The notes beneath the pieces are model-generated. The model was given only the letters and a program-made list of their open reading frames with translations. It did no database searches and was not told the origin of the DNA. 64,000 nt of DNA, taken from contig NW_027117338.1 of the NCBI RefSeq assembly GCF_038025025.1, forward strand, positions 930,001-994,000, written 5' to 3'. Both the position numbers and the translations under genes were made by a program. The DNA comes from Phyllosticta citribraziliensis. Taxonomy: Eukaryota. Shown piece by piece: positions 1-64,000 of this stretch (position 1 is the stretch's first letter; each line of letters starts with the position of its first letter).

Positions 1-165
1 ACAAAGGGCATCACAGCGTAATTGTGGGGGAAGATTTTCATTTTTGATATTTTTTTCAACGCCTTGTCCAAGTGCTTACAACAGCTCCTCTCAACCCGTT
101 CTTTCAAAACCAGATCGATACTCGGTCTGCAAGATCCTGCAACTAACACATCCCGTCGCTTCTAG

Positions 166-339
166 GTCGTCAAATGCGGCAAATACGTCAACCTGCCCGT
201 CGGCACCATCACAGCTACAAGCTGCAAAGAGGACCGAGGCGGTGCTGCTCCACCCACTGGAAACCCGCCAAAGCCGCCACGGGTTGTTCAGCGTCCTCCC
301 GCTGGTGGTGGCTACGAAGGCGGGATGGGCTGGTGGTAG
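166..339 (+). CDS. Possible terminal exon of a gene starting upstream of the window
   Basis: Branch point CTAAC and acceptor TTCTAG (163-165), then an open frame VVKCGKYVNLPVGTITATSCKEDRGG...GGMGWW* ending at TAG 337-339. No family recognised. Confidence 0.3.
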   Translation, partial: VVKCGKYVNLPVGTITATSCKEDRGGAAPPTGNPPKPPRVVQRPPAGGGYEGGMGWW

Positions 340-2546
340 ATTGGTTGGATCATTGTGCAGGCGGTTTCCTGTTTGGCGGCACTTGGCCATGATGACGGCG
401 CCTGCGGCGCTACATGATTGATTCGAGTTGGTTTTCCTCGAGCATGACTTCATCTTTCGATGTACATTGTTTCTGGTCCAAAAGCTGGTCTTGCGCAATC
501 CAATTGTTGCGATCACCCTAGCCTTTATGCCTCTACTCAGCAGTTTGATAGGTCAAACATCGAATACCGGTCACTGCATTTCTCCGTCAATACATCCAAC
601 CTGTCAAATTTCAGGACTAAGGCCAGAAATAACAAAAAGACAAGCAAGAATAAAAAGGAAAGATACACAGTCAGATGAGTGCTCGACCACGACCATCACC
701 TGCATCTACAAGAACCCGACAGAAGCGAACCAATGACAGATCCAGGGCACGCAAACCAAGCCAACCTGCCTGCCAGGCAAGCGAACCGAGCGAGCGAGCC
801 AGGACCCAGTCATCTAGCGTGCATGCATCCATCCATGCGGACATGCATCTACCCCAGCGATCGGAAGAAACCCTGCACGCCCCCCGCCCGCCGTTGCGGC
901 AGCCATCCAGCATCGAACCAGCCAGGGCACCACCACTGACCCGACGCATCCTTGTCCTTCCATCACCAGCGCGCGAGAGAGCGTTGTCAGTCGCCAGTCG
1001 TCAAGTCCCGGACCGCTCGGCCCACTCTGCTTTCACGGGGAAGCCGGTGGTTGCTGCGTTCTCGCCTCCCTTTCCCGTTGGCATGTTCATGTGCTATGGT
1101 GATGAGACGAGGTGATGGTCGTCATTTGATGATCACTTGACTTGGTTGTGTTTGCGACTGGTGCTAAACGCAGACCATCCACATCGGTCGTGAGTTTGCG
1201 ACATGTACCTAGCAATACAAGAGGACTTCTCCGCCGCCACCGCCGTTGTCAATGTTTTCGGGCGGGCGCCAAACCAGTCATCGCGACCACGCATCCATGT
1301 CTGCGTGGGACGAGGCGAGGTGAGACAGGACGGGGATGGAAGGGGAGATTGAGATGAGGCGAGCGAGCTCGCTCCAGCCTGTCGAACACCACCACCATCA
1401 CCACCGCCACAACCACTTCTCATCTCTTCCATGGACCAAACGGAACAAACACAAACACAAAAACGTTTGCCCCCCCCCTCTGTTTTCTCTCCGCATCCCA
1501 GCACAATCGACCTGCTTCTCCACGCAACATGCGAAGATATCTGACCCCTGTCCTTGTTCTTCGTCCTACTCCTCCCCTGAAATTCGCCGCCGCTGCCGCC
1601 AATCAGATTGACGCGTCGACCGTCCCCCACCCCTCGTTTCGCGTTCAGTGGAATTTTCAAATGAAAGGAGCAGGCAGCGTTGAGGGGAAAGGCGACGAAG
1701 CAAGCCAGCCAACTGACCAAACAATAAGTCAATCCCAGAAGAAACTTCATGGTTCTCTCGCGCAGCGTCTCTGCGGTGAACGTTGTAGCGCGCTGTCGCT
1801 TAGCAACGGCGAACACGTGCAGATGTGCCTGAGGTACCGGCTTGGTCTAGTGAGTAGGAGGGCAGACAGGCGATAGCAATGACATGGCGCAGTACAGCGC
1901 AGCATCGTTTGGCCGGTTACTGCAAAGTGGCGGGGAAGAAGTGCATGTACGCGTACAGCCATCGGCAGCAGCATGATGCACAGGTGCTTGTACAGCGCGA
2001 GGGTAGTCACTGGACGACATCCGCGTTCTCCAAGCCGCCACTGAGAAAAACAAAAGAACAAGTGAGAAAACCCAATTCGACTCGACTCATCCACCAAACC
2101 CCGCGCACGCTTCCCCCTCTCCCGCCCCCTGCGTGCCCACCTCTCCAGCAAGTCAGTAGTCACTCAGTCGAAAGTGGGCGTGAGGATGGACACCCAAACA
2201 CGTATTCAGATTGAAGATGGGATGCACAAGATGCGGAAAAGGCAGATGACGAACGGGAATGATGACGCCCACGACGACGCCCGAATACGACTCGCTCACA
2301 CTTTTACCTACCTGCCCCATCTCGCGTGTGTGTGGGCGTGTTAGACGCAGACGGTGATAGCCGCTCGGCAGCAAGATCTTCTCTCGTTTTCTCTCTCAAT
2401 TGCTTCACGGTTTTCTCAATCTACCTAATACCTGACGTCAACGACATCCGCAGCTGTCAAGACAATAGCCAGTGCGCTGCAACAGTAACCACCACTAGTC
2501 GCGTGCAGTGTATGCGCAGCAAGCACAATAAAACCAAGTGGTCCAA

Positions 2547-2615
2547 CGCCCAGCCCAGCCCAGCCCATCCCAGCCCAGCTTGATCCAGTCGAGTCGAGTC
2601 GAGTCGAGTCGAGTC
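2547..2615. repeat. Adjacent pentanucleotide microsatellites (CCCAG)n and (GAGTC)5
   Basis: Visible directly: cccagcccagcccagcccatcccagcccagc, then gagtc x5 at 2591-2615. Confidence 0.9.
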
Positions 2616-3364
2616 GCATAACGCATCGAAAATTAGCAGCCATGATCGCTGTCGACGGGCCATGATCGACGCTCTGCTGCCACACTGCTCGTGTGCTCAG
2701 ACACACAACACGGACAGCTAACGAAGCGCAAGAACCAACCCCCCCCTCAAGCCACAACCATCCTCGGAGCCGTTGCCCAGAGCGCACCGGTCACTCTTGG
2801 CTAGCGACCAATTCACAGCTTCGAGGTCAATGGCAGTGTAATCTTCTGAAGTCGCTGGCTAGCGAAAGGCTAGGAAAATGCTGCGCCTGCTGCGCAATTC
2901 ATGCTGCGCTTTATGAAGGCACATGTTGACTAGATTGCATGCTGAGAGAAGAGGGGACGTGGCGCATTACTGCTCAACCAAAATACAAGGGGTAAGCACA
3001 CATCCCTGTTTCCCCGCAAAATCCGCTCGGCAAGCCGTTAGTATCCTGGATTATCGCGGCAAGGCTAACTAAACTGGTCTCAAGGTCATGACACAGCCGA
3101 CGATGCACGTAAGCACTTCATGGTGGACTCGAGATCTGAACGAACGCATTACACGAAAGCGTCAATCTCAGTAACTGTACACGAGATAGGAGAGCAGCGA
3201 TTAAGAGACTATATTGCCAGCGAAAAAGAAATGCCACAATGATTTTTGGAGAAGGACGCAAATTCCATGTTGGACCATGGGCCGCTGCTGAAAGCGACCC
3301 TCAATTGTGCCAGATGGTTCAGACCGAGGGCAAAATGTATTGACCTGCTTGAGGAGAACAACGC

Positions 3365-4508
3365 TTACGCGCCCTCGTCGTCGTCACCAACGCGGATGGT
3401 TCCCTCAGAGCCGAGGCCGTGCGACCAGTATCCGCCGAGTTCGACGTTGGTCTCGGGCAACTTGGCGTGGGTAAGGAGCAACCAGATACCGAAGACGGGC
3501 TTGGCCAACACATCAAGAATGGCGTAGGCAATGATTTCGGCGTCGACCGAAGCCTTGCGGGAACCGTCGGCAACACCCCAGACACTGACGAATGTTAGTA
3601 AAATGACAATTGGCAGGGGAAACAGAACTTACATCGGGTAGGCAGTCCAGAGGATAAGAGTGAAGGTAGCAATGGCACCGAAGAACTTGCTGACCTTGCT
3701 GCCCTTGGCCGTCGCGAAGCGGTTGCCGTGAACGGCAAGGTGCCAGACAAGAACGAGGTAGGCGATGCAGGCAATGGCGTACCAGCCCCACTTCTGGGGG
3801 GTTCCCTCAGCTCCAAAGGCAGCAAAGAGACCAGTCAGGATCATGATCAGGTCGGCACCAATGGCAATGATAGTGTGGCCTCCATCAATACCAGCAAGGA
3901 GGCAGAGGTCGAGTAACAGAAGAGGTGTGGTGAGACTCCAGTCAACGTAACGTGCCCAATAGACTTCGCGGTAGATGTCGCTGTACGTGTCGGGGACGTG
4001 GCTGTGAGACTGGCGGACCTGGACGTGGTGGTAGGCAACACCGTGGCCGGTGGCCATTCCGTAGTAGGAAATGGCAGCAATGACGGTGATGAAGGTAGTG
4101 ATGACGTGGTACAAACGACGCGACTATGACGAATTAGACGGATTGCAAGCCAACCAGATTGCCAAAGCATACCATCGGGACGGACCACGACAAGGCAGAG
4201 AAGATGACCGAGGCCACGACCATGATCACAAAGACCACCCACAGGGTCCGCTTTCCATCGTCAGAAGCGAGCTGGTACTCGGCCGGATCGGCTGGAATTG
4301 GTCAGATTCGAAAGTGTTGCAAATTCTCGACGAGGACATACGCTTGACGGTTGGGCCAGGGTCAAGTGGGACGGAGCCAGTGCTGAGGCGTTGTTAGTAG
4401 GTGCAACATGGCGGCGACAAGGGAAGACAGCTCTCGCCTCGTGGGAATGAGCAAGCTCGAAGTCTTGGACTTCTTGAGCATCTCTGCAACCTGTTCCGGG
4501 TGGATCAT
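3365..4508 (-). CDS. nop-1: Fungal microbial rhodopsin (opsin), Leptosphaeria rhodopsin/NOP-1 family, ~313 aa
   Basis: Exons 4508-4438, 4382-4342, 4291-4173, 4123-3633, 3584-3365. N-terminus MIHPEQVAEML; helix C RYVDWSLTTPLLLLDL; helix G LDVLAK with the retinal-binding Lys; C-terminus GTIRVGDDDEGA. Confidence 0.95.
4383..4437 (-). other. Probable GC-AG intron (opsin intron 1)
   Basis: AG|GCGAGA donor in the required phase 2; CTAAC branch and CAG acceptor; 55 nt. The only in-phase GT alternative (GTCCAA) is a poor donor. Confidence 0.6.
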
Positions 4509-4804
4509 TGTGACGGATTGGAGACGATTGGCGGATGGGTACAGGTGCGAGGAGCAGTGGAAAGGAGAGATGTCGAGCAAGAGGAGGCGGAGAATGGGAA
4601 TGTATTAGAGTAAGTAGAGGTCAGCTCCAGCCGCCCCGCTTGAGCTTGAACAAGCTCGACGTCATGATTCGGGCAAGGGCTAGGCGGAATTGGGGCTAGC
4701 GGGACGCTGGAGACGGCAGCAGCAGAGAGATGATGGGCGACAAGAATGCCATGGATGGCGCTAGCATCAAGGTCACACTCGCATCGTGTGAGTGTCTTTT
4801 CGAC

Positions 4805-5007
4805 TCCCAGTCCCAGTCCCAGTCCCCGTCCCAGTCCCAGCCGCCCGCTGCAGACACCCCGGTCGCTGTCGCGGTCCCAGTCAGCTGATTCCCCGCATGC
4901 CTTACCTTGCCCGCCGGACGACAAGGAACCACTTGGTTGTTTCCTCTTCGGGATGGCTTGGGCTTGGGCTCTCGCTCGCTTCCCGCTGCCGCTGCCGCTG
5001 CCGCTGC
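4805..5007. repeat. Hexamer microsatellites (CCCAGT)n and (GCCGCT)n upstream of the opsin
   Basis: Visible at ~4805-4840 and ~4983-5007. Confidence 0.85.
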
Positions 5008-6825
5008 CCCGCTCGCAACCTCCTCCTCTCGTCTCCACCTCCCGTCGCCCACCTGCACCGCACTTGAAACCTCCGCACCTTCCGGCTGCTGATGCGTTGC
5101 GATGCGAAGCCATGCTCTCTCTCGACCTTCGCCCGTTTTCCAACGCGACATTCCCGTCCCATCCTCTTGCGCCAATCAATCCATCCTCTCTCGTCCTGCC
5201 TGCCCGACCAGCCCTTCAATTCGGCTCTGTGCCGCCTGCTCCAAGTTCCTGGCCTTCCGCTGCATGGTGCCCGCTGAAAAGCTTGTCTCCCGACTGTTGA
5301 ATTCGATACATGACGCAGCCATTTGCTCATTCTGTGGCCATGTACAGGGGTCAATCGCATGAGGTCGACCTTCCCCAACGCCTCCTGCACCACCACACGC
5401 AGCCTGCCCGGACTTCCGACTTCACTGCCGTCACGCCCTCGTCGATTTTGCGGGCATTGTTGGATCGCCTTGGCGATGGATCTGATGTCAGAATGACCAC
5501 TCTGCGTCTCTCCGCCAACCTCGTGCATATACCCGTTGGTATCATCCCTGCCTTTCCTGTCCTTGATCACGATATATCCTCGTGTGCGGCCTTTTCTTCT
5601 TTTCTTCTGTGCCCTTTTGCACTGATCTTTCGTTTCGGGTTACGACGCAAGCCGATGTCGGCCCACCATACCTAGGTGTGTGAAGAGCCACAGCTGTTTT
5701 CCGCACCGAGACTGGACCAGCTGCTTCGTCCTCTCGCTCCTCATCGAAATCAACAGGTACTCGCATCTCCAAAAGAATGGCGGTGCCAAGTTCCTCCGCC
5801 AAGCCACGCCAGGTCATATGGAATCAGGCATCCTCTGCCGCTTCTGCCCAACCACCGGCAACCTAAAAATCTCGACCTCGCTCTCGTGCCTGGAAATTAT
5901 TGATGCCAAAAAATGGAAAAAATGTGCAACAATTCTTGAGACGAGCAATGTTAGAGAAGTCTCCTTAGAGCGGCTAAACGTGCCAATGTTGATCTAGACA
6001 CGGTAAGAGATTTCAATGCTTCTGCAGCCTTTTCGAGCTGTTTAATATGTCTTCACAAGACCGAAAAGAAAGAAAGAAAAAAAAACGAGTACGTGGAGAG
6101 AGACTCTGCATGCGCCACACGCCCGAAAGGAAGTCGGCTGTCAGAATACCTCACGCAGTAAGAAACCTACGAGGACGGGGCGTCTGGAAATCGAGCCTGG
6201 CCTAGCTGTCACGGATTGGTGGCGCCAAAGGACAACGCAGCAAAAAGATCAAAGAGCTTGGTGGTGTTCCATGACAAAGACGTGGCTGTCTGCGACCTCC
6301 CCTCATTCAGCTCCAACTTGAAGTCTCCTCCAGCGCGTTATCCTATTCTATGACCATTGAGCTGCAACGGACTCTGGAGTCATCAATTCCTCTTAGTTTT
6401 TTCGAGCTGGCTCTTTTTCCCCCCTAGTATTTGACCTCTTATAAACTTGGTTTCATGAGTGCCTTGGTTCACCATGCAGTCATGATGAAGTTCCCAAGTC
6501 TATGGTTGGTTCACGATTATTTCCTTTCAGTCGCCAATGTCTTTTGCTTGTCTCCTCAAAGAACCAAGTCTACAAATTTCCTCTCTTAATGGGTGCACAC
6601 TGCCCCCCAAGTACTTCGTCTTGGCTGGACCTTGAAAACTGTTCGCTTGCGCACGACACTCAGGTTTTTTCGAGCCAGCAGGTGTTGTGGTTTGCAGGTG
6701 CATTCAACCTCGCCCACACACGTCGACGACATCGCCGCACTCCACTTCACGACATCATCGACGACATAAGCGGCGACGTAAGCGCCAACATTGCCTGGCC
6801 ACGCCGCCAGCTACCAAAATCCATC

Positions 6826-8736
6826 ATGGCGAGCTCAACTTTGCTTCCCATGACACCCACACTGCCTGCGGACAGTGACGACTCCGACGACAAGTACAGC
6901 CTCACCAGCTTCGCAAGCATGGACGACTTTGCTCCGGAAGACATTGAGGCGGCTTCGCCTGACCGATCCATCTCGCCAACTTCCAGCTTGGAGCCCTGCG
7001 AATGCCACGGGGACGAATACTGCCGCGATGCAGTCATCGAAACCGTAGAGCTTGCTCTGGTTGTCCGCCCCAAGCTCATTGACATTCCTCCTCGCCGTCG
7101 CCCACCTCCACCGCCCGAGGACAACAGAGCCCACGATACGGACGCGTCTACTTGCAACAGCGATGTCACGCCCGCCATCACCGTCACCCAGAACCCATTG
7201 AGCGACGCTCGTGTCACCATTCCCTCCATTGACGACGAGCCTGTGAACAAGCGCGGCAGAAAGGATTCCGTCACCCTTACAGAAGCGCTTGCTTCGGAGC
7301 CTCCTGCCACCGTCACCGTCACCAGCCCTCCGGCCTCTGCGTTTCGTTCTCCCTCTCCACCCAAAGCTCGCGGCTTCAAGCGCTTGTTCAAAAGAAAGAA
7401 CAAGAATGGCAGCACATCGTCCGACCCGTCGACCCAGACTGAGCCCTTTCCGGAGATTTCACGCCCCATGACTCCGGACGAGCAGCAGTTCTCCGCGAGC
7501 TGCTCCAACAACTTGGAACCAAGTGCGGCCGTCGAGCAACGCGGTGTCCCCAAAGATATCCCCGCGTCCGACTTTGTCTTTGGAACTACTGCCAACCGTC
7601 GCTACGAACACCACGACTCCCCAGGTAGCCCTGCGATTCCTCGACACAACGAAGCGCGCAAGCGTGTCGCCGACCAGTACGTCGACGCTCATTACCGCAA
7701 CCTGAGCGCGACGACGACGACGCCCGCCACGGCGCCTACGCGCCGTTACAAGTATGCCGACACAATCGGCCTTGCTTCCAGGAGCGCTGCCGCCGCAGTT
7801 GCTCCTGGAGCCATGATGGCCACCGCTGCCGATCCAATCGCGACGCGGTCGCGTCTGCGACACAAGAAATCGCTCAAACAGCTCGTAAAGCGCTCTGGCT
7901 CGGACTCCATCCCCATCTCGTACCCCATTCCAGTCGAGCAGTCGTGGGAGCCGCTCTATCTCTACCGCCAGCATGAGACTGAAAAGGGAGATGGAATTCC
8001 ACAGCCATCGGGCCAACAGGGCCAACAGGGCCAACAGGAACCAGCCACTGCTGCCAACAACACGGCCGCGAAGGATACGGCCGCAAAGGACAATTACAGT
8101 CGCAACAACGGCATCTTCGCAACTCCCGTCCGCGCTGCCAGATCCGGCTCAGCGGCCACCATGTCTCCCGCGTCGTACCGCTCGCCGGCCGGCAGTCAAG
8201 CATCCTCGCCATGGCCCAGCCGCAAGAGCTCGCTGGCCCCGCCACCGACCGCCGCATCTCCCTCGCCGTCGAACAAGGGCGCTGCGGCCGGCGCCAGTCT
8301 GCTTAAGCATCAACAGCAGCGCTCCGGAGGCGCGTCGCCCTCGCGCTCGGCGCGCAAGAGCGACACGGCGAGCGAAAAGAGCGCGGGCAGTGCGTGGGAC
8401 ACATTCAGCGGCGTCGGAGTCGCAAAAGACGCAGAGGACGAGGAGGACGACAACAACAACAACCACAACGACTACAGCGACGTCGTCGACACCGAGGCCG
8501 ACGAGAAGAGAGAGCAAGAACGCGCTGCGAGGGCGGCGGCCGAAGGAGGCAAGATGGTGCTGCGCGCCTTTGGCCTGGGCGACTTGGACAAGGAGCTGGA
8601 AATCGGCCAGGTCAAGCAGGGCAAGCCCGAGGTCGTCGAGGTCGATGTTGCGAGGGCGGACGGCAGCGACGCGACGACGCTGGTGGAGAGCGACGAGATT
8701 TCGTCGTCGGATTACTCGTCTGATGACAAGGCGTAG
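6826..8736 (+). CDS. Hypothetical intrinsically disordered Ser/Pro/Ala-rich protein, 636 aa
   Basis: Long intronless ORF with coding-like codon use; ATG in a good context (CATCATGG) at 6826; basic patch KRLFKRKNK; acidic C-terminus. Confidence 0.75.
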   Translation: MASSTLLPMTPTLPADSDDSDDKYSLTSFASMDDFAPEDIEAASPDRSISPTSSLEPCECHGDEYCRDAVIETVELALVVRPKLIDIPPRRRPPPPPEDNRAHDTDASTCNSDVTPAITVTQNPLSDARVTIPSIDDEPVNKRGRKDSVTLTEALASEPPATVTVTSPPASAFRSPSPPKARGFKRLFKRKNKNGSTSSDPSTQTEPFPEISRPMTPDEQQFSASCSNNLEPSAAVEQRGVPKDIPASDFVFGTTANRRYEHHDSPGSPAIPRHNEARKRVADQYVDAHYRNLSATTTTPATAPTRRYKYADTIGLASRSAAAAVAPGAMMATAADPIATRSRLRHKKSLKQLVKRSGSDSIPISYPIPVEQSWEPLYLYRQHETEKGDGIPQPSGQQGQQGQQEPATAANNTAAKDTAAKDNYSRNNGIFATPVRAARSGSAATMSPASYRSPAGSQASSPWPSRKSSLAPPPTAASPSPSNKGAAAGASLLKHQQQRSGGASPSRSARKSDTASEKSAGSAWDTFSGVGVAKDAEDEEDDNNNNHNDYSDVVDTEADEKREQERAARAAAEGGKMVLRAFGLGDLDKELEIGQVKQGKPEVVEVDVARADGSDATTLVESDEISSSDYSSDDKA

Positions 8737-10746
8737 GTTGCCCGTACACGTCTACGACCGACTTTTGTGTGTTTGGATGGATGTATGGTGGACTGATCAG
8801 GGGAGGAGAAGACCGATCAGCTTGGCACTTGAACCTCGCCTCCCTCCTCCGACTGCCGCCATCGAAATCACCAACGACCTGGGACGATACTCGTGTGCAG
8901 CATCGGTCGCAGACGCTCGGACGGATGCGCTGTCAGGCGCTTGCTTACTTGTTTCCCTCAAGCTTTCTGTTTGTCCCGAACAAGAAAAAAGACATGGAAG
9001 GGTGGGCTTGGCTTGCACTGGGCGCGCTGGGCGCATCTTCGACGCCGACGCTTTCTGGATTGGCGTCTTTTTCTTGGCTTCGATCGGTTTGTTTCGTTTG
9101 GAGTTACTCATGGGAGTTATGAGGTGTCTGCGGCGCGGCGCTGGATGGGACTGGACTGGATTGGACACGACTGTTTGAGTTACGGATTGCTTCAGGGGTT
9201 CAATCATTGATGGATGGATGGACGGATGGACGACAACGACACAACCTGTACGACTAGATACCCTCCATGGACAGACAAAAGACAGAGAGATGAGATCGAC
9301 GACGAATAATGACGGATAGAATCTCACGTTCGCTTGCAGAGGCGGTCACCGGACGAATGTGTGCGTGTAGTGAGAAGGGGCTTCCGTCCCGCAGAAGACT
9401 TGAAAAGGGAGGAAGAGGGAAAAGTCTGACGAGCAATGTGGATCGCCGTGATGCACGGTAGACAGGTCTGCAACTGATGGACAGGGTGTGCCGAGCCCCA
9501 CGGCCGTCTGACTTGATGTACGCACCGTAGACGCGGCAGGTGGTAGTGAGAAGGAAGAGCGGTCGGCACCGTCGGTACTGTAGGTGGGCCAAAGCTGCAC
9601 GCCATAATCAATCATTTGCAGCCAGGCTGCCGTGTCGCTCGCCCTACTGCTGCGGCTGGTGCTGGCGGTGGCAGTTTTGGTGATTGCTTTTGCTGGCCGC
9701 CACGACAGCAGCCTCAAAAGTTACGTAAAGGACATGACCGGGACAATCCCACCTGGCTGTCCATCCCTTTCCGCCGTCCCATAACTACTCACGGCCGAGA
9801 CGTTGCATTGAGACTGGGAGCTTCGCGCGGACAGCACGGTATCCGCACGTAAGTTCGACGACGGAGGAGAGAGAGGCGGATACGCGGCAGTGGAATTTAG
9901 GCAAAGGGTCCGAGGAGGGCAATATTTTGAATCGTGAAGCTCTGAGTGGCTCGAGGCCAGCGCAGAGGGTGGGCAACGTCGAGAGCGTCTCCACTGATTG
10001 ATTGGCTCCCGGCTGCCAGATGGAGACGGTAGCCAAGGAGCGTTCAAAGTTGGCCTCAGCCGCACTACAGCAGCTACTGCACTGCCGCAGCGCAAAACGT
10101 TTTGCAGCGGCCAAGGACGGGTCAGTTGCAACGTCTCGGTCGGTCAAGCCGAAGAAGCAGAGAGGGAAGAAATGGGTACGGTGCTGGGCAATGTGCTTTT
10201 TTCTTCTTGACCTCGCCGGCGGCCGGGGCCGTCTTCAGCAGCGGCAAGGGCGGAGCCAATGGCGAGCATGCATGCACTTCAGCGGAGCAGGGATGGCGGG
10301 CGTGGAGGAGGTGAGGATGGGGCGGGTTGGGTTGAATTCGGAGCAAGCACGGCAGGCACCGTGGTGGATGGATGCAGGAATGGAGGCGTGGAAGCAGGTA
10401 CTGTGCGAGGTGTACAGTACGAAACGAAGCATAAGGTACATGGATGCATGGAAGCGAGATGGATGGAGAAGCGAAAGGTGAAGTGAGGCGTAGAGAGGCA
10501 CGGCTTAGTCATGGGTCGACGGGAGGGGACCAGGGAGCCGGAACAGGCAAGCGCGCCGCATTGGGAAACGACGACAACCGCAACACCTCGCCAAGAAGAG
10601 ACGGCTACAATCCACAATCCACAATCCACAGCACGCGGGCACTGAAGGAGGGAGCCGTGACGGACGTTTGCGGCGGGCGAGGAGAGGGTTGAGGTGGAAT
10701 TGGAGACGGTGAGGGCGACAGGACGCAGTGATGTACCGCGAATGCA

Positions 10747-10758
10747 CACCTTGATGTC
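10747..10758 (-). promoter_or_regulatory. Putative ZafA/Zap1 zinc-response element GACATCAAGGTG (copy 1)
   Basis: Reverse complement of the identical 12-mer at 11096-11107; contains the CAAGGT core; lies upstream of a ZIP transporter. Confidence 0.6.
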
Positions 10759-11095
10759 CGCCTACCGGACATGGCCAATTTCGGCTTACACGCTCCACGC
10801 TCCACGTCCGCGTCTCTCTGCGCTCACCCAGGGCAATTTCCAGCGGCAGGGCGGTCCGTGCCAGGTAGGTACCACCTCAGCTTCGCTCCCCACGGCGTCG
10901 CAGTCGTCGTCGCGTCGCATCGCATCGCAGCGCATCGCATCCCCGCGCGCCAACCTCAGCGGAGCCGGGCGCACACTGGACTGGCCCAACTTAAGCCTCC
11001 ATCTGGCTGACGTCCAACGACTTGGCCCGCCGTCTCTCGCCGTCAGGTCGGCTTCGTGTCGAGTGGAGCCTGCAGTTTCGGCTAGCGCCATGGCA

Positions 11096-11107
11096 GACAT
11101 CAAGGTG
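11096..11107 (+). promoter_or_regulatory. Putative ZafA/Zap1 zinc-response element GACATCAAGGTG (copy 2)
   Basis: CAAGGT core ~310 bp upstream of the ZIP ATG; TATA-like TTATATA at 11318-11324. Confidence 0.65.
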
Positions 11108-11419
11108 CTCAAGCAGATTCTGTCAGCCGCCAGGATTCCTCCACTCGACGTCCCCGTACGGTACATGCACCCTGTTGGCATGCCCATGCCCATCGACGAA
11201 TGCCCTCTCTTCTCCGCCGACGCCCACAATTCACCCAAAAAAAAATAATCCCATCCACCGTCACCTCCCATCTCCATGCCCCGCTAGCCTTATCGCCTTC
11301 CACATCCTCCCGCCCGCTTATATACCTACCCATCCTGCCCTGGCCGTCCCTCTCTGCAACCTGCCGCTTCCTCACCGCCTCCTACCCACCACTCCCGACC
11401 TCTGTACGCCTCTGTCACC

Positions 11420-12621
11420 ATGGCCGACGCCGTGACGTGCTCCTCCGACAACGAGTACGATGGCCGCATGGGCCTGAGAATCTCGTCCATCTTCGTCATC
11501 CTCGTCGGCTCAACTTTGGGTATGTCCCCCTCACCTCTCTCCCTGTGCCCCGCGCCCTGACCTCTTTCTTCCCCAGGTGCTTGTTTCCCCGTCTTTGCCC
11601 GTCGACATGCTGGAGACTCGGTGCCGGAATGGGTCTTCTTCTCGACAAAGTACTTTGGCTCCGGTGTCATTATAGCTACGGCCTTTATACACGTGCGTCC
11701 CGTTTGCCATGTACGTCTTCGAGGTTACATGCTAACGTGATGCAGCTGCTGGAACCTGCCGTGGATGCTCTCACGAATGAATGTCTGACAGGCCCCATTA
11801 CCGAGTATGCCTGGGCCGAAGGAATCGCCTTGATGACCATCTTCGTCATATTCTTCGTCGAACTGATGGTGATGCGGTACGCCCACTTTGGTGAGCACAG
11901 CCACGACGACCTCGAGAAGCACCGCGAACGCGCCAACAGCCCCAGTGTCACCCGCGTCGACAAGGAGCACGAAATCGCCGTCGCCAACCCCCGTAAATCA
12001 GACCACTCCGACCACGACCACTCCCATTCCGCCATCCCGGGCCACGACCACAACGGCCACCAGCGCGAGCACACGGCCAACGAGGACTTTCCCGACTCGT
12101 GGGAAGCCGACGGCCTGGTGCCCGAAACCTACTCGGCCCAGCTCACGGCAATCTTCATCCTCGAGTTTGGCGTCATCTTCCACTCCATCTTTATCGGCCT
12201 GACGCTTGCCGTGTCCGGCGCCGAGTTCATCACCCTCTACATCGTCCTCGTCTTCCACCAGACCTTTGAAGGCCTCGGTCTCGGCTCCCGTCTCTCCTCC
12301 ATCCCCTGGCCCACTTCCAAGCGCTGGACCCCGTACGCTCTCGCCATTGGCTACGGCCTTTCGACTCCCATCGCCATTGCTATCGGCCTCGGCGTTCGTC
12401 AGTCGTACCCCCCGGAGAGCCAACGGACCCTCATCACCAGCGGTGTCTTTGATGCCATCTCGGCCGGTATCCTCATCTACACGGGCTTGGTCGAGCTCAT
12501 GGCCCACGAGTTCATGTTCAGCCCGTCGATGCGCAAGGCCCCCATTTCCAAGGTCATGTCTGCCTTTGGCCTCATGGTTCTCGGAGCGGGTCTCATGGCT
12601 TTACTGGGCAAGTGGGCATAA
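11420..12621 (+). CDS. zrfB: ZIP-family zinc transporter (Zrt1/Zrt2/ZrfB type)
   Basis: Exons 11420-11519, 11577-11692, 11746-12621. CSSDNEYDGRMGLRISSIFVIL, KYFGSGVIIATAFIH, His-rich loop, LEFGVIFHSIFIGLTL, FHQTFEGLGLG, LGKWA end. Confidence 0.95.
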
Positions 12622-14963
12622 CCTGGACAGCACATTGTTGTTGCGCGAGGATCGTTTTTTCTCTTTGTAATCTTGTTCGCTATCCTGGCTCATGACTGAT
12701 ACGATTGGTGCTACTAGACCACTTCTATTGAGCGTTTGCTTTGGATCTTTTTCCTTCGATTTTCCCTTCTCCTCAGCCTTTTTTCTTCTCTCTTCATTGA
12801 TGAGCAAAAGCAAGGACACCACCGCGGAGAAAAAGCGCGCGCGCGAACGGATAGATTGTTGATGGAACCAATGGGACGGCATGGCATGGCAATGCTCACC
12901 AAAAAGACATGTGGATAGGAATGGGGCATACTGGACGACGGGACATAATGGTCAGGCATTGTTTATGGACTGCTGGGACTCGGGGGCTAGCCTTTGACTG
13001 AGGGGCCTCGGAACGCAAGCAAAGGTCGTTTTTTGTTATGATGGATGACGGGCTCTGGTTATGGGCATGGGCTGGACTGGGCTGGGCTGGACTGGGCTTG
13101 GACGGACGCACTGGACGGATTGTGATATTTGAGATACCACTGTAGACCGAATCTTTTTTCCTTTCTTCTTCTTGATCGACACCACGGCTTCTGCAGCCAG
13201 TTGGTGATACTGGGCCTCAACTCGTCGAAAGACGTACTCTACTGTACAGTCAATTCCTACGCAACGAGCCATCGTCGGCTCAAGCAAGTGAGTGAGTAAG
13301 TGAGCACGCAAACACCAGCCGTCAAAGCATCCGAACCCCAGCTAGCCATCTACAGTAGCTCGACGTGCGCAGCCCTTGACCCTTTGGGCTTAGCAGCTTG
13401 CTTCGGCGTCTCCGCTGCTCTGGCCCCGGGTGTCGTCTTTTTCCTAGCCTAGCCTGGCCTAGTCGACCAGCCAGAACAGTCAGCTAGCTAGCTAGCCGGT
13501 CGACCAGCCGGCTGGCACTTTTCTACGCCTCCTCTTTTCTCTTTCGTGTGTGGTGACGGGCTGACGGTTGTGTCGTGTGTGGCTGGATCGAGGAAGCGGG
13601 CGTTTGAAGTGGAGGTGGAGGCGGGAGCGGAGACGGAGACGGAGACGGGGGGTTTGTGTTTGACGTCGTCCTTCCGGTTCGGTTCGGTTCCTTCGGGGGT
13701 GGTGGCTAGGTGGTGGGTGATGGATGGTGGATGGTAGATGATGGATGATGGATGATGGCTGACGGGTGTGCCTGGCGATCCTTCTCTCTTTCTTTCACTT
13801 GAAGCTATACTCGTTACTTGTTCTCCTATGTATTCTTCCCGTTGACATCACCCGCCCTCGTGAATGGTGGATAATTGAACCACCACAGTCAGTACCCGAG
13901 CGGGAACGAAAAAAGAAAAAGAAAAAATCTTGTCGTGACACGGCAGTAGTCTGGTTAGCTTTGCATGCATGCATGTGTGTTGTTGAACCGTCCCCTCTCC
14001 CCTCCTTTCCGTCCAGTCTCCAGTCGACACTCGTCCCAACGGACGACCGAGTACGTTTGCATGGCATGGCATGGTATGCATGCGCTCTGCGTCCGCCCGA
14101 GCTGCGTGTGCGTGTCGTGTCGTGCTACATATGTACACACACGGCGGGCAATACTCAAGAGCTTTGATTGACGTTCGGGGCGGCCGATTGTTCCTGGCAG
14201 CGGCGAGCTCCGGGTACACATACGCGGCATGTGAAAAGAAAAGTTGGAAGAGGGCAAAACGAAAACACAACGCGAGAAAATGAAACAGAAAGAGAAGAGA
14301 CCGTGAGACGGAGAGAAAATGCCATTGAGAAGGTACATGATCGTAATCCCATTCATCGTTCATCGTCGTCGCCGTCATGATCCATCGTAGTCGCGCCTAC
14401 GTACAGTACCTACGTAATAGCTAGCTAGGGCAAGCAGCCGTAGAGGGGGGGATATAATGTGCGCGTAAAAGACAGTACCCTTCCCATACCCATCCATCAT
14501 CCCATCATCAAGTCTTCGCCGTCCTGCTCTCATCGCAACCCTTCCTTCTCCTATCTATGTAAGGGGTTGTTTTGGTCTCCCTGGCCCATCCCCCTTGTTC
14601 TTCCCATACGTCATTCGTTGCCGTTTTTCCCTCCCGCTCTTGGTTCCCGCCGGATATTATGACGCCATACCTCGTTGCGCGTCCGCTCTTTGCAGCGATG
14701 ATACCTCGTGTAGATCTCCCCGTCTGTACAGTTTCCAGTCGATGGCTTTGTACGAAGACTGGTGGATGAAAAGAAAAAGAAAAAAATTCATGAAGGAAGG
14801 AAAAAAAAAAAAATTAGAACAAAAGTGTGGAAATGACTTGGGCTGGGTGCTGCAAAAAGAACATGCCGCCAACGCCGTCGCCGCAACTGCTGCTTGCTGT
14901 CCTCGCCGTGTCTCTTCTTCTTCTACGTCATGCCGAAGCACTTTTCCGTGGACTACTCTTCTT

Positions 14964-15678
14964 TCATACGTAGTATCGCGCCCTGCTGCTGCTGTGGTGC
15001 GAGCGCCTGGGGCTGGTCGAGTAGCCGTATTCTCGGCTGGGGCGGTGGCTGCGACGGGTGGTGTGGTAGCGCCGAACCACGACCTCGCGATCGTCGCGGT
15101 AGCGACGGTGGACCAGGAGCGCAAAGAGCTGTTTAATCGCACGTCAGCTTTTGGGATTCCTTTTGCTAGTGACGTCGTTGCTCCGCGCAACAACATCAAC
15201 AACAACTTACGAAAGTGAAAAAGAAAAAGACGCAATTCATGATGCCAAAGGCGAAGCTAGCCTTGAGCATGGCGCAGGCCTTGTTGGCGTGGAGCGACCA
15301 CTCGGAATTGGAGTTGCGGCCATAGTAGCCCAGGACGCCGAGGTCGAGGTAGAAGCTGCCGGCGCTGAAGTTGACGCAGTCCTGGTCGGCGATGCCGCGC
15401 AGCAGGACGACGCCGGCGATGAGGCCGCCCAGGAAGGCGAGGTCGACGGTCGCGACGAAGAGGGCCGAGTGGCGCGCGCGCGCGTAGGCCACCAGCGTCG
15501 CGATGGCCCAGGCGCACGCCAGCACCGACACAATGAACAACACCAGGATGAAGTCGGGCGTCAGGGCATTCTGCTCGACGTAGCCGTGGACGAACCACGA
15601 CAGCATGCCGATGATGGGGATCAGGGTGATGATCTCGGCCAGCCTGAAGGACAGGAAGAAGAAACCGGAGAGGCCCAT
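14964..15678 (-). CDS. MARVEL-like four-TM membrane protein with an Arg/Ser/His-rich tail
   Basis: Exons 15678-15211 and 15128-14964 (GTAAGT...CTGAC...CAG intron). Four hydrophobic segments; KACAMLKASFAFGIMN motif typical of fungal MARVEL proteins. Confidence 0.85.
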
Positions 15679-17238
15679 GGTGGATGATTCGACTCGACTG
15701 AAGTCGGTGAGCTGGAGCTGGAGCTGGAGCTGTAGCTATGGTCGCAGCCGGCGGCGGAGGGGTTGAGGGCAAGAATGTATAACGGAAAAGAGGTGAGGTA
15801 AGAAGGTCGTCAGAGCTGGGTAGCGTCGCGGGCTACATGTAGTGTCTGGGGGCACGAAGAAGGATGGACCCGGGACAGGGCGCAGAATCGTTCAACCATG
15901 ACGATTCGGGGCCGGAGTGCCAGGGCCTGGTTGGGCTGCACTGAGACGAGGCTGGGAGTCAGGACGAAGAAGAGGCTGGTCAGCGCCGAGCTCCATGTCG
16001 AGTGGTGACAGCTCACAGCGCGGAGGCGGCCCGCAACCAAGACCAGGAGCAAGGCGAGCAGCAGGGAATCGCAGTCCGGACGAGCAGCATTTATTGAAAA
16101 AGAGGTGCATGTCCCCAATGCCTCCTCGTGGTGCCACTGTGCCATGGCTGCTCCCATCCCGATGACAGATGCAGGCTGCCCGACGCCGTCTAAGCGAGCG
16201 ACCTCAATTCAATCGCCAGATAGACTCCAACTCTACCCTCTCAACTGGGTCGTCGCCCATCGCCCATCGCCCATCGCCGCGAGCACCAGCAATGACGACG
16301 CCTTCCATTGTCTCGACCATGCGCCGCGCTCCTCGACCCCTTTGACCTCGATGCACAGAGGCGCCGGGTCCCATGCCGCCTTATCAATGCTCTAAGGCAG
16401 TGTAACTCCTCCTGCCGACTCTGGTTTTTTTTGCTTCTGCCACGCAAGGGACTGCGACCGGGGCGTCGCTCTCCCGTCTTAATCCTCCATCCTGCCACTG
16501 TTTTCATTTCCTTCTTCACGTCGATCCTTTGCCCTGTCCTTTCCATCGCCATTGTTCGCTCGTGCCGATATACCTGTCCATCCGGCCTTGCTTCTTCTTT
16601 GTCTCAGGCTCGTGCTGCCCACGAGCAACCCACCCTCCCTTGCCGCGTCCACCTACACCTGTGCTGATTCAGACTATTTAACCTCTTAAGCGTCGCACGC
16701 GATAACTTGCGGCCCGCTGGCCAATTGCCGTTCAGCTGGCGCTCTCCTCAGCTGCCCAGACTCTGCTCCTTCAGCTTGGACAAAGCCTGTACAGTCCTTT
16801 CATAGATTCGTTTCTTTATCATACCACACGCACCCTCATTCACTTCCAAAACTTGTTCTCCTCCTCACCATCCTCTGTGTGACGCCATCCCAGACCCAAG
16901 TTGTGAGGCGGCAAAGGCTTCCGCCCGCCTACATGTCTGCTTTACGAATCGTGATCTCGCACGACATCATACACTCAGCAGTATCCGGATCTACCCACCG
17001 CCGAGACCTTGAGTGCATCACACACTCAACGCGCCGCAAACTTTCAAAAACATAGCCTCCTCCACCTTGCGACAGTATCCGCAAGCTTCCTTGCTTCAAC
17101 TGATCTCCTCACCCGCGCCTATAAGTGTGGTCCAATCCACCAACCATCGTCAGACACCTGACCTCACTCCGACTCCTTACCTTCGCCACTGTAGTCAACC
17201 CACAAGAATCCTCGAGCCGGTGGCTCCGGTTACCAGTC

Positions 17239-20200
17239 ATGTCTGGCCGAGGTGCGAACGCCCGCAAGGCTGTCAAGAAGAACATTCAAAAGACGGAGAA
17301 GAAGCACGATGGCGACGCGAACAGGCGCCCCTCTTCCCAAGCTGGTTGGCACATACCGGCGCCAAAGACCAAAGACGGAAATGCTCGCTCTGGCCGAGAC
17401 TCCGTGTCTCTTCACTCATTTCATTCCAAGTCAGGCGAGGAAGACCGCTCCAAGACGCCCACCTCCCTCCATCGCAATGAGCGCCAAACCGACAAGGGCA
17501 AGCAGTCGTCTCACCCAAGGGGACGTGGTGGCGGCGTCCCGCCCATGGTCAGAACCGGTACCGCCTCGTCTAATCGTCACAAGTCTGGCCATGACGCTCC
17601 CGGAACCCCCTCTAGCGATGCACTCTTCAGTCTATACGGAGACGACTACGAGAGCGGCGCGAACATGAAGATTTGGTCTGGCAACGGAGAACGTACTCAA
17701 CCTTGGCCTGGCTTTGCAAAAGTAAGCGCAGTTTGCGAACATGGTAGAATTATTGATCTAATTTCTGCTGCAGGACAACGACCTTAAGATGGCGTCAGGA
17801 GATTGCAACATCCGTTTTGTGAGAGTGGACGAAAGCGAACAAGAGGAAGACTACAAGGAACCACCGGTGATCATTCGCTGCCACGTCGACAAGCTGCTCG
17901 AATCTCGCAGTCCCATGCTGGCCCACTACGTCAAGCAAGGCCAACTCGAGCGCATGGACGACCGCTCTGCCCCCAGCATTGCGGAATCAGCATCATATCG
18001 CTCTCTAGACGACGACCGTCCAAGGTCGCCAACCAGTCTTGCCGATTTTGGAGGAATGCCGGCTCTTGCAGCGTATAACAGCTCCCGGTCATTGCGGTCC
18101 ACCAACAGCCGCCGTGGGGCTTATCCGCCCAGAGATGCTCGCACAGCCACTCCTTTGTCTCGCGCTCAAAGCGACATGGGATCACTGTCAGATACCATCA
18201 ACGTCCAAGAAGCTGAAATCACCTGCGACGCGTGGGTCTCAATCCCCCGCAGTCTCACGACTCCCACCGAAGTTTTCGCATACAAGATTGGCTTCAGAAA
18301 TTTCATCGCGATGCTCTACAAGAAACCTATTGTCGGAAACAAGTTGTTCGACATGCTCAAGGGACTTTTTCAAGTGTCGAAGAATCTGTACGAAACCACT
18401 CATCTCCACCGAGGATTGCCACTCCCACATCCGGCTGGAATCATTGTCGATTACATTGTGAGCAAGCGCCTAGACGACGTTCGAGGAAACATTTCCAGCG
18501 CTCTCGACCTTTTGGCCTGGTGCGAGCTTGTCGAGAAGAATTCCAAAGGCGAAGACGACGGAATCTACTGGGAGCAAGGATACACCGAGAGCTTCATCCA
18601 CGTGGTGGGCATGATGACGCCACACAATTCTGATACTCCAGAGTTCAAGAGGCTCTCGACAGTCACAAAGCATAACCTTGCCAAAGCATTCAGCGTCATG
18701 CAAATCAAAATTTTGGACGCAGAAGCAAAGCTGGCCAATTTCGAATTCCCGGAATTTCTTCAGCTTCCCAACGTTATCGCCAACAGCCCAGCTTTCAGGA
18801 GTGTCGAGTCATTCAGCAACTTTCTCAAGAACGAATTCGAAGACAAGTACTCGCGATGGCCGCCCAAGCACGACGAACGTGGCCACTGGCTTACGCGCGA
18901 CTTGGTCCGGGAGTTGCAGTTTGACTTTGGCGCCATCTACGATATTCTCGTCGACAGAGACATTGTGTGGAACGACTGTGAAGAGCGTGCCACACGCAGA
19001 TGGCAGATGACAAACAAGTCCAGCAACGCCCCGTTGGCCACGCCAGACCTCCCCGGAGTGCCCATACAGGACATTATGATCAGCTTCGACAACCAGCACA
19101 GCTACCTCCACATTCCCTACCCGTATCCGCTCATTCCGAACTACGCCCCCGCGAACAAATCTCACCAGTCCAAGAAGAAGCACCTGTTTGGCACCTTTTC
19201 CAAAAAAGACAAGACCGCACCCGCCATGGATCCGTCTGAGCAAATGAAGATTGCTTTGGCCTTTACTGAAGCCACGAATGTCAGCAAGATTGGCATGAAG
19301 TTAGCAGGTAAGTTTCATTATCTTCTTATCGGCAACGCGTTGTATGGTTTCCCACGATACTAACTTTGTCTTCAGCAAATGGCCTTCGAGATCGATTTCT
19401 CGAGTTCGAAAAAGTGTGTGCACCGACACTTGCCGATGTGCCTGCCCGCGACGCCCGTCTCGGCCGCTGGATCCTACTCTACGGGCTTCTGCAAGTGCTC
19501 TCCACATTATCCATCGACACCCAGGGCATGCGGTATACAGACAAGGTCCATTACTTTCTCTGTCCACCCCTTGACAACGTGCCCCCTTGGCCCCGCGACC
19601 AAGGTTTGCGCAGCTTCAAAGCGTACAGGTCAGAAAAGCCGATCAATCAGGCCAGTCAAGAACGCTCTCACTGCTGGCTCGCGCCTCAGGAGTGGGATCC
19701 CTCCCTCAAGACGCCATCAACGGAGCATCCGCCCAACACTCCTGAAAAGGAGGAGCCCAGTATGATATCAGAACTGGATGGACGCATCATCACAGACGAT
19801 GACCATCGCGCGCGCATAGCCAAGATTGAAGCCGAACTCCTCCGCCGCAAGCAGCAGCAAGCAGCCGAGCAGCGTATCCTTCAGCAGCCAAATCTTTCTC
19901 CGGAGGAATATCGCGGCCTGCGAGCGGAGCAGGAGCGCACACCAGAGGCGTACGAGGCCGACAAGAGGCGTTTCTACGGCATGACAGCCGCGCGCAGTCC
20001 ATACGTCTTTGTCGACGACGGCGACGAAGACGGCGTCGACCCCGGCGCCAGAGGCCGCCAGCTGAATCGCTCGCCGCTCAACTCATTCGACCGCGCCATG
20101 GAGACCACAACCCAGGCATGGCAGCGCGCCGTCTCGGTCACGGCTCCCGCTCCCATGTCGCCTCTGCTTCGCGCCCACCACCACGACCCGCGCAACCGCT

Positions 20201-20502
20201 ACGACCCGTTCCTCTTCAGCCCGCCGCTGTCGCCGCCGCCCTCCACGCCGCCCCCGGCCTTGCCGCCTCCGACTGCGCCTAGCCTGCCCGTCAAGAGTCC
20301 TCTGCGCAACAACAGCATGCGCAAGTCTGCGAATCCCTCTCCGCCTTTGGAGGAGGAGGAGCAGCAGCAGCAACAACAGCCACAACAACAGCATGTTGTC
20401 GAAGTTGCGTCGGATGACAAGGACATCCTCGGTACCAGGTATCGCCACTTGGGCTTTGAAGAGGACAACGAGGAAGTTTTGCCTGGCTACTTTGCGCAGT
20501 AG
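17239..20502 (+). CDS. Conserved filamentous-fungal protein of unknown function (~1050 aa)
   Basis: Exons 17239-17721, 17774-19307, 19376-20502 with canonical introns. Globular core motifs LYKKPIVG, RLDDVRGN, WEQGYTESFIHVVGM, RWILLYGLLQVL; Pro/Gln-rich tail. Confidence 0.85.
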
Positions 20503-21058
20503 GTTGGCGGGCGTGACGGGGTAGCCTGATGATGTGGCCAGGCCGTGTCTTGGGACGTCGGTCAGTCCAATTTGTTCAGTTTGGCTTCACGGCAGACTTT
20601 TGGTCAGCAGACGTTACCTCCTTTCAGCCCTTGTTTCGTTGGATCGAAAAGATTTGGTAACCCGGTCTGGGATTTGAATGATCTGGTATTGTAGGATATT
20701 CCCCCCTTTCGCTTTTGGGTTGCTTTTTTTCCTGGTTACTCGATATCCCTTGATGATTCCCAAGTCACGAATGGCAGCGGTAATTTCACGGCCGTACAGT
20801 ACAGCACAGCACAGCGACATAGGTAGTGGCGTAGCTATACATCCAGCCAAAGTCTGCAGTGGACGAAGCGTGGTCAGCTGCTCAAACGCGCCAGCAGAAT
20901 AGCAAATTCTCGAAATGGGAAGATATTGGTTGAAATTTCGCCATCCTCGCAAGAAGAGAATACTTTTGATAAGAGCGAGTCTATGCCACTTCTCGGATAC
21001 TGAACAGAAGACCAAGGAACATCCTACTCTCACCACTGCTCTTAGACGACTATGCATC

Positions 21059-23039
21059 TTATCGCCACTCAGCCACCGGCACCGCTGCGGCGCTCTCGAG
21101 CGCCTCTTTCCCGCCGCTCGACACGCCTTCGCCTCGGATGGCATGCTCGCCCGCCTCACTCGTCTCCGAAGTCGTCGTCTCCGTCTCCACATCGCCATGC
21201 GCCGCCTGCTTGCGCGACCTGCCACACCAATGTCAGTTACGTCAGTCCACTCGTTTCGACACGCAAGCCGCTAGGAGAAAACAGAGAATGGGACGCGTCA
21301 AAAAGAACGAGAAACAAAGGGATATTGTGAAAAGACTCACTGTCTCCGATGGATGTATAGCGCGGACATGAAGCCGGCCCACAGCAGCACGTAAAAGGCG
21401 ATGCTGGCGGGCCAGCCGGCCTTCCAACGCGGAGCGCCCCAGTCGCCTGCTGTGGGGAACAGGAGCAGCGGCACCCAGATATTGAAGCTGTAGCCGAAGC
21501 ACATCATGGCGCCCTGTGTTGAAGAGCGGAAGAGTCAGCCCGGGGGTATTTCACAAAAATTGAAAATAGGGGAAGGGGACTCACGACGACCAGAGCGCGC
21601 TCTTCGGCGTCGTCTTTGAGGATGACGTTGATCGTCGAGTACAGAATGGGGCTAGAGCAGCCGGCAAAGCCGAGCATGTACCAGGCGACGAATTTGAGCG
21701 CGTTCGGAATGTACCAGACGGTCATGCAAATGCTGGAGAAAATGCAGGCGGCTGACGAAATGGAGTAAATGGCCCACGCCGGGTATATGGCGGCGAGCGT
21801 CGTTCCAAGCCACGATGCCAATGCCGTGATGGCATACAGCGCCGTCGGCAGCTTGTTGATTTGGGGGACCGAGAAGTCTTCGGCTTTGAGCCACAGGTTC
21901 ATGTAGCCTGAGGGGTAGGCTGAAATGATCATGCAACTGTCGTGAGTCTTCAATTAGCATGACGATGCTTTTTTGAGCTGGCCGATCAGGGGGAAGGGGT
22001 GGAGAGCTGACTTACATGTAGCAAAACACAAACACGTAAATATGCCACCTCTTCAGGCTGCGGCGGAACACATCGAGGCTCATCTTGCCCGGCGGCCGCA
22101 CCTTGGCGTCCTGCATACGCGCTTTGGCAAGTAGCACATCAGCCTCAGTCAGAAACATCGGCCTTGGCGACTCAGGGATGCCAGGAAAGACAAAGTAACC
22201 GGCCAGGGCGACGGGAATGGTGAAGACTCCATCGATGATGAACAGCCAGCGCCAGCCGGACAGGCCGGCGACGCCAGACAGGTTCGTGTATGCCGCCGCC
22301 TGCAGGTACCCGCTGACCATCTGGCCCAGGTAGTTGCAGATGAACCACGTGCCCGCGCGCTTGAACAGCTCCGGCGCCTTGTACCAGCTGCCCAGGATGA
22401 AGTGCGTTCCCGCGAAGACGGGCGCCTCAGCTAGTCCAACCAGGAATCGCAGTGCGTACAGTTGGCCTGTCGTTGATGCGCGGCTTTGCGCAAACGTCAG
22501 GATGCCCCAGATGACTTCGAGTGAGGGAAGCAGCCATCTCGCTCTGTTTTGGTCAGTCTCCGTCTTTAGGGGTGACAGTTTGACTGTTCTGGGACTGAGG
22601 AGGGATGTACTTACAATTTCGGCCGCGAAATGAGCAGAAGAAACGGTATCTGGGCGATTACGTAGGCCGTGTAGTAGCAGACGTTGAAGTAGTTGAGCTC
22701 ATTGCCGTAGAGCTTGAGCTCCTCTCTCATCCCAGATGTATACGCGTTGGAAATGTTGCTTTGATCCAAGTACTTCGTGAAAACTGTCGATACGCTTTGT
22801 CAGGACCACGTGAGTTGTACAGAGGGAGCGTTCAAGTTACTAACAGCAAAGACACGCGAATATCAGGATCGATAGGTCGAGTTTGAACAGCAACCTGCGC
22901 ATGTCAGCATGTTTTCTTGAGCGACTCGATGGTAGACTCACTTGCGCTCCTCAAGCGGATACGAAGACGGATACCAATTAAACACCTCTTTGAAGACTCC
23001 GACCAGCGTCCTCGGCTGCCGCGAATCCAACTTGGACAT
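21059..23039 (-). CDS. MFS transporter, allantoate/pantothenate (Dal5/Liz1/Seo1-like) family
   Basis: Multi-exon. [68 protein letters not shown]. Confidence 0.9.
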
Positions 23040-24300
23040 TTCCTCGACGATGCTGCGCTTCAACCAAACGAGTGTGATTGAAAAACAAGTGTGATTGAAA
23101 GCCAACAGCGATTTTTTCGCGAACAGTTCAAAGAACGCTGTTAGTTTTTCTCCGGCGCAGCGATTAAAAGCGCTACGGCGACCACAGATATCTGGTACTC
23201 ATTTACATGGTTACATTTCATCACTGGTATGGCGATTGGCCAGGCGAGGCCTGGACTGTCGGGTTCGCAGACGGTGCTTGTGGGGGCAGTATCTCTCGCC
23301 TCAGCACGCAAGACCTGTGCGCAATTGCCTCATGTAAGCATTTGAAAAGTGCCGTATCCGGATCCATTTGGCAGATATCTGTAATGTAGATGAAATATTT
23401 GAGACGTAGATCTGGTAGATGATTTGTAGAGCCAAGCCATTCTTGAAGACGACAAGCCTTTTTTGACGAAAGCTTAGCCTATAGGCAATCAGCCAGAATT
23501 TTTGGCGACTATCAACGTGCAAGCCAGTATGCGTAAGCAATGGACCAAAGAAACAGTAGAAGCAGGCGTGAAACAGTTTTTCTTGTTGACAACGTGACGT
23601 GCGAGAAGTGCACTAGACGAGATACAAAATTGAAACCATACATTGGATACCCGCGTTCGGTCACATTACGACCGAAATAAGGAGTGATTGAAGCAAAGTG
23701 GTGACCTAGGGCATGTTGTGCTGCAAATTTGTCGCCTTTTCGTGACTGATTGATGTAAATGTTGACGATAGCAATCCAAAGTGATGTGGCCCAGATGATT
23801 CGCCGCAACACACAACTTTTTATTCGTAATCTTCAAGAGCGGTGCATGAAACGGATGAACGGTTAGAAAATCAGAGTGGATTCTGAGCGCAAACATGATG
23901 TTGTAAGAGGTTCCCCGCATTGCGTGCTTTGCGGTACCTCAAAACCCACCTTGGACGCATCCTTCCACCACCACCGCCCTGTCGATTCGCTCAGACTGCC
24001 TCATCGAGCGACAAACGCGTCTGCGGACTTTATAAATCAACCACCGACAACCCCGCACTCCACTTGAGCCCGGCTGGAGGGGCAATCCAGCCACTGCAGT
24101 CGCGAGAGATTATCTATGATGCCATTGCTGGGGTCCGTGGTGCCATGGTCTCTGACCACACTAGGTAATTGATTGATGTATACCTGGGGAGGCACAGTAG
24201 CACGGTGAAAGTGGGATACCGTACTTATAGCGATTGCGTCAACTGGCGACTTGGCTTGAGAATCGACACCATCTTGTCGACTCTGAACAAAACTGCAACA

Positions 24301-25575
24301 ATGCCCGGAAAGGTCATTTCGCCGTACAAGCAGGTCCCGGTAACCAAGGCCGATCGTGAGTGTCCGGAATTCTACTCCAAAAGCATGACCTCATGTATTG
24401 CTAGTCGACTGGGCCGAGCTCGTCACTCTTGACCTGAGCACCTTTGACAAGCCGGAGGGCAAGGCGCAACTAGTAGACCAGCTCCGTTATGCTGCTCAGC
24501 ACGTCGGTTTCTTCTACGTCAAGAACTTTGACATCAGCCAGGAGGAGGTTGACAGGCAATTCGCGCTCGGCCGGGAATTCTACAACCTCCCCCTGGAGGA
24601 GAAGCTCAAGTACCACAACATCAAGGACCTCGAGAGTGGAGAGTACAATGGCTACCGGCCGGCGGGTCTGCGCAAGTCAGTACTGTTTCCGCGCAGCTAG
24701 ATCTCATAGAATACTCACACCCAACAGGCTGACCGATGACGGCATCATGGACAACATCCAAGTGTACAACCTTCCCAAATTTGACGGATTCCACAAGAGA
24801 GCACAACCGGCAGTTCTCCAAGACCACATTGGCGAAATCGAGACATTCAGCCGCAAGTGCCACGACCTGGTCGTCAACAAGTTGCTGCGGCTATTCGCCA
24901 TCATGCTCGAGCTTCCCGACGAGGAGCAACTGGTGCGCGACCATGTCTACGACGACAAGGGCGAGGACCACTTGCGCTACATGCACTACGCCGCCCGTAC
25001 CCCCGAGGAAAACAAGCGCATCGGCGAGTTGTACGCACCTGGCCACACAGATCTTGGTAGCATCACTCTCCTCTTCAGACAACCCGTGGCGGCGCTGCAG
25101 ATCCTCAACAACCAAGGGCAGTGGAAGTGGGTGCGGCCGCAGGACGAGACCATCACCATCAACATTTGCGACGCCCTGTCCGCACTGACGGGTGGATTCC
25201 TCAAGAGCAGCATCCACCGCGTACATGCGCCTCCGGATGACCAGGCGCACGTCGACCGATTGGGAGTGCTGTACTTCGCTCGGTAAGCCGGCCGCCATCA
25301 AATGAAAAGAGTAAAACTGACAATTTCATAGTCCCAACAACCACGTCGTGCTCGACCCTCTCAGCAAAAGCAAGCTTTTGGAGCGCCTGGGCATCAAGTC
25401 GAACCAATTCACCGAGCTGGGCCAGCACCTGACCATGGAGCAGTGGGTCAAGGTCCGCCAGACGCAGCAGCAGCGCAAGACTGAGACCCCCAAAATCAGC
25501 AAGGATGGGAAGTACGAATACACAGAGAAGGATCTCGAGATTATCCCTGGCCTACGGGCACAGATCCACAATTAG
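24301..25575 (+). CDS. 2-oxoglutarate/Fe(II)-dependent dioxygenase (DIOX_N + 2OG-FeII_Oxy, IPNS-like)
   Basis: Four exons. LDWAELVTLDLS, VGFFYVKN, facial triad HTD...H (PGHTDLGSITL, SSIHRVH), DRLGVLYFAR. Confidence 0.92.
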
Positions 25576-25855
25576 GCTAGCAGAAACTGGTTCGTAAACT
25601 GGCGCTTCAGGAAGTTGTTTTATCTTGAGCATTCTTGCGCTGTTCTACCGTGGAAATGAAAAGCCAAAAAAATTCGAACAGCCTCGTGTGCCACAATGGG
25701 CTCAAAAGTGACATGCGCATGGGTATTGTTGGAGTGATAGTCGCTCCAGTACACGGTAGAGGTAAGAAGTGAAAACGCACGCGGAGAACCGATGGACGCC
25801 TCGATACGCTAGAAGATGCAGCGCATGAAATCGTGACGCGTATAAATGTACCGGG

Positions 25856-26884
25856 CTAGTAGTTGTTGGGGCAGCCCTTTTTCTTTTGAATGATGCCCGT
25901 GTCCCACGCACCCCATCCTAGAAGGCGATTCGCAATGTCGTTGACGTAGGAGATGGTGCCGCCGCTGCACGTCTGATCGAGGTTACTGGGATTGCATACT
26001 TTGCCGGAATTGTAGGCACGGAGGGTCTGGTATGGGTTTCCTGCTTGGGTCATTCCCGTCCAGGACTGGGTTGCGCCGCTGTTCAGGTACCACGCAAGTC
26101 CGGGTCCGCCTGTGGGCCAGCTGCCATACTGGCCCTCGACACCAGAGCGAATCATCTCTTCAATACTCTTGAGCGGCGTGCTTGGGTTGTACGGCTTGCT
26201 CCCGGGCGGTCCTTGCATCAGTCCACAATTCGCGACACCCGTGCAGGGGACGTTGAGCCTTCCAGTGGACTGCAGAGCTCGTCAGATTGTGTCTCTCGGA
26301 TGTGTTCAAGCAGCTTACCTCTTGCATCATGACAGCCAGAATTAGCCTTGCGTCTACCTTGTCCTGTTCGGAGACAAGAAGGATCTTCTCGCGAATCACA
26401 TCGTTAATGTTCCTGGTAACATTGTTGATGTTGATGACGTAGTTCTGTTGCTGTTGAATGGCAGGCAGGTTGGTTTTCCAAAGAGAGTCGAAACTGATCC
26501 ACTGCGCAAACTTTGGAAGCAGGCTTGCAGAGCCCCAGAAGCACTTGTAATCAAAGGTGTTCTGGTTTACTGCCTGGGCGTTGGGTGTTGCAACGTATGA
26601 ACGAAACCAGGCCATGCTGCCTGGAGAGGTTACACCTGGAGTTGTGCCGTAGAACGTCTGAGCCCGTGGAGTCCATGTTCTCCGGGCCTCGAGATCGTGG
26701 TGATGCATAGGCGATAGTAGATTTCCCGGCCCTTCTGGAAAGGTCCCAACGGGATGCGCAGACACGGTCCAGGATGCGACAAAAAGGGATGTGAGGACAA
26801 AAGAAAATACCTGACACGTATGTTAAGTTGTATTCTCAAAATTTCCGTGTGGTTTTTACGCACCTCGTTCAAACCCATCTTCAT
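25856..26884 (-). CDS. Secreted lysozyme-like/SLT (GH23-like) domain protein, ~308 aa
   Basis: Exons 26884-26864, 26810-26319, 26269-25856. Signal peptide MKMGLNEVFSFVLTSLFVASWTVSA; VDARLILAVMMQES (catalytic-type Glu), GLMQ, RAYNSG, YVNDIANRL. Confidence 0.85.
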
Positions 26885-28361
26885 GTTGAAGGATTTGCAA
26901 ATCTGGTGGTAAGAGATAAAATAGGTCACGACTCAACGCAAAACAAAGATGGACTGATAAATGGGACAGTAAAATGAGCAATACATAGACCGATGATGTT
27001 CGCCAAAGGTAGAATTGCAAGGACACTTATACACCGATGTTGCTCTTGTAACTTTCTGTCGCAGGTCAAGGTGTTGCCGGAAGCAGCGCAGAGTATGCCC
27101 TCGAAGCTCGAGAGGTGTCAGTAGAATCATAGATAGCGTGGGGCGTCAAGCTCAACCAGGAGACAGGAAAGGGATGAGCAAGTTTCCAAACTTCGACCCA
27201 AACAGAGGGCAGTTTCGTGAAAAACTCAGGCCAAGGGCAGGGTCTGTTTTGCTGATTTGTTGTATTGCTTGGTGTTTTGGTCGCACAAACCATCGCCTTA
27301 GCACCTATCCGGTTCCTCCAGCGCTACTAGAGATGGCTTCTTTTAGGAAACCGGACAGGGTCCACTCTCGGTTGCGGCCCACCTAGGCAGGAATCTCCAA
27401 CGGCAATGCCGTCGAAGGTTGGGTGCATTCTTCGGCTCTCCGTAACAAGTCGCTGACAGTGTCGGCCACTTTCGCGACCAATAAAGCCCAAGGTCACAAC
27501 TGCAGCCAGCGACATTGGCCGGTGAAGTCCAAGACCAGATTCCGCAGAGCGGAAGGAGTGCTGAGGACGCGCGGCGCAGACCGTTTGCGCAGTTGCACAG
27601 TGCGCAGGTAGGGCCACGCCATGTGCAAGTTGACGCGAATATTTCGAACGTGATGTTTGCCGATATGTAGCACCCCTTTTACAATCCGTCGTCTACCAGA
27701 AAGAAGATGCGGACCTGTTGAAAAATGCCAAACTGGATCTACCGCCGAGCGATGGAAAGACAGCGCATTGAGTGACAAGGCTTCCAAATAGATCGTCAGC
27801 GGAAAGTGCAAATTCACAAGCCAAGCGCGCCGACACATGGAAAAACTCTTCATTCATTATATGTACGTGGAGACAAAAGTTCGTCGCACTCGGAAGACGC
27901 AGTGCAAACCGAGGGCGAGAATCGAGACTCCTTCCAAGATTTTGGGTCAGAGATGCGTTGAGCGTCCGTTCAAGTAACAAGGTGTGTGTGCCGAACGCCG
28001 ATATCATGCTGCCCCAAAACCCACAGACGAGCCACTTGAGCCCGGCGAAGGGAGAGCTCGAAAGCGGGTAGAGGGATCAGCTCATCGGGTACACGCTAAG
28101 CTTTCATCATCTGTAGGGTCTGTCAGTTGGGCGCCGCAGCAGTAGAGGCTGAGCTTTGGAACTCACATGGTTAAAACGTGGAAGGATGGAGAGGAAAGAA
28201 AGTTTGGGAGCGGCCGACGGGCGAAATGTTGTGGCTGCGACCGCTGCTTAGTAACACGGACTAGTCCGCATTAGGAATCGAGGCGCTCGAAAATCGCTGG
28301 CCTCTCGACCAGTCACGACCACGTCAAAGCCCCGTTGCGCGTCGTCGAAGATAGCGCAGTC

Positions 28362-30614
28362 ATGTTGTCATCATGTTCTCGAACATGTTTGAGGTCAACT
28401 TCGGCGTGGAGGAGCAGTGTTCGCCTTTCCGCAAACGTCAATTTTCGAGGAATGCCCAGGGCGGCCATCGTCAAGCATGCTTCACCACACTTTCCGGGGC
28501 CTGCGAACATCCGCACTTTTCTTTCAGATGACGGACCACCGCCTGAGCTGCCCAAACTTTTGCGGCAATATTCAGAGAATAGTTCGTTGACATTGGACGA
28601 CGACCTGTTTAACAATGCTGACATGTTCTCTCAGCGCAACTCCCACCTGCCACCCATGAAATCAAAGATCTTGGAAATGTCAAACCTGGGGAGACTGTAG
28701 TCCTCCTCGGCTATCTGGGTGGCTCCGACCATCTTTCTAAGCACCTGTGTTTCACTCCCTTAGTGAGCAAAGATTTGCGGCACTCCGTTCAATTGGTTTC
28801 AGGCGGCAAAGATAGTGGGGATGTCCATTACAGATTCCGTTTGGAGCAGTCGAAAAACGCGGTCGCGGTGAAAGGGGTTGTCAAAGTGCGAAAACAACCA
28901 AAGCCGGGCGTGGCAAAAAACCCCAAAGCACAAAAACCCAAAGTACCAAAAACTGCACCGAAGCCAAATCCTCATCACCAAACAATCGGCAATGTCGATA
29001 TTGTGTTGAAAGATTACACGCTTCTCAACAGCTTTCCAAGGGACACACAATTTGACCCGACCACGGTCTTTTATCCTCACCAACGTCACTTGCAACTTCG
29101 TGCAAGCAGTGAGCTTCGGGAAGCGCTTGTATTCCGGGCAAAGGCTAGTGCGATTTGTAGAAATGAGCTCACCAAGCAAGACTTTATCGAAGTGGAAACG
29201 CCGCTGCTTTTCAAATCGACACCTGAGGGTGCAAGAGAATTCCTCGTGCCGACCAGAACAAAAGGTCTGGCATATGCACTGCCGCAAAGTCCGCAGCAGT
29301 ACAAACAGACGCTCATGGCCAGCGGGTTTGCCAAATACTTTCAAATTGCAAAGTGTTTTAGGGACGAAGACTTGCGGGCTGATAGACAACCCGAGTTCAC
29401 GCAGGTATGATTTCCAACTCGAAGCAATCGGCTCAAAGCTAACCTTTGCAGCTGGATCTGGAAATGTCGTTCGCATCCGCGGATGATGTCATGGACTGTA
29501 TAGAGCGCTTGATCGGCCGCCTCTGGACTCAACTTGGTGTCGCGACTCTGGCCGTCAAGTTTCCTCGAATGACATACAACGACGCCATGGCAAAATACGG
29601 CTCCGATAAGCCCGATGTTCGCCTTGGAATGGAGGCACGTGTTTGTCCTGCTTGAAAAGAGCTTGAAATATCTAACATGTTTGGTAGATCTCGCGCGTGG
29701 ACCACCTCCTTCCGGCTGACTTGATCAGCAAGATTGGCCCTATTGCTTTCCCCGCCGTCGACGTCTTCAAACTGCGTCTAGATACCAGTCCTTCGAAAGC
29801 GTCCCGGTTTGTCTCTGATTTCATGAAATCTCCGGAAGGTCTTGCCTTCATAGACAACCCCGACGGTCAGCCTGGCGTCGCTGTTTTCGACTCAAGCAAG
29901 CCAATGCAGGGACTACAGGTCTTTGGTTTTGAAGCCGCACAGCGGTTAGAGGAAGACCTCGGTCTCGAAGAGGGCGACGTGGTCATCATCCAGGCAAGAA
30001 AGAACGAACCGTTCACGGGCGGAAGCACCGCGGTTGGAAGATTGCGGCTCGCTCTGCACAAAGCAGCAGTCGAAAAAGAACTCCTGCCGAAGCCTGAAGG
30101 ATTTGAATTCCTTTGGATCACCGACTTTCCGCTCTTTTCGCCAATCAACGACACAGATCCAGGACAGGGAGGCGCAGCAGGTCTCGCCGCGACGCATCAC
30201 CCTTTCACTGCACCAAAAACCGTCGAAGACATTCATTTGCTGATAAAGGATCCTAAATCAGCCCGAGCTGACCACTACGATCTTGTTGTCAACGGCGTTG
30301 AGCTTGGCGGCGGATCTCGCCGTATCCATGTAGCCGAAGTTCAAGAGTGGGTAATGCGGGAGGTGCTCAAGATGAGTGACGAGCGAATTGAGGATTTCAG
30401 GCACTTGCTCGAGGTGCTCCGCGCTGGGTGCCCGCCCCATGCTGGCATCGCGCTGGGATTCGATCGCTTGATTGCAGTAATGTTGGGCAAAGATAGTGTC
30501 AGGGATGTTATAGCATTCCCAAAGAGCGGAAAGGGCGAAGACATGCTTGTCAAGTCGCCAAATAAGGTGACGAAAGAGCAACTGGAGACCTACCACCTCC
30601 AGCTGAAGGACTGA
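28362..30614 (+). CDS. MSD1: Mitochondrial aspartyl-tRNA synthetase
   Basis: Arg/Ser-rich presequence; [70 protein letters not shown]; three introns. Confidence 0.97.
29635..29687 (+). other. Probable GC-AG intron in MSD1
   Basis: GAG|GCACGT...CTAAC...TAG gives GME|ISR. An in-phase GTTTGT at 29641 is an alternative donor. Confidence 0.55.
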
Positions 30615-30836
30615 TCAGAATGTCGGAACACATTGAGAGCAGCCGAAAAACATGTAAACTATTCGCCATTGACCGCAGGATTGGGCATTGGCGCACGGCA
30701 ATATCGTAAAAGCCCACGGGAGACCATTTCAAGCTTCAGAATTTCCTTCATTTTCCTTTGGCGGTTTTGTGTGCCTCGCTATGCATAGAAAAAACCATCG
30801 TGACTTCGTTCGCTCAATGCTCTTGATGCGTCGCAT

Positions 30837-31465
30837 TTAGCTGAGTTTCGCGTTGGAAAAGTCCATCTCCGGATGCTGAGCCTTGAACTTTTCCAGAAGC
30901 TCTTCCTTCTTGAGCTCATCGCTGGTCGGCTTGCCCATCTCCTTCTGGCGCTGGTCAAACATCATCTTCTCGACCATTGCCCTCGTCTCGCCGTCGAGAT
31001 CGCTCAATTTGCTGTCTTCGGGAGTAATCTTGGAGGTGTCGATCTTGGGCGCCGTCGTGATGACATGCTCCCACCATTCCACCTTGTTCGCCTTGTCGAG
31101 GTGGACGCTTATCTCCTTGCCTTGGGGAACGGTTTCGAGGGTCCAGGTGGAGTCATCGACGAGGATGGGTTTGGGAAGGTCGCCCTGCGTCTTGGGTCAA
31201 TGACATGTCAAGGGGTCGCTGTGTTTCTCCTTACATCGATGATGGGGTCTTGGCCCTTGATTGCAACCCTGAGCTTGGTCTTGGAGATCTTCACGTCGAG
31301 GTCCCTGCCCTTGTAGTTTCCAGAAATGGGAATGGTGAGGTCCACATCCTGGATGGTCTGGGTCCACTTGTAGGGCAGCTGGGCCTGCTCGGCAGCCTCT
31401 CTGGCGCGCTGCTCGGCGTCCAGCTTTGCGCGTTCGGACGGCGTAGGTGACGTTGGACGAGACAT
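30837..31465 (-). CDS. nudC: Nuclear movement protein NudC (CS/p23 domain)
   Basis: [47 protein letters not shown]; one intron. Confidence 0.97.
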
Positions 31466-31754
31466 GATGAATCTTTTCGGGAGAGGTGCAGTGGTGGCTC
31501 AGCCGGGGGGCGTGGTATGCAGGAGAAGGGTGGTTGGCGGGAGGCTGCGGCCAGGTACTTTTGGCGCGGGCTGCGAAGCTCTGCCACGGACCCTCCGCCG
31601 CCGAGCTCACTGATGACGCCTGTGCCGGCTCCCGCCCTATCCATTTCAGTTGTCCACTTTCCAACCTTCTCTGCCCGCGAACCCAAGGTACCAGCGCCCT
31701 CTATCGACACCTCCTCTTCGCTCGCCCTCCGTCGCGGAATGCTACGCGCCTCAA

Positions 31755-33736
31755 ATGGCCAGCTCCTTTGAGAAGTCTGTAAAGGGAGCCACCAAGATCA
31801 AGGCAAGCTCCTCGCCAACCTCCTCGTCCCCTCGCTCGAGCCCCATCCACTAATTCCGCCGGCCACCGCACAGCTCGCCCCCCCAAAGTCCAAGTATGTC
31901 GAACACATCCTGGTAGCCACACATGCTGGTGAAGCAGGCGTTGCGGAGGTCTTCCGCACTCTGCAAAACCGACTGCGCGACACAACATGGACCATCGTCT
32001 TCAAGGCCCTCATTGTTATCCACCTGATGATCCGCGAGGGTGAGCCCGATGTGACGCTCAAGTACCTGGCGCAATCCCCCGCGCGGCGCCTGGCAATCAA
32101 CAACTTCACTGAGGGTATGCGGCCTTGCTCTTCCCAGTCGATGGTATGCTTATGCCCGAACCAGTCCAGACCCAAGGCCACAATATCCGCGCCTACTCGG
32201 AATACATCATGGCGCGCGCCAAGAGCTTCGGTTCTACAAGAGTTGATTACGTCAAGCAGGGAGAAGGTCGGCTGAAACGACTGTCAGTCGACAAGGGATT
32301 GCTGCGAGAGACGGAGCAGGTCCAGGACCAGATTCACGCGTTACTACAGTGCGACTTCTTGTCCCAGGAGCCAGAGAACGAAATCACCCTCACTGCTTTC
32401 CGGCTACTCACCATGGACCTATTGGCTCTTTTCCACGTCATGAACGAAGGGACCATAAACGTGTTGGGTTCGTCCAAACCGTCCACTGCTTCTCCGGCCG
32501 ACAGTCTAATTGTTTCCAGAACATTACTTTGAAATGTCGCACCCCGACGCTGAGCGCGCGTTGAGGATTTATCGCATGTTCTGTCGACAAACAGATGCTG
32601 TCGTACAATATCTTAGTGTCGCAAGGCTCCATGAACACTCGACACGTCTGGAGATTCCTAAAATCAAGCATGCGCCGACGAGTCTAGCATCGTCCTTGGA
32701 GGAATACCTCAACGACAAGGACTTTGAAGTTAATCGCAGACAGTATCTGGCCCAACAAGACGGCAAAAAGGGGAGATTCAACGGTACCAGCAAACTGAAT
32801 GACGTGAAAAAGGACGACGATGTCTTCAGCCCGAAACCTTCTGCACCGGCCCCGGAGAACAAGGGTCCAGCTCCAGATCTGATTGACTTTTTTGAGTCCA
32901 TTGAGCAGAACCAGCAACCGATGGCACACTTCCAACAATCGCAAATGCAAATGCCTCAGCAAGCTGGCATGATGCAGCAGCAACCTTATGGTTTTGCGCC
33001 CCAGCCCACAGGATTCCAAAACAACCCATTCGCGCAACAGCAACAAGCAGCACCACAACCGCAACCTCAGCAGTTGCAGCCTAACTTTACAGGAGCAGGT
33101 TTTGGTGGCTTCGGCCCACAACCTCAGCAGTTTCAGCAGCAAATGCCTCAGCAAGGAATGCCGCAGTATCAGCAGCCTCAATTCACCGGAGCCCCTGGGA
33201 TGGACCAGCAGCAGCCGCAACAGATGCCGCAGCAGCAATTGCAGCCTCAAAATACGACTACAAACCCTTTCCGCGCATCATTGTTGATGACTCAAGGGAC
33301 AGGTGCACCGTTTGGACTGCAAAATGGATCAGATCTGAATAGAACATCGACGAACCCTTTTGCCAAGAGTTCGTCCAATCACACAGGATTCAATCCATCG
33401 TTGTCCGCGATACCGTCTTCAGGGCCGGCCGACTTCTCCCAACAGCAGCCACCACAACCACTCCAGCCGACGCCGACAGGGACTAATCCGTTTGCTAGAC
33501 CCAAGACTGCTGGAGCTGGGTCTGGCTCTACGCCATCCATGCTGCTTCCGACAGCGACTGGAAGCACCAATCCATTCCGACAAAGCGCATTTGTCAACCA
33601 GCAGACCGGACAAGGTTGGCAAAATAATGCACAGACATCAATGGGTGGTTTGGAGCAATTAGAAACGGTTCCGGTATTTCCTCGTCCTGGCCAACCCAAC
33701 CAGCAGCAGCCACAGCACACGGGATGGTCAACCTGA
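31755..33736 (+). CDS. YAP1801: ANTH-domain clathrin adaptor (AP180/Yap1801-like)
   Basis: SFEKSVKGATKIKLAPPKSKY, WTIVFKALIVIHLMIREG, DLIDFF clathrin box, multiple NPF motifs, Gln-rich tail; three introns. Confidence 0.95.
31803..31873 (+). other. GC-AG intron (ANTH gene intron 1)
   Basis: AAG|GCAAGC...CTAAT...CAG. Read-through hits an in-frame TAA; splicing restores GATKIK|LAPPK. Confidence 0.9.
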
Positions 33737-34487
33737 GTGACGGGAGCATTCCAAGGCATTTCCATGTTTCGTTGCGTTGGTTTCTTTCGTATTTGGGTAC
33801 CTACCAAGCGGGGCGTTTTGGATATGGACACTTTGAACCGGGCATATCACTGCAGGCACGTCTACGGCCGTTGGGGATGTTTGACCAAAAGAGTGGTTTC
33901 TTATTCTGTCGTTGAATCCCAATCGCGGTTTCGAGGCCTATCAAACGCGTGTTGCTGCACATCTGTCTTCTTCGGACATGAGCAGTCCAGCCTGCAGCAC
34001 TGCCCAGGGTCAGCTACTAGAGGGACTTGTATAGAGGGATATTCTAGTGTATTAATATGATGTTTCCCTGCCCCGGCATCGCACGCGATTGGCGGAGATG
34101 GAAAGGAATGAGAGATCACTGAATGCTGGCTCCCTCACTTGATTGAAAAAGTCTCCAACCCAGCCACGCCGTTGGCATGTCTCCCTGTTTCAAAACCAGC
34201 CCGGGCTAGTTTGTTTGCCAAATGTTCTAGTGCCATCAAACGGTCAACGGCCGACCTGACGTTCACGTTAGTTGGCGTGGGACACGGGCCATCCATGTCG
34301 TACCCGAGAGGCAGCAAATCTAATCTGATCAATCAGTTATGACGGAAGAGAGGGGAGGGGCATGGGTGCGCCTGCACCGCACCCGCGCCCGCGCCCGAAT
34401 TTTAGATTCCACCCAATTCGACAGCACCCAACCTCCACGCTTGCACAACCTCTCCTCGAAACCAGGAAACACTGCCCTATACCCGAC

Positions 34488-35172
34488 ATGTCTGGACCTG
34501 TTGGACCCCCCGGCTCTCAGCTTTCGGCTGAGCAAGCCGACAACTTCGAAGACGTAAGTGTCGCAAACCACCAAGAGCCTCATGAGCAACGAGTACTGAG
34601 ATATGCGTAGATTGAGAAGCAGTTCGCCGTCAAGGGTACATCCTCCTTACCTTTTCTCCAGGACCCCGTCACGCTAACGCGCATTCGCCCTTGCAGTCGT
34701 CCAACACATGTCGACCTACTGGTCCATCCTCGAGCGCATGCGCGGTTCGCAACTCCGCCTGACCAAGATGGATGACGAAATCTACGAGCACTTCAAGCGC
34801 GAGTTCCCAGACTTTGACCCGCGTGCAACAATCAACGAGGACGACATGAAGTCGAAGGCAGGCAAGGAGAAGTGGCGTAACTTCATCATGGAGTACGAGA
34901 AGAAGGTCGATGACTACAACTTTGGCACCATGCTGCGTGCCAACCCTTCGTTCGAATATGGAGAGAAGGAGACCATTTTCGGTAAGTCTTCACCGGTCTG
35001 CTTGCCGAAATGAGGGCAAGGGATTGTGGCATCGCCATTCGAGGGACAAAGGCTAAACCCTTGGCTAGCCGTGCGGATGCAATTCTACGCCGTCGAGATC
35101 GTCAGAAACCGCGAGGGCTTGAACGATTGGATCTACGAGAAGGCGCATCCCGAAGAGGCAAAGAAACAATAA
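34488..35172 (+). CDS. PBDC1: PBDC1/YPL225W (DUF757) family protein
   Basis: AEQADNFED|IEKQFAVK (25-nt micro-exon 34611-34635), LRLTKMDDEIY, DYNFGTMLR, QFYAVEIVRNREGLNDWI. Confidence 0.92.
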
Positions 35173-35710
35173 GAGAAGGAAGAGTAGTCGGCTCGGATAC
35201 CGGTTGTTTGCTGCTCCGTCCAACCCGAACGAATTGCCACCGAGTGCCACGCATCCCATGGCGCACAAGCTTGACCACAGACCCACCGAGGCTTGTGCAA
35301 GAGATCAAAGCCGGGCAGCTGATGTCTCCGTCCTTGTATCTGGGTTGGCCACGAGAAGAGTAGGGTCCTGGGTGACATGACAGCGGCCCCAAGGTAGTAC
35401 GCTACACAAAAACCAAAAAGGCAGACGCCCTAGAAAGTATTCCTCGGAATGTGACTGGGAGGCTTCTCGTAGCTAAACCGCGGCTGGAACATTGTAGGGC
35501 CGTGATCGGACTTTTCGAGGTCTTTGTTATTAGAGTGAAAGAACAGACTTGGCGCGCAGAGGCGGAGCCTACGATTGTTCTTTGATTCACTTCACTTTGC
35601 GTCGCACCCTGCGTCACTTGTTATTTCCTCCAGTACCTCGCCGTCCTTCAGACGTGTCTTTCCTTCGTGATTCAATGGACCAAAACACAACTCACCTTCG
35701 CTTCTGAACC

Positions 35711-38700
35711 ATGGCCGAAAGGAACATCGACAGAGAGCTGCCCTCAGTCCCAGCGGAGAAGAAAGAAACAGAGAGCGAAGACAGCCTTTCATTGCCCGAC
35801 GCCGAGTCTAGCGAAAACGAAGAACTGCTGCGCAAAACCCAATGGAAAGATCTCTTCAACTTTACGACAAAGAAGCATTTGCCGTTCCTCATAACTGCGG
35901 TATCCCTCGCGATCATTTGTGGTCTCGTGGTACCGTTCAATGCCTGGCTTCTGGGGAAAATCTTTGACGCCTTTTCGAAATATGCAGCTCGCACAATTGA
36001 CGCCGAGAAGTTGCGGAGCGACATCTCCAAGTACACTATCTACATGGTCGCGCTGGCGGCTGCCAACTGGCTCTTGCAGTCCTTTTACTTTGCTTCTTGG
36101 ATCTTGTTTGGAGAACTCCAAGCCAGGAGCGCTCGCGAAAGAATATTTCGGGCATTGCTGAAGAGGAACATTGAGTGGTTTGACCGTCGGAAAAACGGCA
36201 TTGGGGCCATGATTCCACGCCTGCAAATGTACGACACACCACTTCCACGAAGCCGTTGCGAACTAACAAAGGTCACAGGCAAACGCGTGAACTTCAAATC
36301 GCAACATCTCAGCCATTTGGTACATGCATAGAGGCAGTCGCAACAACGCTCTTGTGTCTCGCCCTGGCAATGTTTTACTCATGGAAGTTGACGCTCGTCA
36401 TCCTTGCAGTCATACCTGTCGTTGGCATATCAGTCGTCTTCTTCTCATCTCGTCTCCAACCCAACGTCGACAAACAGAGTGACAAGCTCAATGAAGCGCT
36501 CAAGTATGCCATGGCAGCTATGTCTTCTATTGAGACTGTCAAGTCATTCAATGGACAGGACCTAGAGGTTTGGAAGTACACTCAAATTGCCCGGAAAGCT
36601 GCCAGCTACTATATCAGGCAAGCCAACTGGAACGCGCTTCAGATGGGTGTCGTCAGCTTGTGCACCTTTGCCATGTTCATTCAGGGCTTTTGGTATGGAA
36701 CCACTCTACTCGACAAGGGACTTTCTCCGGGAAAAGTCTTGACAACTTTTTGGGCAGCGCTCATGGCCTGTCAGGGATTCATGGCCTTTCTGCCCATGAT
36801 GATGATTCTTGAAAAGGGTAGAGCTGCTGGCGCAAAGCTGAGGGCGGTCACCATTCATGGCAGTCTACGTGAAGACGAGGTGGCGGAGGGAATGAAGCCT
36901 GACCATTGTGTTGGGGATATTGAGATGAAAAACGTAAGTTTGAAAGCTACGCGATGAGAGTAGACGCTGACAGGAGAACAGATAAACTTCTCATACCCCA
37001 TCCGTCCCAGCGAGCTGGCGCTGAAAAACGCGTCTCTGTTCTTCGCGGCCGGCGAGACAACGTTTGTCATTGGTAAAAGTGGGTCAGGTAAAAGTACCGT
37101 AGGTCAGATCCTATCTCGCTTCTACCCAACCAAATCCGGAACGATCACGCTAGACGGTCACAAATTCGAGGACCTCGATATTCGATGGCTACGTCGCAAC
37201 CTGACCCTGGTGGAGCAAACCAGCGTACTTTTCGAGGGCTCCATTTTCCGAAATATAAGTTACGGAAAGGAAGACTTTGAGACGGTCACCATGGACCAAG
37301 TCAAGGAAGTAGCTCAATTCGCTCTCTTGACCGACACTATCAACGACATGGCTGACGGATTCGACACTTTTGTCGGTGCTGGGGGTACTTCGATGAGCGG
37401 AGGTCAACGCCAGCGTGTCGCTATTGCCAGGGCTCGCCTTAGAGACACGCCGATTCTGATTTTGGACGAATCTACGAGTGCTTTGGACTACATCAATCGC
37501 ACAATTATCCTGGAGAGCATTAGAAAATGGCGCAAGGGAAAGACCACCATTATCATCACCCACGATATCGGCCAGATTCAAGGAGAGGACTATGTCTTCA
37601 TCTTGGAAAATGGAAAGGTCGTTCAAGATGGATACCGCAACTCTATGGAAAAGGATCTCAACTCACCCTTCCAGAAATTTCTGGTTTCCAGCAAAGAAGA
37701 GGGCCACAAGGAGGCAGAGTCATCAGAGTCGGAATCGGACGAGTCTGAATCAGAAACGTCGTCAGTCTACTCAGAGGGCGCGAAAATGCGGGATCGCTTG
37801 GCCGACTATCTTGAGGAGGACAGACCTCAGGCTCCCAAGTTTGTCCCGAGTATCTTTGTCGAGCAGCGGGTAGACCCAAACAACAGACAGTCAATGGTTC
37901 TTCCACCAATGCAGGCAGGTTACTGGCGCTCTCCTCAGGCATTTGCGTCGTCTCCAATGCCTGTCACGGAGTCTGCCTCGCCGACTACACCGACAACAGC
38001 TTCCCGGAGAAACTCGGGATACTTTGCCGTCGATGAAAAACGCCAGAGTAGAGTCAGAGCCTCTATTTATGTACAAGATTTTGAGGGACTCGTCAACGAA
38101 CCAGACAGACGACGGATGACATGCAAAAGTCGTCGCCAGTCAACCGCTACTCGAAGGCGATCTGCCCGACAGTCGCGGTACAATCGCAAATCTCAAATGA
38201 TACTGGAGAAGCCTGAGATACCGAAGAGGACAGGGTGGAGACGAATCTTGGATTTCGTGCCCGGCTACTTCATCTTCAAAAAACATGAACGTCGTGATGG
38301 CCAAGATGTCATGACAATCAAGCAGATTCTCATGACTGTGTGGCCGCGCCTCAACTGGTTCCAGCGCCTCATCCTCTTTTTTGGGTTCTTCTGGTGCATC
38401 GTCCACGCTGTGTGCACACCCGTCTTTTCATTCGTCTTTACTAAACTTTTGGCGACCTTCTACGTTCCGCAAGGAAGGACTGAAAAGGCTACGATATACT
38501 CCCTGGCGATTCTGGCCATTGCCATCACGGACGGTCTCGCCCAATACTTTTCCCATTTCTTGCTAGAGTACTGCGGCATGATGTGGATCCACAGCGTGCG
38601 CGAGAACGCGATGAAGCAAATTCTTGGACAGCCAAGAGAGTTCTTTGACCGCGAGGAAAATGCCGTCGAAGTCCTGGCGCAGAGCCTCGACTACCACGCC

Positions 38701-40170
38701 GAAGAAATGCGAAACTTGCTGGGCCGTTTCGCTGGACAAGTCACGATTGCCATCGTCATGATGTGCACGGCCATCATCTGGAGTATCGTCAGCGCATGGA
38801 AACTGGCTCTCGTTGGTCTCTCCATCGCCCCCATATTCTGGGCTGTTACAAATGGCTTCTCGGCAGTCAGCAGTAAAGCTGAGGGTGCGCTCAACGACGC
38901 CGACGAAAAGGCTACAGAGATTGTGGGCGAGACTTTCACAAACATCAAGACTGTCCGGTCTTTCACTCTGGAAAACACCCTTCTGAAAAAGCACCTCGAA
39001 GCTACGCAAACCATCTTCAAAGTCGGCCTTCGCCGCGCCATATACTGCGGCGTCTTCTTCGGTCTCACGGACAGCATCATCCACTTTGTGACTGCTTTGC
39101 TCTTCTACTATGGAGGCGAAGTCATTGCGACAAACGAATTCACAGTGACAAAGGTCCTCAACGTCTTTACCGAGCTGACCATGAGCATGACCAATGTATC
39201 TCTCATCATCTCCATGATACCTCAGATCGGATCTTCACGAGACACGGCGACGCGTCTACTGCGCCTGGCGAAGCTCGACTCGTCCAAATCGCACGAAGAG
39301 CAAGGCTCGACGCGGATCCCGCTCATCGGCGACATCATCCTGCACAACCTGTCCTTCAGCTATCCAACACGACCATCAACGACGGTTCTGCACGACGTCA
39401 ACATGACGATCCGGGCGGGCAGCTGCGTGGCCATCGTCGGTTCATCAGGCTCAGGCAAGAGCACCATTGCCGCGCTCCTTCAGAACCTCTATTCTGTCCC
39501 TTACACCAGCAACGACGCAAGCATCACCCTCTCCGGCCGCGACCTGCGCCACCTACACACGCCCACTCTGCGCTCCCTCGTCACCGTCGTCAGTCAGAGC
39601 CCCACCATCTTCCCTGCCTCCGTCTTCGACAACATCACCTACGGCCTGCGCGACGCGGATCCGCAGAGGGCGCTTCCCCGTGTCCGCGAGGCCGCCAACG
39701 CTGCCGGCATCGACGAGTTCATCTCCTCGCTGCCCGCCGGCTACGACACTCCAATTGGCGAAGGCGGGGTCGGTCTGTCCGGTGGTCAGGCGCAGCGCAT
39801 CGCCATTGCGCGCGCGCTGGCCCGCAAGCCCAACGTCTTGATTCTCGACGAGGCTACGAGTGCGCTGGACGTCGAGAACGCAGGCATCGTGCGTGAGACT
39901 ATCAAGCGTTTGGTCAAGGGCACGAGGGAACCGCAGGCGTTGGACAGGGGGAGCTCGGCGTCATTGGTCGGCAAGGGTATGACCGTCATCATGATTACGC
40001 ATGCCAGGGAGATGATGGAAATTTCTGAAAAGGTCTTCATGCTGGACAAGGGTAGGTTGGTGGAGGAGGGTTCTTTTGGAGAGCTGGCAAGGAAGAAGGG
40101 TCCATTTTCTAGATTGCTTAGGGGCGAGCTGGAGGGTGAGGGAGGGTACGAAGGGGCAGCGTCGAACTAA
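35711..40170 (+). CDS. STE6: ABCB full transporter, a-factor exporter STE6/HST6 type
   Basis: TMD-NBD-TMD-NBD layout; Walker A GKSGSGKST and GSSGSGKST; signatures MSGGQ and LSGGQ; TTIIITHD; two introns. Confidence 0.88.
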
Positions 40171-40337
40171 ACGGTGGATCAGTTTTGGCTTTAATCTTTT
40201 GGCCTAGCTTTTGTTCGAATTCGATTCATGCTTTTCTCCAACCGTCTATGCTGTGCAACTCCTCATCGCCAACCGAAAGATTCCCGTCAGGCAGATGCAT
40301 AAATGCGCATATTTATTCCACCTTATTCAACAAAAGA

Positions 40338-41312
40338 TTATCTCTGTCCCGCAAATCTGCGCTCCTGGACTTCAGACAGGGCACGGCTTCCGCTCAGCAG
40401 CGCCACAACTCCGACCGCTCCAACCGCGGGCAAAGTCTGGAAGAGGTTCCAGCAAGTGTAGTAGAGGAAGAAGATGCCTTCGAGCGCGACGATGGAGCCA
40501 AAGAAGAGCGCGTGAGACGCGGGGGCGGCGCCCAGGGCCTTGGGTAGGTGGTTCACGTTGGCACCTAGGGCGACCCAAGTGATGAGCAGGACAGGCAGCG
40601 CAGCAGCAACCGCCGCAGCAAACACGAGCGTGATGACCCTGGGCGGGTTGCGCGGATCTTCCTTGAAGATGTGGTGGATCTCGTCTTTCTTGCCGTAGCG
40701 GACAGGAGGGTCGGGGATCGCAAGAGGGACGTTGGGGTCACGCTGGACGTCGAGGTCGAAGACGACCGAGTTGTAGGGTTCTGAAGAGCCGAAGGAACCA
40801 ATGACGAGGGATGCCTGAAGGGGAGAGCTCGTGGTGAGGAATTGGTAGGGGAGCTCCTTCTGAGTCTACCAACTGTTAGACCGTAATTATAAACCCAAAC
40901 TGACGGCAAATCATACCAGCTCGACCTTTGCCTTGCCATTGTCCTTAACACTCAAGGCGAAAGCGTCCTCGAGGCCAGTCTTGGGGTCCGTCACAGTGAG
41001 GAACGCTTGGTGTGGCCTCTTTGCCTTCTTGCCGTCGACGGTCGTCAAGATGATTTTGAGGGTATCAGTAGCTCCAAGAGCGATTGGCTTGCTGAGCGGT
41101 GCCTTGGGATCGAGCCTGTGGTCTTGTCGTTAGTGACGTGTTGGATATTTGTACATAGTTGGGTGCAAGCTGTACTTCTCCTTCACACCTCCGCCGACGC
41201 CAGCGCCTTTGGCCTGGACGGTAAGAGAGGCATCGTCGAAGCCCCAGGAGGACGCAGCACTGACGGCGCTGGCGCCTGCAAGTAAAAGTGTCGAGACGAA
41301 GGAGAAACGCAT
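40338..41312 (-). CDS. SWP1: Oligosaccharyltransferase subunit Swp1/ribophorin II
   Basis: Signal peptide; KRPHQAFL; RYGKKDEIHHIFKEDPRNPP; three C-terminal TMs; RALSEVQERR; two introns. Confidence 0.93.
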
Positions 41313-42412
41313 CGTGGGCCAATTGGGGTATTGCGGCGTGCTCGAAGGTTGACTTGCACTGGGCCGGGAGCTGCAAGCTGCCAGGTGTTAGAGGAGACGT
41401 AAGCGCGTTACCGCACGGACCAGGCCATCCTCAAGCTCATAGGTCGCGTGGGTCGCGACCACGAAAAGCTCAACACCATCTCGACCATGGCCTGAATGAA
41501 AGCCAACGCCACAGCCGTCGACATTGCCGTTACTTGGAACTAGTGCAATCACTTCTCTCCTCATGAAGATGGGGGTTCTGCTCGCGCGCTCCCCCTCTTT
41601 TACTCGGATCGTCGTCTGAACAAGAAAAAAGTATTTTGGTTCGAGATGGATTCATTACTGTTGACAGTAAGCTTCGCTTTTAGAGCGGCTAGCGAAGAGA
41701 TAATCGATCATTTTCCTACACTGGTCCAGTGTCACGACTTCTTGATTCTGCGCTTTTCCACCAGTCTCTTCCTGCCAAGCGCTTTCGACTCTAAGCTCCT
41801 CGTTCCATTTCAAGGGCTTTAAGTTCTGACCATCAATCTCATCGACTTGTGGTGCCATCATTCGATGAAGAAGTGCCAATGGTTGCATGACGATAGATAT
41901 GTCAAGAACGATGCGGTCGAGACGTTGAGCGTGGGTCGCCGCGGCGGAGCAGAGCATCGATCCATGGTACGGCATCAGTCCCCAATCAAAATATGCACAC
42001 CAGAGTATGCCTACCCGGTCTTTGAGTTTTTTTTCCAGTCAAAAGTCGAATGCCAGTTGATTTGTTAGTAAACCGATATGTATAAGTAGCTAGCGAACCC
42101 TTTTGAAAGGGTCAGATCCATAGTTCAAACTCATCACAACGCACTGTCTGCAGTCCCTACGCGTCAATCGACCCCAGGTCGCAGCTTCTCTTAAAGCCAA
42201 CAGTCTCCGTTCTTGCACACGAAGCTTCCTCAACCGTCTCTGCTGGTGGTCATCGCCTTCAACAATCTCTCATCCCCCTGACAGTCGACCCAACACCTCG
42301 ACCCTGTGGACCCTCACCCTCTCATCCCCTCTAAACCTCTCCATCTCGCCCTGTAAGTGTTCTCGAGATTTATCATGCTCCCCGCATTCACTAAACCGAA
42401 ACAGAAAACAAA

Positions 42413-43006
42413 ATGGGCCCCCAAAACACCTGCCCTGAGAAGACCGCGGGTCCCACTGGCAGCCCTGTCGAGAAGGGCAAGGTCTCCACCAAAGGCCTGC
42501 CCGAAGCAACGCAAAGGCGCCGGCATCACGATCTCCGGCGGGCAAATTATCACGACGCCGTCGCGGCAATCCATGACAAGGCCCAGCGTGAGCTCCGCGT
42601 CACGGCAGCGGCCTACAAGAAGGAGAAGCAGGAGGCCCTCAAGTCGGGCGTTCCCATGAAGCCCTTGCCTGCGCCAAAGTATTCCCCTCGGCTCGCGCAA
42701 ATGGCCTCTGGCCTCATCGACATCGGCAACCCGGGAGCTCGCGGCCGGGTCACTGCACGTATCAAGAGTCTTGCCCGCGACGTTGCTGAGGCCTTTGTCA
42801 ATAGCAGATACGGCAGCCTCGAGCGACAGCTCAATTACAAGGGCTTTCCAATCTTGGCGGAGGAGGCGCGCAAAATGCGCAAGTGGTTCTTGTCCGAGGA
42901 GTGGAGGAGACCCGTGCCGCTCGGGACGCGAGAAGAGATGATCGATGACTTGAGGAGCGGCATCGAGGCCCTCAAGTTGATTGAGCGCTTAATCCAGCGG
43001 TCCTGA
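42413..43006 (+). CDS. Hypothetical basic helical protein, 197 aa
   Basis: Coding-like codon bias; TATA-like TATAAG near 42081; apparent 5'-UTR intron 42353-42404 (GTAAGT...CAG) just before AAAATG. Confidence 0.6.
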   Translation: MGPQNTCPEKTAGPTGSPVEKGKVSTKGLPEATQRRRHHDLRRANYHDAVAAIHDKAQRELRVTAAAYKKEKQEALKSGVPMKPLPAPKYSPRLAQMASGLIDIGNPGARGRVTARIKSLARDVAEAFVNSRYGSLERQLNYKGFPILAEEARKMRKWFLSEEWRRPVPLGTREEMIDDLRSGIEALKLIERLIQRS

Positions 43007-44181
43007 GTGGATGTTGCGTGCAGAATATTTGATTCTCATTCTTCTTTTGTCGAGACATGGGTTGGAGCTAGCGTTCTGTTCTTTTTCATCATGATACCAC
43101 GCCCATTGAGAGCAGACGGGACTTGGACGTTTTTTGGCGGCGTCCCCAATTTTCTTCGGCGTACCTCAACGGAGCATAGCGCATCATTCCTCATATTTTC
43201 ATGTCAATTGACTGTGGAAAATCTTCATCTTCAAATCAAACCGCTTTTTCTTGACCAATCATAACCCGAACAAGGGGGAATGCTCAACCCAAAACGTGAT
43301 TTTCGTGGTCGAAAGCTGATATACAAACTTTAAATGCAGAAGAAACAACAAGACAGGCTCGTCCACGTGCAATACCTATTTCCTGAATGCTTCCATTTTT
43401 CCCCCTCGATGATAGATCAAGCAAGAGTCCGTGCGAGGCGGAGGCGGGGGAGTCGCTGCTCGGGCTCCCGAGCGCCGATCCTTGCGAGCCGGCCCTCGGC
43501 CCGAGACTCCACACGCGTTTTGTGGAACAACTCGAGCTTCCCCCTTCAACGCACTCCGCTTCGACGCTCTACGTTTGCAGCTGGTTGCTCGATGCGTTGG
43601 TGTTAATGGGCACATTGACAGACTCAATCGCTACAAACGCTGACACTCTCGCAAGGTCTCATCAATTGAAGCAAATCTACGGTCGCTGGACGAGCTTCGA
43701 CCGCCGTGTCCGACGTTGAAGGACCAGTCAGGAGACCTCAGACGACGCGGCTAGGTCGGTTGCTTGTCTATCAAAGAACGTGTCAGCGAAGATACCCAAA
43801 GCAAGAGCAAGGAAATCTACTAAAGATCAACCCATCGAACTCAGGCTTCCTCAGGCGGGACTGTCAAGTGCTGGGATCATCCAACTGTCCGTAGCATCCA
43901 CCTCCCGGCCGCCACAGCAGTGACTCATTTGCACACAGAGCTCTCCGTCCGTCGAACGACAACTCATCAGGGGCGGGAGCGCACAAGCCTTTAAGCCAAA
44001 ATCACCAAAACGCGCCCAATCAAACGCGTAGCAGACGCGCGACAGCTGTCGCAGCAATTCCGATTGACATCAAAACCTACTTACCCTCGACCGGCCACTC
44101 ATCTCATCCCGCATTTCTACACCGTACACGAGATTCACCTTTCAACTTTTTTCCCCGGCCACGTACGAGACGACCAACATC

Positions 44182-44800
44182 ATGATTACGCCTGTGCTCC
44201 TCCGCGTGATGCGGCCCGCCGCCCTCCAGTTGTCCCCTACGCTCATCCGCTCCGCCGCTACGACGACTGCCGTCCCACCTTCAAAGAAGAACAGCACGCG
44301 CGCCTCGTCGTCGCCGCAATCAGCGCCAAAATCAGCATCTTCCAGATCCACGGCGCGCAAACCGACCGCGTCGCAGCGAGCCAAGGCAAGCAGCGGCGCC
44401 AGCAGCAGCAGCAGTCCTACTAGCGAAGACGCGGCCGCGTCGCAACGCCGTAGCGAAAAGGCGCTCGAGCACGCGCGGGAGTGGCAGAAGCAGCAGCAGC
44501 GAGAAGACGAAGAGGCGGCCAAGAAGAGGCAGCAGCAGCAGCGCCAGGGCGCGATGCGGAAGGAGTACAAGCCGGTGGCGCGCCGCTTGTTGGCGGCCAT
44601 CGTGGCGGCGCCTGTTGCCATTGTGTCGAGTTGGATGTTGTGGGAGAGACGTAAGTTTCTTCATTTTACGTTGAGTGAGAAGCATTGGCTGACTTGTTTG
44701 CGCGACGGCAGTTGTGCTGGGCAAGGAACAGAAACCTGTCCCAGAGGTGTCAGAAGGTTCGGCTGGAGACTCCGGCGCTGGCCCTGCGGGTGCGAGGTAG
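44182..44800 (+). CDS. Small probable mitochondrial single-TM protein
   Basis: Exons 44182-44650 and 44712-44800. Presequence-like N-terminus; EYKPVARR-TM-WER|LVLG. Confidence 0.75.
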
Positions 44801-45111
44801 GCGTGGATCATTGGGATCGTTTCACTGTGGACGAAAGATAGACGAGGGAGTGGTGAGTGAGTCTTTCAAGCGCTTTTGTAACATGCCAGCCTACGGGCTC
44901 GAGGGCATGGACACGAAGAGGCAACGCTTTGACGACTGATGCCGCAATGCTTCTGTAATATACGCGAAATGAGGCAACGACGTTGAGCCAGAGTGTTCAA
45001 TTGCATTCCTTCGTGCTTTCCTCGCGCAAATCAAACACACAAACCGCAAAATTTGTCCCGCTGGATTCGACGCCTCGTTTACATCATTTTTTCATTCACC
45101 GCGACGAGCCC

Positions 45112-46106
45112 TTAGAGCGAGGCCTTGAGCACCTTGAAGGCATCAGACCTGGATCCCTTGAAGCGCTCCTCGGCCGTCTTCCAGTTGATGACGGTCCAGA
45201 TGTTCTCGATGTAAGCCGCCTTGCCGTTCAGGTACTGTGTTCAAAGTTAGACTGCATCCACGCGGAGACGGAGCACAACAACAAGAACCTACCTGCAGGT
45301 AGTATGCATGCTCCCAGAGATCGATCCCAAACACTGGAACCTCGCCCGGTCCAACGATGGGGTCTTGGTCCTTGGTCGTGACGATAGCCAATCTCGGCTC
45401 CTTCGTTGCGCCTTCGACCTTGACGAGCCAGCCCCAGCCAGAACCCTGGATGCCGAGCAGAGCAGCGGTGAACTTCTCACGGAACTGCTGCTCGCCCCCA
45501 AAGGTCTCGGTGATCTTGGCGGAGAGCGAGGGTGCGGCCGTGGCGAGCTTGGTGTCGGACGAGTTTTGCGGGGCTAGGTTCTCCCAGAAGAGCGAGTGGT
45601 TGATGTGGCCGCCGCCATTGAAGCGGATGGCGGACTGCAGCTGGATTTGGTCGGGGACGTCGCAAGAAGTGATGGCGCTGCTGTACTTGGCGAGTGCGGC
45701 GTTGAGGTTCGTCACGTAGGTGGCATGGTGCTTGCTGTGGTGCAGCTCCATGATCTGCTTGCTGATGGCCGGCTCGAGGGCCTTGGGGTTGTGTTAGCAG
45801 GCATTGTCTTGGAGTTGGGGAGGTGTTGTGGCTGAGTCTCTAGCTGTGAGGGAGCATTCATGAGGTGGTTGGTTTTGGTGGATAGAGGAGTCAGGCGACT
45901 GGATGAAAGCTTACATCGTAGGGGTACGGCAGCGGAGGGAGCGAGTATTTTTGGACAGACATGGTGGTGGTGTTCTCTCCGATTGACGGGTTAGGGTTGT
46001 TGAAGAAGGGTAGTTGGAAGAAGGAGGCAGAGGCGGGAGCAATGAGATTGGAGAAGACCAGGAGACAGGAGACGGCAAAGGACATGAAGGTGTTGATTGT
46101 CGACAT
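45112..46106 (-). CDS. sod2: Manganese superoxide dismutase, non-mitochondrial type (267 aa with signal peptide, or 219 aa from ATG 45962)
   Basis: Exons 46106/45962-45915, 45781-45293, 45234-45112. LPPLPYPYDALEP, HHSKHH, NGGGHINH, QGSGWGWL, DLWEHAYYLQY. Confidence 0.97.
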
Positions 46107-46213
46107 CGGTGCGGGGTCGTGCCTGAGAGGGTTATGACACCATGATGTCCTCGGCCAAGCAGGAGATGGCATTTTGAAGAGACGTGACTGGCTGCACCTC
46201 TGCCTGCACTGGT

Positions 46214-46266
46214 CAAGGTCAAGAAGCTCAAACTTGCTCAACACACAGGACAGCTTAACTTGCTCA
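46214..46266. promoter_or_regulatory. Cluster of putative copper-starvation elements (AACTTGCTCA x2, AAGAAGCTCA) plus CAAGGT in a bidirectional promoter
   Basis: AACTTGCTCA at 46231-46240 and 46257-46266; AAGAAGCTCA at 46221-46230; CAAGGT at 46214-46219. Resembles Mac1 TTTGCTCA and ZafA CAAGGT cores. Confidence 0.6.
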
Positions 46267-46490
46267 TACACCCTCAACGGCCGCGCGTGAAACAATCGAC
46301 GGCTGAAACACAGACTGCACTGGACGGGCCGACCCTGCGGATTGATCGGGTTATAAGAAGCTGTGCTGCAACAAGAGAGGCTGGTCAGATCCCCTCTGTA
46401 CAAACCGACACAAAACGTGGTGTTGACCCTGCGACGTTCCAGCCCCGAGAGCAACGCCACCCGAAGTCCGAGACGGCCGATTCGACAACC

Positions 46491-47008
46491 ATGTGCGGAG
46501 ACTCGTGCACCTCGACTCGACTTTCCTCGGGCGGCACCATCGCTGTCCTGCGCTCTCCGCACGACGCTACCGGCCAGCCCGTCACCAATGAGCCCGTCGC
46601 AAGCTGCGACTTGCTCTTCGACAACCCTACCAAAACTGCCAGTGCTCGTACGCGGGCCGTCCTCCGCGCCAGGGATGGCGTGTCTTTCGACAGCTTGAAA
46701 ACCTACTTTATGCTCATCCAGTAGGCTGCTCCACCCAGTACTCCCTCTTTGCATTGCTAACGGTTCACGCGTTGAACAGCCGCGATGGAGACCTCCGCAC
46801 CCGCGCATCCATGAGCGACGAGGTCCGCACTGCCCTCCACGCGATCGAGCTGAAACCCGCTGTGGATGAACACCAGAACCATGCGCTGATGGACCTGCCC
46901 GGTGCTCTGGACCTCAATGTCGGCACAGAGCGAGGCGTCATTGGTCGCCGAGTGTCGATTGTCCGCGGCGGAGAGCGAGTCGCCGAGGGCATCATCGGAT
47001 ACAACTGA
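46491..47008 (+). CDS. Cu/Zn-SOD-fold (CCS domain II-like) protein lacking most metal ligands, 152 aa
   Basis: Exons 46491-46720 and 46780-47008; CAACCATG start; TATAAG at 46352. Splicing creates YFMLIH|RDGDL (cf. SOD1 HGFHVHEFGD); C-terminus GVIGRRVSIV...RVAEGIIGYN (cf. IIGRTLVV...RLACGVIG). Confidence 0.75.
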
Positions 47009-48157
47009 GGTCATGGTTTTTTCTTTCGTTCCAGCAAAGGCGCCGGGTACGGTAGAGCTTGGGTTTAGGTCGGCTTCGGAGTTCATGGTCAAGGAATCTG
47101 GGGTTTCGTGCGAGTTCCACATGGTCACCTATCGATACCATTAGCGGCAGCAGATCGCCAGCAATTCTCACGTCCGCATCTTCACAAGGCGTTATCTGCT
47201 GGCTTTCCCATCTTCTTTCCGCAGTCTGCACCTATCGGAGTGCTTGCCTGCCACTGCTCACTTGTCAGTACCTCAGCCCTACCCGCTGCGACAAGACGGA
47301 TTGACAGGGTCTCGACATTGGCAACTCTTGGCCATGCGCCACCACAGTAGGTGTCTAAAGAAATGCGACAGACCTCCTGGCCATATGAGCGCTCTCAAGG
47401 AGCATTCATCTGCTGCTACAGTCGCGCTTAGGGAGCATTTATTCACTGCTGCATCCAGATCCAGGGAGTCTCGTTTCTTTCTACAACCATTGTGCCGCGA
47501 CCGGCTGCCAACTTCATCGCCAGATGGCAGGTGACATTTCGCCGTTTGTTCGTCAATCGTTTCGATGCGCGCCGTAGACGCTGTGGCACTGTGACTCCAG
47601 TATCTGTCGCCACCTCGGGCCGCGCGTATACCGACGAGGCCGAGATGCTTCAAACATCTCGGAGCTTCTGCAAAGGGCTCGATGCGCGAGACTATCACAG
47701 GGTCGAAATATTGAGGCACAGCTTGCTTTGCAAATACTATTAGGCCTATCATCCTCGGTTCTGCGCGGCATACGCTCTCGAAGGCCCAAAGACCAGGAAC
47801 CTTTGCCGGGGACGTGCCACTCGTTGGCAAAACTGCCAAACAGAGATTTACAGACCCACTCCTCCACGCTCTCTTACCTGAGAAAAACTCTGCTCACCCG
47901 AGCTTCAAGGACCCAACGACGGAGCTCACGGACTTCATGATGGCATCAGACCAGGTTTTAGTCCAGTCTCTCACGACTTTTCCCGCCGCCTCTTTTTCGC
48001 GTTATAGTCATTCGTGTCCGCGTCTGTGTCTTCGACTCACAAGCTCCCGTTTTCAATTCCTACCACCACCACCATAGCTGCGAAGCAGTTCCACCGTCAA
48101 GCTGTTGCCAGTCCGTAACTGCTAGGTCCCGCCAGACGCGTTCGCGTACCCGCCAGC

Positions 48158-49985
48158 ATGGGAGCGTACGATGAGAAGGGCGCCGACGCCATCGCCAATT
48201 CCACACCCACCAGCAAGACCGGCGCTGCCGATGGAGCTCACGAGTTCCCCGGGAGCGAGGGCTCCTCTACCCAAGATCTGGAGAAGCAGGGTCCCGACTC
48301 GTCACATGAGCTCAAGAGAAACCTCAAGAGCCGCCACCTCCAAATGATCGCGATAGGTGCGACTGTCTGGCACATAGAGCTTCCCTGCAATTTCTAATCC
48401 GAGCACAACGCAGGTGGTACCATTGGAACGGGTCTCTTCATCGGTAGCGGCGAAGCCATCGCGGAAGCTGGACCGGCCGGCGCACTCATCGCATACGCTT
48501 TCATCGGAACCATTGTATACTCGGTCTGCGTCTGCCTTGCTGAAATGGCAACATACATCCCCGTCTCCGGCGCCTTTTGTGTATTCGCCGCACGCTTCGT
48601 CCACCCTAGTCTTGGTTTTGCCATGGGCTGGATCTACTGGGTATCATGGGCCCTGACCTACGCTCTCGAGCTCACTGCGGCCGGTTTGATCATTCAGTAT
48701 TGGGACAAGGACCTGTCAATTGCCATATTCATCGCCATTTTCTGGGTCGCAATCACCGCCATCAACTTCTTGCCTGTGCGCTTTTATGGCGAGCTCGAGT
48801 TCTGGTTTGCAGGCATCAAGGTCCTCATGGTCATTGGATGTGAGAATCCCTCTCGGCGACGCTTGGCTTCTGGCGCTGACATTTTGTAGTCACCATCTTT
48901 GCTATCTGTGTCGACGCTGGCGTTGGCAAGAACGGCTACATGGGCTTTTCCACGTGGTCCAATCCCGGTGCTTTTGCGCCCTACCTTGTCACATCAAACG
49001 ACTCCACCGCCAAGTTTGTCGGATTCTGGGCTGTCCTCATCCAGGCCGGCTTCACGTACCAGGGTACGGAGCTGGTTGCTATTGGTGCTGGCGAGACAGG
49101 TGAGTCTGCGCAAGACACTTTCTTAGGATGACACTGACCAGTCATGAAGCCAACCCCCGCAAGACCGTCCCGTCGGCGATCCGTAACACCTTTTGGTCCA
49201 TTCTCCTTTTCTTCATGGCCATCATCTTCTTTGTCGGCCTTCTCGTGCCCTACGACAACGAGGGTCTCCTCAGCCAAGGCAACGACGCCTCCAGCTCGCC
49301 GCTCGTCATTGCTGCCCAGCTCGCCGGAGTCAAAACGCTGCCCGGAATCATCAACGGCGTTCTCCTGACTGTCGTCTTGTCCGCCGCCAACGCCAACGTC
49401 TACTCGGGCAGCCGCATGATTATCGGTCTCGCTGATGCTGGTTGCGCGCCAAAGTTCTTCACAAAGACAACCCAGGGCGGTGTGCCGTACTGGTCGGTCG
49501 CCTTCACGGCGTCCATTGGGCTGCTGGGCTTCATGAACCTGTCATCCACCGGTGGATCCGTTTTTGACTGGTTCCAAAACATCTCCGGAGTGGCCGGGTT
49601 TATTTCATGGGGATGTTGTTGCTGGTGCCAGATCGCCTTTATGCGCATCCTCAAGGCGCGCGGCATCAGCCGCCAGTCCCTCCCCTACATTGGCAGTCTG
49701 CAGCCCTTCACGGCGTGGTACGGTCTCTTCTTCAACGTCCTCATTATCTTCACGCAAGGATTTACCGCCTTCATGCCATGGAACACGTCCAATTTTTTCG
49801 TTGCGTACATTTCGCTCATCCTCTTCGCCGTCCTCTTTGTCGTCCACATGCTCGTCACCAGGAGCAAGTTTGTCAACCCTGCAGAGGCCGACATCGATAC
49901 GGGCCGCCTGCAGCCCGAGACGGAGGTATGGGAGGAGAGCAGCGATTCCTTCTTTTCGCGGATGAAGAGCAAGATTCGGGGTTGA
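48158..49985 (+). CDS. Amino acid permease (APC/YAT family, Can1/Dip5/Put4-like)
   Basis: LKRNLKSRHLQMIAIGGTIGTGLF, YGELEFWF, YQGTELVAIGAGE, NPRKTVPSAI; three introns. Confidence 0.95.
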
Positions 49986-50637
49986 GGCGAGGGACTTTTG
50001 CGGCGTTTGATACTCTCCTACCTTTTCATATTTCTCAGTCCTGTCTTGAGATGATGACGCTCATGTACGGCGGTGTAATGATTTGATTGGACGCAACCAA
50101 AAAAGGGGAACGGTTTCGGAAGCTTTCAGGGCAACGCAAAACTGGGGTTGGTTTTGGCATTTCTACGGCGTTTTCACCTTATTACATGATCGCACGTAAT
50201 GGCGGCAAAAATAGACGTCGACTACTTCACATCATCGTCAGTACTGTCAGAGCTAACTCCATGCTTTGAAGAACCAAGCATAGATTTGTAGTGTAGTCGG
50301 TGATGGTGGAGATTTGGGTGATTGGCTAATTGGGACTAGCGTGGTCGGTGTGGCCATCGCGACGCACCACCCTACTATTTCTACTCCACCTGAACTCGTC
50401 CTATTGAGGGGAAGCCTTATTTTCCTACTCTCCCGTGACCATGTGCGCCTGAAGTAAAAGAGCATGTGTCCAGGCAAGGAAACTTTTTGATTTACTCCAA
50501 GGGTATTTTGTAATCCGACCCAGAGAAGAAGCACTTTTTGTGGGTATCATACCGAAGACCCAATCCCATACATGGACGGCGAAGGTCCATGAAAGGGCAA
50601 TGTGAAAGGAGGTGCAGCGTCAATGTCTAGCCAACGG

Positions 50638-52035
50638 CTAATCCAAGCCCTTGAACTTCATGACGTGCTGTCCGCCGGAGCGGTCCTTGCCCTTGCCCCT
50701 CTTCCTCTTCTTCTTGCGCTTCCTTCCGCCTTCGTCATCGCTGCTGTCGCTGTCCTCACTGTCCTCGTCATCGTCGCTGTCCATATGATGCTTTTCGGCG
50801 CCCGCCTCGGCATCCTCCTCGTCTTCGTCCTCGTCGCCGATCTTCTCGTGCCAAACCTTGATGACTTGGCCTCCGCCCGTGATCAAGCGGCCGCCGACAT
50901 CAACACCAATGGCAACGACGCCCTCGCCCTGTTCGTCGTGGCTGATTTCGCCAATGACCTTGTTGGGGCCGACATCGATGAAGCGCACCAAGCCGTTGCC
51001 CAAGCCGACGGCGACGACCTTGCCCGGCGCGCCCACGCCCTCTGGAAGCAGCTCCATGACATCGAGGCTCTCTCCTCCTCCTCCGCTTGCTACGGCCGAG
51101 TCGCGGTCGACGATGATGCGCTCGTCCTGGTCATCCCACACGCCGCGCTCCCACAGCGTGACGACACCGCTGGCAGTACCGACCACCAGCTTCTCGCCCT
51201 GGCTCGTACCCTTCTTCGGCAGACCTCCCACGTACGTCGAGCTCAGCAGCTCCTCTTCTTGATCTTCGCTTCGCACCAGCACGCCGCGGCGCAGGTCCGT
51301 CACCGCCAGCGTCGAGCCGCCCGTAGTCACCCATTGCTTGCTGAAACCGCTAGTCGAGGCCGCCGTCGGCGCGAGTGGTGTGAGCGAGGAAATGTAGTCG
51401 TCGTGCGGTCGGTGTGTGGCTTGCGCGCGCAGCGAGGGGAAGGTGTGGTCCTCGCGGAGGTCGTAGAGGTGAAGCGCAGACGAATCGCCGGCGAGGAGGA
51501 GGGTCTGAGGCGAGAGAGCGTGCAACAGACACGGTGCGTCAATGTCGGTGCCGCGCATTCTGCATTTGACATTGTCAGTTTTTCCATTTTCCAGCCTCTC
51601 CCCGGACACTTTTTTTGGTCTTCTTTTCTTCTTCGCGGGTGTTTCTGAGACTTACCCGGCTCTTGGAACATTGATCTTCGACAGCACTTGGCCCGTCTCG
51701 CTGTCCGCCGCCTTCACCAATCCATCTGTTCCCGCGGAATACAGCGCACCTCCATCGGTGCTATACGTCAGAGTGCGGCAGCTGCCCTTGTGTCGGCGAG
51801 TCCTCCAAGTCGTCTCAATCTGTCCGAAACCGTTCTGCGCCGCGAGCGCGCTCACGTCGTTGTCGTCGTCATCGTCACCATCTTCGCTCGAGTCGTTGCC
51901 GTGCGCCACGGGCGGAAGTCGAAAGGTCTGAACGTGACCGCTGGACAGGCCGACGGCGACCAGTGGCTCCGACGAGTGGACAGCCTGCGCAAAGACGTCT
52001 GCGCTCAACGGCAGGTTGCACACCGTGTCGAACAT
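50638..52035 (-). CDS. JIP5: WD40 protein Jip5/WDR55 (ribosome biogenesis)
   Basis: [51 protein letters not shown], acidic/basic tail ending FKGLD; one intron 51655-51560. Confidence 0.92.
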
Positions 52036-52739
52036 TGGTGTGGGTGGTACAGGCAAGAATGCCGACGCTTTTGCTTGTCGTTTGCGGCGTCTGCTGCTAA
52101 ACCCCGTCCAGGAACGGAATGCGAACGGAAAGCTGGCGGGTAAGGCAAGGCAGAGCCTGGTCCCACCACCAACGGGTTGAGTTCGGAAAGCTGATTCGTC
52201 AATGCCCGAGCAAGGATCTGCTCACGTGGAATCGTCTTGGCTTGACGTCAACCTTATTTCGACATCGTGAGGTCGGCGGTGATGATGAAAGTGGTCGAGA
52301 GTTGTCGTCGCAAGAGCCTGGGAGAGAGTTTGGTTGGGAGCCAGGTTTTGTGTCCGGATCCTTCCACGACGACGACTAATCGCTTTGTTCCGCCGAGACC
52401 ACACGCATGCAGCCATTCACAAGGACATCCGTTCGTCCATCATCTTGGAGAGAGCCTACTCATCATCAGTGCAATTCCATGCTTGCGGCTTCATCTATCG
52501 ACTGGAAGAATCTCTCAATTCTACCATCGCCTCGATTGGAAGGTACCCAGGGGTAACAGGAGCTTCAACCTGGATTCTCGCTGGAGCAGCGGCTGGACAT
52601 TCGAGCTGGATGTACTACGCAGAATCATCCCTGATTGACAACCTTTTGAACCCATTGATTTGTCGAAACGATGTCTACACCGCATCCCGAATGGATCAGG
52701 AGACAGATTCTGTCAATTGACTTGCTGCTATCCACCACT

Positions 52740-54827
52740 TCAACCGCTAACCTCTTGTTTCTCATCCAACACTTCCTCCTTTTCCACTGTCGCCGCATCG
52801 ACTGACCGGCCACGCACCAAGTTGTCTAGTCCAACTTGTCGATTGACCTCCCTCATCCGCTCCTTATCAGCCTCGGCCGTACCCTCGCTACCAAACAGAA
52901 TGTCCATTTCCTCCAGCGTAAGCTCTTTGGTCTCAGGGACGACAAAGTAGATGCTACAAAGGTCAGTGATGATTTTCACAATGAACAGGATGACTTACAA
53001 CGCAGCACCGCCGAAGGTCAAAAGTCCAAAAAAGATGTAAGTGCCGTACGTAATCCCCGTTAGCATGTCCGGAGTGATTTGGCCTTGATTATTTTCTGTC
53101 AGCAGAAATATTCTGGTGGATGAGCTTACTTACCAATGATAAAGTTGTTCATCCAGTTGCTACTCGCACCTAGAGCAATGCCATACGGTCGATTCGAGAG
53201 CGGCCAGATCTCAGCAATGAGAATCCAGGCACATGGACCCCTAGCTCAAGCCATTAGTTTCGTCGTGCGGTCAACACATGAGCAAAAACAGACCAGCTGT
53301 ATCCAAAGTGCACCACAAACAGCCAGACCATGACTACCGCAGCCCAGCCCGCTGCTCGGTGAGAAGGCCAATCGTCCTGATTCTTGGCGACAATAACCGC
53401 GATGATTATGTGGCAAGTTGCCATACCAATGGCCCCGACAATGAGGACCGGCTTCCGCCCAAGTTTGTCGACATACATGACGGCAGGTATGGTGGCCAAG
53501 AACATGACGATGCCGACTACGCCCGTCGCGAGGAGCGACACCGAGTTGGACGACATGCCCAATTTGTTGAAGATTTGAGGGGCGTAGTACAAAATCGCAT
53601 TGATGCCTCGGCCAGTCAGTACGTCCTCGGAAGAGTCTTTTGGCGAATGGAGCACTCACCGGTCCACTGCTGGAAGAACATGGTCACCGTTGCGCAAATG
53701 ACGCGGTAGAACATGGGCTTTGATTGAAACAGAGATCCGATTGCGACCCATTGCCTATGGCAAATTAGCACCGAGAAGAAGACAATGAGAGATTTGAGGG
53801 GACTTGCAGTTTGAACACATTCCACGCCGTCGGCTGCGACAGGTGGGGAAACTTTTCCGCCAGCGTCCTCTTCTCAAACAGACTCTGCGCGCGGATCTCA
53901 GCAAACTCCAACTCGATGAGCTCGTGATCCTGTGGCAGGCTGCGTAGTTGCGCCAAAATCCTTCTGGCTTGAGGTTCCTTTCCGTGGTGGACCAGCCAAC
54001 GAGGACTGAAGGGCATGAATATCATGCCGACACCCAGCAAGACCGCAGGAACTACTTGGAGCGAGAGCGGAAGAAGCCACGCCGCTTGGTGCTGGCCGTC
54101 GCCTGTGCCGCCGATGTAGTTGCAGCCGTAGTCGATCCAGAAGGACACCATGATTCCCAGGGTGATGGAGAGCTGCTGCAAGCCGACAAGCGCGCCGCGG
54201 ACTTCAGGGGGTGCGATTTCAGCGTTGTACATGGGGACGACCATGGAGAGCGCTCCGACGCCCATACCTTTACGCCGCGTCAGTGAAGTAGGCCAAAACC
54301 AGCGTTCGAGAAGAATCACTTGCCGGTAATGAATCTCCCTCCGAGAATGGAATGTTGGATTCCACCTGCAGCCGCCGTCGTCTGGATGATGACGCCGACA
54401 ACGAATATTCCGACATTTATCAAGATCGTATATTTTCTCCCAAGTACCTCGGCCAGGAAACCACTATACAGCGTCCCAAACCAAGCTCCAAGCTCCAGGA
54501 TGCTGGTCAGCCAGCCCATCTTCGTGGAATTTTCGTCGCCGGTCCAATCGGGCAAAGCTGCGCCGCGTCAGAAAAAAGTTCTTCGCCTCGAGCTCAGGGG
54601 TTGCGGTCAGATGTCGCACTTCTGTCAAACGAGTTCATGGTCAAGACCCCGCTGAAGACTCCCTGATTGTAGCCGTATAGGAGCCCTCCCAGACACGCGA
54701 AGCATGCTATCCCAAATACTTTGAGGTTCTTCAGTAGCGCTAGCGGACCGGTCGAGCCTGAGAGCTCCTGCCGGCGGGTGAGCGCCGCCGAGTCGAACTG
54801 CGCGGTTGTGCCACCTGCTGGTGCCAT
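52740..54827 (-). CDS. Sugar porter (MFS), probably a pentose/xylose transporter of the XltA/XtrD/STR1 type
   Basis: GGLLYGYNQG, PMYNAEIAPPEVRG, PFSPRWL, FFQQWTGINAILYYAP, VDKLGRK, PETKELTLEEMD; multi-exon. The subfamily call is from recall. Confidence 0.9.
53755..53807 (-). other. GC-AG intron in the sugar transporter
   Basis: CT|GCAAGT...CTAAT...TAG|G is the only nearby donor giving the required phase 2 (VFKL-QWVAIG). Confidence 0.88.
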
Positions 54828-55070
54828 GGTGGACGTGTGCAATAGTGCAGCAAATCACTCAGTGTAAGTGTTCTTTGGGCACTGATTCAAAATTCAAGTC
54901 GGCTGCGAGCCAGGATGATGAGCCTGCCAGCTTTCCTCCATCGCGTCCGCCGCGCCGACAGCACAGAGATATATATCAGTCACGACAGACGAAAGACGAA
55001 CGCTGTGCCGGAGCAACAACGACGTGAGCTGCTGAGCTCCTCCCTGCGAGTCGACCAGTCGCACCCGCTG

Positions 55071-55078
55071 CGGCTAAA
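55071..55078. promoter_or_regulatory. XlnR-like site CGGCTAAA upstream of the sugar transporter
   Basis: Matches the GGCTAA/CGGNTAAW consensus ~245 bp upstream of the ATG; TATA-like GATATATATC near 54968. Confidence 0.5.
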
Positions 55079-56449
55079 TTGCTCGGGTATTATGCCGGGG
55101 GGCGGCGGGCACGCTGATGGCCAGGCTACCTCCCTACCTGCTTGCCTGCGCCGAAAGACGCGCTGCGGCGCGTTACCTGGAGGCGAGGCGGCCGTATCTG
55201 TCAGACGCGTGGCTTGAGGGATCGCTCGTGCGGGGAAAACGTGGACTTTTGGCAGAACGCTGAAGCGGGCGTGCCCCCCGTCGTGACTTGTGATCGTGAC
55301 TTGCGTCGCGCTGACCTGGTAGCCCTATCGACTGTTTCTGCTCGGACTTAACTGACTGAGCTCGCTCTGTCGGACGGACAGGCGTGCTGTGTAAATTTTC
55401 AGTTTCCTGTTCTTCAAAAAAGTCTTTCGATCCTTTTCGTCATCAAGTTTGGGCGTCTGCCTCGCAGGCATTGGATGCTCTCTGTTGAGCTGTACAGAAT
55501 TCCCTGTCCCACTCATTCATGTTGTGCCAGTGTACCGCTGCTCTTTGCACAATGGCGAGTTTCCCAGCGGACTGGATGTGTGTCTCTTGGGTGCTTCCAA
55601 CATGTGACGGGCCCAGAGGAACCACTTGATTGAACTATCGGGATCACTGTTTGAATTCGAGGTATGCTGGAGGATATCTACGTCTTAATTGACCAAAATT
55701 GATGCGCCACTCACTCTCATAGCTGTGGAAATCAGCTTGGTGTTTGCCACACGGCCTTGTGAAAAGCAATGTCGGCCCAGAGTGAAGGTGCAACCAACAC
55801 CGTGTGCGTTGTCAACAACGTCATGTCCACACTGGCACTGGGGACATACAGCTCACAGTAATCGTGGTTGCATCAGTCGGTACCGGTAGTAAATGCTTGG
55901 CCTACCTGCCAGCTTGGTTCTCGTAAGACACCACTTGTTCTTCTGGGAGTCTGGGAGCCTCGTTGGAACTTGCTTCAAAACAAGTCGTCAAGACCTCAAA
56001 TTAAGCTGTGTTTGTGGGATTTTTAGTGCGACTAGAAGTGGAAGATATGGGTGGTTTAACGCGGCTTCTATTAATTCATTGCCTTATCGTTGGAACCCAA
56101 ATGACCTCCAGCTCCTCCAGCTTTGAACCGCCGCTATCTCTGCCCGCCGGTCAAGTCAATCGAATCATCCTGATACGCCGAAAGGGCAGTCAAATCAAGT
56201 ACCTCCTCCTAATCTGATGAGAAGCCAGCCAAATCAACCGCGGTATTCTGGAACACTGGGGTCCTGTGGGAACCCCGGGAGTCATCTGGAAGTGCACAGA
56301 GGCTCCGAGGAGACGCGCTTTGAAATCTGTGAGCGTGTCGGGGTCCTTCCAGTTGTCAGGATTTTCTGAGCCGCCGTGTCGTTCTCATCGGACTCAGGGC
56401 TCATCATATCTGCCGCGAAAGGGCTGTTCAAATTAGCGACGTCATTCTG

Positions 56450-59445
56450 CTAGATCGGAATCTTCTGGGTACGCACCATAGACCTCTTCTTCACGTGTGT
56501 CTCCTGAGCCGTAGTAGCTATCGGCGCCGACCAAGGAGCTTGGCGCAGTGGGAGGGTTTTCTCAGCTGTGTCTTGCAGAGGTGCCGTAAAGTCCTGGCGG
56601 ATCGTGCTATCTTGATCGGCCCTCCTCAACGACTGTCCCGAATGTCAGTCCTTGCTTTCTCTCAAAGATTAGACTACTGCTTACAGGTCTCAACAATTGA
56701 ATGTCTCTCAGCTGTCGATTCTCCGTCATCAACCGTTCAACATCTCCCGGAGTGGGAGCCCGTGGCGAGACCGCAACCTCGTCCGTTGCAATCTGTGGGT
56801 GGACTGCCCGCATGAACACTTCAAGGCCAGACGGCTCTTCCGGCTCTGGGGGCTTGGGGGCACCGTATTTCTTCTTGAGTTCATCTCTCTTGGCCATGGC
56901 CCGCGCAAGGTCGGGGTCTCTTTTGTTGACGGCTGTTTCGGCAGGGTTCTTGGGTGTGGTCTTTTCGGGCTTGCCCGTAGGCGTCTTGGGCGTGCCTACA
57001 CACATCTTGGGTCAGACGAAGCTAGGGAGAGACTGCGAAGATGCAGATGTGGAAAGGTACGGCGAAGTGGTATGGATTATTACCTGGCTTTTGTTTGCCA
57101 TTGCCTGGTTTGCCAGCGCCTGGTCTGGAACCCTCTGGTGGCGTGTTTTTCTTGCGGGGAACGGTTTCCTTCGATTTTGATTTGTCTCCTGATGTTGCTA
57201 GAACTTGTTTAGAACCCACACCGCCAAGTGTAAGAGAAAGACTCACTTGGCACTTCGCTTTCTTCCTCCCTTTCATTCGGCGGAGGCGTCGGGTCTGGGA
57301 ATAACGCTGTTGAAGCTTGTTTAGATATTTGGTCACACAGAGAAGGGAAGAACGCTACCGCCATACCTTTGTCATTCTTGGAGGGCGGGTTGGTGCTGAC
57401 ACCTCCTCCCCTGAAAGCTTTCATGGACTGTGGGAGGGATAAGTCATCTGAAGTCTTTTTGAAGAGTGTGCTGTACTCACAACGACGTTGTTTCCCTGCC
57501 AATCCCCGTTTTCCCATTTTGAAGGAAACAGAAAAACGTGTCGTTCACGCTCGCGCCTCAGGCGGCCAACACTCATGTAAGTTCGGAAGGTTGCTGGGGC
57601 GGTTTTTATGGAAATTGTCTGCCGTACTGGACCTTCTCCTTCAAGAGTCTGCATGACGACCTGTTGTTCCATACGATTGACCCAGTCGTCTCCGAAGACT
57701 TCTGCTGCCAGTTTGAGGAATCTGTCACGAGGGGGCCCCTGACGATCAGACCATACGAATAATCGTGTCTCTGTTCTATCGTTCACAAAGGATTGGCCGG
57801 TGTATTTCCTGCCATCGTAGAGCTTGACAATCAAGACACCTTTGGCTTGGTTGGCCCCTTTGGCCCCTTCCTGGAGCAAATCTGCTTCGCTACTGATGGA
57901 GGTTAGCCGATTTTTATTTTTCTTGACGGAGGGAGAAACTCACGCTGGATACGTTCCATCGTCTCCTTTGTTTCCTTCGGCTTTTTTGTTTCTACCGGCT
58001 CTTCTGCTTACGTGTTCCTCCTCCTCCTCCTGTTCTTCTTCTACGTCGTTGGATTCCATTTGAAAGGGCGTCCAGCTAGCAATCTTTGTAAGGAAATCTG
58101 AAGCCCCGCTGTGGGGTTCATAGCTGCCAGCTTGCTTTGATGATGGTGGGCCAGGTTTCCCAGGCGGGACGGGTGCTGCGAGAGCCTCGTGCGTAATTCT
58201 GTGATCGTCGCTGGTCCATGGCTCGTCTCCATTCCACGTCACATTCTCTTCAAAGGCCAAGCAGGCCAGCTTGTCAGCGACAGTCAACATGGACGTCTCG
58301 CAGCTGGGCGGTCTGTTCGGATAAGTGTTGTGGTTCAGTTCCAGTCCTGGGCGCACGAATCTGGCGAATAGAGGCTGGTTGTAGCGCTCAAGCGTTAGCA
58401 TGGTCGCGGCCAGGCCGTTGGTCCAGATTTGTCGGTTGTAAAAGTCTACAAGACGGGTCCTTCTTTCGTCTGGATCCTCTTCCCGGTTTTCTGGATCCTT
58501 CTCGCCCCTTCTATGCAGATAATCTATCCCAATCGTTTTGTCAATCTCGTTATCAACGTCCATGTTATCGTTGCCGTACAGGTAAAACGCAGGACTGGAA
58601 TGTCGTGGAGGAGTGAAAGGGGCCATGGCTGCTGCGTCGTCATCGTCTTCGTCGATGTCCATTTCCTCTTCCGCACCTGGCAACCAGCCCCAAGACTTTG
58701 CAAAATCTGAATCACGCCATTTCGAAGCGTTTGCGTCTGCTCGGTGGAGCGAGTTCCTCTCCTGCCGCTTTCTTCTTTCCTCGAGTTGGTTTCTTCTTTT
58801 GAGCCGCCGAAACGTGTGCGATCTGTCCCGCTCTAGCTTCGCAAGTTTCTTCCGTATTTTGTACGCATCGGCCCAACAGTGGTAAGTCGGAACATCTTCT
58901 CCTGGCCGGGTGAGGAACCAGAGCGTAGACCTGGGTGTTATGGCTGCCAAGGCCTTTGCTTCATCTTCCTCGGCCAAGTCTGTTCGCAGGAAGTACTCTT
59001 GAAGTTCGTGATTGCGGTCGGTTGCATCTTTTGGACCGATTTCGTACAGGCGCACGCCGAACCACACCTCGCCATTTGAGCGGACAACATCATGCTCGCA
59101 TCTGGAAGCCTCCGTAATTTCGAAGTACCAAGGAATAACGCGGTCTTGACGTATGACTATCGCTTCTGCGTATCCCTCGGGATCCTTAGGCTGTGGAATA
59201 TGTGGCGATGGAGGCAGTTCCACGATCCTGCTGTGCTCGACGAGGTTTCTGCCCGACGTCCGTCTGGCTGTAAGTCGTCTGCTCTCACGAACTTTGCCAG
59301 GTAAAAGAGTGCGCATCTCAGCCTGGGTGATGATGCCCCAGGGAACAGGAGTGTAAATGGTGGAGTTTTCGGGATAAGTAACTCGATACAGCCGTCGGAG
59401 GCGCGGTCGACAAGCCTGAGTCTCGTTTTCCATCTTGGACACCAT
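56450..59445 (-). CDS. Large multi-exon hypothetical (orphan) protein; 3' end uncertain
   Basis: The 501-codon ORF splices in frame (GC|GTGAGT...CTAAC...CAG) to ~57892-57481 and then to several further exons with canonical sites down to ~56450. Confidence 0.6.
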
Positions 59446-59894
59446 TTATCCAGAAATAAGATGCAGAGTAGCTACCTGTATTCAAGTGAGTGCACAGGAT
59501 GGGCGCAAAAGATTTGCGGCACGTATTTGACATGCGCAGCATCAAGTCCGGACAAGGACAGAAGGCCCTCGGCAGCTCGGTCGATCTGTATAATGAGAAT
59601 TGCGAGGAGCAAGACAAAGAATATGAGCGAGACGATACCGTTTGCGGACAGTTGTTGTAAAATCCATTGTTCCCTGGGCATTAGAGGTGCCAAGCATAAA
59701 GAGCTCCCAAGCAAACTCCAACTCCTAATGCCGAATGCGTAGTGCCACACGCTTTAGTACACAATATCCACAAGTCCCGCAATCACCTTGTCGTACACAT
59801 GAGCGTCTATGGCCAATGTTGGAAACTGTGGGAGAATTTATTAAATCTGCTCATCGGGCAAGGAGGCACGAAGGAAGCAGAACGGGGGTCAAAC

Positions 59895-61183
59895 TCACAA
59901 CTCATCCTTGCGTGACCAATCCCTTTTTAATCTACCGTCCTCTTGTGCCCGGGCCTCTCCCTTTGCGACAGATGTCGTGTCAAAGAAGCCTTCTAGATCC
60001 ATCCATTCAGCTGTAAATGCAGTCACCAGCTTCGCCCAGTCCTCGACTACATTAATGTCCAAGTGATTTCCATCATCTTGCGCCGTATGCCACTGTTGTG
60101 GAAACGGCGACGGAATCATGTGCAGGACCTCAACGCCTCTAGCCATGAAGGGGATGTGATCGTCCTGGACCATCATGGCCATCATGCTACCTACGTCGTT
60201 GCCCGTATCTGGCAAGAACATGGGCTCGGACAAGGGCAAGACGCCGCCCAGCTTATTATCGCTGCCGGTAGCCTTGCCATAGTTTGGCGAAGACTTGAAT
60301 TGACCTAGGCTGCGCAGTCGCTTCTCGACGTTGGCCATGTTGAGGTACGCCCAATGCGTGGTCTGAAAATATGACGGGACAGTTGGATTCTCCGACCCCA
60401 AAAGATCCAGCAGCAGAAATAGCTGTATCGAGGAGAGAGCTGTTTGAAACGTCGATGTCGCCGGATGGTATTGGTTCTCCCAGTCCTGAGCTAGAGCCCT
60501 AAGTGGATCGTGTAAGTCTCCTCCGGACCCAGTTGAAGGCGGCAAACTTACCTTGCGCCATACAGCGAATCGGAGTCCGACCAGCTGTAAAATGCTTCTT
60601 CTCCATCCAGTAATAAGATCTGAACACCTCTTTCCTCCTCTACATCCATGAAGCCCTCGCCCGCGCCCTCGGCCTCCATTTTCTCCCACTTGCGCGTCAA
60701 CGCGTCGTCAATGCTCCGTGCAGCGTGCATGATCATGGCACATGGGGCAGCACTATCTGTAGCGCCAATGAAGCCTTCGGGCGTCAATTTGCTGTCGTAG
60801 TGGGCGACAAGAGCCAGCCTGCCAATTTCGCCCTCTTTGGCCCATGGAGGGTCGCGAGTGGCTATGATGTTGACAAACGGCACCTCTTTGCCATTTGAGG
60901 TCGGTGTGGTGCTAGACGAGTTGTGCAATTCGACGCGCCATGTGGGCAGGATCTGAGCGAAAAAGTCGAGAAAGTGCTGGCGGACCTTTTCAGAGCCCGG
61001 TGTGCCAGGAACACGAGGTATGAGGATCGGGGCGAGAAGCCGGCCGGTGCGAATGTTGAAGTCGTCGCCCGGGGACGGGAGACGTTTAAGAGTAGCTTCG
61101 GAAAGGGTGGTGTAGGCGGCGGAGAAGGAAAGCGAGGGCAGGACCAGCGTCGTTGCGCGGACAAGTTGCGAGAAGAGTCGCAT
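59895..61183 (-). CDS. Glutaminyl-peptide cyclotransferase (peptidase M28 family)
   Basis: Signal peptide; PRVPGTPG, AHYDSK, GATDSAAPC, DGEEAF, SLYGAR, LLDLLG, DDHIPF, WHT; C-terminal KDEL; intron 60551-60499. Confidence 0.93.
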
Positions 61184-61544
61184 GGTAGGAGGACGAGACC
61201 GAATGATGGCGATTGAAGGCGTCGACGGTCAGATCATGGCTGAGAAGAAGAGGCAGTTGACCAGAGAAGAACAGGTAGGAGTACGAGAGGGCGGCGCAAG
61301 GTTGGGGAAGTCGGCATGGATGGATGGAGATGTATTATAGTGGCAGCTTGGCGTAAGATCAGTGGGTGGCATCTCGACGTCGTCAGGTCGTACGCCCGGG
61401 CTGCAAGGTCCGTCATCCGCCCGAGCTGACATCCCTGTCGTGTTCGGGTTCCGTTGCGCCTTCACGTGTGTCAAAGCTCCCGTTCCAGGAAGTTCATCTC
61501 CCGTTCAGACCCTCTTCAATCCCTCGCTCTCGCACTTCAATGTC

Positions 61545-62555
61545 ATGAGAACTGCGCTTTTTGCAGGGCTGCGTGCCCCGGCTCATCTCTGTCGCCTCCC
61601 ACCTTGCTTGCGCACCACCACTGGCTGCCAGACCGTCATCCCGAAATTTCAACACTATGGCCGTTGCGCCTCGAGCTCCTCTGCGACCAAGGCCAAGAAA
61701 CAGAACGCAAAGGTCGCAACATTGGAGCCCAAACCTTTTGAAGAAACGCCAAAAGTAAAATACCGTGAGTAGTAGCAGCAGAATGACGCAACTACTTGGA
61801 GCTAACCATCTTGACCAGTGTATCCCGAGCGGCTTTTGATATACAACGCCGGAACTGGAAAGACTGCCTTCATCGGAACCTACAAAGTCCTTTGCCTGAC
61901 TCTGTTTGCGCTCGGGTGCTACAAATTGGCTCCATTGGCCTACGGGGGCACTGATTCACATGGGCTATTTGTGGCAGCAAGTAAGTGCCTGTCCCAATTA
62001 TCCGGGACGCGGCTCGCGTCTCAATCTTCCGCTTCATGCTAATTGCCTGTAGTCCTCATTGTCCCCAATCTCGTACTCCTGTTAACAACACTGCTTACGG
62101 CTCCCTTCACCAATTCGATCTTTCTATGGATCCCAAGGGAAGCCCGTCGCTCCCATGAAAACCTCATGCGTTATCTGAAAACGCTCCCTCAATCAGCCCG
62201 CATAGATCTCATCACCATGCGTCTCTCTGGACTGCACAAAACCACGCGCACCACGTTGGGTGAATTGCGCGAGTTCCGCGGCGGTTTTGGTGCTGCAAAC
62301 TGGGTTCGCGTTCCTCCCAAAGCTTCAGTCTGGGCGGCAGAAGAGCGGCGAATGAGAATGGGGTTTGGGCAGCGGATCATGGCGCTGTTGAAGGAACCGC
62401 GGAACAGATTTGCGATTGACTTGAGAGATGGAAAATCCGGGTCGAGGTCGCGGGTGCCGGGCGTTGTGGAGATAGTGGCACAAAAAGTCAAGAGGAATGG
62501 GTTTGTCAAGGCAGGAACCTGGAGTGAGGACTTGAAGAAGGTCTTCAGGGGGTGA
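61545..62555 (+). CDS. Probable mitochondrial two-TM membrane protein of unknown function
   Basis: Presequence-like start; three exons; YPERLLIYNAGTGK followed by two TMs and a basic C-terminal domain. Confidence 0.75.
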
Positions 62556-62851
62556 TGTCGTTCAGTTGGGGTGAGATCAGGGGGTTGTGTCTGGATCAGT
62601 GTGATCAAAACAATAGGGAGGCGTGCAATGACAATATTTGCAAGGCAAACATCTCCGAAAAGCTCCAGCACATGCATGTAGCCTCAGAGTGTTCTACTAA
62701 TGATTCTGCCCGTCAAATTGGTGATGCGAGTGTGGTACCATCCAGGTGCTCAGTACCTCATGCCGGTATCGGACGCTATTGGTCAATGCGCGAGCTTCCC
62801 CAGAAAATATTCGGCACGCGCGTTGTCCCGCATCAACACACCATCGCAACA

Positions 62852-64000
<1,149 letters not shown>

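Follow-up and report, generated by a model that had tools for sequence, protein, structure and literature searches.

Conserved TGCTCA promoter boxes and a predicted loop-less SOD1/CCS-type barrel in a gene family of Pezizomycotina, paired head-to-head with a Mn-SOD gene in Phyllosticta

Domain II of yeast CCS lacks the SOD1 ligands and loop elements. Regulation of SOD genes by Mac1 has been described in several fungi. For F. oxysporum, the accessible text of a ChIP-seq study gives DHNTGCTCANNN as the Mac1 consensus and reports that sod3, which encodes a cytosolic Mn-SOD, is bound by Mac1, on which its induction at low copper depends (PMC11563359). According to the same text, Mac1 copper acquisition is required for virulence, the Mac1 targets include three uncharacterised ones, and divergent pairs with shared Mac1 sites (ctr3/fre9, fre10/FOXG_02393 and fre12/ctr1b) are typical of the regulon; FOXG_18820, which lies next to sod3, has the same orientation as sod3 and a product that is not described in that text (PMC11563359). 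The available portion of a study on A. fumigatus gives TGTGCTCA as the AfMac1 motif found by EMSA (PMC6473158). When copper was withheld from P. destructans, Mn-SOD3 was up 2.3-fold and Cu/Zn SOD was down 2.1-fold, as stated in the accessible part of that report (PMC12113139).

We analysed a stretch of DNA of 64,000 nucleotides, hereafter the window, in which an earlier note had placed a Mn-SOD gene and a gene for a small SOD1/CCS-fold protein. Both genes were found to be real, divergent and head-to-head in the positions proposed, and the tandem TGCTCA boxes claimed for their shared promoter are present as two copies, both on the plus strand. The distance between the start codons needs correction, as the gene-model coordinates place the two ATGs 528 bp apart and not 385 bp. 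The features of the locus are as follows.

45112..45962, minus strand: Mn/Fe-SOD gene of predicted cytosolic (Sod3-like) type, from Pfam, RNA contig joints and solved relatives; ATG at 45962, stop codon at 45112-45114
45962-45915, about 45781-45296 and about 45237-45115, minus strand: the three exons of the Mn-SOD gene, plus the stop codon; the introns are about 133 and 58 nt
45963..46490, between the divergent start codons: intergenic region of 528 bp, presumed bidirectional promoter
46231-46240, plus strand: box 1, Mac1/CuRE-like, AACTTGCTCA
46257-46266, plus strand: box 2, Mac1/CuRE-like, AACTTGCTCA, 230 bp upstream of the small gene ATG
46491..47008, plus strand: small gene, encoding a predicted 152-aa loop-less SOD1/CCS-domain-II-like barrel with a Met-Cys N-terminus, from the gene model, P0001, the splice joint and AF2
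46491-46720 and 46780-47008, plus strand: exons 1 and 2 of the small gene; stop codon at 47006-47008
46721-46779, plus strand: sole intron of the small gene, 59 nt, GT..AG

The minus-strand gene matched the Pfam families Sod_Fe_N (3.3e-27) and Sod_Fe_C (2.3e-20), and its closest solved relatives were fungal SODs of 211-212 aa (E 3e-66). Exon 1 supplies only 16 residues ahead of the conserved core, and the alignment of exon 2 starts at chain position 16-17 of these fungal SODs, which bears out the suggested absence of a mitochondrial presequence. Judged from its sequence, the product is an Fe/Mn SOD of the cytosolic fungal Sod3 type, with a predicted cytosolic location.

The product of the small gene was identical to the database protein P0001, which is named for Phyllosticta citribraziliensis. 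Contigs from three RNA runs, two from one species (X1 and X2, organism A) and one from a second, related species (X3, organism B), carried the small gene joint 46720>46780, and spliced contigs of the same runs also joined across both Mn-SOD introns (45780>45914 and 45234>45293, with CT..AC ends). Therefore, transcription and the modelled splicing are confirmed for both genes, and expression of the small gene, on which the earlier proposal depended, is evident in two species. The contig from organism B was colinear with the window from 45971 through the small gene. The unitig depths, which cannot rank genes, were about 25,000 for both the Mn-SOD and the small gene in X1, with 681 and 2,982 for neighbouring genes, about 19,000 against 727 in X3 and 1,813 against 744 in X2.

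Within the intergenic region, contigs of X2 ended at 46023 and resumed at 46446, although contigs cannot define true transcript ends. X2 was without cover at 46115-46396, and one X1 contig spanned 45921-46364, with the same limit on reading transcript ends from contigs.

No Pfam hit was found for the 152-aa protein; for PF00080 (Sod_Cu), none of three Phyllosticta proteins matched at E<=10 and none of 41 family members at E<=1. Two profiles searched against PDB sequences reached SOD1 at E 0.9-1.5 over about 30 residues, and nothing significant was found. The best SOD sequence matches were loop-deleted SOD1 constructs, and the best non-SOD match of phmmer and the profiles against PDB sequences was glycerol dehydratase (E 0.03). 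The AF2 model of the small protein had a pLDDT of 84.6 and a pTM of 0.80, with residues 1-10 poorly modelled (mean pLDDT 56). Foldseek revealed 66 matches at E<=0.001, of which every listed one was a Cu,Zn-SOD (best 4mcn_A, 4.5e-5), and the loop-deleted SOD1 4bd4 showed a TMt of 0.60-0.62. With VIA-align, a Z of 10.2 was obtained over 107 aligned residues with an rmsd of 3.0, covering model residues 13-152, and human CCS domain II (1do5_B) showed a Z of 9.2 with 25% identity. When 48,161 chains were scanned without bias, the top 14 consisted entirely of SOD, CCS or SOD-like chains (Z 9.9-6.7), yeast CCS among them (1jk9_B, Z 8.6; 1ej8_A, Z 8.5).

As evident from AF2, Foldseek and VIA-align, the model contains the eight-stranded Greek-key beta-barrel of Cu,Zn-SOD. 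The four His that serve as Cu ligands and the three His and one Asp that serve as Zn ligands are lost at all but one position. In particular, Val138 occupies the position of SOD1 His120 and Glu146 that of Cys146, and the Cys57-Cys146 disulfide and the electrostatic loop VII are absent, with strands 134-139 and 142-151 joined by a two-residue turn. The small protein is thus predicted to adopt the Cu,Zn-SOD/CCS-domain-II barrel but to lack the disulfide, the Cu/Zn ligand set and the electrostatic loop. We infer that it cannot be a dismutase and cannot bind a Cu/Zn pair as Sod1 does. Two suggestions of the earlier note hold up here: the SOD1/CCS fold agrees with Foldseek, VIA-align and the scan of 48,161 chains, and the description as ligand-less agrees with the Val and Glu at the His120 and Cys146 positions and with the single His conserved in the family.

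A homodimer of the small protein was also modelled, and it formed through a SOD1-type interface with an ipSAE of 0.46, compared with 0.21 for the best control; the model held up against its controls. The ipSAE mark was reached by 21 of 30 microbial proteins solved as pairs and by none of 23 solved as single chains; for eukaryotes it was reached by 17 of 29, but by only 1 of 7 among those without an older solved relative. The runs agreed in at least 92% of contacts, and the partner pLDDT was at least 69. The interface comprised residues 17, 19, 40, 78-83, 124-126, 129, 131-134 and 147-152, and the most conserved segments of the protein (76-82, 129-136 and 145-152) form this SOD1-type interface in the model. 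The pass may stem from solved SOD1 dimers that the model has memorised, and it is silent on Sod1 and Ccs1 as partners.

The small protein belongs to an unnamed family that extends across Pezizomycotina and is without a Pfam model. A phmmer search yielded 47 representatives, a profile search yielded 152 proteins from Dothideomycetes, Orbiliomycetes, Xylariales, Penicillium and Fusarium, and a Fusarium member used as the query yielded 189 proteins from Hypocreales, Glomerellales and Magnaporthales. Genera with the family include Fusarium, Colletotrichum, Verticillium, Bipolaris, Parastagonospora, Pyrenophora, Trichoderma and Metarhizium. Among 267 distinct full-length members, the Met-Cys start was found in 265, Arg133 in all 267, Gly80 in 266, His77 in 248 and Glu146 in 242; M1, C2, G129, G132 and R133 were invariant in the 72 members less than 62% identical. 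His77 is the only His conserved family-wide, and we take it, by a motif match, to be the counterpart of SOD1 His48. The ESM Atlas returned only Ascomycota clusters labelled 'hypothetical protein', apart from one weak lead (score 0.80) in which 36% of the members carried Sod_Cu. No FOXG tag was listed for the F. oxysporum cluster members of the family. A full-text search for FOXG_01130, FOXG_02393, FOXG_18820, A0A0D2XKB5, FVEG_07509 and FFUJ_13786 found PMC11563359 only, and no earlier description was found in the literature on fungal SOD-like proteins and copper starvation or on Phyllosticta SOD and copper.

The promoter of the small gene was compared at two scales. In the window, TGCTCA occurs at 40 sites, and there are two same-strand pairs of sites spaced within 50 bp, compared with 0.77 expected per window; the pair outside the shared promoter is at 4448/4475, and about 0.006 pairs would be expected in one particular 528-bp region. 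Each of the two promoter copies lies inside an exact AACTTGCTCA 10-mer, and the core of box 1 is 256 bp upstream of the small gene ATG and 273 bp from the Mn-SOD ATG. The 10-mer was not significantly enriched within the window (8 sites with at most one mismatch, 5.1 expected). The boxes are thus unremarkable within the window alone, and their significance lies in conservation across lineages. Related loci were collected with one Cladosporium member (P0023) as the query, giving 14 metagenome loci with a family member. In all 11 promoters with a located ATG, representing five lineages, TGCTCA was present on the same strand as the small gene, 141-304 bp ahead of its start codon. These boxes were mostly AACTTGCTCA and often tandem, and same-strand tandem boxes at equivalent positions were found in five loci (L001, L002, L003, L005 and L007). 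A blind scan of the 450 bp upstream revealed that only 2 of 1,880 6-mers were common to all five lineages, namely TGCTCA and the overlapping GCTCAA, and none of 2,000 draws of random segments from the same loci contained TGCTCA in 5/5 lineages. Among the aligned promoters, AA..TGCTCA was invariant.

Both window boxes fit the F. oxysporum consensus DHNTGCTCANNN as given in the accessible text, having the TGCTCA core, the DHN 5' flank and more than one copy, and the box of one metagenome locus (L014) agrees at every position with the AfMac1 motif TGTGCTCA as given in the available portion of its source. We read the boxes as putative Mac1 sites because they have the same core as yeast TTTGCTCA, the A. 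fumigatus motif and the consensus from ChIP in F. oxysporum. The TGCTCA boxes thus stand as a conserved promoter element that fits the published Mac1 motifs, as had been proposed.

The pairing itself was far less conserved. A Mn-SOD gene adjoins the small gene in 1 of the 14 metagenome loci (L014), where the Mn-SOD ATG at 4423 (minus strand) and the small gene ATG at 5096 (plus strand) are head-to-head, 672 bp apart, with three TGCTCA boxes; no other flanking gene is common to L014 and the window. Beyond this locus, the pairing was seen only in the window and on the RNA contigs of the related species. No Mn-SOD was present near the small gene in L003, L005, L009, L010 and L011, each with at least 3.8 kb on each side, nor was one detected in the shorter L001, L002, L007, L008, L012 and L013; in the four other lineage groups whose flanks could be read, the pairing was missing. 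Boxes were found at family promoters with or without an adjoining Mn-SOD, and they travel with the small gene and not with the pair. Since the pairing is missing in most loci with readable flanks, adjacency is dispensable, and the link is not a fixed two-gene module but probably a shared regulon. The two-gene unit of the earlier note does not survive this comparison as a conserved module (1/14 loci paired, five loci with flanks of at least 3.8 kb without Mn-SOD); the conserved unit is the small gene with its boxes.

The best explanation, to which we tentatively give a probability of about 45%, is that two copper-starvation genes share one promoter here and that the small protein is a dimerisation module. 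Under copper scarcity, the small gene would be activated by Mac1, and so, by way of the common 528-bp region, would the Mn-SOD gene, whose product would replace Cu,Zn-Sod1. The partner of the small protein would be a second copy of itself or immature apo-Sod1/Ccs1, and the small protein would either hold a pool of apo-Sod1/Ccs1 or keep copper off Sod1 during the takeover by Mn-SOD, with the near-invariant Cys2 as its presumed reactive or metal-contacting group. A dimerisation module is favoured because the small protein is no dismutase and its conserved segments form the dimer interface in the passing model. A more specific form, in which a starvation-only loop-less SOD1 look-alike with a reactive N-terminal Cys docks Sod1/Ccs1 and blocks or reverses the copper loading of Sod1, is quite doubtful. 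If true, it would mean a protein-level copper sparing alongside the transcriptional Sod1-to-Sod3 switch, in many major plant pathogens.

The same promoter evidence would serve equally if the small protein itself buffered or chaperoned copper in the cytosol, being induced by starvation and delivering the scarce metal to priority enzymes. Here, the N-terminal Cys, after removal of Met, would bind Cu(I), perhaps paired across a dimer or with His77. The Met-Cys start (265/267) and His77 (248/267) fit such a role, as does the MCxxxC N-terminus of Botryosphaeriales, with its second Cys at position 6; strand 1 (residues 17 and 19), which follows the N-terminal arm, is in the predicted interface, so two arms could meet. 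However, a single Cys is common to the whole family, and a second one at position 6, 7 or 10 is limited to 6, 16 and 8 of 267 members, respectively; the model is poor at residues 1-10 and the sequence contains no MxCxxC or CxC chaperone motif, and we consider this role unlikely. It is likewise improbable that a factor other than Mac1 binds the TGCTCA boxes and that the signal is a different one, for example development, oxidative stress or the status of iron or zinc. The extended form AAC(T/A)TGCTCA does differ from yeast TTTGCTCA at one position, and in Cladosporium-like loci the second box has a CACGTGA E-box as its neighbour, which in L009 overlaps the corresponding site. Against this, the core and 5' flank fit DHNTGCTCANNN, the sole ChIP-derived Mac1 consensus for a filamentous ascomycete in the accessible texts, the L014 box matches TGTGCTCA exactly, and the adjoining gene is of a type, cytosolic Mn-SOD, that the available text of the F. 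oxysporum study reports as a proven direct Mac1 target.

The pairing could also be meaningless inherited synteny, with the small gene a decaying SOD1 paralogue without a functional link to its neighbour. The loss of the SOD catalytic apparatus and the missing pairing in most lineages examined are what such decay would leave, but the family is kept across several Pezizomycotina classes with invariant residues, correctly spliced transcripts of the small gene come from three runs and two species, its promoter element is conserved, and L014 keeps the head-to-head pair despite having no other flanking gene in common with the window. Decay is accordingly a very improbable account.

The analysis makes a concrete question testable, namely whether the Sod1/Mn-SOD metal swap has a protein-level partner. 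An unnamed family without a Pfam model is now defined by a barrel predicted to be a dead SOD1, by an N-terminal Cys that is almost invariant and by a Mac1-type promoter with a phylogenetic footprint. Uncharacterised proteins are still found in the Mac1 regulon as presented in the accessible text (PMC11563359).

Compared with the Mac1 regulon and its Sod1-to-Mn-SOD switch (C. albicans Sod3 and F. oxysporum sod3), the locus is alike in having a cytosolic-type Mn-SOD gene with upstream TGCTCA boxes; it differs in the SOD1-fold partner gene, which is undescribed in the accessible accounts of that regulon, and the copper dependence of the window pair is putative. B. subtilis YojM (1s4i, Z 6.7) likewise has the SOD fold with an incomplete metal site and does not act as a dismutase, but it is a bacterial lipoprotein that is unrelated in sequence, context and regulation. 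Sod1 (PF00080), and especially the engineered monomeric SOD1 with loops IV and VII deleted (4bd4, 7cjv and 5j0f), has the same barrel (Z about 10) and a weak motif likeness, with GVIGRrv...aeGiiG in the family resembling iIGRtlvvh...asGviG in SOD1, and the homodimer model of the small protein uses the equivalent interface; in contrast to Sod1, the small protein has no Pfam match and no ligand set, and its loop VII is a turn. Whereas CCS has three domains, the small protein is a single 152-aa domain without the Atx1-like MxCxxC domain I and the CxC domain III, has a near-invariant Met-Cys N-terminus and shows no significant sequence similarity to CCS. Its likeness is to CCS domain II (yeast Ccs1/Lys7; 1ej8 and 1jk9 chain B), a non-dismutase SOD1-like Greek-key barrel that docks onto Sod1 through the SOD1-type interface in solved structures.

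The divergent pair consists of a Mn/Fe-SOD gene (hereafter Mn-SOD) and a gene for a small barrel protein resembling SOD1 and CCS domain II (the small gene and small protein); the genes and the boxes between them were placed as follows.

45112-45962, minus strand: Mn/Fe-SOD gene, three exons, ATG at 45962, stop codon at 45112-45114
46231-46240, plus strand: box 1, exact AACTTGCTCA 10-mer
46257-46266, plus strand: box 2, exact AACTTGCTCA 10-mer
46491-47008, plus strand: small gene, two exons, ATG at 46491, intron 46721-46779 (59 nt; GT, CTAAC, AG), 152 aa

The distance between the two start codons was 528 bp, not 385 bp as the earlier note had it; apart from this spacing, its observation is real. 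Exons 2 and 3 of the Mn-SOD matched Pfam Sod_Fe_N (3.3e-27) and Sod_Fe_C (2.3e-20 and 2.1e-5), and exon 1 supplies only 16 residues ahead of the conserved core. The alignment of exon 2 began at position 16-17 of the solved fungal SODs of 211-212 aa (E 3e-66) and at position 27 of 1kkc_A (221 residues, titled manganese superoxide dismutase); together with the 16-residue exon 1, this leaves no space for a mitochondrial presequence, as had been claimed. The small gene product was letter-identical to a Phyllosticta citribraziliensis database protein named uncharacterised, and its orthologues in P. citriasiana and P. capitalensis showed 88% and 81% identity.

Positions 44000-48200 were compared with contigs of three public runs, two from the same organism (X1 and X2) and one from a related organism (X3), all labelled "RNA?" as a guess only and with contig depths that cannot rank genes. 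The 46720>46780 joint of the small gene intron (GT..AG) and the 45234>45293 joint of a Mn-SOD intron (CT..AC ends) were found in X1, X2 and X3, and the 45780>45914 joint of the other Mn-SOD intron (CT..AC ends) in X1 and X2; X3 differed here, joining 45781>45943 with other letters between. A further joint, 44650>44712, was found in the upstream neighbour gene. Because the contigs omit exactly the predicted introns, they represent spliced RNA; in two species, therefore, the small gene is expressed and its transcript is processed in line with the gene model.

One X1 contig (45921-46364) spanned the 5' end of the Mn-SOD together with most of the sequence between the two genes, including the boxes, and an X2 contig starting at 46446 passed through the small gene into an amino-acid permease gene (~48126-49985); these could be long 5' leaders, read-through or non-coding transcription, among which the contigs do not discriminate. 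Downstream of the small gene, a short dispersed repeat (47343-47500, also at 45851-45861) carried many contigs of X1, X2 and X3 with loose ends at 47399, ~47437-47453 and 47494, and the summed depth was higher there. Its core, GGAGCATTYAT, occurred three times in the window (47399, 47432 and, inside the first Mn-SOD intron, 45851) against 0.03 expected.

The promoter was compared with 14 metagenome contig loci (L001-L014) retrieved with one Cladosporium member of the small-protein family. TGCTCA was listed up to 800 bp upstream wherever the start codon could be placed, namely in the window and 10 loci; L004 and L006 (5'-truncated) and L012/L013 (no located start) were left out.

Same-strand TGCTCA boxes upstream of the small gene
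Window: -256 / -230, AACTTGCTCA twice
L001: -241 / -202, AACTTGCTCA twice
L002, L003: -235 / -204, AACTTGCTCA twice
L005: -242 / -211, AACTTGCTCA twice
L007: -249 / -219, AACTTGCTCA twice
L008, L009: -275, AACTTGCTCA, and an additional box at -141, CTTCTGCTCA
L010, L011: -194 / -193, AACATGCTCA
L014: -304, AATGTGCTCA

All 11 promoters thus carried a same-strand TGCTCA between -141 and -304, and AA..TGCTCA was invariant across the aligned promoters. In a blind scan of 450 bp upstream in five lineages, only two of 1,880 6-mers were common to all of them, namely TGCTCA and GCTCAA, which overlap, and none of 2,000 random segment draws from the same loci placed TGCTCA in all five. Within the 64 kb of the window, the motif by itself was unremarkable; the support for the boxes is a phylogenetic footprint, by which they are assigned to the small gene. 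The tandem boxes reported earlier in the shared promoter stand, as two exact AACTTGCTCA copies on one strand.

We also observed a CACGTGA E-box just 3' of the second box in the Cladosporium-like promoters (aligned: L001, L003, L005, L007 and L009); it overlaps the equivalent place in L009, and at this position the window reads CGCGTGA. Besides the two boxes, an exact AACTTGCTCA occurs only once more in the window (27175-27184, minus strand), ~290 bp ahead of a gene on that strand that starts near 26884. The product of this gene begins like a signal peptide and gave no Pfam match, and an extra ATTGCTCA lies closer to its ATG; the gene may be a further target of the same factor, or the match may be due to chance. 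A second same-strand TGCTCA pair, AGCTTGCTCA and GAGATGCTCA (4448-4480, minus strand), has downstream of it a bacteriorhodopsin-like (opsin / HSP30-type) gene (~3365-4300, minus strand; Pfam Bac_rhodopsin 2.3e-30).

The pair itself was less widely kept than the boxes. A tblastn search with the window Mn-SOD exon revealed a Mn-SOD in only one of the 14 loci, L014, in the same arrangement as in the window.

L014, ATG at 4423, minus strand: Mn-SOD, 17-residue exon 1, no presequence
L014, ATG at 5096, plus strand: small gene, 672 bp from the Mn-SOD

The L014 small protein shared only 40-56% identity with its closest named relatives (Aulographum, Rhizodiscina), and tblastx of L014 against 20 kb of the window revealed nothing in common besides the Mn-SOD; the pair was therefore retained while its flanks changed. 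An RNA contig of the related organism was colinear with the window from 45971 through the small gene. In L003 and L005 (Cladosporium-like), L009 (~55% identical to Cladosporium) and L010/L011 (very divergent), the neighbours of the small gene were unrelated, and no Mn-SOD was found over 8.5 kb or more on its upstream side and 3.8-10 kb on its downstream side; the shorter loci L001, L002, L007, L008 and L012/L013 likewise had none within the stretch they cover. The upstream neighbour in L009, a sugar transporter (5878-8150), was homologous to the window transporter at 52755-54836, 5.7 kb downstream of the small gene, with up to 92% identity in protein segments, which makes part of the neighbourhood old even though L009 lacks the Mn-SOD. 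Of the two-gene unit proposed in the earlier note, what stands is the pair in two of six lineage groups, the window and L014; it was not seen in the other four, and the "module" is an arrangement confined to some lineages, made of two members of what is probably one regulon.

Pfam gave no match for the three Phyllosticta small proteins (E<=10) or for 41 family members (E<=1). The AlphaFold2 model built from a 41-sequence alignment (mean pLDDT 84.6, pTM 0.80) was all-beta except for one short helix. Foldseek returned 66 PDB matches at E<=0.001; among those listed, all were Cu,Zn-SOD, the best was metal-free human SOD1 (4.5e-5), and the top target-normalised TM-scores belonged to engineered SOD1 lacking loops IV and VII. 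VIA-align gave Z 10.2 over 107 residues (rmsd 3.0), covering model residues 13-152, with the highest identity (25%) for human CCS domain II (Z 9.2). In a scan of 48,161 chains that did not rely on Foldseek, SOD, CCS or SOD-like proteins filled ranks 1-14 (Z 9.9 to 6.7), yeast CCS among them (1jk9_B 8.6, 1ej8_A 8.5), and only unrelated sandwiches followed (Z <=6.5). Profile searches of PDB sequences offered no significant support, the best SOD1 match having an E of only 0.9-1.5 with a weak alignment of family GVGGdGVIGRRVS...AEGIIG to SOD1 LSGDHSIIGRTLVVHEK...ASGVIG. Since the three structural comparisons agree, the predicted SOD/CCS barrel is well supported at the level of fold, if not by sequence statistics.

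The sole conserved histidine was His77, present in 248 of 267 distinct full-length members; the other conserved positions were glycines, hydrophobics, Thr54, Asp81, Arg133 (267/267), Arg134, Glu146 and the C-terminal Asn152. A site requiring six histidines and one aspartate thus cannot exist in the family. His77 presumably corresponds to the SOD1 copper ligand His48 (H-V-H-x-x-G-D versus I-H-R-D-G-D in the family), and in the printed profile alignments SOD1 His120 and Cys146 are replaced by Val138 and Glu146. In the model, a two-residue turn links strands 134-139 and 142-151, so the electrostatic loop is gone. Judged from these residues, the small protein cannot perform SOD1-type superoxide dismutation, and calling it ligand-less was essentially correct; the earlier fold, ligand-loss and promoter-box claims hold and are now stronger.

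A trait absent from the earlier note is the Met-Cys N-terminus, found in 265 of 267 members (MCGP, MCNG, MCGD and others), with a conserved GG further on at positions 14-15. In an exhaustive phmmer search of 1.84 billion representatives, 47 proteins passed E<=0.001, almost all being 130-170 aa long; a profile search gave 152 (many Dothideomycetes orders, Orbiliomycetes, Xylariales, Fusarium and other Hypocreales, Coniella, Penicillium canariense), and a Fusarium query 189 (Hypocreales, Glomerellales, Magnaporthales, Microascales and others). By these searches, the family extends far beyond Phyllosticta. No earlier description was found in open full text; nearly all records are "hypothetical", and at least three UniRef entries are named [quoted passage not shown]. 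The public name "oxoglutarate/iron-dependent oxygenase" of several Botryosphaeriaceae and Pyrenophora members (P0051, P0072, P0080, P0084) looks like a propagated misannotation, as the predicted fold offers no support for it. Where the Dothideomycete proteins stop at ...GWN, Sordariomycete members continue to -SPSL (43), -RASL (12), -SPSI (8) or -QPSL (7), and the Mn-SOD here ends similarly in -KASL (45115-45126); these ends may be a shared C-terminal signal.

The homodimer prediction gave an ipSAE of 0.46 against 0.21 for the best control, a value reached by 21 of 30 microbial proteins solved as pairs and none of 23 single chains, and by 17 of 29 in eukaryotes, where it fell to one of seven for those with no older solved relative. 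Runs agreed in at least 92% of contacts, with partner pLDDT of at least 69. The predicted interface (residues 17, 19, 40, 78-83, 124-126, 129, 131-134 and 147-152) coincided with the most conserved motifs of the family and with what we take to be the SOD1 dimer and SOD1-CCS docking surface. This pass may be the model's memory of SOD1 dimers; the model displays a SOD1-like interface and says nothing on actual binding. Our preferred reading is that the small protein would be a copper-starvation-induced, non-catalytic mimic of SOD1/CCS domain II, pairing with itself or with immature Sod1/Ccs1; the decoy function is a hypothesis. The main rival is putative copper handling via Cys2, the residue of the Met-Cys start.

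The copper-starvation part of the mimic reading can be compared with known Mac1 systems. Mac1 ChIP-seq in F. oxysporum under copper limitation gave the consensus 5'-DHNTGCTCANNN-3', likened to TTTGCTCA of S. cerevisiae and C. albicans, with sod3, a cytosolic Mn-SOD, directly activated (PMC11563359). The A. fumigatus Mac1 EMSA motif is given in a review as TGTGCTCA (PMC6473158), which the L014 box matched exactly; every box in the 11 promoters fitted DHN-TGCTCA. In P. destructans, copper withholding reportedly raised Mn-SOD3 2.3-fold and lowered Cu/Zn-SOD 2.1-fold (PMC12113139). Because the boxes fit Mac1 motifs and sod3 is a Mac1 target, we infer on good grounds that the family would be part of the Mac1 copper-starvation regulon; it is a similarly well-grounded inference that the boxes would also serve the divergent Mn-SOD in Phyllosticta and L014. 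The family is represented in F. oxysporum by P0159 and 14 cluster mates, none given a FOXG tag; the candidate tags were mentioned in open full text only in PMC11563359. That study describes three uncharacterised Mac1 targets, FOXG_01130, FOXG_02393 and FOXG_18820, the last adjoining sod3, and divergent pairs with common Mac1 sites as typical: ctr3/fre9, fre10/FOXG_02393 and fre12/ctr1b (PMC11563359).
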